Shown: piece after piece, positions 1-64,000 of the stretch | Numbering within the stretch: the stretch's first letter is position 1 | How the letters are laid out: every line of letters starts with the position of its first letter | NCBI GenBank assembly: GCA_949296475.1 | Contig: CASFOK010000004.1 | Coordinates: 861 to 64,860 of the forward strand | Length of the DNA: 64,000 nucleotides | DNA from: an uncultured Pseudomonadota bacterium | GTDB taxonomy: Bacteria > Pseudomonadota > Alphaproteobacteria > Rs-D84 | Direction: 5' to 3' | Notes under the pieces: model-generated | Database searches by the model: none | What the model saw: only the letters and a program-made list of their open reading frames with translations | What the model was told of the DNA's origin: nothing | Position numbers and translations under genes: made by a program

Positions 1-1
1 C

Positions 2-211
2 TTTTTAAAAAATAATAACAAAATATCAAAAAAAACCGTGATGAATACCACGCAGTCTGCATTAAATGCAAAATCGCAGAACGCGCAGGAAATTTCACAA
101 AATACAGTTAACGGCTTAGACCTGAAAAATTATTATAAAAAACTATTTCAAATTACTGAAAAAATAAACCTGGCTAAATTTTTACATAAAGGTAAACCAC
201 GTACTCGTTAA
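2..211 (+). CDS. 3' end of an ORF entering from upstream of the window (hypothetical, partial)
   Basis: Frame is open from base 2 to TAA at 209-211. An internal ATG at 41 would give only 57 aa. A hairpin terminator follows. No recognisable domain. Confidence 0.25.
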   Translation, partial: FLKNNNKISKKTVMNTTQSALNAKSQNAQEISQNTVNGLDLKNYYKKLFQITEKINLAKFLHKGKPRTR

Positions 212-227
212 AAATCACAGTTATATA

Positions 228-257
228 AATCGTCTTGGTTTTATTTCCAAGACGATT
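228..257. terminator. Bidirectional hairpin between convergent genes
   Basis: AATCGTCTTGG / CCAAGACGATT inverted repeat with a T-rich loop, lying between the partial ORF and the GT2 gene. Confidence 0.5.
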
Positions 258-288
258 ACATAAATTTGACATAAAACAAAAAATAATT

Positions 289-1194
289 TTATATATGCCA
301 ACCCATTGTTTTCTGTTTATTGCTTACTTTTAAAACAGGGATTAAACCAAATAGTTTATATTTTTCAATGCCCATATCATTATCAGCAACAGACGTTAAA
401 ATAGGAAAAACATTAAATAAAAGCCACTTGTAATTATAGCGTTTATCGTATGTAGGTTTTACGTCAAATTGGCATAAAAACACATACGTATCTATTCTGG
501 CGCGCCTATAATACATCCAACGTAATTTTCTTGTTTTTTTGACCGCAGACATAGAATTTGGGCGGTTTTTATACCAATAAGTGACACCTGGTACAAAAAC
601 AATACGATTACAGTTATACACTACTTTTGTCATAGTTAAAATATCCGAATAATATATCATATCCATCGGAAACGAAAACCTGTTATATTCCCAAAAACTT
701 CTTTTTATGATAAAACGCGAAGAAATTCCGCATTTATCAACACGTGTTTCGTTTATTTTATCTTGTGGTACGGACAAAACACATTCACCGTCAAAAACAA
801 CGCTGTTATGTCTATTTCGTTCGTTTATATAAGAAGCCACGGCAACGTCGGCATCAACTTGTTTTGCGCTGTCGTACAATTTTTTATAAAAATCTGGGTT
901 TATAACATCATCTGCGTCATAAAAATGAATATATTCACCCTTGGCATGTTTTACTGCCGAATTTCTTGCGTTTGCCACGCCCTGCTGATATTCTGCCCTT
1001 ATGACATGTAAATTCATATTTGAATAATCTTTAAAATATTGCTGAATTGTGAACGCCGTATCATCGGTACAACCGTCTAGAAACATGATTATCTCTATAT
1101 CTTTTTGTGGCAAAGTTTGCGTTCTTATACAATCCAACGTTTGCCTGATGTACCCTGCACAATTATATGCCGGTATTATAACCGATATTTTCAT
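289..1194 (-). CDS. Family 2 glycosyltransferase
   Basis: N-terminal ISVIIPAYNCAGYI...LDGCTDDT and a YDADD (DxD) motif, typical of GT2 enzymes. Confidence 0.85.
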   Translation of the reverse strand: MKISVIIPAYNCAGYIRQTLDCIRTQTLPQKDIEIIMFLDGCTDDTAFTIQQYFKDYSNMNLHVIRAEYQQGVANARNSAVKHAKGEYIHFYDADDVINPDFYKKLYDSAKQVDADVAVASYINERNRHNSVVFDGECVLSVPQDKINETRVDKCGISSRFIIKRSFWEYNRFSFPMDMIYYSDILTMTKVVYNCNRIVFVPGVTYWYKNRPNSMSAVKKTRKLRWMYYRRARIDTYVFLCQFDVKPTYDKRYNYKWLLFNVFPILTSVADNDMGIEKYKLFGLIPVLKVSNKQKTMGWHI

Positions 1195-1220
1195 ATTAAT
1201 CCCCCATGTTAAGAATTAAA

Positions 1221-1240
1221 CCGCCAAAGGAATTTGGCGG
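1221..1240 (-). promoter_or_regulatory. Terminator-like hairpin about 20 nt upstream of the GT2 RBS (possible expression platform of a leader RNA)
   Basis: On the minus strand, CCGCCAAA-TTCC-TTTGGCGG is followed by TTTAATTCTT, then the GGGGGA RBS and ATG at 1194. Confidence 0.35.
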
Positions 1241-1643
1241 TCGGGGAGTTAGCAATCAATACATGTATGATTCCGTTGCTTTCGGTTTTTACCTGTTTTA
1301 TAACAAACGGCCCCCCGACCCATTAAAAGGAACGGGGATATAACGATGCATAAGCACCGAAACATCAGATTAACGATGCTTACGCACCGCATGTATAGGC
1401 TTGCTACAGCCCCGAAGCCACATCCCTGTGGATTCAGGCATATGATATATCATTCTTTTTAATAACGCAAAATAAAATCTATAAAAATCAACGAAAGACG
1501 CAGAAAACTGCGGAAGCAATTCTGACAGATATCCCAAACCGCTGCGCCACCTTGCAAAATCGCCATGCGGTGACCGGCGTTATCCCGCCTTTTTGCTGCG
1601 GTTCAAACCCCTTGTTCGGGGGTTTTCGTCCCACATCCATAGC

Positions 1644-1672
1644 ATAAAAAAATCGCCCGTTTGGGCGATTGT
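1644..1672. terminator. Intrinsic terminator downstream of tRNA-Val(TAC); bidirectional shape
   Basis: AATCGCCC-GTTT-GGGCGATT stem, flanked by an A-run on one side and a T-run on the other. Confidence 0.6.
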
Positions 1673-1677
1673 TTTTC

Positions 1678-1754
1678 TGGTGGATGTTGAGGGACTCAAA
1701 CCCCCGACCCTCTCGGTGTAAACGAGATGCTCTAATCAACTGAGCTAAACATCC
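1678..1754 (-). tRNA. tRNA-Val (anticodon TAC), CCA encoded
   Basis: Hand-folded cloverleaf: acceptor GGATGTT/AACATCC, D arm GCTC..GAGC, anticodon arm TCTCG-TTTACAC-CGAGA, T arm GGGGG-TTTGAGT-CCCTC, 3' ACCA. Confidence 0.9.
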
Positions 1755-1802
1755 GAAACAGCGCGATTATAATAAACCATTTTTTCCCACTTGTCCAGTT
1801 TT

Positions 1803-2102
1803 TTATTCTGGCATTGGAACGCCCGCTGTCGCTTCCCCCATAACCTTGTCTATTAACTCGTCTGCCTTTGCCTTGGCATCACGATAAGCCAACGATACCA
1901 GCTCTGCAACTTTGTCTGCACCATAAGCCAAAGCATCTTCGCTGATTTTTACATCAACTAAATCATACTTACCAGTCATGTCAATAATGCAGGCACCTTT
2001 TCCGGAAATTCCTTTTACGTGCATTTTATCTAACTTTTCTTGTGCATCGTTAACTTTGCTCTGCAGAGCATTTGCTTGGGCCAATAAAGCTTCCATATCC
2101 AT
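1803..2102 (-). CDS. ybaB: YbaB/EbfC family nucleoid-associated protein
   Basis: About 99 aa with the family pattern (MEALLAQANALQSKV...HVKGISGKGACIIDMTGKYDL). Start moved to the ATG preceded by AAGGAGAG. Confidence 0.85.
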   Translation of the reverse strand: MDMEALLAQANALQSKVNDAQEKLDKMHVKGISGKGACIIDMTGKYDLVDVKISEDALAYGADKVAELVSLAYRDAKAKADELIDKVMGEATAGVPMPE

Positions 2103-2158
2103 ATTTCTCTCCTTAATAAAAAGTCGGTCACCCCATATAAACACGGGGTGACAACTTA

Positions 2159-4327
2159 TTATTTTTCTATTTCTTTGCCTGTCTTTTGATCAATACCGAC
2201 CATAGACATACGCGTTTTTCCACGTTTATCCGCGCCAAGGTATTTTACAAATACTTTGTCGCCTTCTTTTATTTTAGCGTCTGTAATCTTGGCCAGTCTT
2301 TCACCCGTGATTTCAGAGATATGAACCATTGACTCAAAACCGTTCAAGATTTTTACAAACAATCCAAAATCTTTTACCCCAGATACAGTACCTTCATAAA
2401 TCATGCCAACTTCTGGCTCTGCAACAATCTCTTTTATACGTCTGATTGCTTCGTCTGCATCTTCTTTGGCCGTTGCCATGATTTTGATAGAGCCATCATC
2501 TTCTAAATCAATCTGGGTATTTGTTTCACGGGTCAGTGCCTGTATCACGGCACCGCCTTTGCCGATAACGTCACGAACTTTATCCGGATTGATTTTCATA
2601 GAATAGGCCTGTGGGGCAAATTCAGACACATGCTTGCGTGGGGCTTTGATTGCTTTTTCAATCTTGCCTAATATATGCATGCGACCGTCTTTCGCCTGCG
2701 CCAACGCCTTTTCCATAATTTCAAACGTAATAGACGTTATTTTTATGTCCATTTGCAAGGCAGTGATGCCCTCTTTCGTTCCGGTTACCTTAAAGTCCAT
2801 ATCACCAAGATGGTCTTCATCGCCTAAGATATCCGTTAAGATGGCATAATCATCGCCTTCTTTGATTAAACCCATTGCGATACCTGCAACGGGACGCTTT
2901 AATGGTACGCCACCGTCCATCATTGCCAATGTGGCACCACACGTCGTCGCCATTGACGATGAACCGTTTGATTCCAAAATGTCGGAAACAATGCGGATAA
3001 CATAATCAAACTCGCTACGGCTTGGCACCATTGGATGTACTGCACGCCACGCCAAGTTTCCATGACCTATTTCACGACGTCCAGGTGATTTTAACCCCTT
3101 GGCTTCGCCAACAGAATATCCAGGGAAATTATAGTTTAATATGAAATCTCTTTCTTCGGCACCATCCAAAGATTCAATCGGTAAAGCATCTTTGCCACCG
3201 CCCAAAGTCAACGATACCAAAGCCTGCGTTTCCCCGCGCGTGAACAGCGCAGAACCATGCGCACGCGGTAATATTCCCAACTCTATTTCAATCGGACGTA
3301 CTGTTTTATTATCGCGACCGTCAATACGAGGCTTGCCAGCCAATATGTTGCCACGCATAATACGTGCAGTCAGACCTTCTATAATCTCGTCCGCCCACGA
3401 TTCCAAAGTAGATGTAGCAGTTGTAGTTTCTGGGAATAATTCTGGAATGCGAGCCTTAGCCGCAGCATGTATATTGCCCAAAGTTTCTAAACGAACCAAT
3501 TTCTCTTTTATCTGCAAAGCTGACTCTATATCGCCAGCAAAAGATTCAAAATCCTTTTGCATCGCAATATATTCATCTGAATGTTCGGGCGTTTCCCAAC
3601 GTTCTTTGCCGGCTTTTTCTGTTAATTCGTTAATCGCCTTGATTACTGCCTGCTGCGCATCAAAGCCGAATTTTACAGCACCCAAAGTAGTTGCTTCGTC
3701 TAACTCACCAATTTCAGATTCAACCATCAAAACCCCGTCTTTGGTTGCAGCAACTACCAAATCCATCTCAGACTCTTCAGTTTCTTTCTTTGAAGGATTC
3801 AAAATATATTTACCGTCCATATATCCAACGCGTGCCGCACCAATAGGACCTGCAAAAGGAACACCAGACAACGCCAACGCAGCGCTTGATGCAATCATAG
3901 CCAAGATATCCGGTTGATTCTTTTTATCATATGAAAAAACCTGTGCGATAATTTGAACTTTGTTTTTAAACGTTTCCGGGAACAACGGACGTATAGGTCT
4001 ATCTATCAAACGTGCAATTAATGTTTCTGACGTAGACGCCTTGCCTTCACGTCTATCCCGAGAGCCAGGAATACGTCCCGCAGACGCAAATTTTTCTTGG
4101 TAATCAACCGTCAGCGGAAAGAAATCTTGTCCTTCAACAGCCGTTTTTTCTGCACAAACAGTTGCCAACACCATTGTTCCGCCCATCGTAGCCAGCACAG
4201 AACCGTTTGCCTGTTTTGCCATGCGCCCCGTTTCCAATCGCAACGTTTCATCACCGTATTTTATTTCAACGCCAACGGGATTATTTAAGTGATTTTTTTC
4301 ATCTTTATTAAACAAACCAAATAACAT
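2159..4327 (-). CDS. pnp: Polyribonucleotide nucleotidyltransferase (PNPase)
   Basis: 722 aa with two RNase PH domains plus KH and S1 domains. Conserved rpsO-pnp synteny. Confidence 0.97.
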   Translation of the reverse strand: MLFGLFNKDEKNHLNNPVGVEIKYGDETLRLETGRMAKQANGSVLATMGGTMVLATVCAEKTAVEGQDFFPLTVDYQEKFASAGRIPGSRDRREGKASTSETLIARLIDRPIRPLFPETFKNKVQIIAQVFSYDKKNQPDILAMIASSAALALSGVPFAGPIGAARVGYMDGKYILNPSKKETEESEMDLVVAATKDGVLMVESEIGELDEATTLGAVKFGFDAQQAVIKAINELTEKAGKERWETPEHSDEYIAMQKDFESFAGDIESALQIKEKLVRLETLGNIHAAAKARIPELFPETTTATSTLESWADEIIEGLTARIMRGNILAGKPRIDGRDNKTVRPIEIELGILPRAHGSALFTRGETQALVSLTLGGGKDALPIESLDGAEERDFILNYNFPGYSVGEAKGLKSPGRREIGHGNLAWRAVHPMVPSRSEFDYVIRIVSDILESNGSSSMATTCGATLAMMDGGVPLKRPVAGIAMGLIKEGDDYAILTDILGDEDHLGDMDFKVTGTKEGITALQMDIKITSITFEIMEKALAQAKDGRMHILGKIEKAIKAPRKHVSEFAPQAYSMKINPDKVRDVIGKGGAVIQALTRETNTQIDLEDDGSIKIMATAKEDADEAIRRIKEIVAEPEVGMIYEGTVSGVKDFGLFVKILNGFESMVHISEITGERLAKITDAKIKEGDKVFVKYLGADKRGKTRMSMVGIDQKTGKEIEK

Positions 4328-4354
4328 TTATTTCTCCATTTTTGTTAACTTAAT

Positions 4355-4427
4355 AAATGCGAAGAAAAATCATTCGTTTTTGCATTCTTGTATAAATGCA
4401 AGAAAGAATAATTTCTCCTTCGCATTT
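4355..4427 (-). promoter_or_regulatory. Long imperfect hairpin in the pnp 5' leader
   Basis: AAATGCGAAG (4355-4364) pairs perfectly with CTTCGCATTT (4418-4427). An inner TGCATT/AATGCA stem is also present. Located between rpsO and pnp. Confidence 0.45.
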
Positions 4428-4460
4428 CAGATTATAAAATATATTTATCTGTTTGCAAAT

Positions 4461-4488
4461 AAAAATCCGGCGCACTGGCCGGATATTT
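4461..4488 (-). terminator. rpsO terminator/attenuator
   Basis: ATCCGGC-N6-GCCGGAT stem followed by a T-run on the minus strand, immediately after the rpsO stop. Confidence 0.6.
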
Positions 4489-4761
4489 TTATTTACGCAA
4501 ACCTAATTTCTTAATCAAAGTTTCGTATTCTGCCAGGTTACGTTTTTTGATGTAAGCCAACAGTTTTTTGCGACGATTAACCATTAACAACAAACCACGT
4601 TTAGAATGTTCGTCGTTATGATTATCTTTCATATGCTTTGTTAAGTTACGAATGCGTTCTGTTAAGACAGCAACTTGTGATGCAGCGGAACCACCATTGT
4701 CCTTTTCTGTAGTTTTAAAAGCCTGGATTAATTCCGTCTTTTTTTCTTTTGTTATGGACAT
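4489..4761 (-). CDS. rpsO: 30S ribosomal protein S15
   Basis: 90 aa with conserved S15 sequence (GSAASQVAVLTERIRNLTKHMKDNHNDEHSKRGLL). Confidence 0.95.
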   Translation of the reverse strand: MSITKEKKTELIQAFKTTEKDNGGSAASQVAVLTERIRNLTKHMKDNHNDEHSKRGLLLMVNRRKKLLAYIKKRNLAEYETLIKKLGLRK

Positions 4762-4778
4762 TACTTTTCCTTTTTTAG

Positions 4779-5657
4779 TTATATTGTTCGCTTTGGACGC
4801 AAGAACCCGTCAGATACGACACCTATACCAACAAAATGTTTATTGTTGTATACGCGCCACATTCCATCAGCAGCGTCTGTTTTGATAAAACCACCGTGTT
4901 TATAAAAATCGGCCTGTTTATCATCCAGATTTTGAACCGGAATGTCCCCCAGTCCAAAATCAATCTGTTTCAAGTACCCCTTGAAATCTGCACCATTATT
5001 AAACAAATTTTCCAAAAAATCAAGTTTTACACAATCTTTTATATCAAAACCATTCGTTTGCGTTCTGCGAATCATGTCAACCGTCGCCAAAGTACCGCAT
5101 TTTTCCGCAATATCCCCCGCCAACGAACGAACATAAGTTCCGCGGCTACACACCACCCTAAACTGCCAAGAATCGTCTATTCTTCCGACATAATCCAGCG
5201 AATATATTGTGACCATACGTTTAGGAATATCTATTTTTTTACCGGCACGCGCCAACTCATACGCCCTGCTTCCATCAACGTGCACGGCACTGTACATCGG
5301 TGGAACCTGGGCCGTTTTCCCAATAAAAGACGGTAAAACAGACAAAACTTGTTTTTCATCCGGCACAAAACCCGTATTTGCGATTTCTGTGCCACTTGTA
5401 TCCAAAGTGTCTGTTTCAAACCCAAAACGTAATGAAAATAAATATTGCTTCTTACCGTCAGAAGAATCTTCCATAAAAGGAATCATTTTTGTAGCCGCGT
5501 CCAGCGCAATCGGCAAAACGCCAGAAGCCATCGGGTCAAGCGTACCAATATGTCCAAAAGTTTTTGCACCAAACATTCGCGCCACGCGCGCACCAGCACT
5601 ACGACTGCTGATGCCAGATGGCTTATCTAATAAAACGAACCCGGATGCATTGCACAT
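4779..5657 (-). CDS. truB: tRNA pseudouridine-55 synthase
   Basis: GFVLLDKPSGISS...HIGTLDPMASGVLPI motif. Conserved truB-rpsO-pnp synteny. Confidence 0.93.
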   Translation of the reverse strand: MCNASGFVLLDKPSGISSRSAGARVARMFGAKTFGHIGTLDPMASGVLPIALDAATKMIPFMEDSSDGKKQYLFSLRFGFETDTLDTSGTEIANTGFVPDEKQVLSVLPSFIGKTAQVPPMYSAVHVDGSRAYELARAGKKIDIPKRMVTIYSLDYVGRIDDSWQFRVVCSRGTYVRSLAGDIAEKCGTLATVDMIRRTQTNGFDIKDCVKLDFLENLFNNGADFKGYLKQIDFGLGDIPVQNLDDKQADFYKHGGFIKTDAADGMWRVYNNKHFVGIGVVSDGFLRPKRTI

Positions 5658-5734
5658 AATGTAAATATTAAAAAGGTTTTTTTTCTTTTGTACAGGAAAA
5701 AATTCGTATATAATTCATATAAACGATACTTACT

Positions 5735-6376
5735 TTGTATAAAAAACGACAAAAACAGAGGAAAAAAACTTTGAAAAACCTTGTGATTATCGGCATTCCA
5801 CGTGCAGGGAAAACAACTTTGGCAAAGTCTGTGGCTCAAAAGATAGAGTCGGCCGGACATCCAGTATCTGTAATTTCTGCAGATGCGTTGGTTGGCGGTT
5901 TGACACAGATTCGTAAAAAGAATTTCTTTTATACTGCAATATACAGACCATTAAAACACGTATTTCCTGCCATGTCTCGTGCATACAAGGCCGGACTGAT
6001 ACGCGATTTACACAATGTTGCCACCCGTTTTTTATCTGAACAATCAGACGTATCTACGGTCGTTTATGAAGACGCTTACCTGACACCGACCATGGCAGCA
6101 AAAATGTTTGATAGAAAAAAATTTAAAATTATCGCGATTGGATATCCTAATGCAGATGTTGATAAAAAAATTGCAGATATCAGAAAGTTTGACGGTAAAA
6201 CACCCGCTAATCGCAGAAACGATGAAGATTTACGCGTATTTGTAAATTCTATGATAGACAACAGTCGTCGTTTAGAACACGATGCGAAAAAGCATAAAAT
6301 GCCTTTTATTGATACATCCCATGACTACCACGGGCAAATAAAAAAATTTACAAATAACGTATTAAAAATTTTATAA
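5735..6376 (+). CDS. P-loop NTPase / kinase-like hypothetical protein
   Basis: Walker A motif GIPRAGKTT near the N-terminus. The ORF-track start is TTG at 5735; an alternative TTG at 5771 follows AGAGGAAAAAA. No further family assignment is possible by eye. Confidence 0.55.
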   Translation: MYKKRQKQRKKTLKNLVIIGIPRAGKTTLAKSVAQKIESAGHPVSVISADALVGGLTQIRKKNFFYTAIYRPLKHVFPAMSRAYKAGLIRDLHNVATRFLSEQSDVSTVVYEDAYLTPTMAAKMFDRKKFKIIAIGYPNADVDKKIADIRKFDGKTPANRRNDEDLRVFVNSMIDNSRRLEHDAKKHKMPFIDTSHDYHGQIKKFTNNVLKIL

Positions 6377-6392
6377 AAAACTATTATCTGTA

Positions 6393-6899
6393 TTACCTGC
6401 TGTAGTCAATTAACCTTTCAGACAATACATTTGATAAAAATAACTCTAACTTAGAATCTTCTTCTGCAACATGCGGATAGACCTGCTGCAAGGTTTTTGG
6501 GTTTATAACGGTAAATTCAGCGTTTTTGTGCTGTCTTACCGTGTATTTTTCATAATGATTCTTTCTGGCAAATGGTATTTCTATGACATAATCTATAAAG
6601 TCCGTATTTTTCACGGGCATAGCCTCTACCCCGCGACCTGCCCACATTTTTTGCAGAAATGTAACATCTGATTTAATTCTATATCCATTTTCTGCAAACG
6701 AAAAGCAACGTCCCAGCCAGAAAATCGGCGGATACAAAGCAAAAGACTTATTGTAAGTATATGCCCTACCTCTTGCATCATAATTTTTAGAAAAATCAAA
6801 TGACTTTATAAAATTTCTTAGTTCGTATCCACGTAAAAACTCACGCTGGATTTCGTCGCCAAGTTTCGTATGAAAAACAATCAAAGGTTGCACATACAT
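6393..6899 (-). CDS. Hypothetical protein, tandem paralog A
   Basis: 168-aa ORF sharing blocks with the next gene: LRNFIKSFDF/LKNFLEDFDF, KSDV, and VINPKTLQQVYP/VIDLDRMLQVWP. Confidence 0.55.
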   Translation of the reverse strand: MYVQPLIVFHTKLGDEIQREFLRGYELRNFIKSFDFSKNYDARGRAYTYNKSFALYPPIFWLGRCFSFAENGYRIKSDVTFLQKMWAGRGVEAMPVKNTDFIDYVIEIPFARKNHYEKYTVRQHKNAEFTVINPKTLQQVYPHVAEEDSKLELFLSNVLSERLIDYSR

Positions 6900-6917
6900 A
6901 TTATCAATTCCTATTTA

Positions 6918-7406
6918 TTATCTTATTTTTATTTTGTTTTTTTCTTTTGCGGCCCGATTAAAAAATTTCGCCAGTTCCGTTCTAGATTTGTTACGTACAG
7001 GCCATACCTGCAGCATTCTATCTAAATCTATAACAGCATCCGCACTATGCTTTTTAAAAGGCACTTCTTTATATTCGCGTTCTATCATAGGTAAATTACG
7101 CCCTGGCTTATCCATAGGAACCTTGGCAAAAAGTTTTCCTTTATCGTCCTGACGCACAAAACGGCCTACAAGAAATTTAGGTCCCCATTTAACGTCAGAT
7201 TTATATAAAAAACCCTTTATTTTTAATTTTACACAAACGCCCAAAGTAAACTCTGGCAAGCTCGTTGGAAAATTGCTGGGTTTATGCGATTCCATAAAAT
7301 CAAAATCTTCTAAAAAGTTTTTTAATTTGTGTTTATTATCAAATTCTTTATATTTTGGTGCATAAAAATCTGTTTTAAACACATATACAGTTTCAACTTT
7401 CATCAT
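6918..7406 (-). CDS. Hypothetical protein, tandem paralog B
   Basis: Start trimmed to ATG after the AAGGTGG RBS, so it no longer overlaps the mutS stop. Paralogous to 6393-6899. Confidence 0.55.
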   Translation of the reverse strand: MMKVETVYVFKTDFYAPKYKEFDNKHKLKNFLEDFDFMESHKPSNFPTSLPEFTLGVCVKLKIKGFLYKSDVKWGPKFLVGRFVRQDDKGKLFAKVPMDKPGRNLPMIEREYKEVPFKKHSADAVIDLDRMLQVWPVRNKSRTELAKFFNRAAKEKNKIKIR

Positions 7407-7413
7407 ACCCACC

Positions 7414-9945
7414 TTAGCCAAATAAATTGAGTTGTGCAATCGCGTTCGTTTGTGAAACTTTTTTCACATTTTGTTTTTGCGTTTTTTCTTCTGTTGCAGC
7501 GTTTTTACAAACAGACGAATTACGGTCTTCTAAATCCGCCAACACGCTTTCGGCACGCGCAACGACAGATTCCGGCATCCCCGCCATCTTTGCCACATGT
7601 ATACCATACGACCTGTTTGCCACGCCTGCAACTATTTTATGCATGAATATTATTTCATTATTATGCTCGCGCACATCTATGGTCAAACAAGACACATTTT
7701 GCAATTGTCCATTCGCACACCCAACCAGCGCGGTCAGTTCATGATAGTGCGTCGCAAAAAGCGTCCTAGGTTGCAGGTTATCCAAATATTCCAAAACCGC
7801 CTGCGCAATCGCCATACCATCATACGTCGCAGTACCACGCCCTATTTCATCAAAGATTATAAAAGACTCTTTCGTTGCACGACGAAGAATGTTTGCGGTT
7901 TCGCTCATTTCCACCATAAAAGTAGATTGTCCCGCGGCCAAGTTATCCGAAGCACCCACACGACTGAACAACTGGTCACAAATACCAATCGTGGCACGCG
8001 TCGCCGGCACAAACGAGCCCATATGCGCCAACACTACCAACAACGCGTTTTGACGTAGATACGTTGATTTTCCCGCCATGTTTGGACCTGTCAACAAAGC
8101 AATTGATTTTGCGTTTAAGTTGCAGTCGTTCTTTACAAAATTATCCCCGCGCGCACGCAATACAGCCTCTATCACAGGATGACGACCGCCAACAACGTCA
8201 AACGCGTTATCTTCGGTCATATTAGGACGAACCCAAGAATACTTATCTGCCGCAACAGCCAAAGAATACCAGACGTCCAAATCCGCTAATAATTCCGCCG
8301 TTGATAGTAAATCGTCCGAAATATCACGAATCTTTTGAATCAACCTAGCAACTATATCGTTTTCTATGGCTGCAGATTTTTCGGCTGCACTTCGCACATT
8401 GTTATCTAAATCTATTAATTTGGCCGTTGTAAAGCGCATATTACCGGCCATTGTTTGACGATGTATAAAACCAGATTCCGGCTTCATCAAAGCATCTGCA
8501 CGGGCGCTGGGCACTTCTATAAAATACCCCAATATATTATTATATTTTATTTTCAACGTATGAACCCCGGTTGCCGCGGCATATTCCGCCTGCATACCAG
8601 CAATCGTTTCTTTGGCACCGTGCGCCAGACCACGCATGTTATCCAACGAAATATCAAACCCAGTCCTTATGACATTACCGTCACGAAAAAACGTTGGTAA
8701 TTCATCAGCCAGCGCAGAATTCAACTCTAACGCTAACTCGTCATGCGTTCTGATTTCGGCGAATCTGCCCGCAAAATTTGTGTCTAACCGCGTCGCCAAC
8801 ATCTTAGAATTTGGTAATTCTATCATAAAATCTGCAATATGACGCATGTCACGCGGCGTGCCGCGCCCAGCAAGCAACCTTGATAAACTGCGCCCCACAT
8901 CAGGAACGCTTGATAACACAGCAGATACAGCTGCCATAACATCTGGATTTATTAAAAAATGTCCTATATGTTCTTGTCTGCACCTTATTTCACCAATGTC
9001 ACCGGACAAAGTACGCAAATAAGAACGTAATTTCCTGGCGCCCGCCGCCGTTTTTGTGTTGTCCAAGACATCTATCAAGCAGGTTCCACCTTCATTAATC
9101 GGCGCATCAATCTCTAAACTTTTCCACGTGGCAGAATCTATTAACAACTGACGACCAGACTTGTATACATAAGGCGCCCTAAATGCAATTGATGCCCCGC
9201 GCTGCGTGTTAAATAAATATCCCGCAAGTAAACTTATCGCATTTTCACAGTTTGTATCATCGTTATCCGTACGAACCGCACCGCCAAAAACCTTTGATAC
9301 AATCTGCCCTATATCAGCGCGTTGATACAATTTTTCATACACAGGCGTTGTTTTAAATACGTCTCGTAAATGTAAAATCGTTTCGTTTTCCGCCAAAGAT
9401 TCCGGATAAATAACCTCGGCAGGATTAATTCTGACCAAGTCATCCAAAACATCCGCCGTTTGCCCGATAAAAAATTCACCCGTTGAAATATCGCAGCCGG
9501 CAATATCAAACTTGCCGCCGTCCAGTACTGTTACAGCCAATAAAAAGTTAGAGTTTTTCGGCGTTAACAAATTTTCGTCCGTCAGCGTACCGGGCGTCAA
9601 AACACGAACGACCTTTCTTTCAATAAATTTGTGCCCGCGCGCTTTCGCTTCGGCCGGCGTTTCCATCTGCTCTACCAGCGCAACCCGAAACCCTGCCCTG
9701 ACCAAGCGGCCGAAATAATTATCAGCCGCATGCCAAGGTATCCCACACATTGGTATATTTTCACCGTCACCGTCTGTACCGCGTTGCGTTAATACCAATC
9801 CCAGATTTTCACTGATTGTCTTTGCGTCTTGAAAAAACGCCTCATAAAAATCCCCAAGTCTAAACATCAATAAAGCGTCTGGATTTTCAGACTTCATATC
9901 AACATACTGTTGCATAACGGGGGTTAATTTACTTTTATCCGCCAC
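7414..9945 (-). CDS. mutS: DNA mismatch repair protein MutS
   Basis: 843 aa with TPVMQQY...GDFYE at the N-terminus, Walker A GPNMAGKST, and TATYDG. Apparent GTG start. Confidence 0.97.
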   Translation of the reverse strand: MADKSKLTPVMQQYVDMKSENPDALLMFRLGDFYEAFFQDAKTISENLGLVLTQRGTDGDGENIPMCGIPWHAADNYFGRLVRAGFRVALVEQMETPAEAKARGHKFIERKVVRVLTPGTLTDENLLTPKNSNFLLAVTVLDGGKFDIAGCDISTGEFFIGQTADVLDDLVRINPAEVIYPESLAENETILHLRDVFKTTPVYEKLYQRADIGQIVSKVFGGAVRTDNDDTNCENAISLLAGYLFNTQRGASIAFRAPYVYKSGRQLLIDSATWKSLEIDAPINEGGTCLIDVLDNTKTAAGARKLRSYLRTLSGDIGEIRCRQEHIGHFLINPDVMAAVSAVLSSVPDVGRSLSRLLAGRGTPRDMRHIADFMIELPNSKMLATRLDTNFAGRFAEIRTHDELALELNSALADELPTFFRDGNVIRTGFDISLDNMRGLAHGAKETIAGMQAEYAAATGVHTLKIKYNNILGYFIEVPSARADALMKPESGFIHRQTMAGNMRFTTAKLIDLDNNVRSAAEKSAAIENDIVARLIQKIRDISDDLLSTAELLADLDVWYSLAVAADKYSWVRPNMTEDNAFDVVGGRHPVIEAVLRARGDNFVKNDCNLNAKSIALLTGPNMAGKSTYLRQNALLVVLAHMGSFVPATRATIGICDQLFSRVGASDNLAAGQSTFMVEMSETANILRRATKESFIIFDEIGRGTATYDGMAIAQAVLEYLDNLQPRTLFATHYHELTALVGCANGQLQNVSCLTIDVREHNNEIIFMHKIVAGVANRSYGIHVAKMAGMPESVVARAESVLADLEDRNSSVCKNAATEEKTQKQNVKKVSQTNAIAQLNLFG

Positions 9946-9957
9946 GACTTAATCCAT

Positions 9958-10164
9958 TTATGCTTGCGTTCCAACCTTTAAGGTTTCTATTTTTAATTCT
10001 GCCTCTTTTAACAGTTGTTCACAATAAGCCTTTAATTTTATTCCCTGTTCATAGGCAGCAACAGAATCAGACAAAGACAGTTCACCTGCCTCCATCTTTT
10101 TAACAAGTTCTGTTAATTGCTTGTACGCTTCTTCAAAAGATAGTTTATTTTCGTCCATAACCAA
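9958..10164 (-). CDS. xseB: Exodeoxyribonuclease VII small subunit
   Basis: 68-aa helical protein with the SFEEAYKQLTELVKKMEAGELSL signature of XseB. Confidence 0.85.
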   Translation of the reverse strand: MVMDENKLSFEEAYKQLTELVKKMEAGELSLSDSVAAYEQGIKLKAYCEQLLKEAELKIETLKVGTQA

Positions 10165-10243
10165 CCCTTATGTATACACGGAAAAGATACAAAATTAAAT
10201 CTAGAAACGCAAATAAAATAACTTAAATATTACAAAAAAAACA

Positions 10244-10270
10244 CAAAAAAACCCCGTATAAAACGGGGAA
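10244..10270 (-). terminator. infC intrinsic terminator
   Basis: CCCCG-N7-CGGGG stem followed by a T-run on the minus strand, directly after the infC stop. Confidence 0.55.
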
Positions 10271-10272
10271 AT

Positions 10273-10821
10273 TTACTTTGCCGGTGCAATAAGAATGGAC
10301 TTGGTTCGTTCATCAGGCTTTGACTTTGTTTCCAAAGTCCCCTTATCACCTACCAGTTCCAATATTTTTGCAAACAATTCTGGAATAGCATCTTTGCCAC
10401 GCGCCAACACTTTTTTAGACCCACGGGTCATTACAGAAATTTTTACTTTATTACCTTCCCCCAGAAACTCAAAAACCTTTTTCATTTTTATGTTTAAGTC
10501 GTTTTCTTCAATGAAAGGTTTTACCCAAACTTCTTTTACTTCTATTGTTTTTTGGTTTTTTCTGGCTTCGCTGGCACGTTTTTTCTGTTCGTACTTAAAC
10601 TTACCATAATCCATTATTTTCACGATGGGTGTCGCACCGTTTGCATTTATTTCAACTAAATCCATACCTTCGTCAGCAGCGACCTGCAAAGCCTGCGAAG
10701 TCGGCATTATGCCCAGATTTTGCCCATTAGAACTTATTACTTGCACCGTTTTTGCAAATATCTTGTTGTTTATACGCGGTCCCATGTCCCGACGATTATC
10801 ACGGTTAAATGTTTGTTTAAT
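10273..10821 (-). CDS. infC: Translation initiation factor IF-3, non-canonical ATT start
   Basis: IF-3 N- and C-domains are present. The reading frame stays open 12 codons upstream of the first ATG, up to an ATT codon preceded at proper spacing by AAGGAG. An AUU start is the known infC autoregulatory feature. Confidence 0.9.
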   Translation of the reverse strand: MKQTFNRDNRRDMGPRINNKIFAKTVQVISSNGQNLGIMPTSQALQVAADEGMDLVEINANGATPIVKIMDYGKFKYEQKKRASEARKNQKTIEVKEVWVKPFIEENDLNIKMKKVFEFLGEGNKVKISVMTRGSKKVLARGKDAIPELFAKILELVGDKGTLETKSKPDERTKSILIAPAK

Positions 10822-10858
10822 TGTAGGCTCCTTTATATATTTATGCGGAAATTATTAC

Positions 10859-11659
10859 CTATTCATCAGCACTTTTCAACAAATTTTGTACAAGTTGCAA
10901 CGCGGTCCATGCGTCGCGCTTTGCGGCAGGCTTTAACATTAAATAGTTCGGATGAAATATAGGCACGCAAACAGCACCAGATTCTAGTTTATTAACACTT
11001 CCGTGTGCCTTTGGTAAATTGACGCCGGCAACCTGATTCGCCGCCAAAGTCCCAAGCGTCAAAATCACCCGCGGTTTTAATAAATCCAACGCCTTGTCTA
11101 CGAAAGGCCTTGTTAAATCTAATTCACTTTGCGATGGCGTCCTGCCACCAGGAGTGCGCCAAAACACTAATGGAACGATAGACACATTTTCACGCGTCAT
11201 ATTAATCGCAGATAACATCTTATCTAACAAATCCCCTGCCCCCCCAGATAAAATCTTACCGCTTATATCGTCTTCGCCACTTGGAATATCGGTAATAATC
11301 ACCAATCCGTTTGGCGCGCTTGCCACGCTGGGCAAAACAACATTCGTTGCACCCGCACGCAGCGGATGATTAAACTCGCTAATCATTCGATTTAAACTAA
11401 GCATGTCACAAGGACGACCAGCCATAGAACGCACCGTATCAACCGACATGCCGACCACCGGTTCAATCGGCGGCACAACGGTAGTCTTTGTTCGACCATC
11501 AACATTATATTCAACCGAAGAAATTTCTGGCTTTACAGCCTGTTTCATACTTCTTAACGCGACGGGCGTATCTTCCAACTCCCACTTAATGCCATACAAA
11601 GACAAATCGCGCAAATCATTACCATACATCGTTTTGATTTCCCTTGATTTTATAAACAT
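10859..11659 (-). CDS. Uracil-DNA glycosylase, family 4 type with N-terminal extension
   Basis: SGEDD...GAGDLLDKML and FHPNYL motifs in the C-terminal ~170 aa. Confidence 0.8.
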   Translation of the reverse strand: MFIKSREIKTMYGNDLRDLSLYGIKWELEDTPVALRSMKQAVKPEISSVEYNVDGRTKTTVVPPIEPVVGMSVDTVRSMAGRPCDMLSLNRMISEFNHPLRAGATNVVLPSVASAPNGLVIITDIPSGEDDISGKILSGGAGDLLDKMLSAINMTRENVSIVPLVFWRTPGGRTPSQSELDLTRPFVDKALDLLKPRVILTLGTLAANQVAGVNLPKAHGSVNKLESGAVCVPIFHPNYLMLKPAAKRDAWTALQLVQNLLKSADE

Positions 11660-11708
11660 TTTATTATAGACTAAAACACGAGCAACAAAAACTCAAGGGA
11701 GTATTTTC

Positions 11709-12125
11709 ATGAAAATAAAAAACTTTGCTATATTGGCCGGTGTTGCGGGTATGTTGGCCGCTTGCGGTGGCTCTAACATCGTTGAACCAGCTGATTTAAA
11801 CGATCAACGCGTATTCTTCGCATTTAACTCATCTGAAATTTCTGATGAAGCACGCGATAATTTGTTGGGTCAATCTTTGTATATGAAGAATCACCCAGAA
11901 ACAAATATCCAAATCGCCGGTAACTGCGACGAACGCGGTTCAACAGAATACAACTTGGCATTAGGCGCACGCCGTGCAAACGCTGCCAAAGATGTAATGG
12001 TAAAAGACGGTATCGATTCTAAACGTATTTCTACAATTTCTTACGGTAAAGAACGTCCATTGGTTCAAGGGACGGGCGAAGAAGTTTGGAAATGGAATCG
12101 TAACGCAACCACAACAGTTAAATAA
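11709..12125 (+). CDS. pal: Peptidoglycan-associated lipoprotein (OmpA-family)
   Basis: Lipobox LAAC, and an OmpA-like domain NCDERGSTEYNLALGARRANA. Confidence 0.9.
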   Translation: MKIKNFAILAGVAGMLAACGGSNIVEPADLNDQRVFFAFNSSEISDEARDNLLGQSLYMKNHPETNIQIAGNCDERGSTEYNLALGARRANAAKDVMVKDGIDSKRISTISYGKERPLVQGTGEEVWKWNRNATTTVK

Positions 12126-12138
12126 TTGTATGTGTATA

Positions 12139-12169
12139 AAAAAATGCCGGCAAATGCCGGTATTTTTTT
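12139..12169 (+). terminator. pal intrinsic terminator
   Basis: ATGCCGGC-AAAT-GCCGGTAT stem followed by T7. Confidence 0.65.
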
Positions 12170-12220
12170 ATCTGGTACACATTTACACAATTTATAAAAA
12201 GCCCTTAACCAAACAGAAAT

Positions 12221-12246
12221 CAGGCCGGCTTTTGCCGGTTTTTTTT
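12221..12246 (+). terminator. Second, orphan plus-strand terminator in the pal-parB spacer
   Basis: CCGGC-TTTT-GCCGG stem followed by T8, about 50 nt after the first terminator. Confidence 0.4.
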
Positions 12247-12319
12247 AACAAAAGTTACAAACCACAACAGCAAAACTATTTATAAAATAAAAAACGAATA
12301 AAAATCAATATAATCACCA

Positions 12320-12346
12320 AATAAAAAGCCGGTATTTACCGGCTTT
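12320..12346 (-). terminator. parB intrinsic terminator
   Basis: GCCGGT-ATTT-ACCGGC stem abutting the parB stop codon, with a T-run on the minus strand. Confidence 0.6.
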
Positions 12347-13222
12347 TTATTTGGTTAATTTATCTACTAACTCTTGCAACTGGGTTCTTGTTGCAAACGA
12401 CAAAATCACACAACCTGCCCCGCCCCTTTTTTCGTTTAATTTAACCGGGACGTCCAGGGCATTTTTTATGCGCATTTCAATATCACGAACAGTGTCTGCA
12501 TCTATGGTCTTGGATACGTACGCGCGACTTTTTGCAGAACGCCCCGACAATTTCACCATCTTTTCCGTTTCCGCAACAGACATCTTTTTTTCCACTATCT
12601 CGTTAGCAAGTTGAACAGGATTTTCTGCCACAGCCAATGCACGGGCATGCGACGGAGATAAACTTCCCTGCTCTACCATGTCTGTAACAGCCGTCGGCAA
12701 GGACAATAATCTTATCGTATTTTTTATATAACTTTCTGATTTTCCTATCAACCTGGATACATCGGACATAGCATATTCACATTTATCCATAAGGTTTTTA
12801 TAAGCGGCCGCCTCTTCTATCGGATTCAGGTTTTCGCGTTGAACGTTTTCTATTAACGCAATCTCCATTGCATTTTCATCTGTTATCTTTTTTACCAAGG
12901 CAGGAATTTCGTTTAACCCTGCTATTTTACTGGCACGAAAACGTCTTTCACCGGCAACGATTTCATACATATAAGGCCGCCCAGTTACAGCACGCAATAA
13001 AATAGGTTGCAAAACCCCTTTTTCTTTAATTGATGCCGCCAACTCTTGCAATTCGGCATCAGAAAAAATTTTTCTGGGCTGGTCCGGATTAGCACCAATT
13101 TGTACCAACGGTATTTGTTTAACAACGACACGTTCGCCGCCTGTTAAAATAGAAATATCAGGAATCCCCCCCATCTCTTCTTTTAAATCGGCCAAACCAC
13201 GTCCTAAACCAAACTTTGTCAT
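12347..13222 (-). CDS. parB: Chromosome partitioning protein ParB
   Basis: ParB box GERRFRASKIAGL plus an HTH region. Overlaps the parA stop. Confidence 0.93.
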   Translation of the reverse strand: MTKFGLGRGLADLKEEMGGIPDISILTGGERVVVKQIPLVQIGANPDQPRKIFSDAELQELAASIKEKGVLQPILLRAVTGRPYMYEIVAGERRFRASKIAGLNEIPALVKKITDENAMEIALIENVQRENLNPIEEAAAYKNLMDKCEYAMSDVSRLIGKSESYIKNTIRLLSLPTAVTDMVEQGSLSPSHARALAVAENPVQLANEIVEKKMSVAETEKMVKLSGRSAKSRAYVSKTIDADTVRDIEMRIKNALDVPVKLNEKRGGAGCVILSFATRTQLQELVDKLTK

Positions 13223-13998
13223 TACGCTACCTCTTTCTCTATTTTTTGTATCAATTCGGTGGCAACACGCAAATAAGCCTGCGCGCCAGCAGAATTAAAA
13301 TCATAAAACAACGCCGGCTTTCCATGGCTGGGCGCTTCTGATACACGAACATTACGCGGTATAACGGTTTTGAAAACCGTGTCACCAAAAGTATTTCTTA
13401 CATCATCTTCCACGGCGCGCGTCAAACCATAACGCTTGTCATACATAGTTAACAATACACCCAAGACCTCTAAATTCGGGTTCCATTTATTTTTTATCTC
13501 GTTTACAGAATTAATTAAATGACTGATTCCTTCCAAAGCATAAAATTCGCACTGCAGCGGTATAATAACATAATCAGCCGCGGTTAAAGCGTTCAGCGTC
13601 AAAAATCCAAGGGCAGGTGGACAATCCAGTAAAATATAATCATAATGTTCCATAATCGGCGCCAAGGCATCACGCAACCGATATTCACGATTATCAACAT
13701 CTAACAAATCAACCTCGGCCCCGGCCAAAGCCATCGTAGAAGGCATTATATGCATACCTTGAACCGCCGTGGATAAAATATTATCAGCCGCGCTGGCAGT
13801 CCCCATAATCACACCATAAACACTTTGACGATGAGAAGCGCGAACAAATCCCAAACCCGTACCGGCATTTCCCTGCGAATCTAAATCCACCAATAAAACG
13901 CGTTTTTTTATCGCAGCCAAAGACGCACCTATATTTATTGCCGTGGTAGTTTTACCGACACCACCTTTTTGATTTGCAAAAGCAATTATTTTTGTCAT
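13222..13998 (-). CDS. parA: Chromosome partitioning ATPase ParA/Soj
   Basis: Deviant Walker A NQKGGVGKTTT; 258 aa. Confidence 0.93.
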   Translation of the reverse strand: MTKIIAFANQKGGVGKTTTAINIGASLAAIKKRVLLVDLDSQGNAGTGLGFVRASHRQSVYGVIMGTASAADNILSTAVQGMHIMPSTMALAGAEVDLLDVDNREYRLRDALAPIMEHYDYILLDCPPALGFLTLNALTAADYVIIPLQCEFYALEGISHLINSVNEIKNKWNPNLEVLGVLLTMYDKRYGLTRAVEDDVRNTFGDTVFKTVIPRNVRVSEAPSHGKPALFYDFNSAGAQAYLRVATELIQKIEKEVA

Positions 13999-14109
13999 CT
14001 ATTTCCTTCCAATTTTTTATTTCTTATTCAGGATATAAAAACGCCACGATTCAGTCAAGATAATTATATTTTAATTGTAAAAAACAAGAAAAATCAAACA
14101 GTTATAACT

Positions 14110-14125
14110 AATTTCATGTGAAACA
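14110..14125. promoter_or_regulatory. parS-like site (13 of 16 matches to TGTTTCACGTGAAACA; right half perfect)
   Basis: AATTTCATGTGAAACA in the parA-rsmG spacer. Confidence 0.45.
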
Positions 14126-14204
14126 ACACACATATACCCCCGTTACAACCAAGCAAAAAACAAATTAATATGTAAAAAAATACTATTTTCAATCAGATAA
14201 ACAT

Positions 14205-14220
14205 AGTTTCATATGAAATT
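14205..14220. promoter_or_regulatory. Degenerate parS-like palindrome
   Basis: AGTTTCATATGAAATT (11 of 16 matches), with core palindrome TTTCATATGAAA, at the rsmG stop. Confidence 0.3.
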
Positions 14221-14779
14221 ACCGGCTGTTTTGAATAATTAATATATAACCATCACCGGTTTTTGACGGTATTAAATCGTAATCAAATTTATATTTTTGT
14301 TTTGCCACAGAAATTTCGTTCAAAACTTCCCGGCCTTTTAATAGAAAAAGCCGGCATTTTGTTTTTGCAACATAATCTAATATTTTAATCAAAGGTGCAA
14401 ATGCGCGCGCAGTAAAAATAATATTTTTCTTGTCACGGGGCAGGGTAGGTATAAAAACCTCTACCCGACCGTTATAAATCGTCAAATTATCCAAATTTAA
14501 TTGTGTTTTTACTTCTTCTAAGAAAACGGCTTTTTTACCAATGGACTCTATACAAACGACATTCCACCCTAATATAGCAAGAACAACGCCAGGAAAACCG
14601 GCACCACTGCCCAAATCTATTACAGTTACACCAGATGGTATAATGTCCGCCAATTGTGCAGAATCGTCAAAATGCCTTTCTTGGATACTTTCAAGCGTGC
14701 TGGGCGCAACAAGGTTCATTTTTTCTGACCATTCGCGTAATAATTTTTCATAAAGATTAAATTTTGCTTTATTATTCAT
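14219..14779 (-). CDS. rsmG: 16S rRNA (guanine527-N7)-methyltransferase
   Basis: GidB family: DLGSGAGFPGVVLAI SAM motif, and rsmG-parA-parB synteny. Confidence 0.9.
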   Translation of the reverse strand: MNNKAKFNLYEKLLREWSEKMNLVAPSTLESIQERHFDDSAQLADIIPSGVTVIDLGSGAGFPGVVLAILGWNVVCIESIGKKAVFLEEVKTQLNLDNLTIYNGRVEVFIPTLPRDKKNIIFTARAFAPLIKILDYVAKTKCRLFLLKGREVLNEISVAKQKYKFDYDLIPSKTGDGYILIIQNSR

Positions 14780-14805
14780 GAATATTATTGTAGCATAAGT
14801 TTCAC

Positions 14806-16422
14806 ATGAGGAAAACAGAAACTTTATTAACCGGTATTCTTTTAATTGCTGTTATTATTATAACTGGCGGCGCCTTTTGGTATCATAAACATGAAACAAA
14901 TCGCGTTGATACTTTTGATTACGAAACGACAAAATATGGCGCATTTTTGGCGACGCAACACGCTGTATATATTAATGACTTTGAAAAAGCGGCCGAATTT
15001 TCAAAAACACTTGAAGATGTTGATTATCCGGCGGTACAGTCTACAAAGATGCTGGCCGAGTTTCTTAGTGGCGAGTTACCTAAAAACGTAGAATCGCTTA
15101 AAGACGAAAAAGCATCTGCATCCAGGTTAATTTACGACGCATATCTTGTAACACAAGATAATTGGAAAGAATTATATGATCGCCATAAAAAAGATGAATC
15201 TGCTTTGGCATCGCCTTTGAAAATATGGGCTTCTGTGGCGACTAAGCATGAAAAAGACGCACTGAAATTCATTGATGGACTGCCTACTAACAATTCATGG
15301 AAAGACTTTGTTCGTGGTCAGATTTATGCAGAATTAAACCAGCCAGAAAAAGCCGCAGAGTATTTTGCAAAAGTCAGTCCAGACTTTATGAATATAAATG
15401 ACTATCTGTACATAAGTTCTTTTTACAAACATCATAATATGGCAGAGGCTGGCGATAAATTATACTCTGATTTTACAGCCAGACCAGGCGGTATGTTTAT
15501 GTTAGATTACAAAGATATTCCTGACTGGTCTTATTTTTCTGGATATAAAAACGCTTTGGCTTTCAGTTTGGTACAAAATGTATCGCATACACAAATTATG
15601 ATGTATTCGGACTTATCAATTTTATTATTGCGTTTCGCACAAATTATCGGTCCAAGTTTTACAGAAAATAGCGACGAAATAAATTACTATCTGGGTCAAT
15701 ATTTTTATAACAATAACGGAAATTACGAACAACATTTTAACAAAATACAAAAAGACAGCCCTTTTTATCTATTTGCCACCATACGTTTAGCCGATAAAAG
15801 TGGGAATTTAGAAAAACTGGAAGAGGCGTTCGCTGAAAATCCGCTGTTTATCCCGGCTGTAAATAAACTGGTTGCACATCATACAAAAAACGGGTCAAAA
15901 CGTGCGGCATTACGCGTTGTTAATACCGCCCTTGATAACGAGAAATTAAACGATGCAGGGCGCGCTTTCTTGTTAAAAAGCCGTGCATTAATTTATTATA
16001 CTTTTGGTGATTTTGATAAGGCGCAATCGGACTTACACGATGCTTCAAAGGGCATACCTTTGGACACGGATGTTTTATCGCTGCAAGCAAAGATATGGGC
16101 GGCGCAGAATCGTGAAATTGAAAACGCCTATGATTACGCGATGTTGCTGGTGACAAAAAATCCAACCGATATAAACGCGTGGGACACATTGGGACGCGTT
16201 GTGTATGTACGCGAAGGGCTGCAGCCAGCATTAGACGTATTGGTACGCGTTGGTGAATTATCTGTAACGTGTTCTTCTTTGTTTGAGCAGCTAGGCGATT
16301 TATACACAGAATCTGGCGATATAAAATTAGCCAAAGACGCCTATTTACGTGCAATAGAATTATCAGATGACGGATTGGTCATAATTCCAGAAATACAAAA
16401 AAAACTAAGGAAAATTAAATGA
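14806..16422 (+). CDS. Membrane-anchored TPR-like repeat protein (hypothetical)
   Basis: N-terminal TM helix followed by helical-repeat character, e.g. the C-terminal GDLYTESGDIKLAKDAYLRAIEL. Confidence 0.5.
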   Translation: MRKTETLLTGILLIAVIIITGGAFWYHKHETNRVDTFDYETTKYGAFLATQHAVYINDFEKAAEFSKTLEDVDYPAVQSTKMLAEFLSGELPKNVESLKDEKASASRLIYDAYLVTQDNWKELYDRHKKDESALASPLKIWASVATKHEKDALKFIDGLPTNNSWKDFVRGQIYAELNQPEKAAEYFAKVSPDFMNINDYLYISSFYKHHNMAEAGDKLYSDFTARPGGMFMLDYKDIPDWSYFSGYKNALAFSLVQNVSHTQIMMYSDLSILLLRFAQIIGPSFTENSDEINYYLGQYFYNNNGNYEQHFNKIQKDSPFYLFATIRLADKSGNLEKLEEAFAENPLFIPAVNKLVAHHTKNGSKRAALRVVNTALDNEKLNDAGRAFLLKSRALIYYTFGDFDKAQSDLHDASKGIPLDTDVLSLQAKIWAAQNREIENAYDYAMLLVTKNPTDINAWDTLGRVVYVREGLQPALDVLVRVGELSVTCSSLFEQLGDLYTESGDIKLAKDAYLRAIELSDDGLVIIPEIQKKLRKIK

Positions 16423-17282
16423 AAGTCGGTGTTATTGGTGCTGGCGCGTGGGGGACGGCCTTGTCCATTATTTCTGCACGTGGCGGGGCAGATGTAATCT
16501 TATGGTCTTTTGACGGCGAAAAGAAAGAATTTGATGGTATAGATGTCCCGAAAAATTTATACATAACAAAAGATATGAAATATCTGAGGGATTGTGATGC
16601 ATGGCTTATGGTTACACCCGGGGCATTTTTCCGTGAAACGCTGCGAAAAGCGACACATTTTTACAATAAGCAGCCGATAATCATCTGCACCAAAGGTGCT
16701 GAATACTCAACCGGCTGTTTTATGTCCGAAATTTTACAATCGGAATTACCAGAAGTTTCAGATTTTGGCGTTCTGTCTGGTCCACAATTCGCCGCAGAGG
16801 TCGCACGCGGTGTTCCGACAGGTTCCACGCTTGCAGGTACACCAAAAGCGATAAAAATCGGCAGGGATATATTACATTTATTATACATAAACGACAGTGA
16901 CGATATAATAGGCACAGAAATATGTGGGGTCGGTAAAAATGCGGTTGCCTTGATTTGCGGTTATAATTCTATTGCTTGCAACGGTGAAAATGAACGCGCG
17001 ATGATATTCACGCGCGCATGGAACGAGGTCATGAATATAGGACTGGCCAGCGGGGCAAAAATGCGTACATTTTTAGACTTATGCGGAATAGGGGATTTAT
17101 TTCTATCTGCTACCTCTGCAACCAGCCGTAATTTTGCGGGCGGAATGGCAATTGCAAAGGGCGATAAACCCGAAGGTACCGTAGAAGGTATATTCGCACT
17201 AAACGGTTTAATTAACAGAGCAGGGCAATTAAAAACCGAGGTGCCAATTTTAAAAGCAATGCAAAAGAAATTAAATGTATAA
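16419..17282 (+). CDS. gpsA: NAD(P)H-dependent glycerol-3-phosphate dehydrogenase (short form)
   Basis: MKVGVIGAGAWGTAL Rossmann motif, GPQFAAEVARGVPT, and GKNAVAL. Confidence 0.88.
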   Translation: MKVGVIGAGAWGTALSIISARGGADVILWSFDGEKKEFDGIDVPKNLYITKDMKYLRDCDAWLMVTPGAFFRETLRKATHFYNKQPIIICTKGAEYSTGCFMSEILQSELPEVSDFGVLSGPQFAAEVARGVPTGSTLAGTPKAIKIGRDILHLLYINDSDDIIGTEICGVGKNAVALICGYNSIACNGENERAMIFTRAWNEVMNIGLASGAKMRTFLDLCGIGDLFLSATSATSRNFAGGMAIAKGDKPEGTVEGIFALNGLINRAGQLKTEVPILKAMQKKLNV

Positions 17283-17309
17283 AAAACCGGCATTTGCCGG
17301 TTTTTTTTT
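17281..17309. terminator. Bidirectional terminator between gpsA and the ABC permease gene
   Basis: A6-CCGGC-ATTT-GCCGG-T9. Confidence 0.6.
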
Positions 17310-18525
17310 ATTCGTATCGCAGGCTGTCTATTGGGTTTAATTTTGCAGCCTTTCTGGCAGGTACAACCCCCGAAGCCAGCCCAACCACAACAGCAACGCC
17401 AACAGAAACCACAACAGGCCATATACTGAAAGGCACAGAATATCCCAACACAAACCTACCAACGCCTTGAGATAAACCGATGCCCAAAAACATACCAAAA
17501 AGGGAACCTATAAAAGATATTAAAATAGATTCTGATAAAAATTGAATTATTATATGTTTTTCCCTGGCACCGATGGCTTTACGAATGCCTATTTCATGCG
17601 TTCTTTCGGCAACAGATACCAACATCATATTCATAATACCAATAGAACCGACCAGCAAAGACACTGCTGCAATTGCTATCAATAACATCGTCATATAACC
17701 GGTTACTGTGTTCATTGCATCCATAACTTGTTTCATGTCCATAATTTGAAAATCATCGGCGTCTTCTTCATCTAACTTATGTCTGTCGCGAAGTAGGGCG
17801 GTAATTTGCTCTATGGCCAGGTTATTATCAGCATCTGAATACAATTTTAATGTAATCATGTTTACGGAATTTGGGAAACGGCTGCCTTGTAAACGCTTTT
17901 TCAAGGTAGTAATAGGTATTATTACCATATCATCTTGACTACCCATTGCGGAATCCCCGCGTTCTTTCGTAACGCCTATTATTACAAAAGGCATATTTTG
18001 AATACGTATTACTTCCCCAACTGGGTTTTCAGGCATTTGTAATTCTTCGGCGGTTTGCGGCCCGATTACCGCATATGTAGAAGCGTTCCTTACAGCAGAT
18101 TGATCAAAAAAGGTACCGTACTTCATTTCTAAATTCTGAACAGTTGCATAATCGGGGTATGCACCGACCATGGAAGAAGACCAGTTTTGGTTACCATAAA
18201 TTACCTGTGCGGCTGCATTTTGTACTGGGCTGGCCGCAGCGACGTCTGGTAATTGTGCGATAAACTCTGAATCTTGGATTGTTAACGTCTGTCTATTACC
18301 GGTTCTTACACCGGCGCTTTGCGCGGCACCGGCACGAATCGTTATGGTGTTGGTCCCCAACGAAGAAAACTGGTCGTTTATTTCCTTGGACACCGTTTCA
18401 CCGACAGCGACCATTATAACCACAGCCATAACGCCGATAACTATACCAAGAACCGTCAAAAACGAACGTATCTTATTTCCACTGATAGACAACCAAGATT
18501 CTTTAAAAATGTCGTTAAAAGTCAT
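17308..18525 (-). CDS. MacB/FtsX-type ABC transporter permease
   Basis: 405 aa. N-terminal TM, a large periplasmic domain, and a C-terminal FtsX 3-TM bundle (AERTHEIGIRKAIGA). Confidence 0.85.
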   Translation of the reverse strand: MTFNDIFKESWLSISGNKIRSFLTVLGIVIGVMAVVIMVAVGETVSKEINDQFSSLGTNTITIRAGAAQSAGVRTGNRQTLTIQDSEFIAQLPDVAAASPVQNAAAQVIYGNQNWSSSMVGAYPDYATVQNLEMKYGTFFDQSAVRNASTYAVIGPQTAEELQMPENPVGEVIRIQNMPFVIIGVTKERGDSAMGSQDDMVIIPITTLKKRLQGSRFPNSVNMITLKLYSDADNNLAIEQITALLRDRHKLDEEDADDFQIMDMKQVMDAMNTVTGYMTMLLIAIAAVSLLVGSIGIMNMMLVSVAERTHEIGIRKAIGAREKHIIIQFLSESILISFIGSLFGMFLGIGLSQGVGRFVLGYSVPFSIWPVVVSVGVAVVVGLASGVVPARKAAKLNPIDSLRYE

Positions 18526-18533
18526 ATTTCTAC

Positions 18534-19280
18534 CTATTTTGCTGTATGTTTTAATAATGTTTTCTCATCTTTTGGGATTTTTCCGTCATAGGTTATTCTG
18601 CCGTCATAAATGTGTATAAGACGATTAGAATATTGCGCAATTTCAAATTCATGCGTAATCATAACGATTGTGATTCCCATCTCTTCATTTAATTTTTTAA
18701 AAAAACTTAATATTTCATTACCCATTTTACTGTCCAAGGCCCCAGTTGGTTCGTCTGCCAAAATTAACTTTGGGTTACCTGCCAGCGCACGTGCAATAGC
18801 CACGCGCTGTTTCATACCACCCGATAACTGAGTAGGTAAATATGATTCAAAATTTTCTAGTCCGACACGTTTTAACATTTCACGCGCCCTGCGTATACGT
18901 TCATCCATGGGCAAACCGCGATACATCAACGGTAACATAACGTTATCCAAAACGCTTCTTTTAGAAAGCAAATTAAACTGTTGAAAAACGAACCCTATGT
19001 ATTCATTTCTGATAATTGCTAATTCGTCCGCCGATAAATGTGTAACATCTTTGCCGTATAATTTATATGTACCACTTGTTGGCGTATCCAAGGCACCTAT
19101 TATATTCATGCATGTAGATTTTCCACTACCAGAAGGTCCCATGATAGAAACAAACTCGCCCTGGTTTACATCAAACGTTATATCAAATAAAACCTGTTGC
19201 TGTCCCCCCATTTCAACGGGAAAACTTTTACAGATTTTATCCATTGAAATTATATTTACCTGTTCTTTGGTTTTCTTCAT
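18534..19280 (-). CDS. ABC transporter ATP-binding protein (MacB/LolD-like)
   Basis: Walker A GPSGSGKST, signature LSGGMKQR, Walker B LILADEPT. Start trimmed to MKKTKEQ. Confidence 0.9.
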   Translation of the reverse strand: MKKTKEQVNIISMDKICKSFPVEMGGQQQVLFDITFDVNQGEFVSIMGPSGSGKSTCMNIIGALDTPTSGTYKLYGKDVTHLSADELAIIRNEYIGFVFQQFNLLSKRSVLDNVMLPLMYRGLPMDERIRRAREMLKRVGLENFESYLPTQLSGGMKQRVAIARALAGNPKLILADEPTGALDSKMGNEILSFFKKLNEEMGITIVMITHEFEIAQYSNRLIHIYDGRITYDGKIPKDEKTLLKHTAK

Positions 19281-19377
19281 AAAACACTCTCTCTTTTTCA
19301 AAACATTATATCTTTTGAAATAAAAAATTTTTATAAAAAACAATAATAAACCGGTTAACAACAACCGGTTTTTATTT

Positions 19378-20559
19378 TTACATTGGTGGTCCCATACGCA
19401 TACCAGACGACGAAGAAGATGTTTGTCCGTAACGGCCTATGATTACCCTATCTCCTTCTTGAATATCATCTGATATGATTTCCGTTTCTGTTGCGGTGAC
19501 CAGTCCTTTTTCATATGGCACCAATACCACGGTTGGGTTACCATTAACATTACGTTGTATTGCCAAATGTGTTTTAGTTGTCGCATCCCCAGCGTCTTCA
19601 ACAATACCGTCAAAACTACGTAAAATCAGCGATGAATTCTGAACTTTCCATACATCGTCTTTTTCTGAGATTAATATCGTAACAAACGCCGTCATTCCGG
19701 GCTTTAACCGCAAATCGCTGTTATCAACGTCAATTACAACCGTGTATACAACAACATTTGAAGTAACGGTTGGTGACAAACGAATCTGGCGAACTTCGCC
19801 TTCAAAGGTTTGTGTTGGATATGCGTCTACAGTAAATGTTACTTTTTGACCTTCGTTTATCATGCCAATATCAGCCTCTGACACAGCGGTCTCTATCTGC
19901 ATTTTTGATAAATCTTCCGCGATTGCGAACAAATCAGGCGTTTGGAAAGAAGCAGCAACGGTTTGCCCAACGTCAACCTGCCGAGAAATTACCGTACCGT
20001 CAACAGGCGATGTAATCGTTGCATAACTTAAATTCGTAACAGCCCTGTCGTACTGAGATTTCATACGATTAACCGATTGTTCTGCTTGTTCATATGTCGT
20101 CTGTGATTGTTCCAACTCTGCACGCGCTATAAATCCATCGTCATACAAAATTTTGTTACGTTCATATTCACTTTTAGCATAATTACGTTGTGATTCGGCG
20201 CTTACCAAAGAAGCATACGCTTCATCAACTGATGCCTGCAACACTGACGGTTCAATTTTTAATAGCACATCACCTTTACTTACCCGTGAATTATAATCAA
20301 CGAATATTTCTTCAATTGTACCGCTTACCTGTGATCCTACATTAATCGTATTCAAGGGTTGTATTTCACCGGTCGCCGTTACAACCTGACGCAAATTACC
20401 GCGCGTAATAGAAGCCGTTGCGAAACCGGTTCCCACTGTACTATTGCCAGACAGCATAAAGTACAAAATCGTACCGGAAACGATCAAAAAAGCCAACACC
20501 CACCATTTACGTCTTTTCATCCAAGACCACATTTTCTTAATTTTAGATTCTTTATTCAT
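19378..20559 (-). CDS. HlyD/MacA-family periplasmic adaptor
   Basis: N-terminal TM, a coiled-coil hairpin region, and beta-barrel domains. Lies in an operon with the ABC and TolC genes. Confidence 0.85.
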   Translation of the reverse strand: MNKESKIKKMWSWMKRRKWWVLAFLIVSGTILYFMLSGNSTVGTGFATASITRGNLRQVVTATGEIQPLNTINVGSQVSGTIEEIFVDYNSRVSKGDVLLKIEPSVLQASVDEAYASLVSAESQRNYAKSEYERNKILYDDGFIARAELEQSQTTYEQAEQSVNRMKSQYDRAVTNLSYATITSPVDGTVISRQVDVGQTVAASFQTPDLFAIAEDLSKMQIETAVSEADIGMINEGQKVTFTVDAYPTQTFEGEVRQIRLSPTVTSNVVVYTVVIDVDNSDLRLKPGMTAFVTILISEKDDVWKVQNSSLILRSFDGIVEDAGDATTKTHLAIQRNVNGNPTVVLVPYEKGLVTATETEIISDDIQEGDRVIIGRYGQTSSSSSGMRMGPPM

Positions 20560-21877
20560 TTACTTCTTCCTCCATTAATCCGTCTTTTATATCACCTATT
20601 GCCAACGCCAATGCCGCCCGTTTTGTGAACAAGTCGTATTTTGCGGCGTTATTTTGTTTATGAGCATCTGCCAAATCCGCCAATGCAGTTTGCCAGTCCA
20701 ACATTGTTGCCTTGCCGACTTTGTACATACCGGCAGTAACGTTTTCTGTTTCCTTCGCAGAAGCCAATAAAGTTTCTGTCTGCTTTAGTACGGTTTGCGC
20801 GGTTTTATAATTCTGATACGCGGTAAATACGTCCAGTACCGCCGCATCTTTCGTTGCCCGTTCTTGTTCTTTGGCGCGTTCATAGTTTGCCTGGGCAGAC
20901 CTTACATTATATACATTTGCAAAACCGGCAAATATCGGCATAGACGCACGAATTCCGATACTGCCACTTATATTGTCCTGTCCCGCGTTAAACACATCTG
21001 ATGGCGTATTATTCCAAGACAAACTGCCAGATGCAGAAATGCTTGGCAAATTACTTAAAAAAGCACTATTTCTGCGATGCCATGCGGCGTCTTTATTTGC
21101 AGATGCACGCAAAAGGTCAGGGCGCTTTTGTTCTGCCAACGCAATTAAATCATCTATGTTTTTATTTTCTGATTCTGTACCGAACTCCGCCGGCATATCT
21201 GCAATTTCTATATCCTGATTTGCAGAAAAAGACAGTTTAGATAGCAAAGTCCCCTTGGCGATTTCGCGGTTGTTCTTTGCCCTTTCTAAATCTAATTCGC
21301 GACTGGCCAACGTGGTATCCGCTTTCAGCACATCTGCCTTGGCGACGGCACCCGCCTTGTATTTCTTATCGGCGGTATCTTTTGCGGTTTGCGCAACAAC
21401 CTTTAAAGATTGCGCTGTCATTACGTCAGCGTCGGCATTCAACAAAGCATAATAAGCCCCTATTATCCCATAAACATAGTTTTGAACCGATTCGCTGTAA
21501 TCAAAACCAGTTGCACGCCATGTCGCAATAAGTTGGTTGACATCTGACAACCTTTTTCCGAAGTCAAAAATTAAATACGATGCGGAAATGGACGCGCTAT
21601 AAGACCAATCAGACCACTCTTCGTTTCTGTATGGTAAACTCGCAGAACCCGACGCACTGACGCTGGGCAAGTATTGTGCATACCCGGCATTTTTGTTAAA
21701 TCTTGCGGATTCCAAAGATAAATATGCAGAAGTTGTTTCTGGATTTCTGCATAGCCCCAGTTCTATTACTTGTTGTAAAGTAAGTTTTCCCTGGGGTACG
21801 GTATTTGTAGACAAGCAGTCTGTTGATGCAAACACTGGTAACGGCATTAAAAAGAATAAGAAAAACGCCTTTTTCAT
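20552..21877 (-). CDS. TolC-family outer membrane efflux protein
   Basis: Signal peptide and duplicated OEP repeats; 441 aa. Overlaps the adaptor gene start by 8 nt. Confidence 0.85.
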   Translation of the reverse strand: MKKAFFLFFLMPLPVFASTDCLSTNTVPQGKLTLQQVIELGLCRNPETTSAYLSLESARFNKNAGYAQYLPSVSASGSASLPYRNEEWSDWSYSASISASYLIFDFGKRLSDVNQLIATWRATGFDYSESVQNYVYGIIGAYYALLNADADVMTAQSLKVVAQTAKDTADKKYKAGAVAKADVLKADTTLASRELDLERAKNNREIAKGTLLSKLSFSANQDIEIADMPAEFGTESENKNIDDLIALAEQKRPDLLRASANKDAAWHRRNSAFLSNLPSISASGSLSWNNTPSDVFNAGQDNISGSIGIRASMPIFAGFANVYNVRSAQANYERAKEQERATKDAAVLDVFTAYQNYKTAQTVLKQTETLLASAKETENVTAGMYKVGKATMLDWQTALADLADAHKQNNAAKYDLFTKRAALALAIGDIKDGLMEEEVNE

Positions 21878-21933
21878 TTATACACCCTCTCTACAATAAG
21901 AATATTATATCATAAATAATATGAATTTTTATG

Positions 21934-21962
21934 TTGAATTACAATTTTTTTTTGCGTAGTAT
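21934..21962 (+). promoter_or_regulatory. Sigma70-like promoter for tRNA-Cys/recF
   Basis: TTGAAT-17 nt-TAGTAT, ending 17 nt upstream of the tRNA. Confidence 0.35.
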
Positions 21963-21979
21963 AGTTGCACATACTTTAT

Positions 21980-22053
21980 GGCCTGGTGGCAGAGTGGTTA
22001 TGCAGAGGACTGCAAATCCTTGTATGCCGGTTCGATTCCGACCCAGGCCTCCA
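21980..22053 (+). tRNA. tRNA-Cys (anticodon GCA), CCA encoded
   Basis: Acceptor GGCCTGG/CCAGGCC, anticodon arm GGACT-GCAAA-TCC, T loop TTCGATT. One C-A mismatch in the T stem. Confidence 0.85.
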
Positions 22054-22063
22054 TATTTTTATA

Positions 22064-23161
22064 ATGATAAACGAAATAACCTTATCTAACTTCAGAAACC
22101 ACGCGACGTGCCGAATAAAAACGCATAACTGTCGTAATATAATAATAACAGGACCAAACGGTGCAGGTAAAACCGCTATCCTAGAGGCGATATCCATGTT
22201 AGGTGGCGACCGGGGTCTGCGCGGTGCCTGCATGACAGACATAACGCGTTTTGACGGTAACGGTAATTTTGCCGTTTGCGCAAACCTTGCCGACGATACG
22301 GAAATATCTGTGTATTTTAATTCTGGGGATTCTAATCGCAAGGCAAAGGTTGACGGCGATAACACCGCGTTATCTGATTTAGCGAGATACTTACGAATAA
22401 TATGGCTGACCCCAAAAGAAGACAGGTTATTTGTAGATGCCGCATCTGATAGACGGGCGTTTTTTGACAGACTGGTTTCTGGCTTTGACCCGACACATGC
22501 CGGACGCGTCGCAAGACTTTCAAAACTTATTACAGAAAGGGCGTTTGCTCTAAAAAACGGAAAAGATACAAACTGGATAAATGCGTTAGATTCACAAATC
22601 AGCGGTACGTCTGTTGCAATTGCTTTTGCGCGAATTCAATATGCAGGGGAATTAAACTACTTTTTAAAAGATTGCGCCATAACCGTATCAGGAATTGTTG
22701 AATCAATGTTACTAGAAGGAAACAACGCCGCAGAAACAGAAAGAAAATATCTTGCATATTTACAATCTAACCGTGAACTTATCGGCGATAAAATGATATT
22801 AGACGGTCCACATAAATCCGACTTTGGGGTGTTTAATAAATCTTTAAATCTGCCGGCCAATCTTACCAGCACGGGCCAGCAAAAGACAGTATTATTAGAT
22901 TTAATTTTGTCACATGCGAAACTTACCCACACTAAAACAGGTCGCGATACAATAATATTACTGGACGAGGCGGCCGCCCACCTTGATTCCGACGCGCGCG
23001 CAAAGTTATTCAAGGACCTAGACGATGCAAACGCACAAGTGTGGGCAACAGGTTTAGACTCAGATGTTTTTAAAAATGTACCCAGCGCATTATTTGTTAC
23101 TTGCAAGGGTGGCACAATAAATAATATACTTGTGGCGGAGAATATAAATGAGCAAAATTGA
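22064..23161 (+). CDS. recF: DNA replication and repair protein RecF
   Basis: MINEITLSNFRNH N-terminus and Walker A GPNGAGKT. The ORF-track start lies inside the tRNA, so the start was moved to ATG 22064. Confidence 0.9.
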   Translation: MINEITLSNFRNHATCRIKTHNCRNIIITGPNGAGKTAILEAISMLGGDRGLRGACMTDITRFDGNGNFAVCANLADDTEISVYFNSGDSNRKAKVDGDNTALSDLARYLRIIWLTPKEDRLFVDAASDRRAFFDRLVSGFDPTHAGRVARLSKLITERAFALKNGKDTNWINALDSQISGTSVAIAFARIQYAGELNYFLKDCAITVSGIVESMLLEGNNAAETERKYLAYLQSNRELIGDKMILDGPHKSDFGVFNKSLNLPANLTSTGQQKTVLLDLILSHAKLTHTKTGRDTIILLDEAAAHLDSDARAKLFKDLDDANAQVWATGLDSDVFKNVPSALFVTCKGGTINNILVAENINEQN

Positions 23162-23612
23162 TTATCAAAATTTACTGGACGTCGCCTTGAAATCCGTTGT
23201 AAAAGAAGCGCTGGTTCATGCCCAAGTAAATGGCTTGGGGGATGGCACACACTTTTTTATAACGTTCAAGACCCGCGCGCCTGGGGTTGTATTACCGGAT
23301 TTTCTGCGAATTAGGTATCCTGATATAATGACAATCGTTTTGCAATATTCATATAATAATTTACATGTATCAGATAAAGAGTTTGGTGTTCAATTAACGT
23401 TTGACGGTCGTCCGTTTTTCATTCGGGTACCATTTTCTGCGCTGGTAGAATTCAAAGACCCGTCTGTTGATTTTATATTATCCTTTCATCCAAAAGGCAA
23501 CGTGGCAGCAGACAACGACATGGAATTACCATTGGAAGAAAAACCGGGCTCTGTCCCGGACACAGGTCGCGTCGTATCCTTGGACGAATTTAGGAAGAAA
23601 AAAAACCAATAA
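23148..23612 (+). CDS. sspB: ClpXP adaptor SspB (alphaproteobacterial type)
   Basis: HFFITFKTRAPGVVLPDFLRIRYPDIMTIVLQ block characteristic of the SspB family. Confidence 0.75.
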   Translation: MSKIDYQNLLDVALKSVVKEALVHAQVNGLGDGTHFFITFKTRAPGVVLPDFLRIRYPDIMTIVLQYSYNNLHVSDKEFGVQLTFDGRPFFIRVPFSALVEFKDPSVDFILSFHPKGNVAADNDMELPLEEKPGSVPDTGRVVSLDEFRKKKNQ

Positions 23613-23636
23613 AAAACCGGCGTTTGCCGGTCTTTT
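23611..23636. terminator. Bidirectional terminator between sspB and accC
   Basis: A6-CCGGC-GTTT-GCCGG-T. Confidence 0.55.
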
Positions 23637-25062
23637 ATTTTTTTCTTTTTACAGTTTTCTTTTTTACAGGTTCTTTGGTCGCAACGACTTCTTCTTCCTT
23701 TGGGGCAGATTGCGCTTTTTCACCCTGTAAAAAACTTTCCAGCCAATGGTTATCAAAATTCAAGGTTTTTACATCTTTGTTTTTTAATAACTTCTGTTGC
23801 AAAGGTATCGTCGTCTTTACGCCTTCAATCACAAATTCATCCAGCGCACGCGTCGCACGCATTATGCACGCTGGCCTGTTCGGCGCATGAACTATTAACT
23901 TTGCAATCATTGAATCATAAGTCGGCGGAATTGTATATCCAGTATAAACCGCGCTATCCACACGAACACCCATACCACCAGACGGCGCATATAAAGTTAT
24001 TTTTCCTGGATTTGGAACAAAATTTTCTGGGTCTTCGGCATTTATACGAAATTCAATCGCATGCCCATGCGGTACAACATTAGACTGTGTATAACCTAAC
24101 TTTTCACCGGCCGCAACCCTTATCTGTTCACGTACAAGGTCAACACCATATACCATTTCCGTCACGGGATGTTCTACCTGCAGGCGCGTATTCATTTCCA
24201 AGAAATAAAACTTACCGCCTTCAAACATAAACTCAAAAGTACCAGCGTTTGTATAGCCCATTTTTTTCGCGGCTTCTTTACATATTTTTATCATATCGTC
24301 GCGTTGCTTTTGGGTCAGAATTGCCGCAGGGCATTCTTCCATAACTTTTTGATTCTTACGTTGCAAGGAACAATCGCGTTCCCCAAATATAACAACGTTA
24401 CCATGCTTATCACCCAAGACCTGAAATTCAATATGTCTTGGATGTAACAGTAACTTTTCCATATATAACGTGTCGTCACCAAAGCCGGATTTTGCTTCCT
24501 GCTTTGTAATTTGATACGCGGCCGGCATTTCTTCGGCAGACATAACAGGCCTTATACCGCGACCGCCACCGCCGGCAGCCGCCTTTAACATAACCGGATA
24601 TCCGATTTTTTCTGCCCACGATAACGCGTCTTCCAAAGACGTTACCGCACCGTCAGACCCCGGCACAACAGGCAGACCACATTCAATAGCAGTCTTTTTT
24701 GCGTTAACCTTGTCGCCCATTTTTTCAATCATTGCGGCAGACGGCCCAATCCATATTAAACCGTGTTGCTCAACCTTTTGGGCAAAATCTGCGCGTTCTG
24801 ATAAGAACCCATACCCAGGGTGAATCGCATCGGCGTTCGTTAACAACGCCGCCGTTAAAATCGCAGACTCGTTAAGATAAGAATCCTTTGAAGGTCCCGG
24901 ACCAATACAAACAGATTCGTCGGCCAACTGCACATGCATTGCATTTTTATCAACCGTAGAATAAACCGCAACCGTACGTATACCCATGTCACGACACGCA
25001 CGAATTATGCGTAGTGCGATTTCACCACGATTTGCAATTAAAACTTTTTTTATCTGAGACAT
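23635..25062 (-). CDS. accC: Acetyl-CoA carboxylase biotin carboxylase subunit, with Lys-rich C-terminal tail
   Basis: ATP-grasp motifs throughout. Extra tail ...KEPVKKKTVKRKK. Confidence 0.96.
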   Translation of the reverse strand: MSQIKKVLIANRGEIALRIIRACRDMGIRTVAVYSTVDKNAMHVQLADESVCIGPGPSKDSYLNESAILTAALLTNADAIHPGYGFLSERADFAQKVEQHGLIWIGPSAAMIEKMGDKVNAKKTAIECGLPVVPGSDGAVTSLEDALSWAEKIGYPVMLKAAAGGGGRGIRPVMSAEEMPAAYQITKQEAKSGFGDDTLYMEKLLLHPRHIEFQVLGDKHGNVVIFGERDCSLQRKNQKVMEECPAAILTQKQRDDMIKICKEAAKKMGYTNAGTFEFMFEGGKFYFLEMNTRLQVEHPVTEMVYGVDLVREQIRVAAGEKLGYTQSNVVPHGHAIEFRINAEDPENFVPNPGKITLYAPSGGMGVRVDSAVYTGYTIPPTYDSMIAKLIVHAPNRPACIMRATRALDEFVIEGVKTTIPLQQKLLKNKDVKTLNFDNHWLESFLQGEKAQSAPKEEEVVATKEPVKKKTVKRKK

Positions 25063-25070
25063 TTTTTAAC

Positions 25071-25517
25071 TTATTCAATTACTATGATTGGTTGGTCAAA
25101 TTCAACAGCCTGACCATCGGAAACCAATATTTCTTTTACAACGCCGTCTTTGTCAGACTTTATTGGGTTAAATGTTTTCATCGCTTCAATCAACGCAACG
25201 GTATCACCGGCCTTGATTTGCGCGCCGACTGTTGTGAACGGCTTTGCCCCGGGTTCCGGCGCCAGATATGCAACGCCCACCATCGGCGATTTCAATGCGT
25301 AACCATTTAATACCTTTTCAGAAGGTTCGCTGTTTGTATTTTTTGATTCTGTTGCAACTGGGAAGTTAGGCATTGCCACCGCGGTCGCCTGTTGCTTTGA
25401 TAAATGAATATGTTTACGATAAACGCCGAATAAAAACTGACGTTCCAGTTCTAGTTCTGTAATGCCCATTTCATCCATTATTTTAGACATGGATTCAACG
25501 GTTGCACGAAAAGACAT
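25071..25517 (-). CDS. accB: Biotin carboxyl carrier protein
   Basis: EAMKTFN biotinylation motif; accB-accC operon. Confidence 0.92.
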   Translation of the reverse strand: MSFRATVESMSKIMDEMGITELELERQFLFGVYRKHIHLSKQQATAVAMPNFPVATESKNTNSEPSEKVLNGYALKSPMVGVAYLAPEPGAKPFTTVGAQIKAGDTVALIEAMKTFNPIKSDKDGVVKEILVSDGQAVEFDQPIIVIE

Positions 25518-25578
25518 TTTACATCCTTTTATATTTTTTATATCAGTAAGTGAAATTTTACCACAATCAAGTTACTTG

Positions 25579-25830
25579 TCAAGGGACAGGGTCGTAACCA
25601 TAGCCCCCGCCAGGCCTGCACCTGCATATTCTTTTTATTCCCAACCAGATTCCGCGCCACACACCATACTTTTCAATTGCCTGTCTGGTATATTCACTGC
25701 AAGACGGGGTAAACCTGCACGCTGCGCGCCCGCCGATAAGCGGGGATATACAAACCTGATATACCCAGATAAGCATATTTGCACATTTACGCGCCCATCT
25801 GACCAAAAAATTATTCTGCTGATTTTGCAT
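25579..25830 (-). CDS. yidD: Membrane protein insertion efficiency factor YidD
   Basis: [19 protein letters not shown] motif. Overlaps the rnpA 3' end. Confidence 0.85.
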
Positions 25831-26161
25831 TACGTAACTTTTTTATATAATGTAAGGCCTTGCGCATGGCGTCGCGCCCTTCGTCACGCGTGGCGTCTAA
25901 TATAGGCTTGCGCGCGGTAAAAATATAATCCAAATCATCGCACAAGTATTTTTCATTAAAGCGCAACCAGTCACGTAATAAACGCTTTGCCCGATTTCGG
26001 TCAACCGCATGCTTGAACGTCTTTTTAGTCACGGTCAGGCCAAATCTGGGATCGCCGGGTATTTTCGCAGGTTTAGCGCGAACAAAAAACCACACGCAAC
26101 GCGCATTCAAGTCTTGGTCCGTCATTAAAAAATCGTCGTGTCTTTTTATAGTGTTTCTCAT
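25811..26161 (-). CDS. rnpA: RNase P protein component
   Basis: 116 aa, basic, with [24 protein letters not shown] (RNR motif region). Confidence 0.85.
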
Positions 26162-26236
26162 TCTGCTTATAATAACAAAATATAAAGATAATCAAATAAA
26201 AAACATAAATTAATACACGATGTCTTGATTTTTTAA

Positions 26237-27332
<1,096 letters not shown>

Positions 27333-27334
<2 letters not shown>

Positions 27335-27361
27335 AAAGGCCGGCAAATGCCGGTTTTTTTT
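27333..27361 (+). terminator. mreB intrinsic terminator
   Basis: GGCCGGC-AAAT-GCCGGTT followed by a T-run. Confidence 0.65.
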
Positions 27362-27418
27362 GTATTATTTGTTATTACCGCAAACAGAAATATTATATTT
27401 TGAAAATTCCCCTCTATC

Positions 27419-27554
27419 TGTCATTCCCGCGCAGGCGGGAATAGGGTCTATTAAATTTATATCGCAGATTTCAGATTAATGGAAAAAACATAGATATATA
27501 CTAATTAATTAAATAATTATTTTAGTCCCTATTCCCGCCTGCGCGGGAATGACA
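27419..27554. mobile_element. MITE-like element: ~32-nt terminal inverted repeats, each containing the hairpin ATTCCCGC-GCAG-GCGGGAAT, around an AT-rich core
   Basis: Left end TGTCATTCCCGCGCAGGCGGGAATAGGGTCTA. Reverse complement of the right end TGTCATTCCCGCGCAGGCGGGAATAGGGACTA (one mismatch). Confidence 0.55.
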
Positions 27555-27592
27555 AAACACGCATTATCACCCAATAAAAACATTAGTTTTTT

Positions 27593-27617
27593 GACCCGCC
27601 TGCGCGGGAATGACAAA
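27593..27617. repeat. Solo partial copy of the same palindromic repeat
   Basis: CCCGCCTGCGCGGGAATGACAAA is identical to 27534-27556. Confidence 0.55.
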
Positions 27618-27644
27618 TAAGATAATATATTAGAAAAACAATGT

Positions 27645-27965
27645 TTAAATTTTTACCATATTTTTTATATATTCTGTCAAACCAACAGCCAAATCATTCC
27701 ATTCAGGATTCATTGTTTCTATTAATCTATACTTCCACGCACGATTCCATTTTTTTAATGCCTTTTCGCGTGCAATTGCATCGTGTATATATTGATAATG
27801 TTCAAAGTAAGCCAGTTTGTCAATATTGTGCTGTTTGGTGTACCCAGGTACCAGTCCCATTTTATGTTCAATTATTCTGCGTTCTAAATTATTTGTAACC
27901 CCGATATATGTTGCCTTGGCACGATCATTAAATAATATATATACCCAAAAGTTGTATTCTTTCAT
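27645..27965 (-). CDS. Stand-alone GIY-YIG nuclease domain protein
   Basis: WVYILFN...TYIGVTNNLERRIIEH...REKALKKW...NPEWNDL pattern of short GIY-YIG (URI-domain) proteins. Confidence 0.85.
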   Translation of the reverse strand: MKEYNFWVYILFNDRAKATYIGVTNNLERRIIEHKMGLVPGYTKQHNIDKLAYFEHYQYIHDAIAREKALKKWNRAWKYRLIETMNPEWNDLAVGLTEYIKNMVKI

Positions 27966-28008
27966 GTATTAAATACTATAAAATATAGTATGTGTATAAC
28001 AACTGTTT

Positions 28009-28197
28009 TTATTCTATACACTTCATTGGGTGGTGGGTGGAATCAATAAACATTATTAATTGAAAAACTGTGGGTTTTTGTCGACCAATCACAATTTGAT
28101 GATAACCATTTTCATCGGTATCAAATATAGAATATGCAATAAATAACGGCATATTACATTTTTGTCGGATTTGTTCTATTTCATTACCCAGTGTCAT
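28009..28197 (-). CDS. Small hypothetical protein, weakly XRE-HTH-like
   Basis: 62 aa counted from the ATG preceded by a GGGGG RBS. LGNEIEQIRQK...IVIGRQKPTVFQL resembles a degenerate XRE helix-turn-helix. Confidence 0.35.
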   Translation of the reverse strand: MTLGNEIEQIRQKCNMPLFIAYSIFDTDENGYHQIVIGRQKPTVFQLIMFIDSTHHPMKCIE

Positions 28198-28213
28198 TTT
28201 ACCCCCGATATTC

Positions 28214-28383
28214 AAAAATAAAACCACCGGAAAATTCAGGTGGTTGGAGTTTACAAACAATTGAACGAATTGCGGCCTTATTCAATATATTCAGACCACT
28301 CCAACCTATTGGTTGGATTTTCGCCTGAGCCTCAGGCGCGTTCAATGGGCTACTAATCCCAACAACAGAACACCTGTTGCGAT
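28214..28383 (-). ncRNA. Structured RNA unit 1 (unassigned family): sRNA or cis leader of the downstream ORFs
   Basis: Has its own promoter and intrinsic terminator, is homologous to unit 2 with compensatory changes, and has no conserved ORF. Confidence 0.6.
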
Positions 28384-28387
28384 ATGT

Positions 28388-28416
28388 ATTATAACCACCC
28401 ATAAATCACATATCAA
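28388..28416 (-). promoter_or_regulatory. Sigma70-like promoter of RNA unit 1
   Basis: Minus strand TTGATA-17 nt-TATAAT. Confidence 0.6.
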
Positions 28417-28454
28417 ATTATTTTTTCTGGTGCTTTTTACTCCTTTACGTTAAA

Positions 28455-28629
28455 CAAAAAACCACCGGAAAATTCAGGTGGTTGGAGTTTAGTAGCAATT
28501 CAATCAGAAATCGCGGTCTTATTCAATATATTCAGACTCACTCCAACCAATTGGTTGGAGATATTTTTCGCCATCACTGGCGCTGATTGAATAGGCTACT
28601 AATCCCAGCAACAGAACACCTGTTGCGAT
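28455..28629 (-). ncRNA. Structured RNA unit 2 (paralog of unit 1)
   Basis: Same architecture. Terminator AACCACC-N10-GGTGGTT plus T6. Promoter immediately upstream. Confidence 0.6.
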
Positions 28630-28633
28630 ATGT

Positions 28634-28662
28634 ATTATAAATGCTGCTTTTTGATATTGCAA
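28634..28662 (-). promoter_or_regulatory. Sigma70-like promoter of RNA unit 2
   Basis: Minus strand TTGCAA-17 nt-TATAAT. Confidence 0.6.
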
Positions 28663-28684
28663 TCGTATTTTTCTTTGGTATAAT
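28657..28684 (+). promoter_or_regulatory. Sigma70-like promoter of the tRNA-Val(GAC) array
   Basis: Plus strand TTGCAA-16 nt-TATAAT. Its -35 hexamer is the same palindromic TTGCAA used by the divergent RNA unit 2 promoter. Confidence 0.5.
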
Positions 28685-28706
28685 CTGTGCGCTTGAAGAA
28701 AATATC

Positions 28707-28790
28707 GGGTGGTTAGCTCAGTTGGTCAGCCGCGTACGTTGACATCTTAAAGGTCGTTGACTTTCTGGACATAGCACCGAAAAAAAATAT
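28707..28790 (+). pseudogene. Decayed tRNA-Val-like unit 1
   Basis: The first 20 nt, the anticodon arm (GAC loop) and the variable region match the real tRNA. The D-stem 3' strand, T arm and acceptor 3' strand are replaced. Confidence 0.7.
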
Positions 28791-28872
28791 GGGTGGTTAG
28801 CTCAGTTGGTCAGCCGCGTACGTTGACATCGTAAAGGTCGTTGGCTTTCTGGACATAGCACCGAAAAACATT
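28791..28872 (+). pseudogene. Decayed tRNA-Val-like unit 2
   Basis: Nearly identical to unit 1, carrying the same lesions with a few substitutions. Confidence 0.7.
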
Positions 28873-28949
28873 GGGTGGTTAGCTCAGTTGGTTAGAGCGT
28901 TACGTTGACATCGTAAAGGTCGTTGGTTCGAGTCCAATACCACCCACCA
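28873..28949 (+). tRNA. tRNA-Val (anticodon GAC), CCA encoded
   Basis: Canonical cloverleaf: GGGTGGT/ACCACCC acceptor, AGCTCAGTTGGTTAGAGC D arm, TTACG-TTGACAT-CGTAA anticodon arm, GTTGG-TTCGAGT-CCAAT T arm. Confidence 0.93.
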
Positions 28950-29020
28950 TTATAAAAAAACAAGAAAAGAAATGATGCGAATGTACAATTAATCTTACTA
29001 AAATTTCTGACGGGATTCCT

Positions 29021-29042
29021 GGGCGCCCGTTGGCGCCCTTTT
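29021..29042 (+). terminator. GC-rich hairpin plus T-run between tRNA-Val and metG
   Basis: GGGCGCC-CGTT-GGCGCCC followed by TTTT, 22 nt upstream of the metG ATG. Confidence 0.55.
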
Positions 29043-29064
29043 ATTAAATAACAAAGGCAACAAT

Positions 29065-31068
29065 ATGACAACTGACAATAAACAAAAATATCTTATTACT
29101 TCTGCATTGCCATATGTTAATGGCGAATTGCACTTGGGGCACCTTATCGGGTGCTGGCTGCCGTCTGATATATATGCCCGCTTTTGTCGCGCATGTGGGC
29201 GTGATGTATTATATGTTTGCGGGGCAGACGAACATGGTACACCTGTTGTTGTCGGTGCTATGAAAGAAAATATGTCGCCTTTTGATTATTCAAGCAAATA
29301 TTATGAAAAGCACTTGCGCGCAGTTAAAGACTTTAACTTGTCTTTTGACCTTTATGGACGTACCCACACAGAATTGCAAGAAAAGTTAATTCACGAATTA
29401 TTCTTGCGTCTGGATAACGAGGGCTTAATTGAAGAACGCGAAACTTTACAACCGTTTTCTGTTGACGACAATATGTTCCTGGCCGACCGTCAGTTATTAG
29501 GCACTTGCCCAAAATGTGGTTATGAAAATGCACGCGGTGACCAATGCGATAAATGCAGTGCGTCGTATGAAGCGACAGAATTACTAAACCCACGCAGCGC
29601 GATTTCTGGCAGCACAAACATTGAAATGCGCCCAACTAAAAACCTATTCTTCCTTGCTTCTAAAATAGAAGGCAAATGGAAACAATGGCTTGAAACACAC
29701 GCACCAAAATGGTCCAAGACCGCCATTGCTATTGCACAAGGTTGGGCAAAAGAAGGCTTGCAAGACACTTCTATTACTCGTGATTTATCTTGGGGCATTC
29801 CTGTAAATAAACCTGGATACGAAAATAAAGTTTTCTATGTTTGGTTTGATGCACCTTGGGGTTATGTTTCTATCTCGCAGGCTGCAAATAAAGACTGGGA
29901 AACATGGTGGAAAAATCCTGATTGTCATTATGCACAATTTATGGGCAAGGATAATGTTAAGTTCCATGCGGTTTTATTCCCTGAACAGCAACTGGCGATG
30001 AACGACAACTGGAAAACTGTTGACCAGTTAAAAGCAATGAACTTCCTGAATTTTGAAGGCGGTAAGTTTTCTAAATCTGAAAAGCGTGGTGTGTTCTTGG
30101 ACGAAGCAGTCAGCATTGCACCTGCTGACGCTTGGCGTTATGCGCTGATTGCATCCGCACCAGAAACAGACGATACAGACTTTACTTTTGCGCGCTTTGC
30201 AGATATCGTTAACAAAGACCTGAACGGTATGTTGGGCAACTTTGTTTCGCGTGTTTGCAAATTGACTGATAAAAACTTTGGACTAACCGTTCCAAATGCA
30301 GGCGAATTAGATGCTTCTTTAACTGCGCAAGTAAACGAAAAAATTGCAGAACTTACTGCTGCGCTGGACGCATGCGAATTCCGTGCCGCTGTTGTTGCGT
30401 TGCGTTCGTTGTATGCAATTGGTAACGAATATATGACTGTTAAAGAACCGTGGACGCTTGTTAAAAATGGAAACGCCGAGCAAGCGGGCGCAGTACTAAA
30501 CGAATGTTTTCAACTGATAGACTTGTATGCGCGCGTTTCTGCCCCGTTTATTCCGGACGCTGCAGAAAAAATACAGCGTGTATTTAACAACACGCACGAC
30601 CTGTCTTGGCCAAAAGAATTTGAACGCAGAATTCAAAATGGCGAAGCCTTCACTGTTCCAGAAAACTTATTTTCCAGAATTGATGATGCGCGCGTCGCAG
30701 AACTGACTGAAAAATATGCTAAAAAAGAAGACAACAATGTTAAACCTGTTGTTGCTAAAATAATCGCGGTTAAAAATCATCCCTCTCGTGATGACTTGCA
30801 TCTTTTAACAGTTGATGACGGTACAAATCATAATTTACAAATTGTATGTGGTGCGCCAAATGTTCGTGTTGGTTTAATTGGCGTATTGGCGCCTGTTGGT
30901 TGTGTGCTGCCGACAATGAAAAAACCGATTTCCCAGCGCACAGTTGCAGGTACAGAATCTTTCGGTATGATGTGCAGTGCTGCTGAACTGGGGCAGGGCA
31001 ATAATGCAGATGAAATAATAGAACTGGATAGTGATGCAAAAATAGGCAGTATTTGGGAAATAAAATGA
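29065..31068 (+). CDS. metG: Methionyl-tRNA synthetase with C-terminal tRNA-binding (Trbp111-like) domain
   Basis: ALPYVNGELHLGH (HIGH), KFSKS (KMSKS), zinc knuckle CPKCG...CDKC, and a C-terminal VCGAPNV OB-fold. Confidence 0.96.
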   Translation: MTTDNKQKYLITSALPYVNGELHLGHLIGCWLPSDIYARFCRACGRDVLYVCGADEHGTPVVVGAMKENMSPFDYSSKYYEKHLRAVKDFNLSFDLYGRTHTELQEKLIHELFLRLDNEGLIEERETLQPFSVDDNMFLADRQLLGTCPKCGYENARGDQCDKCSASYEATELLNPRSAISGSTNIEMRPTKNLFFLASKIEGKWKQWLETHAPKWSKTAIAIAQGWAKEGLQDTSITRDLSWGIPVNKPGYENKVFYVWFDAPWGYVSISQAANKDWETWWKNPDCHYAQFMGKDNVKFHAVLFPEQQLAMNDNWKTVDQLKAMNFLNFEGGKFSKSEKRGVFLDEAVSIAPADAWRYALIASAPETDDTDFTFARFADIVNKDLNGMLGNFVSRVCKLTDKNFGLTVPNAGELDASLTAQVNEKIAELTAALDACEFRAAVVALRSLYAIGNEYMTVKEPWTLVKNGNAEQAGAVLNECFQLIDLYARVSAPFIPDAAEKIQRVFNNTHDLSWPKEFERRIQNGEAFTVPENLFSRIDDARVAELTEKYAKKEDNNVKPVVAKIIAVKNHPSRDDLHLLTVDDGTNHNLQIVCGAPNVRVGLIGVLAPVGCVLPTMKKPISQRTVAGTESFGMMCSAAELGQGNNADEIIELDSDAKIGSIWEIK

Positions 31069-31595
31069 AACTGGTTCTGATGTCTTGTTGTGCACCATGC
31101 AGTGCGGGTGCAATAAAGCAATTAGCGGACGGCGCAATACCTGACGTTGATGACTTTGTTGTGTTGTTCTTTAACCCGAACATTTTCCCCGCTGCAGAAT
31201 ATACAAAACGCTTGAACGAGCAAATAAAATATTGTGAATCTTTGGGCGTTAAATATGCTGTTGGAAACTACAATCACGAAGACTGGCGCGGTGCAGTACG
31301 TGGTTTAGAAACCGAACCAGAACGTGGGGCACGTTGCAGTCGGTGCTTTGAATTCAGATTTGAATTTGCACGACGTTGGGCAAAAGAAAACGGATATGAC
31401 GCGGTCGCTTCTGTATTTGGTGTATCACGACACAAAGACCAATCACAAGTTGACCGTGCTGCACAATGTTCTTTAGGAGATATTTCCTATATGCCAATAA
31501 AATGGGATGAAAAATTGCGTCAAGAAATTGGCAGAAACTCTAATTTTTATCGTCAGAATTATTGCGGTTGCGAATTCTCTGTGCGCAAAGTATAA
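31065..31595 (+). CDS. queH: Epoxyqueuosine reductase QueH (DUF208)
   Basis: SCCAPCS, NPNIFPAAEY, EPERGARCSRC and YRQNYCGCEFS motifs. ATGA overlap with the metG stop. Confidence 0.85.
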   Translation: MKLVLMSCCAPCSAGAIKQLADGAIPDVDDFVVLFFNPNIFPAAEYTKRLNEQIKYCESLGVKYAVGNYNHEDWRGAVRGLETEPERGARCSRCFEFRFEFARRWAKENGYDAVASVFGVSRHKDQSQVDRAAQCSLGDISYMPIKWDEKLRQEIGRNSNFYRQNYCGCEFSVRKV

Positions 31596-31625
31596 TTCGG
31601 ATATGAACTGAACAAAGGTGTAAAT

Positions 31626-32501
31626 ATGTCATCTATTTTGGTTTTCCCAGGACAAGGTTCACAAGCCGTCGGTATGGGAAAAGATTTATATGAAAATAAC
31701 CCTGCAGCACGTGCTGTGTTTGATGAAGTTGATGATGCGTTAAATCAAAAATTATCTGATATTATATTTAATGGTCCGATGGAAGATTTAACACTGACGA
31801 CAAATGTTCAACCAGCAATTATGGCTATGTCTATTGCTATGTTGCGGGCAAGCGGTGTGTCTCTTACTGAATATGTCGCAGGGCACTCTTTGGGTGAATA
31901 TACAGCGCTGTGTGCGGCGGGGGCATTGTCTTTGGCAGATACTGCCAGATTACTTCGTCTGCGTGGTGACGCAATGCAACGCGCAGTACCTGTTGGCGAA
32001 GGTTTGACAGCTGTTATTCTTGGTTTAGATATTGAAAAAGTTCGTGAAATTTGCGCACAAACAGATTGTGATGTTGCAAATGACAACAGTCCAGGGCAAG
32101 TCGTTATATCTGGGGCAAAAGATGTTGTAGAAGCAACTATGGCACTTGCAAAAGAAGCCGGTGCAAAACGTGCAATGCCACTTGCCCTGTCTGTACCTGT
32201 TCATTGCAAAATCCAGGCACCTGCCGCAGAAGAAATGCGCGCAGCATTGGAAAATATTGAAATAAAATCACCACAGGCAATTCTGATTTCTAATAAAACC
32301 GCAGCACCTATGCGTGATCCTGCAGAAATAAAAGAAGCACTGGTTTATCAAATTACACATGGCGTTCATTGGCGTGAATCCGTCTTGAAAATGCATGAAC
32401 TTGGTATAACAGAAACAATTGAAGTTGGACCAGGGGCTGTTTTAACGGGGCTTACCGGACGTATATGTGCAGACATGACATCTAAAAAATTGGAGATATA
32501 A
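31626..32501 (+). CDS. fabD: Malonyl CoA-ACP transacylase
   Basis: FPGQGSQ and the GHSLGEY active-site motif. Confidence 0.93.
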   Translation: MSSILVFPGQGSQAVGMGKDLYENNPAARAVFDEVDDALNQKLSDIIFNGPMEDLTLTTNVQPAIMAMSIAMLRASGVSLTEYVAGHSLGEYTALCAAGALSLADTARLLRLRGDAMQRAVPVGEGLTAVILGLDIEKVREICAQTDCDVANDNSPGQVVISGAKDVVEATMALAKEAGAKRAMPLALSVPVHCKIQAPAAEEMRAALENIEIKSPQAILISNKTAAPMRDPAEIKEALVYQITHGVHWRESVLKMHELGITETIEVGPGAVLTGLTGRICADMTSKKLEI

Positions 32502-32502
32502 T

Positions 32503-33231
32503 ATGTTTGATTTAACAGGTAAAGTTGCATTAATTACAGGCGCAACCGGCGGTATCGGTGGCGCAATTGCTAAAAAAATGAAAGAAGCCGGCGCAACAGT
32601 TGTTGTTTCCGGTAGAAATTTAGCAAAATTAGAAACAGAATTTGACGATTCTTATATTAAAATCCCTGCCGACCTGGCGTCCGAAGGGGCAGGCGTTGAA
32701 TTAATTATGAACACAATTGAAAAAGCCGGTAAAATAGACGTCCTGATTAATAACGCAGGTATTACAAAAGATACTCTTTTGATGCGTATGACAGACGAAC
32801 AATTTGACGACGTTATTAATACGAACTTACGTTCTTGTTTTAAAATGTGTCGCGCGGTTATTATGCCTATGATGAAGCAACGCTTTGGTCGCATTATAAA
32901 TATGGCATCCATTATCGGCACAATTGGCGGACCAGGGCAGGCAAATTATGCCGCATCAAAAGGCGGTATGATTGCAATGACAAAGTCTATTGCTGCAGAA
33001 GTTGCATCGCGCGGGATTACTGCTAACTGTATCGCACCGGGCTTTATTAAAACACCTATGACAGACGTTCTGTCTGATGAACTAAAGCAATCTTATCTGG
33101 CACAAATACCTGCAGGTAGATTTGGTGAACCAGAAGACATCGCAAATGCCTGCGTATTCTTGGCATCTGACGAGGCGTCTTATATCAACGGGCAAACCTT
33201 GCATGTAAACGGCGCAATGGGCAGATTTTAA
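32503..33231 (+). CDS. fabG: 3-oxoacyl-ACP reductase
   Basis: TGATGGIG, NNAG and YAASKGG SDR motifs. Confidence 0.93.
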   Translation: MFDLTGKVALITGATGGIGGAIAKKMKEAGATVVVSGRNLAKLETEFDDSYIKIPADLASEGAGVELIMNTIEKAGKIDVLINNAGITKDTLLMRMTDEQFDDVINTNLRSCFKMCRAVIMPMMKQRFGRIINMASIIGTIGGPGQANYAASKGGMIAMTKSIAAEVASRGITANCIAPGFIKTPMTDVLSDELKQSYLAQIPAGRFGEPEDIANACVFLASDEASYINGQTLHVNGAMGRF

Positions 33232-33236
33232 TTATC

Positions 33237-34889
33237 ATGACAGAATTTGACGTAATTGTTATCGGTGGGGGGCATGCCGGGGTAGAGGCCGCGGCATCTG
33301 CATCGCGAAGAGGCGCAAAAACTTTGTTATTAACACAAAGTAAAGCAGACCTGGGGGCTATGTCCTGTAATCCTAGTATTGGCGGCCCAGGCAAGTCACA
33401 AATGGTTGCAGAAATAGATGCACTGGGTGGTGTTATGGGGCGTGCGGCAGATGCGGCAGGAATTCACTTTCGTACGCTGAACGCATCGCATGGGGCGGCA
33501 ACACAGGCACTGCGCGCACAGATTGATAGAAAACTTTATCATAATGCAATCGTTAAAATTCTGTCAGAATATAAAAACTTGGATATAGTTTTTGAAAAAG
33601 TTGAAGGTCTCAACTTAAAAGAAAAAACAGTCAACAGAAAATATCACGCACGTGCAATCGTACTGACAACAGGGACTTTCTTGCAAGGTCTTGTCACACG
33701 TGGGGCAGAAAAAATACCGTCTGGCAGATTACAAGATGACGGCACATATCAAGAACCAGATACAAATATATCAGGTATATTAAAAGATGCAGGATTTTCT
33801 TTAATGCGTCTTAAAACAGGGACGCCGGCGCGTATTGAAAAATCTTCTATTGATTTTTCTGTATGTGAACTGCAACCAGGTGATACCCCACACGATTGGT
33901 TTTCTGAACCTAATCCAGAAAATAATTATGATGCGGTTTGTTATATAACTCATACGAATGAGACAACGCATAAAATTATCCGTGATAACATATCAAACGC
34001 ACCTATGTATAACGGTGATATTCGTGGTACAGGGCCAAGATATTGTCCGTCGCTGGAAGATAAAGTTATGCGATTTCCAGAACATACAACGCACCATGTA
34101 TTCTTAGAGCCAGAAGGTCTGGACAGCGATTTAATATATCCAAACGGCATTTCAACCAGCTTTGGCGCAGATATTCAAGACAAATGGATACGTACAATTC
34201 CAGGTTTAGAAAACGCAAAAATCGCACGCTATGGTTATGCAATTGAATATGATGCAATAGATGCGCGTATGCTGAACGAACGCTTGGAATCAAAAGATAT
34301 TGCTGGTCTATTCTTTGCGGGGCAAATTAATGGTACGTCAGGATATGAAGAAGCCGCCGCCCAAGGAATCGTTGCTGGTGCAAATGCGGCAGCGTTTGCC
34401 TTGAATTTAGAAACATTAAATCTAGACAGGACAAACGCTATGATTGGCGTACTGATAGACGATATAACAACGCTTGGGGTTGATGAACCTTATCGTATGT
34501 TTACTTCACGTGCAGAATACAGATTATCACTGCGTAGTGATAACGCAATTGCGCGTCTGGGAAATATGGCCGTAAAACTGGGTCTGATTACTGAAGAAGA
34601 GTTTGATAGAAAATATGCACTGCGCGCAGAAAAAATAAAAGAAAATGATAAGTTTTATGCGGGCTATATCCAGCGCAATGAACGCGAAATCGCTTCGTAC
34701 AGACGCGACGCAGCGATGAAAATACCAGTAAATTTTGATTATAAAAATCTACCGGGTCTAACAAATGAATTGATAGAAAAATTAACAGCGACGCGTCCTG
34801 ACAACATAGCAGACCTGTCCAGAATACCAGGTATGACGCCCGCGGGAATAATGGTCGTTTTACGTAAAATAAAATGTGGAAATTCGTAA
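33237..34889 (+). CDS. mnmG: tRNA uridine 5-carboxymethylaminomethyl modification enzyme MnmG (short form)
   Basis: FDVIVIGGGHAG, GPRYCPS and MFTSRAEYRL motifs; 550 aa. Confidence 0.93.
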   Translation: MTEFDVIVIGGGHAGVEAAASASRRGAKTLLLTQSKADLGAMSCNPSIGGPGKSQMVAEIDALGGVMGRAADAAGIHFRTLNASHGAATQALRAQIDRKLYHNAIVKILSEYKNLDIVFEKVEGLNLKEKTVNRKYHARAIVLTTGTFLQGLVTRGAEKIPSGRLQDDGTYQEPDTNISGILKDAGFSLMRLKTGTPARIEKSSIDFSVCELQPGDTPHDWFSEPNPENNYDAVCYITHTNETTHKIIRDNISNAPMYNGDIRGTGPRYCPSLEDKVMRFPEHTTHHVFLEPEGLDSDLIYPNGISTSFGADIQDKWIRTIPGLENAKIARYGYAIEYDAIDARMLNERLESKDIAGLFFAGQINGTSGYEEAAAQGIVAGANAAAFALNLETLNLDRTNAMIGVLIDDITTLGVDEPYRMFTSRAEYRLSLRSDNAIARLGNMAVKLGLITEEEFDRKYALRAEKIKENDKFYAGYIQRNEREIASYRRDAAMKIPVNFDYKNLPGLTNELIEKLTATRPDNIADLSRIPGMTPAGIMVVLRKIKCGNS

Positions 34890-34916
34890 AAACATATATT
34901 ATGATATTGGCTACAT

Positions 34917-34992
34917 GCCGGTTTAGCTCAGCTGGTAGAGCATCTCATTCGTAATGAGGGGGTCGTAGGTTCAAGTCCTATAACCGGCACCA
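34917..34992 (+). tRNA. tRNA-Thr (anticodon CGT), CCA encoded
   Basis: Acceptor GCCGGTT/AACCGGC, anticodon arm TCTCA-TTCGTAA-TGAGG, T loop TTCAAGT. Confidence 0.92.
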
Positions 34993-35000
34993 GATAAATT

Positions 35001-35026
35001 AAAAAAGCCACAAAAGTGGCTTTTTA
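35001..35026. terminator. Hairpin terminator after tRNA-Thr, shared with the convergent small ORF
   Basis: A6-GCCAC-AAAA-GTGGC-T5. Confidence 0.55.
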
Positions 35027-35392
35027 TCTTTGCCGCGCGCTTCGCTGTTTTGTTTGAACTATGTTTTTCTTGGCTAACTCAAACTTCTGCTTCTGAGATT
35101 TATATTTTTCCACCTTTTCTGTTCCATATTTATATGTTTCTATAACAAACTCAAACGGTGCTTTGGCAACTTTACAAATTGTATCTGCCGCAGTATCTAT
35201 ACCAACCTTTGCGCGCTTGCTTTTATCCTTGGTTTTTTTTACTGCTTCTATTGAATCGCATAAACCCATTGCAGGACCAGCAAAAACCATACCAAATAAA
35301 ACCATTGGTAATACAGTCAATACGCAACTGCGTTGCGCTATGTTTACGGTCTTTATCATTAATAATTTACTATCTATTTTTTTACTGCTCAT
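35024..35392 (-). CDS. Hypothetical small membrane/secreted protein
   Basis: 122-aa ORF with a hydrophobic segment VLTVLPMVLFGMVFAGPAMG and a Lys-rich C-terminus. No family recognised. Confidence 0.4.
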   Translation of the reverse strand: MSSKKIDSKLLMIKTVNIAQRSCVLTVLPMVLFGMVFAGPAMGLCDSIEAVKKTKDKSKRAKVGIDTAADTICKVAKAPFEFVIETYKYGTEKVEKYKSQKQKFELAKKNIVQTKQRSARQR

Positions 35393-35566
35393 CTTCTAAA
35401 TCCTTTTTTAGCGGGGAATATTACACCATAAAAATAAACAAATTTCAACTTTTTTATAAAAAAAACTAGCATTTTATATTTTTCTATACTAAAATTGCAC
35501 TAGCAATGAAATTAACAAGCATAATTATTATAAAATAACTCGGCACCGCGCTTCTGCACGTGGCTG

Positions 35567-35589
35567 GGGCGCATAGGCGCCCGTTTTTT
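35567..35589 (+). promoter_or_regulatory. Terminator-like GC hairpin plus T6 in the ileS leader (candidate attenuator)
   Basis: GGGCGC-ATAG-GCGCCC, then G and TTTTTT, 28 nt upstream of the ileS ATG. No plus-strand gene lies upstream. Confidence 0.45.
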
Positions 35590-35617
35590 ATAAATAAAAC
35601 CAAACGGAGTTTTTATT

Positions 35618-38600
35618 ATGGCATACCCAAAAACAGAACCAAAAGCCGATTTTCCGAAACTGGAACAAGAAATGCTGACTTTCTGGAGAAATGATGACAC
35701 GTTTCACAAGTCTTTAAATCAAACTAAATTAGGACATCCTTTCTCGTTCTATGACGGACCTCCTTTTGCAAATAATTTGCCACATTGGGGACACTTGGGC
35801 GTTTCTGCCGTAAAAGATATGGTTGGTCGTTATCAGACCATGCTTGGAAAACATGTTGTTCGCGAACTTGGTTGGGATTGCCATGGACTGCCAGCAGAAG
35901 CATCCGTTGAAAAAAAGCAAGGCAGACAAGCAAAAGATATCGTCGCAACAGACGGTATTGCAGCATTCTGCGATATGTGCAGAAATGACGTTTTAACTTA
36001 TTCTAATGAATGGCTAAAATTTATTGAACGTATCGGTCGTTGGGTTGATGGCGGTGATGAAAAAGGCTATCGCACAATGGACAAAAATTATATGGAATCT
36101 GTTATATGGGCAATGAAAGAATTGCATAATAAGGGCTTGTTATATAAAGATTATCGTGTTAACCCGTTTGATTGGAAGTTAGGTACCGTTTTATCTAATT
36201 CCGAAGCATCTAGTGAATATCAAGACGTCGTTGATGACGCAATCACTGTTTGGTTTGAACTAGAAAACGGGGACAGAGTATTAGCATGGACAACAACACC
36301 ATGGACTTTGCCGGCAAATTCCGCATTGGCAGTAAATCTAAATATGAAATATCTTCGCATGCAAGACGAAGACGGCAGCGTTTATGTAATTGCTGAAACC
36401 AGGCTTTCTGCATATGAAAAGCAATTTGCAGCCACAAAAAAGATTGGCGAATTAAAAGGCAGTGAACTGGTCGGTAAAAAATATCGTCCTTTGTTTGATT
36501 ACTATTCAAATGACGAAACAGGTTTGTTATATCAAATTATACCCGCAGAATATGTATCTGATTCTGACGGTACTGGTATCGTTCATATCGCACCAGCTTA
36601 TGGTGAAGATGACTTCTGGGCCGCAAAAAACATTGATCCAAAGTTCCCGGTTCTATTAAATGTTGATGATTACGGTAATTTTACAGATGAGGTCAAAGAC
36701 TGGGCAGGGGAAAATATATTCGTTGCTAATCCTAAAATTATACAACACTTGCGTGATAACGGGCACTTAGTTAAGAAAGAACAATATAAGCACAGTTATC
36801 CATATGGTCCACGCAGTAAAGAAAAGTTGATTTATCGCGCAACAGATTCTTGGTATATTGACGTACCAAAAATCCGCGAAAAATTAATTGAGAATACAAA
36901 AAAACACACAAAATGGACTTCTGCTGGCGACCGCTTTTTGTCCTGGATAGAAGGTGCACGTCCGTGGTCTGTATCAAGAAATCGTTTCTGGGGAACGCCA
37001 CTGCCAATATGGGAAAAAGACGGGCAGTATAAAATCTTTGGCTCTATTGCAGAAATGGAAGAATTTTTCGGTGTGGAAATTCATGACCTGCATCGCCCGA
37101 CTTTAGATGCACTTACAAAAGACGGGTGGAAGCGTATTACAGACGTTTTAGATTGCTGGGTTGAATCTGGTTCAATGCCTTTTGCATCGCTGCATTATCC
37201 ATTTGAAAACGCAGATAAATTTGAAGCGACTTTCCCAGCCGACTATATAATAGAAGGACAAGATCAAACACGTGGTTGGTTTTATTCTTTGATGGTTTTG
37301 GCAACCGCGTTATTTGATAAGCCTGCCTTTAAGACTGTTTCTGTAAACGGTATGGTCGTTGACGATAATAAAAAGAAGATGTCTAAATCGCTTGGGAATT
37401 TCGTTAACCCAAGTGAACAAATAGAAAAATATGGCGCAGACGCGGTACGTTTATTCATATTAGGTTCAAACTTCTTAAAGGCGGAACCCGTTGGTATTGA
37501 TATGGAAGGTAAGGTCTTTACAGAATCTACAAAGACTATTCTGACACCGCTGTGGAATGCGTATCACTTCTTTACTTTATACGCAAACGCGGGAAATATC
37601 ACGGCGCAAGAAAACACAAATTCAGAAAACGTGTTGGATAGATATATCTTGGCAGAATTAAACGAGTTAATTTCTGTTGTATCCACAGCACTTAACGAAT
37701 ATAAACCAGACGTTGCAATTAAAGAATTTATAAGATTCTTGGACGTATTAAATAACTGGTATATTCGTCGTGGTCGCGCACGTTTCTGGGATGAAGAACA
37801 AGACGCTTTTGATACCTTGTATTACGTTTTAATAAATCTATGTCGCACGTTGGCGCCTTTTGCCCCATTTATCAGCGACTATATTTATAAAAACTTAACA
37901 GGAACAGACAGTGTGCATCTGCAATCTTTCCCTGTTGCACAAGAATACGACCATAAAATCGTAGACGATATGCGTCGCGTGCAATCAATCGTTTCTGTTG
38001 GTAAACAACTGCGTGAACAATATAAACTGCGCAATCGCTTGCCGCTGTCTAAGATGACGGTTGCTGGAACTGATTTGACAGAATACGCAGATATAATAAA
38101 AGACGAATTAAATGTCAAAGAAATTGAATTTACTTCTGACGTATCTAGTGTTGCAGATTCTTTTGTATATCTAATTACACCTAAGATCGGTGCAAGATTG
38201 GGTGGGGCATTAAAAGAAATCATACCTGCTGTAAAACGTGGTGAATATGAAATTTCTGGAACAAATTTGAATGTCGGTCAATATACATTAAATTCCGATG
38301 AATTTGAAAACCGCCTGACTGTTAAAGAAGGCATAACAGGTGCAGCTTTGCCTGATAATACTGCTGTTATAGTATTGGATACAGAAATTAATTCAGAACT
38401 GGTTGCAGAAGGGCTGGCAAACGATACTTTGCGCTTTATCCAAGACACCAGAAAAACTGCTGGTATGGATGTATCTGACAGGATAATATTAGAATATAAT
38501 GCAGATCCAGCATTGGCAAATGCTATTGAACAACACCGCCAACACATTATGGACGAGGCATTAATAACAAATATGTCACGTGGTGACGGAAAATATAACA

Positions 38601-38647
38601 CAGAAATAGAAGGTTATAGCTTATCTATTTCTATAAAAAAAGCATAA
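35618..38647 (+). CDS. ileS: Isoleucyl-tRNA synthetase, type 2 (eukaryote-like) form
   Basis: FYDGPPFANNLPHWGH (type-2 HIGH region) and KMSKSLGN; 1009 aa. Confidence 0.96.
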   Translation: MAYPKTEPKADFPKLEQEMLTFWRNDDTFHKSLNQTKLGHPFSFYDGPPFANNLPHWGHLGVSAVKDMVGRYQTMLGKHVVRELGWDCHGLPAEASVEKKQGRQAKDIVATDGIAAFCDMCRNDVLTYSNEWLKFIERIGRWVDGGDEKGYRTMDKNYMESVIWAMKELHNKGLLYKDYRVNPFDWKLGTVLSNSEASSEYQDVVDDAITVWFELENGDRVLAWTTTPWTLPANSALAVNLNMKYLRMQDEDGSVYVIAETRLSAYEKQFAATKKIGELKGSELVGKKYRPLFDYYSNDETGLLYQIIPAEYVSDSDGTGIVHIAPAYGEDDFWAAKNIDPKFPVLLNVDDYGNFTDEVKDWAGENIFVANPKIIQHLRDNGHLVKKEQYKHSYPYGPRSKEKLIYRATDSWYIDVPKIREKLIENTKKHTKWTSAGDRFLSWIEGARPWSVSRNRFWGTPLPIWEKDGQYKIFGSIAEMEEFFGVEIHDLHRPTLDALTKDGWKRITDVLDCWVESGSMPFASLHYPFENADKFEATFPADYIIEGQDQTRGWFYSLMVLATALFDKPAFKTVSVNGMVVDDNKKKMSKSLGNFVNPSEQIEKYGADAVRLFILGSNFLKAEPVGIDMEGKVFTESTKTILTPLWNAYHFFTLYANAGNITAQENTNSENVLDRYILAELNELISVVSTALNEYKPDVAIKEFIRFLDVLNNWYIRRGRARFWDEEQDAFDTLYYVLINLCRTLAPFAPFISDYIYKNLTGTDSVHLQSFPVAQEYDHKIVDDMRRVQSIVSVGKQLREQYKLRNRLPLSKMTVAGTDLTEYADIIKDELNVKEIEFTSDVSSVADSFVYLITPKIGARLGGALKEIIPAVKRGEYEISGTNLNVGQYTLNSDEFENRLTVKEGITGAALPDNTAVIVLDTEINSELVAEGLANDTLRFIQDTRKTAGMDVSDRIILEYNADPALANAIEQHRQHIMDEALITNMSRGDGKYNTEIEGYSLSISIKKA

Positions 38648-38657
38648 AGGATAAACT

Positions 38658-38933
38658 ATGCGTAAAACATTTTATTGGATAATAGGTGCCGCCTTTATAA
38701 TTGCTTTGTTTGGTACCGGATTTTATATCGCCAACAAAAACACAACAGACGATTTAACCATACTGCATGCCCGTGAATGTGTATGCTGTGATTCAAATGG
38801 TAATGTCTTTACACGAACGATAACGGGAAAGTATAAAACAACAAAAGAAATGGAAAAGTACCTAAAAGAATACCCATTCCCTGAACTGTGTCAACAACTG
38901 TGCAAGGATGAGTTTGCTGGATATTCTTTATAA
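38658..38933 (+). CDS. Small membrane-anchored Cys-rich protein, tandem paralog 1
   Basis: N-terminal TM, ECVCCDS and CQQLC motifs. Paralog of the next gene. Confidence 0.55.
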   Translation: MRKTFYWIIGAAFIIALFGTGFYIANKNTTDDLTILHARECVCCDSNGNVFTRTITGKYKTTKEMEKYLKEYPFPELCQQLCKDEFAGYSL

Positions 38934-38952
38934 AATATAATAAGGATACAAC

Positions 38953-39231
38953 ATGCATAAAATGCTATATTGGATTGCTGGTGCATTACTTGTTCTTGCT
39001 TTGTTTGGTGCCGGATTTTATATCGGTAACAAAAATACAAAAGGCGATTTAACCATACTGCATACCCGCGAATGTGTATGCTGTGATTCAAAAAGTCGGT
39101 TCAACCCCTTTACTGCACTTACGATAACGGGAAAGTATAAAACAACAAAAGAAATGGAAAAGTACCTAAAAGAATACTCTGACGAGTGTCAACAAGTGTG
39201 TAAGGAACTTTTATCAGGATATTCTTTATAA
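38953..39231 (+). CDS. Small membrane-anchored Cys-rich protein, tandem paralog 2
   Basis: Same architecture (ECVCCDS, CQQVC). Long stretches are nucleotide-identical to paralog 1. Confidence 0.55.
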   Translation: MHKMLYWIAGALLVLALFGAGFYIGNKNTKGDLTILHTRECVCCDSKSRFNPFTALTITGKYKTTKEMEKYLKEYSDECQQVCKELLSGYSL

Positions 39232-39232
39232 A

Positions 39233-39889
39233 ATGACGCCTGAAATTTATTTTCGCGAAGTACCGAAAACAATTGATATGAACATTCGTTCTGAACTGTA
39301 CAGCACAAATGAGTTTACTTTTGCGGTTGCCGTCATTCTGTCGGCGCAGGCAACAGATAAAAAAGTAAACGAAGTAACACCCGAACTTTTTCGTATTGCC
39401 CCCAGCCCCGCAAAAATGATAGAGCTTGGCGAAGAAGGTATAAAAAAATATATTCGCGTAATTTCTTTTTTTAATAATAAAGCCAAAAGTATTATCGGTT
39501 TATCCGAACGATTAATGGATGAAGACAATAATGCGGATGAAAATTATAAATTTCCGAAAAATTTTCACAATCGTGATGCTTTAATGAAATTGCCGGGCAT
39601 CGGACAAAAAACTGCAAATGTTGTGATGAATGTCTTGTGGGGCGCGCCAAATATTGGGGTTGATACACATGTATTCAGATTATCTCACCGATTTGGTTGG
39701 GCAGATGATTCTGATAACACACCAGAAAAAGTAGAAGAAAAACTACTTCAAAAAATACCCAAAAAGTATCATGCGATGGTAAATCATGTTATGGTTTTGC
39801 ACGGACGTTATACTTGTAAAGCCCTTCGCCCAAAATGCGCAGAATGCCCTGTGGCACGTTGGTGTAATTCCAACGATAAAAACATATAA
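39233..39889 (+). CDS. nth: Endonuclease III
   Basis: HhH-GPD motif LPGIGQKTANVV and the Fe-S cluster pattern C..ALRPKCAECPVARWC. Confidence 0.92.
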   Translation: MTPEIYFREVPKTIDMNIRSELYSTNEFTFAVAVILSAQATDKKVNEVTPELFRIAPSPAKMIELGEEGIKKYIRVISFFNNKAKSIIGLSERLMDEDNNADENYKFPKNFHNRDALMKLPGIGQKTANVVMNVLWGAPNIGVDTHVFRLSHRFGWADDSDNTPEKVEEKLLQKIPKKYHAMVNHVMVLHGRYTCKALRPKCAECPVARWCNSNDKNI

Positions 39890-40047
39890 AGAACCCGGTA
39901 AATGCCGTTTTTTTATGTCTCCTTGATTTTTTGCTTTTTTTGGTATATATTCATAGTAATCCAACAAAGGAAAAAATTCTTATAAAGTTTATAATTTTAT
40001 AACGAATATCTACTGTTGGTATAAAAAACAGAAAGAAAGGATTTCAC

Positions 40048-40779
40048 ATGAAAAAAACTATCTTTTTAACCAGTGCAATTTGTTTATTGGGTGCAAATGC
40101 AAACGCTTTTGAACTGACGCCATATGCAGGATTAAGAATCGCCGGCATATATTCAAACAATGAAACGACCGTTTTATCTGATTATTCTTTTGGCGGGAAA
40201 AAACACCATAACAACGTTATTTCCGACACAACTCATTCTGGTATTCATTTTGGCGGTCGTGCTGCTGTTGGCGCAGAAACACCAATTCCATACGGAACAT
40301 TACGTGCAGAAGCAGAATTTGGTTGGAACTCTGATTTTACAGACGACAATGATTTTCCTTTCGAAATAACAAATTTCTATACTCATAATTATGAAACAAC
40401 AACCTCTATTTATGATGCTATGTTGAATTTCTATTATGATATTAATACAGGAACAAAGTTTGTGCCTTTTGTGGGTGCTGGTATCGGTTACGCACACGTT
40501 GAAATTTCTTCTTTGGCAACAGGTAATATACCTGGTGGCGTTTTAGACATAGAAATAGACTCAAAAGCTGATAATTTGGCTTGGAATGTTGGTGCTGGTG
40601 TATCTTATAATTTAAACGAAAATCTCGCATTTGATATCGCATATCGGTATACAAATTATGGCAGCGTAACAGATAGTGCAGCAGAAAACATTCTAAACTT
40701 GGGTAAATTATTGTATATAAACGGTGATATTGACGTATCTTCACATGAAGTTATGATCGGGGCTCGTTATAAATTCTAA
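40048..40779 (+). CDS. Outer membrane beta-barrel protein (OMP_b-brl/porin-like)
   Basis: Signal peptide ending ANA, alternating beta-strand pattern, and C-terminal GARYKF. Confidence 0.7.
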   Translation: MKKTIFLTSAICLLGANANAFELTPYAGLRIAGIYSNNETTVLSDYSFGGKKHHNNVISDTTHSGIHFGGRAAVGAETPIPYGTLRAEAEFGWNSDFTDDNDFPFEITNFYTHNYETTTSIYDAMLNFYYDINTGTKFVPFVGAGIGYAHVEISSLATGNIPGGVLDIEIDSKADNLAWNVGAGVSYNLNENLAFDIAYRYTNYGSVTDSAAENILNLGKLLYINGDIDVSSHEVMIGARYKF

Positions 40780-40786
40780 AAGCACT

Positions 40787-40815
40787 AAAAAAGCCGGTGT
40801 TTACCGGCTTTTTTA
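40787..40815. terminator. Bidirectional terminator between the OMP gene and pheT
   Basis: A6-GCCGGT-GTTT-ACCGGC-T6. Confidence 0.6.
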
Positions 40816-40819
40816 TTCT

Positions 40820-43123
40820 TTATTTATCGCGAATTTTTGCGTTACATTTCTTTTCAACGTTTTCTATGACAGCGTCTTGGATTTTTAATAAATCATCGTC
40901 TGACATATTTGAATCGGGAATAATAGTTATTGTAAATGCAATTGACTTCTTGCCGTCACCCATATCAAACGCGTCAAAGACGACAACCGCTTGTATACGC
41001 TTGTCCGTAGACATCGCAACACCAGTTAATTTTTCTGCTGGAAAATCTGAATCTACGATAAATGCAAAGTCACGACTTATCGGTTGAAAATCGCTAATCA
41101 CAGGTTCTTTGCACTTTTTTGCCAAAGGTACATTTTCTACATCATCTATTATTGCAATCATAACAGGTGTTTTTATTTTCAATCTGCGTGCAACAGATGG
41201 GTGTAATTCACCGAATTCAGCAATTTTCTTTTTACCCTGATAAATTGCACCATATCTGAATGGATGTGCCCACAGCGGTGCATTGTCAGTGCTGACCGTG
41301 AAATTCTGTCCGTGCATCAATGCAATTAAATCCGCCTTTACATCATATATGTCACGAACCCGATTTCTATGTTGCCAATGTTTAGGCGATGTATTGCCCG
41401 TACGAACGACACATATTTGTGTATGTTGCTGACCCGGCATATCACCGTCAAAAACCGTTCCTAATTCAAACATATTTAAATCCGGATATCCGCGTTTTTC
41501 ATTTTCTGACACAAAACTTAATAACGTGCCCAGCAAACCATTTCTTGCTGTATCCATAGTATTTATAATAGGATTCGCAATTTTTATGATTGTTTTATCT
41601 GACAATAATTCTTCTATTTTTGAATTACCGAAACTATATGACTTAACCTCGTTCAAACCACGGGCGGCCAATTCCTTTTTTAACCACATATAAAAATCTT
41701 TATGTGGCACGGCGCTTGCTATTTTGTGTTTTGCAACCTTGGATATATTGTCATAACCATATATTCTGATTAATTCGGATATAATATTTTCAGGTAAAAC
41801 AATATCAACGCGCGCCGACCTAGGCACAATTGTCCACGCGGTTTTTGTTTCTGTTATTTTAAACCCAAGCCCTTCAAGAATCTCGCGCTGACGAGAACTT
41901 TCCATATCAACGCCTATTTTTTTCTTGAACAAATCCGGACTGTATCGTATAGCACGCGTTTCTTTTGGTATTTCCCCACCAATTCCCGTACCAACTATTT
42001 TTCCACCACAGGCTTCCATTATTATTTTTGCTGCTTTTGCCAAAGCAATACCCGTAATAGTTGGGTCTATACCGCGTTCATATCTATATGAAGAATCTGT
42101 TGATATACCGATACGTTTGGAAGTCTTGCGAACAGAAACGGGGTTAAAATACGCGCTTTCTAAAATAATATTTTTCGTATTATCTGTCGTCATGCCACGC
42201 GCACCGCCAACAACACCCGCCAACGCAAGAATTCCTTTATCATCCGCGATGACCATATCTGTATCAGATAAATCATGCTCGTTACCGAATAAATCTGTAA
42301 ATTTTTCGCCTGTCCTAGCGCTGCGAACAGTTATATCACCAACTATTTCATCCGCATCAAAACAATGCATAGGCTGTGCCATATCATAACAAATATAATT
42401 CGTTGCATCTATCGGGGCATTTTTAGGATTTATACCAATTGCTGCGAGCCGCGATTTTATCTTGCTGGAACTTGGCCCGATTTTTATATCGTGTATTTCA
42501 CAGAACTGATATACAGGACACTTATCTGTTTCTATTTTTATTTTTCTTTGACCTGTTACAGGCGCCAAAACGTCGTCTTTTGGTATAATATATTCACCGA
42601 TTCCACATGCCGCTAAATCGCGTGCGATTCCGCGTACTGCCAAATAATCGGGTCGGTTTGGCGTAATACCCGCATCAAAAATAATTTCTGAGGGTAATAT
42701 TTGTGAACCTATTACTGTATTTTCAGGCAACTCAATAATACCGCTGTGGTCGTCGTTTATACCTAACTCGCGACCGCTGCACATCATGCCGTCGGACAGA
42801 ACACCACGTAATTTACCGCTTTGTATTTCATGACCTTCTATTACGCAGCCGGGTTTCGCCAGCGCAGACATCAATCCAATGCGCGCGTTTGGTGCACCGC
42901 ATACAATCTGACGAAGTTTTCCACTGCCGTCATCAACTTTTAATACGTGTAAATGGTCGCTATTTTCATGCGGTACGCATTCAACAATCTTTGCTGCAAT
43001 CGGTGAGATAGGTTCTATTAAACCTTCAACTTCCAACCCGGTACGCGTCAGTGTATCCGCAATCAAAGACGCATCCGCATCTGTTTTTAAGTAATCTTTT
43101 AACCAATCATAAGTCCATTTCAT
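40820..43123 (-). CDS. pheT: Phenylalanyl-tRNA synthetase beta subunit
   Basis: 767 aa with an N-terminal tRNA-binding OB domain, B3/4, B5 and FDX-ACB domains. Adjacent to pheS. Confidence 0.95.
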   Translation of the reverse strand: MKWTYDWLKDYLKTDADASLIADTLTRTGLEVEGLIEPISPIAAKIVECVPHENSDHLHVLKVDDGSGKLRQIVCGAPNARIGLMSALAKPGCVIEGHEIQSGKLRGVLSDGMMCSGRELGINDDHSGIIELPENTVIGSQILPSEIIFDAGITPNRPDYLAVRGIARDLAACGIGEYIIPKDDVLAPVTGQRKIKIETDKCPVYQFCEIHDIKIGPSSSKIKSRLAAIGINPKNAPIDATNYICYDMAQPMHCFDADEIVGDITVRSARTGEKFTDLFGNEHDLSDTDMVIADDKGILALAGVVGGARGMTTDNTKNIILESAYFNPVSVRKTSKRIGISTDSSYRYERGIDPTITGIALAKAAKIIMEACGGKIVGTGIGGEIPKETRAIRYSPDLFKKKIGVDMESSRQREILEGLGFKITETKTAWTIVPRSARVDIVLPENIISELIRIYGYDNISKVAKHKIASAVPHKDFYMWLKKELAARGLNEVKSYSFGNSKIEELLSDKTIIKIANPIINTMDTARNGLLGTLLSFVSENEKRGYPDLNMFELGTVFDGDMPGQQHTQICVVRTGNTSPKHWQHRNRVRDIYDVKADLIALMHGQNFTVSTDNAPLWAHPFRYGAIYQGKKKIAEFGELHPSVARRLKIKTPVMIAIIDDVENVPLAKKCKEPVISDFQPISRDFAFIVDSDFPAEKLTGVAMSTDKRIQAVVVFDAFDMGDGKKSIAFTITIIPDSNMSDDDLLKIQDAVIENVEKKCNAKIRDK

Positions 43124-43142
43124 CTTATGCCTCGTTCTTAAT

Positions 43143-44090
43143 TTAAAATCCGGCGTTTTTTAACCAACGAATATCACCGTCGTAAAGTTTTCGTAAATCG
43201 TTTAGTCCATACTTTAACATCGCAAGTCTGTCCCAGCCAAAACCAAACGCAAATCCTTGATATTCTTCTGGATTTATGCCGCAATTACGTAAAACATCAG
43301 GGTGTACCATACCGGCCCCCATCAGTTCTAACCATTTATCACCACGCCATTTCATATCTACTTCTATGCTTGGTTCGGTAAAAGGAAAGTAAGACGGGCG
43401 AATACGTAATTCAACATTGTCCATTTCAAAAAATCTTTTCAAAAATTCTTGTACATCACCGATTAAATCAGTCATCGTCACATCTTTATCAATATACAAG
43501 CCTTCTATCTGATGAAACATAGGACCATGCGTTGCGTCCATTTCTTTACGATATGTTGCACCTATACCAAACATCTTTATCGGCGCCCCTTTCTTTTCCA
43601 TGCTGCGAATCTGAATTGCAGATGTCTGCGTGCGCATAACGTTTCCATTCGGTAAAAAGAATGTATCTTGCATGTCGCGAGCAGGGTGATGCATAGGAGT
43701 ATTCAAAGCCGTAAAGTTATGCCAATCATCTTCTACCTCTGGTCCGGTCCATAATTCGTAACCGAATGATTCAAGTATTGAAGATATGTCAGCCAAAGCA
43801 TGAGTTATCGGATGTAAAGTACCCGTATTTTCTGGTTCAGGGTTCAAAGATACGTCCAACTTTTGTTTTTGTAGGCCTGCCATCAATGCCTGCTGTTCCA
43901 GTTCAGATTGACGAACTTTGAATAATTCGCGCAAAGTTGAATTCTCTTTATTAAGTTCCGCGCGCGCGTCGTTATCCAAATTTTTCATTTCTTTCAATCG
44001 CGCCGTCATCGTCCCGTTTTTACCGAAGGTAGCAACGTACAATGCCTGTAAATCTTCCAAAGTTTTAATGTTTTTTATTTGTTCTTGCAT
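43143..44090 (-). CDS. pheS: Phenylalanyl-tRNA synthetase alpha subunit
   Basis: Class II motifs (HPARDMQDTFF, FRPSYFPFTEPS, GFAFGFGWDRL). Start trimmed to the ATG after AAGGTGG. Confidence 0.95.
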   Translation of the reverse strand: MQEQIKNIKTLEDLQALYVATFGKNGTMTARLKEMKNLDNDARAELNKENSTLRELFKVRQSELEQQALMAGLQKQKLDVSLNPEPENTGTLHPITHALADISSILESFGYELWTGPEVEDDWHNFTALNTPMHHPARDMQDTFFLPNGNVMRTQTSAIQIRSMEKKGAPIKMFGIGATYRKEMDATHGPMFHQIEGLYIDKDVTMTDLIGDVQEFLKRFFEMDNVELRIRPSYFPFTEPSIEVDMKWRGDKWLELMGAGMVHPDVLRNCGINPEEYQGFAFGFGWDRLAMLKYGLNDLRKLYDGDIRWLKNAGF

Positions 44091-44106
44091 GGATTCCACC
44101 TTAAAA

Positions 44107-44133
44107 CATAAAAAGCCGTCAATAGACGGCTTT
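44107..44133 (-). terminator. Hairpin plus T-run between rplT and pheS (terminator/attenuator)
   Basis: Minus strand AAAGCCGTC-TATT-GACGGCTTT followed by TT. Confidence 0.45.
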
Positions 44134-44165
44134 ATCATACAAAATAAAACACCTGCCGCCAAGGC

Positions 44166-44534
44166 TTATTTAGCATCGGCAGAGATAAATCGTTTTGCAG
44201 TATCAATCAGTTTTGTGAAATTAGCGTCACCAGCATACGCCATTTCTGCCAAGACCTTGCGGTCTAATGTAACGCCTGCTTTCTTTAAACCATTCATGAA
44301 CTGGCTGTATGTCATACCATTACTACGCACGGCAGCGTTTATACGAACAATCCACAAACCACGAAATTCACGTTTTTTAACGCGACGATCGCGATATGCA
44401 TATTGTCCCGCCTTTTCAGTTTTTTCACGCGCAGCACGATATGTTGTACTGTGACGACCCAAATACCCCTTGGCACGGGCCAAAATCTTGTTATGTTTTT
44501 GTTTTACGGTTGTTCCGCGTTTAACTCTTGCCAT
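44166..44534 (-). CDS. rplT: 50S ribosomal protein L20
   Basis: [18 protein letters not shown]... conserved L20 sequence. Confidence 0.95.
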
Positions 44535-44547
44535 AATCTACCCCCTT

Positions 44548-44751
44548 TTATTTCAATCCATATGGGGCCAAGATTTTTGCCTGACCGACCATGTTTTCAT
44601 TCAGATACTGTGGCTTTGACCCAGCGTTATTTGCACGCTTGGATTTATGACGTAACAGTTTCTTGTGGGCATTTCTGGCAACGCGAATTTTACCGGTCGC
44701 TGTCATAGATGCGCGCTTTTTTAAGTACGACTTTGTTTTTAATTTTGGCAT
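44548..44751 (-). CDS. rpmI: 50S ribosomal protein L35
   Basis: MPKLKTKSYLKKR... conserved L35 N-terminus; 67 aa. Confidence 0.9.
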   Translation of the reverse strand: MPKLKTKSYLKKRASMTATGKIRVARNAHKKLLRHKSKRANNAGSKPQYLNENMVGQAKILAPYGLK

Positions 44752-44893
44752 TTTTTACCTCTTTCTTAATACCTTATGGCAATGCCATTGCCATTTCGGC
44801 TTTGTTTAACACATGCGTTATTCTGGCATAATAAAAAGAAAAATCAAGTTTTTATTGAATGTTGCTCTTTTAGAGTTTACACTACCCATTAAT

Positions 44894-45715
44894 ATGAGCC
44901 AAAATAAATTATCTTCAAGATTATATACAATCATTAAATCTGCCGTTGCAGCAGCGATATTGCCCATACTATTTATATATATAATGATTGCCAAACCCGA
45001 TTATAAAATAATGAATGGTTTGGCACATATAATTCTGCCCGTGGCACATTGGACCGGTAACATAATAACTTGGCCGGTTCGTGCCGTTGGTAACGCAATT
45101 GATAACATCAGGGAATTATCAACTTTGCGAACGGAAAACGAAGAACTGCGCGTAAGATTGGACGAGGCGCTTAAAACCAAAACCACATGTGAAATCGCAG
45201 TATTAGAAAACCAAAAACTTGCGCGCGAACTGGATATTATTGAATCTAACATACGCGATTCTTTGATTGCAGATGTTATATACGACGATTCCGCCTTTCA
45301 TCATAGTACCTTTCTTATTAACAAGGGTGTTAAACAAGGTTTAGAAAAGGGTATGGTTGTAACATCTACTGATGGCGTGTTGGTCGGTATTATAACTGAT
45401 GTTGCGCCGCATTTTTCACGCGTACGCGCTTTGACAGATTCAAATACAAATATTCCGGTGCGCGTTGTTGGCTCGGAAGTTTATGGTTTTATGCAAGGCA
45501 ACGGTTCCAGCACACCAACGATGGGATTTTTTAGCGATCCAGAATTCCAACCTTCTGGCGGTATTAAATTGGTTACAAGTAATATAAGCGGCGTCTTGCC
45601 AAACGGAATACCAGTCGGTGAAATGCAAAACGAAACAGATGTAAGTGTATTACCACCAAAACAATTATCACGTGTGGTTGTATTAAAATTTGATACACAA
45701 GACGAATATAAATGA
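44894..45715 (+). CDS. mreC: Rod shape-determining protein MreC
   Basis: N-terminal TM, coiled coil (ENEELRVRLDE), and beta-barrel domains. Start uncertain: ORF-track ATG 44813 versus ATG 44894. Confidence 0.85.
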   Translation: MSQNKLSSRLYTIIKSAVAAAILPILFIYIMIAKPDYKIMNGLAHIILPVAHWTGNIITWPVRAVGNAIDNIRELSTLRTENEELRVRLDEALKTKTTCEIAVLENQKLARELDIIESNIRDSLIADVIYDDSAFHHSTFLINKGVKQGLEKGMVVTSTDGVLVGIITDVAPHFSRVRALTDSNTNIPVRVVGSEVYGFMQGNGSSTPTMGFFSDPEFQPSGGIKLVTSNISGVLPNGIPVGEMQNETDVSVLPPKQLSRVVVLKFDTQDEYK

Positions 45716-46170
45716 AAAATAAAATAATAAATTTTCTGCGCGACGCGTTTCCTTTTATCGCCGTGATAGTGTTATGGCGATTATCTGTTGCGTTCTGGAA
45801 TCCTGCAGGCATTCTGGCAATAATACCTATATTTTATTGTTCGTTTGTACGCCCTATACCTTGGTTTGCACCATTTGCCGCTATTTTTTGTTTTTTAATA
45901 GATTACAGGTTTGATTCGCTGGTGTTTTGGACTGTTATGTATTGCCTGTTTTATGCAATAATCGGGTTTCAAAGTATCATTGATTTATCAAAACAAGATA
46001 ATAACGCGCTAAAAATATTTATGGTATTTTTTGGTATATCACTGCTTATATTATCTTTTATGAACTTTAATGTATCAAACCTGATACGTGCTGGATGGAC
46101 GTTTGCATGGGTATCAACGCTTTACATACCTGTAACTGCTTTAATAAAAAGGGTGTGCGATGATAGATAA
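45712..46170 (+). CDS. mreD: Rod shape-determining protein MreD
   Basis: 152-aa polytopic membrane protein located between mreC and mrdA. Confidence 0.7.
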   Translation: MKNKIINFLRDAFPFIAVIVLWRLSVAFWNPAGILAIIPIFYCSFVRPIPWFAPFAAIFCFLIDYRFDSLVFWTVMYCLFYAIIGFQSIIDLSKQDNNALKIFMVFFGISLLILSFMNFNVSNLIRAGWTFAWVSTLYIPVTALIKRVCDDR

Positions 46171-47935
46171 AGAAGTTGCACGTCTTTTTGACAGAAGAAG
46201 CGCTTTGTTCTTAACAGCAGGCGCGGTTTTAACATCTGCACTTGTTTTACGTATGTTACAGATGCAACTTTTCAACTATCGTGAATATACAAAAAAAAGC
46301 GAAAACAACTCTTTCAGAATTCAAATAAATATGCCCGAACGTGGTAAAATATTATCTAATTCCGGTACGCCTATTTCCAGGGATACGTCCACATACAGAA
46401 TTTATATAATACCGGAAGAAACGGAAAACCTTGATGAATTAATCAGTATTGTTGCAAAAGAATTAAACCTGAATAATAAGCGCGTTAATAACATTTATAA
46501 AAAAATAAAAAAGCAATTAAAATTTCAACCTGTACTTGTTAGCGAAAACACAGATTGGAATAAACTGGCAAAATTACAGGCGCAAAATTTACCTGGGCTT
46601 CACGTACGAAGCGGTTTTTCAAGACTTTATGAGATGGGACCTGCCGGCGCACAAATATTTGGCTACGTAGGGGCCCCAGAAAAACCAGTAGCAAATGCAC
46701 CCTTTTTAACGACAGGTATTACCGGCCTTGAAAAAAGATATAACGATATGTTAGCGGGTACGCCCGGACAAACCGTTATGATTACAAACGCAGTAGGCAG
46801 AATAACCGGTGAAGATAAAACACAATTTAAACAACCAATAATCGGCAGCGATTTAAAAACAACTATAAACGACGACGCACAAAAGGCAATGTATGATTCT
46901 TTGATATCATATCGTTCTGGATGTGGCGTTGCTTTGGACATAGAAACTGGTGATATATTAGCAATGGTATCCGCCCCAAGTTTTGACCCTAATAAATTTG
47001 GTTCTGATGACGGCGAAGAATATATCGCATCACTGCGCGAAGATTATATGAAACCCTTTATGAATAAAAGTATAGAAGGGTTATATCCACCTGGCTCTAC
47101 ATTCAAAATAGTCGTTGCATTGGCGGCACTAGAATCTGGCGCGATAACACCAAATGAAAAAATATTCTGCCCAGGATATTGGGATTATGGCGACAGAAGA
47201 TACCATTGCTGGGAAGAAGAAGGTCATGGATGGGTTGATTTGGCTGGTGCATTAAAACATTCTTGCGATATATATTTTTATCAAGTCGCACTAAGAATAG
47301 GTATTGACTCTATTAAACAAATGGCCATTAAACTTGGGTTTACGCAAAAATATATGGATGGTATATTATCGCGTGAAATGCCGGGCGTTATACCAGACAG
47401 ATATTGGAAAGAAAAACAAATCGGTTACAGGTGGGTGCACGGCGACACGATTATATCTGGAATAGGTCAGGGTTTTACTTTAACGAACTGTTTACAGTTG
47501 GCCGTTATGATGGCACGAACTGTATCAAATAAAGTCGTTATGCCCCGTCTTATTTTAACAGAAGAAAAACCACAATTTGCGAATCTTGGTTTGAATTACA
47601 AAAATATCAAATCTGTATTAAACGGTTTGGAACAAGTAACCAAGACCGGTGGAACAGCCGCGGGAAGCGCTATCAATGTAAGCGGTGCAAAAATGGGCGG
47701 CAAAACCGGAACGTCACAAGTTCGTAGCATTTCCCGCGCAGAACGTCTTAGCGGCGTTTTGACTAACGAGCAATTAAAGTGGAATATGCGCAATCACGGT
47801 TTATTTGTCGGATACGCACCAACAAGCAAACCAAAGTACGCTGTTTGTGCAATAACAGAACATTCTGGTGGCAGCGGTCCAGCGGCACGAACAGTTGCGG
47901 CAACAATGCGCGCACTTTTAAAAAAGGATAAATAA
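46160..47935 (+). CDS. mrdA: Penicillin-binding protein 2 (elongasome transpeptidase)
   Basis: STFK, SCD and KTGT(S) motifs; 591 aa. Confidence 0.93.
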   Translation: MIDKEVARLFDRRSALFLTAGAVLTSALVLRMLQMQLFNYREYTKKSENNSFRIQINMPERGKILSNSGTPISRDTSTYRIYIIPEETENLDELISIVAKELNLNNKRVNNIYKKIKKQLKFQPVLVSENTDWNKLAKLQAQNLPGLHVRSGFSRLYEMGPAGAQIFGYVGAPEKPVANAPFLTTGITGLEKRYNDMLAGTPGQTVMITNAVGRITGEDKTQFKQPIIGSDLKTTINDDAQKAMYDSLISYRSGCGVALDIETGDILAMVSAPSFDPNKFGSDDGEEYIASLREDYMKPFMNKSIEGLYPPGSTFKIVVALAALESGAITPNEKIFCPGYWDYGDRRYHCWEEEGHGWVDLAGALKHSCDIYFYQVALRIGIDSIKQMAIKLGFTQKYMDGILSREMPGVIPDRYWKEKQIGYRWVHGDTIISGIGQGFTLTNCLQLAVMMARTVSNKVVMPRLILTEEKPQFANLGLNYKNIKSVLNGLEQVTKTGGTAAGSAINVSGAKMGGKTGTSQVRSISRAERLSGVLTNEQLKWNMRNHGLFVGYAPTSKPKYAVCAITEHSGGSGPAARTVAATMRALLKKDK

Positions 47936-49080
47936 TGGCACGCCAAACGCGCGTTTCTAATGCTAATATGATGAGTTTTTCAGAAAAACTTGGCCGTTTT
48001 TCATGGGCTTTATTTATCCCTATGTGTTTGGTTCTGGCTATTTCTATTGTTGTTTTATATTCAGCCGGCGGGGGATCTTGGTATCCCTTTGCGATGTCGC
48101 AACTTATTAAAATTTTACTCGGGTTCGGCGTATTCTTTTTTGCGGCCTTTATTAATATAAAGACATGGATAAAATCCGCATACTGGATTTATATAATCGC
48201 CTTTATAATGATTGTACTTGTAACGTTCGTCGGGCATACTGGTATGGGCGCACAACGTTGGCTTAATCTCGGTTTCTTTCATGTTCAACCATCAGAATTA
48301 ATTAAAATTGCTCTTGTTTTAGCTTTGGCGCGTTACTTTGCTTGGATGAATTCCGTAGAATTATCACAAATAAAAAATTATACCGTACCGGCAACTATGT
48401 TGTTGGTGCCGTTTTTATTAATCGTTTTACAACCGGATTTAGGTACTGCTTTATCACTTGGTATGATTACTATCGGTATGTTTTATATAGTTGGCGCGCA
48501 AAAAAAATGGTTCATCATCGCCATTATACTTGGGTTAATGGCTGCACCTTTGGTTTGGTACGGCGGTTTGCACGACTATCAACGCGACAGAATTATAACT
48601 TTCGTAAACCCAGACCACGATGCACAAGGTGCAGGATATCAAATAAACCAAGCGAAAATTGCTTTTGGCAGCGGTGGTATGTTGGGCAAAGGATATATGT
48701 CAGGAACGCAATCGCAACAATCTTTCTTACCCGAAAAACAAACCGATTTTATATTTACCATGCTTGGTGAAGAATTTGGTTTCGTAGGCGCCTTTTCGTT
48801 ACTTATGTTATATACAATCATAATAATCGTTCTGTTTTGGTGCGCAAAAACATGCAGGAATAGGTTCGGTCAACTGGTATGTTTTGGTTTTATGTTGAAC
48901 TTTTTCATTTATTATTTTATAAATATCTCTATGGTTTTAGGTTTGATGCCAACTGTTGGTGTGCCACTGCCTTTGATGTCTTTTGGTGGCAGCAGTCTTT
49001 TATCGCTGATGTTTGGTTTCGGGCTATGCCAAAATGCGCACATTCATAAAGATCAACAATTGTCTGCAAAAGGAAGTTAA
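47935..49080 (+). CDS. rodA: SEDS glycosyltransferase RodA
   Basis: FtsW/RodA family, polytopic, with QPSELIK, LPEKQTDFIF and GVPLPLMSFGGSS. Confidence 0.93.
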   Translation: MARQTRVSNANMMSFSEKLGRFSWALFIPMCLVLAISIVVLYSAGGGSWYPFAMSQLIKILLGFGVFFFAAFINIKTWIKSAYWIYIIAFIMIVLVTFVGHTGMGAQRWLNLGFFHVQPSELIKIALVLALARYFAWMNSVELSQIKNYTVPATMLLVPFLLIVLQPDLGTALSLGMITIGMFYIVGAQKKWFIIAIILGLMAAPLVWYGGLHDYQRDRIITFVNPDHDAQGAGYQINQAKIAFGSGGMLGKGYMSGTQSQQSFLPEKQTDFIFTMLGEEFGFVGAFSLLMLYTIIIIVLFWCAKTCRNRFGQLVCFGFMLNFFIYYFINISMVLGLMPTVGVPLPLMSFGGSSLLSLMFGFGLCQNAHIHKDQQLSAKGS

Positions 49081-49083
49081 AAA

Positions 49084-51354
49084 ATGAATTTACTTATCGT
49101 GGAATCACCTTCAAAAGCAAAAACAATTGAAAAATACCTTGGCAGTGGCTGGCGCGTTATTGCTTCTGTTGGACATGTTCGCGATCTTGTTCCAGAAAAC
49201 GGCAGCGTTGACCCAGATAAAGATTTTGCTATGCGCTGGCAGATAATGCCCGGGAAAGAAAAGCAAATAAAACTTATTACAGATGAAATAAAAAAGGCAG
49301 ATGCCGTTTATTTGGCTTCTGACCCGGATAGAGAAGGAGAAGCCATTGCATGGCACATTCTTGATATTTTAAAATCAAAAAAGGTTTTAGATGGTAAAAA
49401 AGTTTACCGTGTTGCTTTCCATGAAATTACGAAAAAAGCCGTACAAGAAGCAATTGCACATCCGCGCGAAATAGATAACGATTTAGTTGATGCGTATCTT
49501 GTTCGTCGCGCATTAGATTATTTGATTGGTTTTAGTATATCACCGTTGCTATGGCGCAGAAATCTTGGTAAATCTGCCGGACGCGTACAATCAGTTGCTG
49601 TTAAACTGGTCGTTGATAGAGAACGCGAAATAGAAGCCTTTAAACCTGTTGAATACTGGTCTATATCTGCCGAATGCGATAAAAACGATTTCGTCTTTTC
49701 TGCCAATCTTTCTCAATTTGATTCAAAAAAAATTGAAAAGATGACACTAGAAAACAAAGCACAGGTAGACGATATTTTATCCGGAATAGGCCGCCCCATA
49801 ATAAATGCAAAAGTTATTTCTTTGGATAAAAAGAAGACTTCTCGGCGGGCGGCGGCGCCATTCACGACAAGTACGCTGCAACAAGAAGCCGCAAGAAAAC
49901 TTTATTTTTCTTCAAAACGCACTATGGCAACAGCGCAAAAATTATATGAACAGGGTATGATTACTTATATGCGTACTGATGCGACTAACTTGTCGGCAGA
50001 AGCGGTAAACGACATTCGTAACTATATTCAAAATGCGTATGGCGAAAAATTTGTTCCAAAAACACCAAATGTATATGTAACTAAATCCAAAAACGCACAG
50101 GAAGCACACGAAGCAATCAGACCAACTCACTTTGATACAAACGAACACAAACTGTCTGGTGATGAAGCAAAATTATATGATTTAATCTGGAAAAGAACAA
50201 TTGCCTGTCAAATGACGAACGCTGAATTTGATAGTGTATCCGCAGATATGGAAACGGAAAATAAACGCGCCGTTTTTCACGCTGTTGGTACAACCAGAAC
50301 TTTTGACGGCTTTATGCGTGTATACACCGAAGATAAAGATGATGCAGAAGAAAATAATGAATCTAAATTACCGCCTTTGTCTGTCGGTGATGATATCATT
50401 ATAACAAAACTGGAGCCCGAGCAGCACTTTACGCAACCACCGGCAAGATATACAGAAGCATCACTGGTAAAAAAACTGGAAGAACTCGGGATAGGGCGCC
50501 CGTCTACTTATGCAACTATTATGTCAACTATCGTAGACAGAAAATATGTCCAGCAAGATAAACAACGTAGATTTCATCCTACATCAGGCGGATGGGTTAT
50601 CGCTTCTTATCTGTCTAAATATTTTAAAGACCTGGTTGATGTAAACTTTACCGCAAAAACAGAAGACACGTTGGACGACGTGTCAAACGGAAAACAAAAA
50701 AAATTAGATGCCTTGCGGGGTTTCTGGTCTCCGACAGAAAATATGATTAATGGTGCAAAAGACGTTAAAACCGCGGAAATTATTGATGCGATAAATGAAA
50801 TGATGCACGAACATTTACTATATATTGGCAACAATAAATGTCCAAAATGCGGTGGGGATTTAGGAATTAAATTATCAAAGTTCGGGCCTTTTATAGGATG
50901 CGTAAATTATCCGAAATGTAATTATACGAAAAAACTAGATATTACAGACGCAGAAGCAGACGTCAAATCAGATGATACGAAACCCGAAAAACAAAAATCT
51001 AATTCAATAGAATTAGGTGATGGTATTTCTTTCCGTATTGGGCGTTTTGGACCTTATGTTACAGACGGTACGAAAAATGTCGCCGCAAAAAAATATACGT
51101 CTGAAACAATTACTTTGGATATAGCGAAAGAACTATTAAAAAACGAAACAAAAAAGTCTGAACCTGTTGAAATTGGTAAAAACCCTGAAACAGATAAAAT
51201 GATTTATTATTATCCAACAGGACGATATGGTGCATATATATCTTCTAATAAAGTAAATGTATCAGTGAAATCACAACCAGATTTAGAAACAGCAATAGAA
51301 CTGATAAATAACAAAAAAACGTCAACTAAATTTAAAAAGACCGTAAAAAAATAA
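49084..51354 (+). CDS. topA: DNA topoisomerase I
   Basis: TOPRIM LLIVESPSKAKTI, active-site region YMRTD, and one C4 zinc finger CPKCGG...CVNYPKC. Confidence 0.96.
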   Translation: MNLLIVESPSKAKTIEKYLGSGWRVIASVGHVRDLVPENGSVDPDKDFAMRWQIMPGKEKQIKLITDEIKKADAVYLASDPDREGEAIAWHILDILKSKKVLDGKKVYRVAFHEITKKAVQEAIAHPREIDNDLVDAYLVRRALDYLIGFSISPLLWRRNLGKSAGRVQSVAVKLVVDREREIEAFKPVEYWSISAECDKNDFVFSANLSQFDSKKIEKMTLENKAQVDDILSGIGRPIINAKVISLDKKKTSRRAAAPFTTSTLQQEAARKLYFSSKRTMATAQKLYEQGMITYMRTDATNLSAEAVNDIRNYIQNAYGEKFVPKTPNVYVTKSKNAQEAHEAIRPTHFDTNEHKLSGDEAKLYDLIWKRTIACQMTNAEFDSVSADMETENKRAVFHAVGTTRTFDGFMRVYTEDKDDAEENNESKLPPLSVGDDIIITKLEPEQHFTQPPARYTEASLVKKLEELGIGRPSTYATIMSTIVDRKYVQQDKQRRFHPTSGGWVIASYLSKYFKDLVDVNFTAKTEDTLDDVSNGKQKKLDALRGFWSPTENMINGAKDVKTAEIIDAINEMMHEHLLYIGNNKCPKCGGDLGIKLSKFGPFIGCVNYPKCNYTKKLDITDAEADVKSDDTKPEKQKSNSIELGDGISFRIGRFGPYVTDGTKNVAAKKYTSETITLDIAKELLKNETKKSEPVEIGKNPETDKMIYYYPTGRYGAYISSNKVNVSVKSQPDLETAIELINNKKTSTKFKKTVKK

Positions 51355-52973
51355 TGGCAGGATATGACCGTAATTTTACAGACGAACTTAGAACCCGTTT
51401 ATCTATCGTTGATGTAGTAGGGCGTCGCGTTCCGCTTGTTAAGAAAGGTCAAAATTATTGGGGGTGCTGTCCTTTTCATAATGAAAAAACACCCAGTTTT
51501 TCTGTAAATGAAGAAAAAGGATTTTATCATTGTTTTGGCTGCGGTGAACACGGTGACATCATTTCTTTTACCATGAAATCTAATAATATGGACTTCGTGG
51601 ATGCTTTAAAAGAATTAGCAAATCAGGCAGGTATAAAAATGCCTGAATATAAACCGAAATCGGCAGAACAAGTTGCCAGGGAAGAAAACTATTTTCAAAT
51701 AACAGAACAAGCAACACAAATTTATCAAAAAAAATTATTTGAAAGTGACGGTACAAGTGCATTGGAATATATTCGCGGACGTGGTTTTTCTGATGAAATG
51801 ATAAAAAAGTATCGTATAGGATATGCGCCTAAAAATAATTTCATAGCAAATAAATTTGTAAACATAAAACAAGAAACATTATTATCTACTGGTTTATGTA
51901 GGCGCGGTGATTATGGCATATATGACTTTTTCCGTGATAAATTAATGTTTCCTATATTCAACGTACAAGGACAAGTTGTTGCGTTTTCAGGACGTAGTAT
52001 GGACGGTTCTGAACCTAAATATATAAACACATCAGATACCGAAATGTTCCATAAAAGAAAAACTATTTTTGGATTAAATTTTGCGCGCAACGCAATTCAT
52101 CGGGCAAATAGAAGTATCGTTGTAGAAGGGCAAATTGATGCAATTCAAATGCAATCAAATGGTTTTCCTGAAACCGTTGCCCCGCTTGGTACTGCACTGA
52201 CAGAAGATCACGTTGCTATTTTATGTAAATCAAATAGAAATATTATATTCTGCTTTGACGGTGATAATGCAGGACAAAAAGCAGCAGGTAGAGCATGTGA
52301 TATAGTAATGCCGTTTTTACGCGATAATTCTGATGTACGATTTGCTTTTGTTACGGGCGGTAAAGATCCAGACGAAGTTTTAAAAAAATCTGGTGCCGAT
52401 GCCATGCGTAAAATAATAGACAATGCAACACCACTTGTTGACTTTTTATGGAAACTTACTAATGAGTCTTTTTTAGTCTCTACGCCAGGCGGACGTGCAC
52501 AGGCAGAAAAATTTTTAAAACAAAAAACCGATAAAATAACCGACATTTCTTTGCGCGCTGAATATGAACAAGAATATAATTCCAGAAAATTCAATTCTTG
52601 GCACAAATGGAAAAAATCGGATTCAAAACAAAAAAATATAGAATTACCAGAAATAGATACAATTACACAAAACACTTTGATATTCATTATAAATAAATAT
52701 CCAGAACTGGCGGAAAGGTATGCAGAATTTTTAGCAACATTGAATACAAATTTTGACGGTGATGTATCAGATATGAATTTAGATGAAAAATTGGCTGAAA
52801 AATATATCGTTTCATTAAAAATACAAAAATATATCGAATCGCTGAATATAAAAAAGAAAGAGTTATTTTCTGCATTTATTTCTGGCGATGAAAAAGCTGG
52901 CGATGAAATAAAAAATATTGACGCAGAAATTCAAAAATATACCGATAAACTGGATACAATCACAATGTTATAA
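51354..52973 (+). CDS. dnaG: DNA primase
   Basis: Zinc finger CPFHNEKTPSF..CFGCG, and TOPRIM VVEGQIDAIQ. TAATG overlap with topA. Confidence 0.94.
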   Translation: MAGYDRNFTDELRTRLSIVDVVGRRVPLVKKGQNYWGCCPFHNEKTPSFSVNEEKGFYHCFGCGEHGDIISFTMKSNNMDFVDALKELANQAGIKMPEYKPKSAEQVAREENYFQITEQATQIYQKKLFESDGTSALEYIRGRGFSDEMIKKYRIGYAPKNNFIANKFVNIKQETLLSTGLCRRGDYGIYDFFRDKLMFPIFNVQGQVVAFSGRSMDGSEPKYINTSDTEMFHKRKTIFGLNFARNAIHRANRSIVVEGQIDAIQMQSNGFPETVAPLGTALTEDHVAILCKSNRNIIFCFDGDNAGQKAAGRACDIVMPFLRDNSDVRFAFVTGGKDPDEVLKKSGADAMRKIIDNATPLVDFLWKLTNESFLVSTPGGRAQAEKFLKQKTDKITDISLRAEYEQEYNSRKFNSWHKWKKSDSKQKNIELPEIDTITQNTLIFIINKYPELAERYAEFLATLNTNFDGDVSDMNLDEKLAEKYIVSLKIQKYIESLNIKKKELFSAFISGDEKAGDEIKNIDAEIQKYTDKLDTITML

Positions 52974-52976
52974 ACC

Positions 52977-53011
52977 CCGGCCTTTTTTAACATTTTTATC
53001 AAAAAAGCCGG
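52977..53011. terminator. Bidirectional hairpin between dnaG and the GT8 gene
   Basis: CCGGC(C)TTTTTT / AAAAAAGCCGG long stem. Confidence 0.5.
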
Positions 53012-53016
53012 TATTT

Positions 53017-53907
53017 TTATTTATTTTTTTTTAACTTTTCATACATTGATATCATAAATTTAACCTTGAAATAATCTGCAAAAGGCGTTTTTTGCGCGTA
53101 ATACCAAAACAACTCAAAATGCAACATAGGACGATTATTTATTAAGTATTCAGACCACGGTTTTAATATATTAAATTGTCTTATCACCATTTGATTTTGC
53201 ATTTCTGAAAACCTATCTTTTTGAACAAATTCAAACCATTCCACATCAAAAGTAGTAGGTACTAATGCGGTATCAATCACTTTATAATTATCTGCAAATA
53301 ACATATTCATTGCATATTGATCTGGGGCCCCAGCAATTTCTTCGCCGTATTTAATACCTATTTGTTTTAACTTTTCTGTATATTTTTCCGAACGCCATTT
53401 TTTTAAATCAAATATGATTGTACTGACAGAAAAAGATAATTTCTTTTGTGAGAAATGAAGTACATCTCTGTAATATTTTAATTTATCGGTCATATAATCC
53501 GCGCCCATAAATATTTCCGGAACAACCGCCAGCGGAAAACCTTCTAAATCAATATCCCAGATTTTTTGTATATCGCCTGTAAAAATAATGTCACTATCTA
53601 GATACATTATTTTATCAATATTTTTTATCAAACTTGGGGCAAGATAACGCGACCATGCATCAAGCCCCCCTGTCCAACTTGCACAACCAGAAAACTCTTT
53701 CTTTATATCAACAAAATACCACTTAGGTTTACTAAGATGTTTATATTTACTACATATATCTTCTATTATTTTTCTATCAAGATTAGTTATGCCGTTATCT
53801 ATAATATGCAGTGTTATTTTACTGTTCGTATTTTCAGCCATACTTATAATTGCAACAGATAACCAACTGGTTATATTTTTTGACGCTGAAAATAGAACAT
53901 GTATCAT
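53017..53907 (-). CDS. Family 8 glycosyltransferase (LPS/LOS glycosyltransferase-like)
   Basis: YLDSDIIFTGD DxD motif and overall GT8 layout. Confidence 0.8.
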   Translation of the reverse strand: MIHVLFSASKNITSWLSVAIISMAENTNSKITLHIIDNGITNLDRKIIEDICSKYKHLSKPKWYFVDIKKEFSGCASWTGGLDAWSRYLAPSLIKNIDKIMYLDSDIIFTGDIQKIWDIDLEGFPLAVVPEIFMGADYMTDKLKYYRDVLHFSQKKLSFSVSTIIFDLKKWRSEKYTEKLKQIGIKYGEEIAGAPDQYAMNMLFADNYKVIDTALVPTTFDVEWFEFVQKDRFSEMQNQMVIRQFNILKPWSEYLINNRPMLHFELFWYYAQKTPFADYFKVKFMISMYEKLKKNK

Positions 53908-53918
53908 TTTTATACCCT

Positions 53919-54998
53919 TTAATTATTAAATAAGAAATGACAAATATCACCTTCTTGCATAATGTATTCTTTGCCGACAAGACGCATTTTACCGGCTTCT
54001 TTTACCGCAACTTCCCCACCAAGTGTGATAAAATCTGACGGTGATATTATCTCTGCACGAATAAACCCTTTTTCAAAATCAGTATGTATCTTTCCCGCCG
54101 CCTGCGGAGCAGTCATACCTTTCGTTATCGTCCAAGCATGTGCTTCCTTTGGACCAACCGTATAAAAAGTTTGTAACCCTAAAGTATCGTATCCAGTTCT
54201 TATAACTTTATCCAAACCGGATTCTGTTAATCCTAAATCATCAAGAAACATTTTTCTTTCTGCGGGATCAACTATTTGTGAAATTTCCATTTCTATTTTT
54301 GATGAGATTACAAGAACAGGCGCAATTTTACCAAATTTGTCACGAACTATATCTGAATACTTATTACCATTTGCCGCCGCTGATTCCTCTACATTACACA
54401 CATATATAACCGGTTTTGCCGTTAATAAATTAAACGGCGCGGTATCTACTTCTTGCATTCTGGCAGGGGTACCCGTTGCAAGCCCATCACGAATTACCTT
54501 TGCATCCGCAAGTAATTTAATAGCAACTTTATCTAAACCATGCGCTTTTTTTTCAAGGTTCTTCATCTGCTTATCAAGGCTTTCTAAATCAGCCAACATT
54601 AGTTCTGTTTCAATCGTGTCAATATCAGAAAGTGGGTCTATACGACCGTTTACATGGACTATATCATCGTTTTCAAAACATCTAACAACGTGAATTATTG
54701 CATCAGTAGATAAAATGTTACCTAAAAATTTATTACCAAGCCCTTCGCCACTTGATGCCCCCTTGACTAAACCCGCAATATCAACAATCTCCAGTTGCGT
54801 TGGTATGATTTTTTGTGACTTTGCAACTTCTGCTAACTTATGCAAGGTTATATCTGGTACAACTACGCGACCTGTATTTGGCTCAATGGTGCAAAAAGGA
54901 TAATTTTGCGCATCTGCTGCGGCGCTTTGTGTTAACGCATTAAATAATGTAGATTTACCAACGTTTGGTAATCCGACAATTCCGCAATTGAATCCCAT
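53919..54998 (-). CDS. ychF: Ribosome-binding ATPase YchF
   Basis: GIVGLPNVGKSTLFNAL, a TGS domain, and C-terminal HFLFN. Confidence 0.95.
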   Translation of the reverse strand: MGFNCGIVGLPNVGKSTLFNALTQSAAADAQNYPFCTIEPNTGRVVVPDITLHKLAEVAKSQKIIPTQLEIVDIAGLVKGASSGEGLGNKFLGNILSTDAIIHVVRCFENDDIVHVNGRIDPLSDIDTIETELMLADLESLDKQMKNLEKKAHGLDKVAIKLLADAKVIRDGLATGTPARMQEVDTAPFNLLTAKPVIYVCNVEESAAANGNKYSDIVRDKFGKIAPVLVISSKIEMEISQIVDPAERKMFLDDLGLTESGLDKVIRTGYDTLGLQTFYTVGPKEAHAWTITKGMTAPQAAGKIHTDFEKGFIRAEIISPSDFITLGGEVAVKEAGKMRLVGKEYIMQEGDICHFLFNN

Positions 54999-55026
54999 TT
55001 ATATTTCCTTTATAATATATAGCAAT

Positions 55027-55707
55027 ATGTCATACATGTGGGAAAAATTCAATATAAAAACCTTTCCAGCGGAAACTATTGTTTTCCAAGATGGATGCTT
55101 TTGTCCGGAATTATCAACCTTAAAAAGCACAAATATAGAAAAAAAATATAAATTACCAATACATATTATATACGTCGGTGAAATAGAAAATCAAAATAAC
55201 CTTGATATAAACATATCTGCAGAAAATCAAAAGGTGTTTATGAGTCTAAGAATAAAAAACAAAAAACCGGCTTTTTTAAACGTTTTTATCAAAAACACCG
55301 GTAGATTCTCTGAATTTCTAGGTCAAATAATGATAGAAAATAATAGCAATATAGATTTTAATTGCACGGCAACCCACTCACAATCAGACACAACTGTTTT
55401 CTTAAATACAAAATTATTAGCAAATAAACACTCTATTTCAAAATTATCAGGAACCGCAATTATTGATAAAAACTGTATAAACACAAAATCAAATATAACG
55501 TTTTCTGCATTAGCAGACAAAACGGCAAAATTAGAATTTACACCAGCACAAAAAATATCTTCTATCCCAGATACAGCAGACCACAGCGCTTCTATTTTTA
55601 AACCAACAGACGTACAAATACAATACCTACGTGAATCGGGGTTATCACAAAAAGAAGCAATTAATGTGATGAAAGAGTCTTTTTTAAACGATTTTTCTTT
55701 ATTTTAA
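55027..55707 (+). CDS. Orphan, truncated SufD/SufB-like protein
   Basis: The C-terminal region resembles the SufBD beta-helix end (DTADHSASIFKPTDVQIQYLRESGLSQKEAINVM). It is about half the length of SufD, and no sufBCS genes are nearby. Confidence 0.55.
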   Translation: MSYMWEKFNIKTFPAETIVFQDGCFCPELSTLKSTNIEKKYKLPIHIIYVGEIENQNNLDINISAENQKVFMSLRIKNKKPAFLNVFIKNTGRFSEFLGQIMIENNSNIDFNCTATHSQSDTTVFLNTKLLANKHSISKLSGTAIIDKNCINTKSNITFSALADKTAKLEFTPAQKISSIPDTADHSASIFKPTDVQIQYLRESGLSQKEAINVMKESFLNDFSLF

Positions 55708-55729
55708 AAAAGTCCGATTTTATCGGACC
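55705..55729 (-). terminator. rpmJ terminator
   Basis: GTCCGAT-AAA-ATCGGAC followed by T6 on the minus strand. Confidence 0.5.
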
Positions 55730-55761
55730 TTAAAAACAACCTGTACAAAGCCAGATAATAT

Positions 55762-55896
55762 TTATTTTCTTTTAAAACCCTGTTTTGCCTTTAATTTAGG
55801 ATTACTTGGGTCAATTAAAATAACTTGTTTACCACGACGAATTTGTTTTATATTACCGCGTTTTTTCCAAGCCTTTAATGAACTTAAAAATTTCAT
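55762..55896 (-). CDS. rpmJ: 50S ribosomal protein L36 (Cys-free type); absent from the ORF track because it is under 60 aa
   Basis: Hand translation gives MKFLSSLKAWKKRGNIKQIRRGKQVILIDPSNPKLKAKQGFKRK. This matches the MK.R.SLK..K.R.....RR.G.....K.NP+FKARQG pattern. Confidence 0.75.
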   Translation of the reverse strand: MKFLSSLKAWKKRGNIKQIRRGKQVILIDPSNPKLKAKQGFKRK

Positions 55897-55981
55897 ATCT
55901 AAATCCTTTTTGCTTGGTCATTATAAACGCTTTTTCTAAAAAATCAAATATTTATTAATATTTTGTTGTTTTTGTTATGCC

Positions 55982-56184
55982 TGTTAAATCTGTTAAAAAT
56001 GGTTTTTATTTACTTATTAACAAGTTTTTAACAATTTTTTCCCGGTTTTTTCAGGATTTTTGAAAAAATGTTGAAAAAATAGAAAAATAATTAATAGTTA
56101 AAAAATATAGACTTTTTTAACATTTTTAACAAAAAAATATGTTTGTTTTTTATACTTGTTGAAAACTGTTGAAATTGTTATAAT
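55982..56184 (+). promoter_or_regulatory. AT-rich control region upstream of virB3, with an array of TGTT(A/G)AAA motifs, one TTAA-N7-TTAAC box and a -10 TATAAT
   Basis: About 9 motif copies in both orientations. TTAACAAGTTTTTAAC at 56017-56032. TTGTTG-17 nt-TATAAT ends at 56184. Confidence 0.35.
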
Positions 56185-56213
56185 TTGAACAGCGAGAGAG
56201 GATTTATCTCAAA

Positions 56214-56510
56214 ATGAAGCAACAAGTGTTAAAAGCATTAGCAAATCCAGCGCGTATTTTTTACGTGCCTTATTCTGTTGCTGTTTTGAATTTTGCTGTT
56301 CAATTCATAATATTTATAATTATTTTTGTAACAGATTTAATTATAAATGGGGCAAGTTCTAATATTAATCCATTATTCTTTTTAATATCTGTGTGTATTG
56401 TTCATATAATTCTTGCCGGATTTTCAAAAAAAGAACCGCAGTTGGGACAAATCATTTCTGCAAAAATTAATTTGTTAAAAAAAAGAATACCAAGGAGATT
56501 AGCAGCATAA
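56214..56510 (+). CDS. virB3: Type IV secretion protein VirB3
   Basis: 98 aa with LKALANPARIFYVPYSVAVLNF and two TM helices. Directly precedes virB4. Confidence 0.75.
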   Translation: MKQQVLKALANPARIFYVPYSVAVLNFAVQFIIFIIIFVTDLIINGASSNINPLFFLISVCIVHIILAGFSKKEPQLGQIISAKINLLKKRIPRRLAA

Positions 56511-56511
56511 A

Positions 56512-58926
56512 ATGACAAGTTTTTTTAATTATTTTGCAGGTGCTGGATTTCCTATTACTACCATAATATTAGTTATGGCGGTGGTGTTTTTATTTATCAT
56601 TTTGATGTTGTATATACCTGCCATAACGCGTCGTATATTTCCTAAGTTTGGTTATGCGAATTATTCACAATATTTACCTTTTGGTACTGTTTATAACGAT
56701 GATTCTTTGACTTTGACAGATGGCAGTATTTTGCGTGTATATAAGATTACAGGCGTTCAGACAAGTATGCAAGATGATGCAACAAAAGAAAAATTCTTGG
56801 ATTTACGTACCCAATTATTTAACCAAATTCGTGATAAAAATGTCGTATTACGTTTTTATATGATGCGTGATGCAATAGATGAAAATACAAATTATGAATT
56901 TGACCAACCTGTTTTACAAAAAATTTACGATAAATGGCAAGAACAGGGCCTGCGTATATTTAATAATAATTATTATGTTGTTTTATCTGTATCTGGTAAT
57001 AATGCAAGAGATAAATTAAATCAATATTGTAATTATATTGAATCTATATTGGCCGCATACAGACCGGTACTTTTACGTAATGATTCAAATGATAACATGG
57101 CAAAATTCTTTGGTCGCATTTTATCGCCAATTACAAAACCAGAACCAATTGTATGTGATCAAAATATTGCAAACGTAACAACTGTTGATGATGTAGAATT
57201 TTTAAAAGATGGTGTTGTTAGGTATATAAGCGGTGGAAAACAATCTTTCGCATCAATGATTTCTTTTAAAATGTCGCCTGATTATCTGGACGAAGATTTT
57301 TTCAATACAGTTTCTACCATTCAAACAGAAATGATATGTATGAACGCTTTTAAAATTATGGGTAGTGCAGACGTAGAAATGGCTATACGTCAAAGAATAT
57401 CAACGGCGGATAAAGATAATAATATAACAGAAGAACAAATATCCGTGGCACAAACAGCAATGGATGAAAATATTTCTGGTAATCAAAGTCTTGTTAATTA
57501 TTACCCATTGTTTATAGTTTTCGGTGCAACACAAGAAGAATTACAAAAATATGTTGATGAATTTAAGAAAATTTCTGCCTCGTTCGGTATTTCACCGATT
57601 GTAGAAACGTTCGCGTCAACAGTTTCATGGTTTGCCCAAATACCTGGTTTTGACGTTTTTCCACGCAGTTTTAAAATGTTATCCAGAACTGCGGCAATCA
57701 GTATACCTATGTCCAGTCAACCAACAGGCGTTACAAACAGTGACTGGGGGCAGGGACCGCTTGTAATATTCCCAACTGCACAAGGAACACCGTATCAATT
57801 CCAGTTTCATGTTTCTGATAAACCCGCGGCTGTGGGACATACATTAACAATCGGTCCAACAGGTGGCGGTAAAACCACATTATTTTCGTTCTTGATTGCG
57901 CAATCTTTACGTCATAAAAAATTAAAGGCTTTCTTCTTTGATAGAAACAAAGGGGCAGAAATATTTACTTTATCCGTTGGCGGTAAATATATAACTATGC
58001 AAGGTAAAGAAAAAGAAAAGTCCGTTATAGATTTTCAAACGCATTTAAATCCGCTTAAAATGCCCGATAATGCAGTAAACCGTGCTTTCTTACGTCGCTG
58101 GTTGGCTATGATTTCAGGTCAAACTGATGCAAATTCAGCAGATGAAATTGCACGCGCTGTTTCTGTTAATTTTGATTATCTTGATAATAAAGACAGGTTA
58201 TTGAAAAATCTTTGGGAAAGTTGTTTCTCTTCGTCTGGTAATATGCGTTCGGCACTTAAAAAGTGGGTTGATCCTTTACAATACGGTGATATTTTCAATG
58301 AAGAAAACGATACTTTGGATTTGCAATCAAGGTTAACTACTTTTGATTTTACTGAAATTTTACAAGATGAAGTTTTAGCGCCAGCAGTAATTTCTTATAT
58401 TTTACATAGAATTAATAATATAACTGTTTCAGGTGGAAATCCGTCACTGATTATGATTGATGAAACAGCACCGATGTTGGAAAACAAAATGTTCCGTGAT
58501 AACTTTATAGTAGGTTTGCAAGAAGGTCGTAAAAATCGTCAGGCTTATATGGTGGCATTTCAACGTGCAAATGTGCTTGATAAACTTGGTATCGGTGACG
58601 TCGTTCGTGGACAGGCGCAAACAGTTTTGTTCTTTAGAAATCCTGGGGCCGACTTAAACGATTATGCGCATTGGAATTTAAATCCTTTGGAAATGGCGTT
58701 CATCCAAGGCAAAGCATATCCAAACTTAAAACGTGCGGTATTATTATCAAGACCAGTAAACGGTGAATCTGTCATTTTAAATACAGAACTTGGTGGTTTA
58801 GGTAATATGTTAAGACTATTTGAATCTGGGCGTTCGTCTGTTTTATTGGCAGAAGAACTTTATAAACAATACGGTAATAATTTCGTTTCTGAATATTTAA
58901 AAAAGCAAGGGGCCGGTAATTTATAA
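56512..58926 (+). CDS. virB4: Type IV secretion ATPase VirB4
   Basis: 804 aa with Walker A GPTGGGKTT, Walker B LIMIDE, and a CagE/TrbE/VirB4 layout. Confidence 0.92.
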   Translation: MTSFFNYFAGAGFPITTIILVMAVVFLFIILMLYIPAITRRIFPKFGYANYSQYLPFGTVYNDDSLTLTDGSILRVYKITGVQTSMQDDATKEKFLDLRTQLFNQIRDKNVVLRFYMMRDAIDENTNYEFDQPVLQKIYDKWQEQGLRIFNNNYYVVLSVSGNNARDKLNQYCNYIESILAAYRPVLLRNDSNDNMAKFFGRILSPITKPEPIVCDQNIANVTTVDDVEFLKDGVVRYISGGKQSFASMISFKMSPDYLDEDFFNTVSTIQTEMICMNAFKIMGSADVEMAIRQRISTADKDNNITEEQISVAQTAMDENISGNQSLVNYYPLFIVFGATQEELQKYVDEFKKISASFGISPIVETFASTVSWFAQIPGFDVFPRSFKMLSRTAAISIPMSSQPTGVTNSDWGQGPLVIFPTAQGTPYQFQFHVSDKPAAVGHTLTIGPTGGGKTTLFSFLIAQSLRHKKLKAFFFDRNKGAEIFTLSVGGKYITMQGKEKEKSVIDFQTHLNPLKMPDNAVNRAFLRRWLAMISGQTDANSADEIARAVSVNFDYLDNKDRLLKNLWESCFSSSGNMRSALKKWVDPLQYGDIFNEENDTLDLQSRLTTFDFTEILQDEVLAPAVISYILHRINNITVSGGNPSLIMIDETAPMLENKMFRDNFIVGLQEGRKNRQAYMVAFQRANVLDKLGIGDVVRGQAQTVLFFRNPGADLNDYAHWNLNPLEMAFIQGKAYPNLKRAVLLSRPVNGESVILNTELGGLGNMLRLFESGRSSVLLAEELYKQYGNNFVSEYLKKQGAGNL

Positions 58927-58930
58927 AAAC

Positions 58931-59548
58931 ATGAGTTTTAAATATTTAACAAGTTTATTTTGTATATTTTTTTCTACGCCTTTATTGGCAGATGATTGTT
59001 TGCATTATAAATTGACACCACGTGTAAATCTTGAAATACCCGCATGGTCAAAAGAAGTCGTTCAACCACTGAAAGAAATGGACTTGTTTCACGGTAATGT
59101 GATAGCGACCATGGTTGATAATTATGATATAATCGCAGATATAACGAATATAGAAGACGGCTTTTGTGTATCTTTGAAAGAGGTTTCTGCAAACGTTGGA
59201 TATAGCGATTTTCTGGTTCAAATAGACATAAGACACGTTCCAAATACATGTTCTTATAATGCGATTTTATTGCACGAGGACGAACATATACGTACATATT
59301 TATCTGTAATGGATGATTATAAGAAAGAATTACAAGATTCTATTTATAGCGCTGCAGATTCTATTATGCCGATATTTGTTAGAAATCAATCTGATATAGA
59401 TGCTGCGATAAACGAATTAAATGACGAGTTACAGGCGCATCCAGACTTGATTTTGATAAAGCAGAAAATTAAAGCCGCCGAAGAAATAAGAAATAAAAAA
59501 GTAGACCAAATGGACACAGGTCAAAACCTTAAAAAATGTTTTGAATGA
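58931..59548 (+). CDS. Secreted hypothetical protein with an HExxH motif (DUF922-like or VirB5-position protein)
   Basis: Signal peptide, LLHEDEHIRTY motif, and a helical C-terminus. Lies 5 nt after the virB4 stop. Confidence 0.5.
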   Translation: MSFKYLTSLFCIFFSTPLLADDCLHYKLTPRVNLEIPAWSKEVVQPLKEMDLFHGNVIATMVDNYDIIADITNIEDGFCVSLKEVSANVGYSDFLVQIDIRHVPNTCSYNAILLHEDEHIRTYLSVMDDYKKELQDSIYSAADSIMPIFVRNQSDIDAAINELNDELQAHPDLILIKQKIKAAEEIRNKKVDQMDTGQNLKKCFE

Positions 59549-59690
59549 TTTTATTCTTTACTATTTATCTCGTAATAATATTCAAGTAGTTCAATTCGGC
59601 GCCTTCATAAATGACATTAGTACTAAACGATAAAGATAAATTTACTGCTTTCATATGAAAATATATTATATAATAATATTGTGAATAAAA

Positions 59691-60050
59691 ATGGAAATAA
59701 TGAAAAAGTTTTTATTTATATTTTTTGGGTTGCTTTTATCTGCTTGTGGCAGCGAAGAATTAAGCATAGAAGGTAAATGGGTGGAACCTGTACCAAATAT
59801 GCCTGAAATAAAGCAAGGTTTTGATTTAGAGCAGGGCGGTAAAGCAAAATCAATAGGTATGGCGACATTGCAATATGAAACATGGAAAGAAGAAAATGGC
59901 AGGCTGATATTAACAGGTAAAAGCATAGGAAATCATCAGACAATAGAATTTACAGAAGAATATGAAATAGTAAGCATAGACGATAATAAACTTATGCTGA
60001 AAAGTGGTGACTATGTTCGTGAATTTGTAAAATGTACGGATTGTGAGTAA
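59691..60050 (+). CDS. Small lipoprotein, lipocalin-like
   Basis: Lipobox LLSAC. The GKWVEP... beta-rich ~100 aa is typical of lipocalin-like lipoproteins. Alternative start at 59700. Confidence 0.6.
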   Translation: MEIMKKFLFIFFGLLLSACGSEELSIEGKWVEPVPNMPEIKQGFDLEQGGKAKSIGMATLQYETWKEENGRLILTGKSIGNHQTIEFTEEYEIVSIDDNKLMLKSGDYVREFVKCTDCE

Positions 60051-60059
60051 GTTATAATT

Positions 60060-60629
60060 ATGAAAGATATTTCTATAATTAATTTAAATAATTTACACAA
60101 AGAAATATGTGATTGTAAGAAATGTCTTCATCGCGATTTGTGTTTGCCTACTTATACTTATATTGGTAAAGATAACAGGATTTTAATTCTAGGTGAATCA
60201 CCTGCTAAAAATGGTTGGCGGGTTAGCGGCAGGGCTTGGTATGAACCATCGGGAAAGATTACAGCGACAGGAAAAATTTTAAAAAGGTTGTTATCTGAAA
60301 TAGGTCTGGTACTGGAAGATTTATATTTTACAGAAGCAGTAAAGTGTACGCCTAAATCGCCAAAATTTTTAAAAGAATGTGGTAAAAATTGTTATCCTTT
60401 TTTAAAAAGGCAAATAGAAATTTTGAAGCCGGAAATAATTGTTCCGCTTGGGGTACGGGCAACAGAATTAGTGTTGCCGAAATTTAACAAATTTTCAGAT
60501 GTGGTTGGAAAAGTTCATAAAACAGAATTTGGGCTTGTTATACCGATATATCATCCTTCACCGATATCGCCCGTCGGATATAAATCAAATATACCAATTA
60601 TGCAGATAATAAAAGACATTTTAAAATAG
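60060..60629 (+). CDS. Uracil-DNA glycosylase superfamily protein (divergent, Fe-S type)
   Basis: CDCKKCLHRDLC, ILILGESPAKNGW and YHPSPISP motifs. Confidence 0.7.
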   Translation: MKDISIINLNNLHKEICDCKKCLHRDLCLPTYTYIGKDNRILILGESPAKNGWRVSGRAWYEPSGKITATGKILKRLLSEIGLVLEDLYFTEAVKCTPKSPKFLKECGKNCYPFLKRQIEILKPEIIVPLGVRATELVLPKFNKFSDVVGKVHKTEFGLVIPIYHPSPISPVGYKSNIPIMQIIKDILK

Positions 60630-60709
60630 TTTATAACCATGTTTTCTAGTTAAATTTGTGTGTTTTAATTACATTTTTAGTCTTTAATATCTGGTAACAA
60701 ATTAAAGAA

Positions 60710-60729
60710 AACACCCCGAAAGGGGTGTT
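60710..60729. terminator. Bidirectional terminator with a GAAA tetraloop
   Basis: AACACCCC-GAAA-GGGGTGTT, flanked by A- and T-runs, between convergent genes. Confidence 0.6.
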
Positions 60730-60730
60730 T

Positions 60731-63700
60731 TTAACGTTCTATATCATTTAGGTTATTTATCGTTCTCTGCTTTTGTTTTTTTATCTTTACCTTGTTTGCT
60801 CCTTTTGAAAAATCTGATTTTTTAGAATAATCAGGATCATAATATTCTATATCTGATTCATCTATTGTCAGTTCTAGAATTAAAGACTTTAACTGTTCTT
60901 CTTTGGTTTTTAATGATTTTAAATCTTGTTTATTTACGTTACCAATATGGGAATTAATACGATCTAGACGTTTTTTTACAGAGTTTAATTCTTCGGTTAC
61001 TTTGTTCAATTTATCTCTACGAATTGCATCCTGTTTTGCTATTTCTAGTTCTTCATCTGTTGGTCTGCCAAGCAAGGTTAGCAATGTATCTAATTTTTGC
61101 TGTAACGTTTTTTGCTTGCGCCACATATCGTCTGCTACTTTTTTCCCTTTATTTTGTTTGCGTTTCTCTTGTATTTCTTCTATTTGTTTCGGTATCAGAT
61201 TCAAGTTATTTGCTTGGGCACGCGTAATACGTAAAATACGTTTCTTTTTATGCCCGGGTAAAAAATTGTCGTCGTCAATATATGCAGATGATATTTTTAT
61301 CGGATTTTGTTTAGGTTCGTCCTCTTTTTTTATTTTTATTATTTTGTCCAACAAAGCACCTGCACGTTCTTTAAACTTTTTTGTCTTTTCTTTGACTTTG
61401 TTATACATACCAAACATACCCATCGTCCAAGGTGCGTTTACCGGTTTATAAGTATTTATATCTATTGTCTCTTGATTTAAAATGGTCGTTGTTTTAGTCG
61501 TAAGCGGACTTTCACCGTTAGCATATACGTTGTGAACAGGTGTACCACTCGCATCAACAGTATTTTGCGATAATACACCGTCATAATGTGGTGTATCACC
61601 AACAGATACAGAACCAACTTCATTAATAGCCGATACATGTGGATCTATTTTTATTGCGGCTTGGATACCGTTTGGATTAATAGAGCCGTCCGACATAAAC
61701 AGGTTTTTCAAATTAGACACATCGTCCATTGAAAAACCGTTATCCATAGCCCACTGACGTGTTAAAACGGTATGTTGACCGCCTGTATATTCAACGCCAC
61801 CACCGTCAACGTGCAAGGCCATATTATTTGGAACTTGTGCACCAGCGTCGGCGTTTAATACTATGGCACGATATGGGTCTATGTTAGTCCCGTTTAATGC
61901 ATTGTATTGGTTTATCATTTCTACACGTTGTTGCAACAGGTCTGGATTATCCTGATACCACATTTCAGCAATATGTTTTGCATTTTCTAGTGTTTGTGGG
62001 GTATAAAGTGTTTCTGTTTTTGTCTCTGTTGTGGTTGTGGTTTCTTGTGTTGTATCTTTATTTTGAAAAATCGTGTTTTCGGGGTTATTTTGATTAAACG
62101 CGTTTATTCCTGCGTTTGCAACAGTGCGTCCTGTGATGCCTCCAATGGCGACGGCTGCCGCGTTTGCAATTGCCCAAGTCAACGATTCTATAGTTGAAAA
62201 CTTTGATGCTTTTGCGTCTTTATACATTTGTATCGCATTGGATGTACCGCCCAAAGCCAGGGCACCAAAACCAAGCGCTGCGGCTGCCTGAGCCATACCG
62301 GCTGCACCAAATATCATTGCTATAGATGCAATTGCTGTTGTACCCAAAGCTGTCAACATTCTTTTATCTTTCAGTAATTCGGATAAATCTGCCGACTTTC
62401 CTGCTTCTTGTTGTTTTTTTCTCCATTTATATATTTGCAAAGCACCCATCGCAATACCTGTGACAACACCTATTGTCGTAATGGCGATGGCAACGTTAAT
62501 TCCAGCAGTTGCAGCCGCAGCAGTTGCAACTACTGTTATTGCTGCACTAAATAAAAATGCATTACCAAAACCCTTTAGAATTTTAAGAAAGAAATCAATT
62601 CGTTTTTTTCGTAATGATTCTCTATTGCCGTCCTCGCCACGATCTTTTGCTCGTTTATCTATATCACGTATAGGGTTAAATATTTTTTTAGCAAAATTTG
62701 ATATTTTATTGTTTGACCCACCAAATTTACTTTTTATACGATTTACAAAACCCGAAATTTGGTTTACTTGATTATCAATAGCAGATTGGTATCCGTTTTC
62801 TGTTATGCTGCCGCCGTTCTCAGATAAATTTTTTTTGAATTGTTCTAAAAACTCGGGGCGCTTAAATTGTTTTGGATCTTCTGTTGCACCTTGCATGACC
62901 TTGTCCACAGTATCAATCTCAAACAATTTTAACATTAGTTGTTCGTCCAGTTCTTTTTGATAGTCTTTTTCGTTCTTAGAACCGTCATATGTAGAACAAT
63001 CATGCATGATTATGTCTTGTTTAGCCAAATCTATTACACGTTGTAAACGACCTTGTTTATCTAAACTGAATCCTTTTTTGAAATCTTCTTGTGCGTTTCC
63101 ATTTTTGTCTATGAATTGCGGAATGACGTTGTCTTCTTTATCAAGGAATTTATATTTGGCCGCTTCTTTTAACGTTTCATCAGAAACTGGTATGTCATTT
63201 AGTAAGACAGATAATTTGTCCCAATTTTTTGCAAGTTTTGTAGGTCTTATAGTATCAGATATTCCCCATTTATCATCGTATTTACTGATAAGTTCTTCTA
63301 ATTCGGTCAAGTTTTCGCGAATTTGTTGTCTTTGCCTTCTTGATATAACATCTGATATTCTAATTTTGAACATTTTTTTATAGCCGTCATAAACATCCGC
63401 GATATTAGACGGATCGGCATAATAAAAACCAATGTTTGTATTAAAATTTTCGGATAAATTATCTATACGTTCGGTAACTATCTGAAGGTTGTTTTCTATT
63501 TCTTTATTATCCGGTGACTTTTTTAGTTGTTTTTTTAAGTCTGTATATGCATAGGCCAATGTTACTGGCGGTACCATAGCAAATAAATCTTTATTATTCA
63601 CAATTTTGTTTACAAACAGCAGCGAAAATTTTTTTTGTTGTTCTTTGTTTAACTTAGGAACAGTCTGTAAAACAGAAATGGTTTGTTCGGGACTAGATGC

Positions 63701-63835
63701 ATTATACTGTTCTTGGGTTATAAGTCCCATTTCTAAGAAGACTTCAACTGCTAAACGGTCTAACATATATTGATTTTCGTCAGAATAATTAGATCTTACA
63801 CGAGAATCTTCATGTAAATTATTTGCTGTAATCAT
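60731..63835 (-). CDS. Large (1034 aa) hypothetical membrane-inserting protein; candidate secreted effector
   Basis: Uninterrupted ORF. The helical N-terminal ~420 aa is followed by two to three Gly/Ala-rich bilobed hydrophobic blocks, a Thr-rich linker, a globular region, and a Lys/Glu-rich coiled-coil basic tail. Confidence 0.7.
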   Translation of the reverse strand: MITANNLHEDSRVRSNYSDENQYMLDRLAVEVFLEMGLITQEQYNASSPEQTISVLQTVPKLNKEQQKKFSLLFVNKIVNNKDLFAMVPPVTLAYAYTDLKKQLKKSPDNKEIENNLQIVTERIDNLSENFNTNIGFYYADPSNIADVYDGYKKMFKIRISDVISRRQRQQIRENLTELEELISKYDDKWGISDTIRPTKLAKNWDKLSVLLNDIPVSDETLKEAAKYKFLDKEDNVIPQFIDKNGNAQEDFKKGFSLDKQGRLQRVIDLAKQDIIMHDCSTYDGSKNEKDYQKELDEQLMLKLFEIDTVDKVMQGATEDPKQFKRPEFLEQFKKNLSENGGSITENGYQSAIDNQVNQISGFVNRIKSKFGGSNNKISNFAKKIFNPIRDIDKRAKDRGEDGNRESLRKKRIDFFLKILKGFGNAFLFSAAITVVATAAAATAGINVAIAITTIGVVTGIAMGALQIYKWRKKQQEAGKSADLSELLKDKRMLTALGTTAIASIAMIFGAAGMAQAAAALGFGALALGGTSNAIQMYKDAKASKFSTIESLTWAIANAAAVAIGGITGRTVANAGINAFNQNNPENTIFQNKDTTQETTTTTETKTETLYTPQTLENAKHIAEMWYQDNPDLLQQRVEMINQYNALNGTNIDPYRAIVLNADAGAQVPNNMALHVDGGGVEYTGGQHTVLTRQWAMDNGFSMDDVSNLKNLFMSDGSINPNGIQAAIKIDPHVSAINEVGSVSVGDTPHYDGVLSQNTVDASGTPVHNVYANGESPLTTKTTTILNQETIDINTYKPVNAPWTMGMFGMYNKVKEKTKKFKERAGALLDKIIKIKKEDEPKQNPIKISSAYIDDDNFLPGHKKKRILRITRAQANNLNLIPKQIEEIQEKRKQNKGKKVADDMWRKQKTLQQKLDTLLTLLGRPTDEELEIAKQDAIRRDKLNKVTEELNSVKKRLDRINSHIGNVNKQDLKSLKTKEEQLKSLILELTIDESDIEYYDPDYSKKSDFSKGANKVKIKKQKQRTINNLNDIER

Positions 63836-64000
63836 TTGGTATCCCCTTTTTATATTATTTAATGATTATATCATAATTTAGTGGCAAAAAAAATTTTTTG
63901 TATTAAAAATATATTTACATTTGTGTTTACGCTTGGTGTCAAAATCGTAGTTGTTTTGTTTGTGCTTTGTTTTTTTGTGGATTTGAAAAAATGACCGAAT

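Follow-up and report, generated by a model that had tools for sequence, protein, structure and literature searches.

The closest described counterparts of the locus reported here are found among transcription attenuators, riboswitches, antitermination leaders and arrays of sibling small RNAs (sRNAs). In attenuators of the trp/his type, the leader is promoter-proximal, its segment 2 can pair with either segment 1 or segment 3, and segment 3 lies in a terminator before the gene, all of which is also seen here; the present leaders differ in that the 1:2 pairing sits inside a multi-helix domain of about 120 nt closed by long-range helices, and in that the genes concerned are not biosynthetic operons. 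Transcriptional riboswitches, particularly those of the c-di-GMP-I (GEMM) class, similarly join an elaborate conserved fold, in which nucleotides of junctions and loops are conserved as well, to a terminator platform that follows it, and c-di-GMP-I riboswitches also occur in many copies per genome, occasionally in tandem, upstream of surface/adhesin-type genes. However, no Rfam riboswitch model matches the family described here, and its conservation peaks in the expression platform (segments 1-3) and not in a ligand pocket. Antitermination leaders (the LoaP leader hairpin, HK022 put, Bacillus EAR, ANTAR and RAT) resemble it in combining a structured 5′ leader and conserved hairpin loops with a terminator before surface, polysaccharide or accessory operons, but none of their motifs matches, the two-hexaloop ANTAR pattern is absent, and, unlike in protein- or RNA-directed antitermination, the alternative RNA pairings are themselves under selection here. 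Elements such as EAR and put would be in Rfam. Arrays of sibling sRNAs in Proteobacteria (AbcR1/2, CcsR1-4, the 'cuckoo' RNAs, PrrF1/2 and NgncR_162/163) consist, as here, of head-to-tail homologous units with their own promoter and Rho-independent terminator, and the likeness extends to C-rich motifs resembling an anti-Shine-Dalgarno (anti-SD) sequence and to variable copy number. Sibling sRNAs, however, are trans-acting RNAs of 60-110 nt whose C-rich motifs lie in loops, whereas the units here are about 175 nt long with C-rich motifs in stems; 92% of the family lies directly upstream of a same-strand gene, and no Rfam sRNA model matches.

In the window (the whole 64,000-nt stretch of contig CASFOK010000004.1 that was analysed), the minus strand carries two head-to-tail units, c1 (upstream, 28631..28452) and c2 (gene-proximal, 28385..28214). 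The preliminary description had reported such a homologous pair, with a promoter and a terminator for each unit, and this was borne out: the units are 82% identical by blastn (86% mean column identity), their sigma-70-like promoters are the top two promoter-like sites of the region in a promoter scan, and both terminators were located, having been missed by a simple terminator scan only because its loop limit was 8. A 3′ U-tail and an A-rich linker are also present in the units.

28634..28662, minus strand: c1 promoter, TTGCAA-17-TATAAT (promoter scan, 10/12 matches)
28452..28631, minus strand: c1 leader unit, from predicted 5′ end to end of U-run (CM R1 202 bits, nhmmer 121 bits)
28452..28483, minus strand: c1 intrinsic terminator, AACCACC-N10-GGUGGUU plus U-run
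28388..28416, minus strand: c2 promoter, TTGATA-17-TATAAT (promoter scan, 11/12 matches)
28214..28385, minus strand: c2 leader unit, gene-proximal (CM 172 bits)
28214..28245, minus strand: c2 intrinsic terminator, AACCACC-N10-GGUGGUU plus U-run
28009..28197, minus strand: 62-aa XRE-like helix-turn-helix ORF, the proposed regulated gene
27645..27965, minus strand: GIY-YIG domain gene, 3′ of the small ORF (Pfam PF01541, E 3.6e-17); co-transcription not established

Minimum free energies of −70.1 kcal/mol (z −8.6) for c1 and −60.6 kcal/mol (z −5.3) for c2 were obtained, and in neither case did any shuffled sequence fold equally well. The ORFs across the units (28199-28402 and 28519-28662) differ between c1 and c2 and substitutions in the helices are compensatory, on which grounds a protein-coding reading was rejected, in line with the initial view that the signal is one of RNA. 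The elements of the stable (OFF) and the proposed alternative (ON) folds are given below for c1, with their counterparts in c2.

28608..28626, minus strand: c1 P1, 5′-terminal hairpin GCAACAG-GUGUU-CUGUUGC with a GNNUU-type pentaloop
28604..28607, minus strand: c1 segment 0 (UGGG), pairing with segment 3 CUCC (OFF) or with CCN after P2a (hairpin P0)
28595..28602, minus strand: c1 P2 5′ strand UUAGUAGC, partner GCUACUAA at 28489-28496
28583..28592, minus strand: c1 P3 5′ strand AUUCAAUCAG, partner CUGAUUGAAU at 28498-28507
28569..28582, minus strand: c1 P4 hairpin CGCCA-GUGA-UGGCG
28553..28560, minus strand: c1 segment 1 CUCCAACC, 5′ arm of P5
28541..28548, minus strand: c1 segment 2 GGUUGGAG, 3′ arm of P5 and candidate antiterminator strand
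28513..28540, minus strand: c1 P6 hairpin with conserved loop GAAUA-UAUU-GAAUA (28520-28533)
28496..28513, minus strand: c1 P7, alternative hairpin CGAUU (28509-28513):AAUUG (28496-28500) enclosing the P3 3′ strand
28480..28487, minus strand: c1 segment 3 CUCCAACC; its CUCC pairs with segment 0, its AACC opens the terminator stem
28362-28380, minus strand: c2 P1
28311-28317, minus strand: c2 segment 1, only UCCAACC
28299-28306, minus strand: c2 segment 2
28279-28292, minus strand: c2 P6 loop
28242-28249, minus strand: c2 segment 3

The two units are copies of an undescribed, strongly structured leader RNA of about 175 nt with its own promoter and terminator. More than 150 copies were found in about 115 MAG contigs, mostly from 'Candidatus Enterousia' (order Rs-D84) and gut Alphaproteobacteria related to it, and all homologues came from MAGs or metagenome contigs. 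With Rfam 15, the window gave nothing but tRNAs at the gathering score, as did 18 other loci with family members, and a search of 27900-29100 at E≤10 returned only noise (best 22.6 bits against an 80-bit threshold), so that the earlier failure to recognise any known RNA family was upheld. Both Candidatus Enterousia and the order Rs-D84 consist of gut bacteria that have not been cultured and whose genomes are smaller than 1 Mb (PMC12306168). Literature searches on Enterousia, on structured RNA of gut Alphaproteobacteria and on the motif strings found nothing relevant, and no paper was found on gene regulation in Candidatus Enterousia or order Rs-D84.

Several copies occur per genome (on several contigs of one MAG), and these have diverged from each other while keeping every helix through compensatory changes, which reveals long-term selection on the fold and not recent spread. 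A viral or phage origin was rejected since the family pattern had no match among the 2.9 million viral contigs of IMG/VR; with diverged, compensated copies and no viral matches, the family does not qualify as a MITE-like cassette or phage element either. Tandem arrays contain one to four units, the number varying between strains of the window's species, and as far as sequence alone can tell this variation points to unequal crossing-over as its putative source. The tandem pair first noted in the window is real; it arose, however, by local duplication within a leader family that is widespread, and is not a special two-gene sRNA locus. Upstream units of such arrays are intact and conserved without a gene directly after them, which also fits a trans role for the terminated RNA and counts against a pure leader function.

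Conservation of the stable fold was assessed on a CM-guided alignment of 115 homologues, which replaced a plain MAFFT alignment on which RNAalifold had missed the inner helices because of indels. Across these homologues, 91.9% of cells were paired (68.8% when shuffled) and both-sided changes were seen in 50 of 56 pairs; the covariation score of 0.563, as against 0.154 for shuffled alignments and 0.05-0.07 for slid controls, was reached by none of 500 shuffles. Covariation of P1, P2, P3, P4, P6 and the terminator was observed, confirming on these homologues what had initially been inferred from two copies. All pairs change on both sides in P1 (7/7; 98.5% of cells paired), P2 (helix 3; 8/8, 94.8% of cells paired), P3 (helix 4; 10/10) and P4 (helix 5; 5/5, with mostly G-initial tetraloops), as do 5/6 in the terminator (helix 8), and the P6 stem (helix 7) covaries. 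The 5′ hairpin, the long-range helix and the variable hairpin are all as first described: the long-range helix reads AUUCAAUCAG:CUGAUUGAAU in c1 as against AUUGAACG:CGUUCAAU in c2, and the c2 counterpart of P4 is CGCCUG-AGGCU-CAGGCG. Unit c2 is chimeric, with P2 arms UUAGUAGC and GUUUGUAA that leave two mismatches. The P1 GNNUU and P6 GAAUA-N4-GAAUA loops are conserved in sequence and not in pairing; the P6 loop is GAAUAUAUUGAAUA in 43/115 copies, and an extra hairpin replaces its centre in a few. Kissing between the two loops (GUUC with GAAU) is conceivable on paper, but the P6 GAAUA is invariant while the P1 loops vary without a testable pattern, and no claim is made.

Segment 2 is complementary to segment 1 as well as to segment 3, and the pairings 1:2, 2:3 and 3:4 are mutually exclusive, 3:4 being the intrinsic terminator, whose stem segment 3 overlaps by AACC. 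The series CUCCAACC ... GGUUGGAG ... CUCCAACC noted at the outset is present, the first copy in c2 being cut down to UCCAACC, and the attenuator geometry proposed from it is supported by co-variation of the three segments as a triple. Triples were listed directly, column-wise counting of 2:3 on alignment A3 having been dropped because insert columns shift variant rows. In at least five variants, the divergent member at 1435..1211 among them, the three segments were observed to change together, the triple co-variation resting on about six variant types overall: besides the canonical triple CUCCAACC/GGUUGGAG/CUCCAACC, CUCCUGAC/GUCAGGAG/CUCCUGAC was seen at loci L093, L109 and L119, CCCCUGUC/GGCAGGGG/CCCCUGUC at L128 and a CUCCAGCC variant at L047. 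Canonical and variant triples are held by one and the same genome (L093, L109, L119). It should be noted that the genome scan pattern itself required segments 1-3, and their near-invariance in most sequences is therefore partly built in. The pairs that join segments 0 and 3 are of the G:C kind in 111-113 of the 118 sequences.

Covariation extends to P0 and P7, two local hairpins that exclude P2 and P3. P0 occurs as GGG:CCC, GAGG:CCUC, CAGG:CCUG, GCGAG:CUCGC and AGAGA:UCUCU. The P7 stem reaches 4 bp or more in 107/115 copies (mean 4.87 bp vs 3.17 ± 0.15 with permuted partners), its second pair alternates between A:U and U:A among family members, and with fixed anchors its covariation score is 0.362 (0.208 shuffled; 0/500 shuffles reach it). 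When the 2:3 pairing was forced in RNAfold, P0 and P7 formed unprompted. The resulting ON fold is less stable than the OFF fold by 14 kcal/mol at full length and by 9 kcal/mol at the decision point, and effector or kinetic control would therefore be required; as P5, a perfect local hairpin, takes shape first, the switch needs a factor as yet unidentified.

Two established forms of leader control could be set aside. Leader-peptide attenuation was rejected since no conserved SD, start codon and ORF reaching segment 1 exist: the family shows no leader peptide that is conserved and preceded by an SD, the ORFs over c1 and c2 being unconserved; start-like AUG, UUG or GUG codons at segment 0 occur in only about half of copies, without an SD, and the segment 0 reading frame ends before segment 1 in the two copies checked (L031 and L034). 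A T-box leader was rejected because RF00230 gave no match even at E≤10 and the 2:3 helix is a perfect duplex, unlike the T-box antiterminator with its UGGN bulge. What is expected of a riboswitch, a covarying multi-helix fold joined to a terminator platform directly before an SD, is present, without ligand-binding data.

With regard to the genes that follow, the family element is a promoter-proximal 5′ leader. A −35/−10 pair lies at constant distance upstream of P1 family-wide, and a same-strand ORF (≥45 aa, with an SD) starts within 200 nt past the U-run in 104 of 113 informative non-redundant copies (92%), and within 40 nt in 92 of them (median 21 nt). Downstream products include XRE-type regulators, secreted and surface proteins, a GT2 glycosyltransferase, accessory genes and others, and this functional heterogeneity means that they give no pointer to a ligand. 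In the window, the SD (GGGGG) and ATG of the 62-aa ORF lie 15 nt past the c2 U-run, in keeping with the earlier remark that a terminator ends just ahead of a small ORF's ribosome binding site, which holds for c2. Profile methods were needed to assign this ORF, as nothing significant was found in Pfam or NCBIfam: hhalign against XRE proteins gave 86% probability (E 4.8e-6), and a PDB profile matched an XRE N-terminal domain (E 0.0018). Homologues of it also follow the leader at other non-redundant loci. A further promoter-like site was detected between the small ORF and the GIY-YIG gene (28002..27975; promoter scan).

From these observations it appears probable, if far from settled in the absence of expression, 3′-end or termination data, that each unit is a default-OFF cis-acting terminator/antiterminator leader. 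The module would consist of a sigma-70 promoter, the structured leader of about 175 nt and a terminator 10-35 nt ahead of the SD of the regulated gene. In the OFF state, hairpin P5 would lock segment 2 (GGUUGGAG) to segment 1 (CUCCAACC), the multi-branched domain would be closed by the long-range helices P2 and P3, and segment 0 (UGGG) would pair with the CUCC of segment 3, whose AACC would open the terminator stem, such that transcription would stop and an RNA of about 170 nt be released. In the ON state, segment 2 would instead pair with segment 3 and deprive the terminator of its 5′ arm, the 5′ strand of P2 would be kept in the P0 loop and the 3′ strand of P3 in that of P7, and RNA polymerase could proceed into the gene. 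Formation of the ON fold in vivo and regulated termination are inferred. The trigger, be it a small molecule, a protein, an RNA or transcription kinetics, would have to supply some 9-14 kcal/mol or act co-transcriptionally. Two such modules are predicted to stand in series before the XRE-like regulator gene in the window; the upstream one would yield mostly terminated leader RNA, and any read-through from it would also have to pass the second terminator.

It was also considered that the units might be genes for trans-acting sibling sRNAs, the terminated transcript of about 170 nt being the functional product and gene proximity secondary; such RNAs could act, for example, by pairing with SDs through the CCUCC motifs or by titrating a protein with the GAAUA-N4-GAAUA loop. 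Each unit does have an independent promoter and terminator, arrays of one to four intact units with structurally constrained upstream members would suit such genes, as would the A-rich linker and 3′ U-tail, and, termination being the energetic default, the short RNA should therefore be abundant. A free-standing intergenic gene, however, is what sibling sRNAs would have and what 104/113 informative copies lack: a terminator directly before a same-strand SD and ORF in 92% of cases is unexpected, another unit follows in only 6 of 130 non-redundant copies, and the stable fold keeps the C-rich motifs in base pairs. As a purely sRNA-based model also has no use for the fact that segment 3 co-varies with segments 1 and 2 and overlaps the terminator, we regard this explanation as unlikely, while a dual role as leader and sRNA is not excluded.

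The alternative pairings weigh similarly on the possibility that a dedicated antitermination factor (a NusG-type paralogue, a Q/AlpA-like protein or another RNA-binding protein) docks on the leader and renders polymerase resistant to this and later terminators without any refolding of the RNA. Neither the co-variation of segments 1, 2 and 3 nor that of P0 and P7 would then be explained, canonical and variant triples share one genome, and no candidate factor was identified; it is thus quite unlikely, even though the ON fold is energetically costly, the P1 and P6 loops are conserved in sequence rather than pairing, and the genes regulated belong to the surface, polysaccharide and accessory classes. 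RfaH, UpxY or LoaP-type systems control genes of this type. That the element is merely a repeated, possibly mobile promoter cassette, structured only for RNA stability or insulation and with a constitutive or leaky, unregulated terminator, would accommodate the several copies per genome, the recombining units of variable number and the heterogeneous downstream genes, but is very improbable given that diverged copies of one genome keep every helix through compensatory changes, that conservation is seen for both of two incompatible sets of pairings, and that neither terminal repeats nor viral matches were seen.

If the terminator/antiterminator reading is correct, a single leader of about 175 nt whose covariation support is very strong, standing in several copies per genome before genes for small XRE regulators and for proteins that are secreted or at the surface, would define a regulon and offer a handle on cell-surface control in Candidatus Enterousia and Rs-D84. 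For RNA biology, it would represent an orphan switch whose two conformations can both be seen in comparative data, an expression platform with three co-evolving segments, and natural tandem arrays of variable length. A much broader proposal, which remains speculative and is more doubtful than the switch itself, is that this riboswitch-like class is the main regulatory device of a gut order with reduced genomes, at least two leader subtypes gating many transcription units, with genes for surface proteins and glycosyltransferases, XRE regulator genes and accessory genes, through one global signal (for example a second messenger, a molecule from the host or a partner, or a dedicated factor). The mechanism would be an unusual one, working by four-segment strand exchange (0:3 + 1:2 vs 2:3) with loop-trapping P0 and P7 competing with P2 and P3, and array leaders would double as decoys or sRNAs.

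Two sequence resemblances are noted as leads only, not as evidence. In 16S rRNA, GGUUGGA is also found beside the anti-SD of the 3′ end. The internal loop of P6 resembles a UAA/GAN motif.

A third, divergent member of the leader superfamily (type II) was detected elsewhere in the window, ahead of a glycosyltransferase gene.

1211..1435, minus strand: type II leader superfamily member (CM R1 26.6 bits, E 8.5e-5)
1329-1338, minus strand: type II segment 1 UCCCCGUUCC
1311-1321, minus strand: type II segment 2 GGGUCGGGGGG
1239-1248, minus strand: type II segment 3 CUCCCCGACC
1218-1242, minus strand: type II terminator
1201-1205, minus strand: SD GGGGG after the type II member
289-1194: GT2 glycosyltransferase gene after the type II member (Pfam PF00535, E 6e-30)

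Eight type II relatives come from metagenomes, and triples of the form UCCCYGAC/GUCGGGGR/CUCCCCGACC are shared by the window copy (1435..1211), locus L127 and these eight metagenome loci. The predicted fold of the type II member shows the same architecture, with a z-score of −6.05.

Reading the minus strand of window positions 27500-29000 resolved two head-to-tail leader RNA units, each preceded by its own promoter, and a sigma-70-like promoter scan ranked these two promoters as the top two sites of the region:

28662..28634, minus strand: promoter of c1, TTGCAA-17-TATAAT
28631..28452, minus strand: leader unit c1 (upstream)
28416..28388, minus strand: promoter of c2, TTGATA-17-TATAAT
28385..28214, minus strand: leader unit c2 (gene-proximal)

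The units were 82% identical by blastn (86% as mean column identity), both ended in AACCACC-N10-GGUGGUU and a U-run, and both folded better than shuffled sequence (z of -8.6 for c1 and -5.3 for c2, with no shuffle equally good). Every detail of the units given in the preliminary description was found in c1 and c2, the first CUCCAACC of c2 reading only UCCAACC, and its remark that it did not recognise them as any known RNA family was upheld by Rfam 15, which returned no match at the gathering score or at E<=10.

The predicted fold of each unit begins with the 5'-terminal hairpin P1 and ends with the terminator. Between them, the long-range helices P2 and P3 close a multi-branched domain that contains three hairpins: P4, which is variable, P5 (CUCCAACC/GGUUGGAG) and P6, whose 14-nt loop is conserved. 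A covariance model derived from the window species was used to align 115 true copies; all homologues came from MAGs or metagenome contigs. Standard pairs filled 91.9% of cells (68.8% when shuffled), both sides changed in 50 of 56 pairs, and the covariation score of 0.563 (0.154 shuffled; 0.05-0.07 for slid controls) was reached by none of 500 shuffles, bearing out the earlier proposal that structure is kept while sequence drifts. The covarying helices were P1, P2, P3, P4, P6 and the terminator. P5 was almost invariant, in part a collection effect, because the search pattern demanded its sequence. Other conserved features, unpaired or fixed in sequence, were uGGG (segment 0, the first of four short strands numbered 0-3), the aaCC that follows P2a, the GG that follows segment 2, the GNNUU pentaloop of P1 and the GAAUA-N4-GAAUA loop of P6, the centre of which is replaced by an extra hairpin in a few copies. 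It is concluded with high confidence that the leader represents a real new RNA family.

Evidence for a switch between a terminated state (1:2, 0:3 and the terminator) and a 2:3 state came from segments 1-3. Segments 1 and 3 are both complementary to segment 2, and within segment 3 (CUCCAACC) the CUCC part forms a short helix with segment 0 while AACC enters the terminator stem. In members found by homology rather than by the search pattern, the three segments vary jointly:

Segment triples (segment 1; segment 2; segment 3)
Canonical: CUCCAACC; GGUUGGAG; CUCCAACC
Loci L093, L109 and L119: CUCCUGAC; GUCAGGAG; CUCCUGAC
Locus L128: CCCCUGUC; GGCAGGGG; CCCCUGUC
Locus L047: CUCCAGCC-like; GGCUGGAG; CUCCAGCC
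Locus L127 (type II, a divergent subtype): UCCCUGAC; GUCGGGGA; UCCCCGAC
Window 1435..1211 (type II): UCCCCGUUCC; GGGUCGGGGGG; CUCCCCGACC

As inferred from sequence, this joint change was regarded as the decisive evidence for the putative switch. Two further conserved local hairpins, P0 and P7, are each incompatible with the long-range helices. In P7, the nucleotides just 5' and just 3' of the P3 3' strand pair together (CAAUU:AAUUG, CUAUA:UAUAG, CUAA:UUAG or GCA:UGC); its stem reached at least 4 bp in 107 of 115 copies, with a mean of 4.87 bp against 3.17 +/- 0.15 for permuted partners, and its covariation score with fixed anchors (0.362 versus 0.208) was matched by 0 of 500 shuffles, 11 distinct rows having U:A as the second pair and 10 having A:U. 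P0 joins segment 0 to the CCN after P2a (GGG:CCC, GAGG:CCUC, CAGG:CCUG, GCGAG:CUCGC or AGAGA:UCUCU). When 2:3 pairing was forced, RNAfold spontaneously made both P0 and P7. By predicted energies, the 2:3 state is costlier than the MFE by ~14 kcal/mol at full length and ~9 at the decision point, and P5 pairs perfectly as a local hairpin. Termination is therefore the expected default, and an effector or kinetic mechanism is required for the 2:3 state. No effector was identified, and the downstream gene set is heterogeneous. Since canonical and variant triples occur in one genome, a single trans factor that recognises segments 1-3 by their sequence is less likely.

The downstream context was assessed after near-identical strains, contig-end copies and array-internal copies had been taken out (n=113). 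In 104 copies (92%) the U-run was followed, no more than 200 nt away, by the start of a same-strand ORF (at least 45 aa) that had an SD, frequently GGGGG; the start lay within 40 nt in 92 of the 113 (median gap 21 nt). This points to a leader rather than a free-standing sRNA gene. A -35/-10 pair lies at fixed spacing 5' of P1 across the family; the entire 5' UTR is therefore the leader element. The element is considered, with good confidence but without expression data, a cis-regulatory leader. In the window it is followed by:

28197..28009, minus strand: 62-aa ORF, of a 58-78-aa family recurring downstream of leaders

This family is XRE-like HTH (hhalign against clear XRE proteins, 86% probability, E 4.8e-6; PDB profile match to an XRE N-terminal domain, E 0.0018), and two further XRE-HTH families occur among the downstream proteins. 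Many others carry signal peptides without Pfam matches; the remainder include a Gly-rich secreted protein, a YadA-anchor protein, an EamA transporter and an EcoRI-type methylase. Two secreted families without a Pfam match recur 3' of leaders (L013, L027, L028, L053, L061, L094, L096, L109): one of ~65 aa (signal peptide, then …IASTTYVE…ANQTMAGTYTVSGTL.VPTPPLP) and one Cys-rich, ending …CWCKMTHP…. Divergent back-to-back leader pairs drive genes both ways at L047 (3887-4285), L093 (455-1097; one canonical and one variant-triple leader) and L113 (3340-4272).

The covariance model also detected a third leader in the window:

1435..1211, minus strand: divergent type II leader, 26.6 bits

It folds into the same architecture (z -6.05), has its own promoter, co-varied triple and terminator, and is followed by an SD (GGGGG) and a GT2 glycosyltransferase gene (289-1194). 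Eight more type II leaders were found in a metagenome scan, six of them with an SD and start codon shortly after the terminator, mostly of signal-peptide-like ORFs.

The family shares its regulatory logic with classical attenuators and transcriptional riboswitches. No conserved leader peptide, as an attenuator would have, was found in it, and the likeness to riboswitches is inferred from sequence alone. None of T-box, ANTAR/RAT, put/EAR or the known alphaproteobacterial sRNA families matched, and sibling sRNA arrays have a similar tandem layout of promoters and terminators but are not positioned as leaders. The family was classified as a terminator/antiterminator leader, its signal unknown.

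A pattern built on segments 1-3, run against one genome per species, matched at least 120 stretches, with about 114 true members among the matches listed, nearly all of these being gut or rumen Alphaproteobacteria MAGs ('Candidatus Enterousia', 'Rickettsiales bacterium', 'uncultured Alphaproteobacteria'), often on several contigs of one MAG; an nhmmer profile gave 154 good copies in the collected loci. The pattern matched none of 2.9 million viral contigs. The order Rs-D84, to which Enterousia is assigned, is uncultured and has genomes below 1 Mb (PMC12306168).

Many MAG and metagenome contigs encode exactly the GIY-YIG protein found downstream of the units (27645-27965) and share the order metG, tRNA-Val, RNA array, 62-aa ORF, GIY-YIG, mreB, rnpA. 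Among strains with this identical protein (L001-L010 and the window), arrays hold 1, 2, 3 or 4 units of three subtypes, separated by compensatory changes in P1, P2, P3, P4 and P6. Recombinant units with mismatched P2 arms are c2 of the window, c2 of L004 and c3 of L009. While c1 is intact, P2 of window c2 is weakened: its 5' arm comes from one subtype and its 3' arm from a different one, at the cost of two mismatches, which indicates recombination within the array; the array evolves through unequal crossing-over or gene conversion. Helices are kept in all array units within the window species, a pattern that would fit serial attenuation, terminated RNAs that act in trans or as decoys, or a combination of the two. 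Tandem arrangement is a local trait, since another unit directly follows in only 6 of 130 non-redundant copies across species.

Beside the array, two ~84-nt direct repeats (~28700-28870, plus-strand sense) adjoin tRNA-Val(GAC) at 28873-28949. They copy its 5' two-thirds (acceptor 5' strand, D arm and anticodon arm), diverge at the T arm (…GGTCGTTGG|CTTTCTGGACATAGCACC), and were not called by ARAGORN or Rfam; an integration or recombination event at the tRNA gene may have left them behind. Leader copies in L012, L022, L109 and L110 likewise have a tRNA gene next to them. A palindromic repeat, GTCATTCCCGCGCAGGCGGGAAT (ATTCCCGC-GCAG-GCGGGAAT), which resembles Neisseria dRS3-type repeats, recurs in intergenic DNA:

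~27531-27553 and ~27595-27614, minus strand: palindromic repeat in the window
36451, counted on the reverse-complemented window: palindromic repeat
L001-L010, downstream of the GIY-YIG gene: palindromic repeat

Finally, a mouse-gut Alphaproteobacteria MAG (L066, ~7327-7700 plus / 274-524 reverse) contains, beside a tRNA gene, a ~126-nt tandem array of units with the hairpin AAACACCC-CCAAACGGG-GGGTGTTT, unrelated to the leader family.
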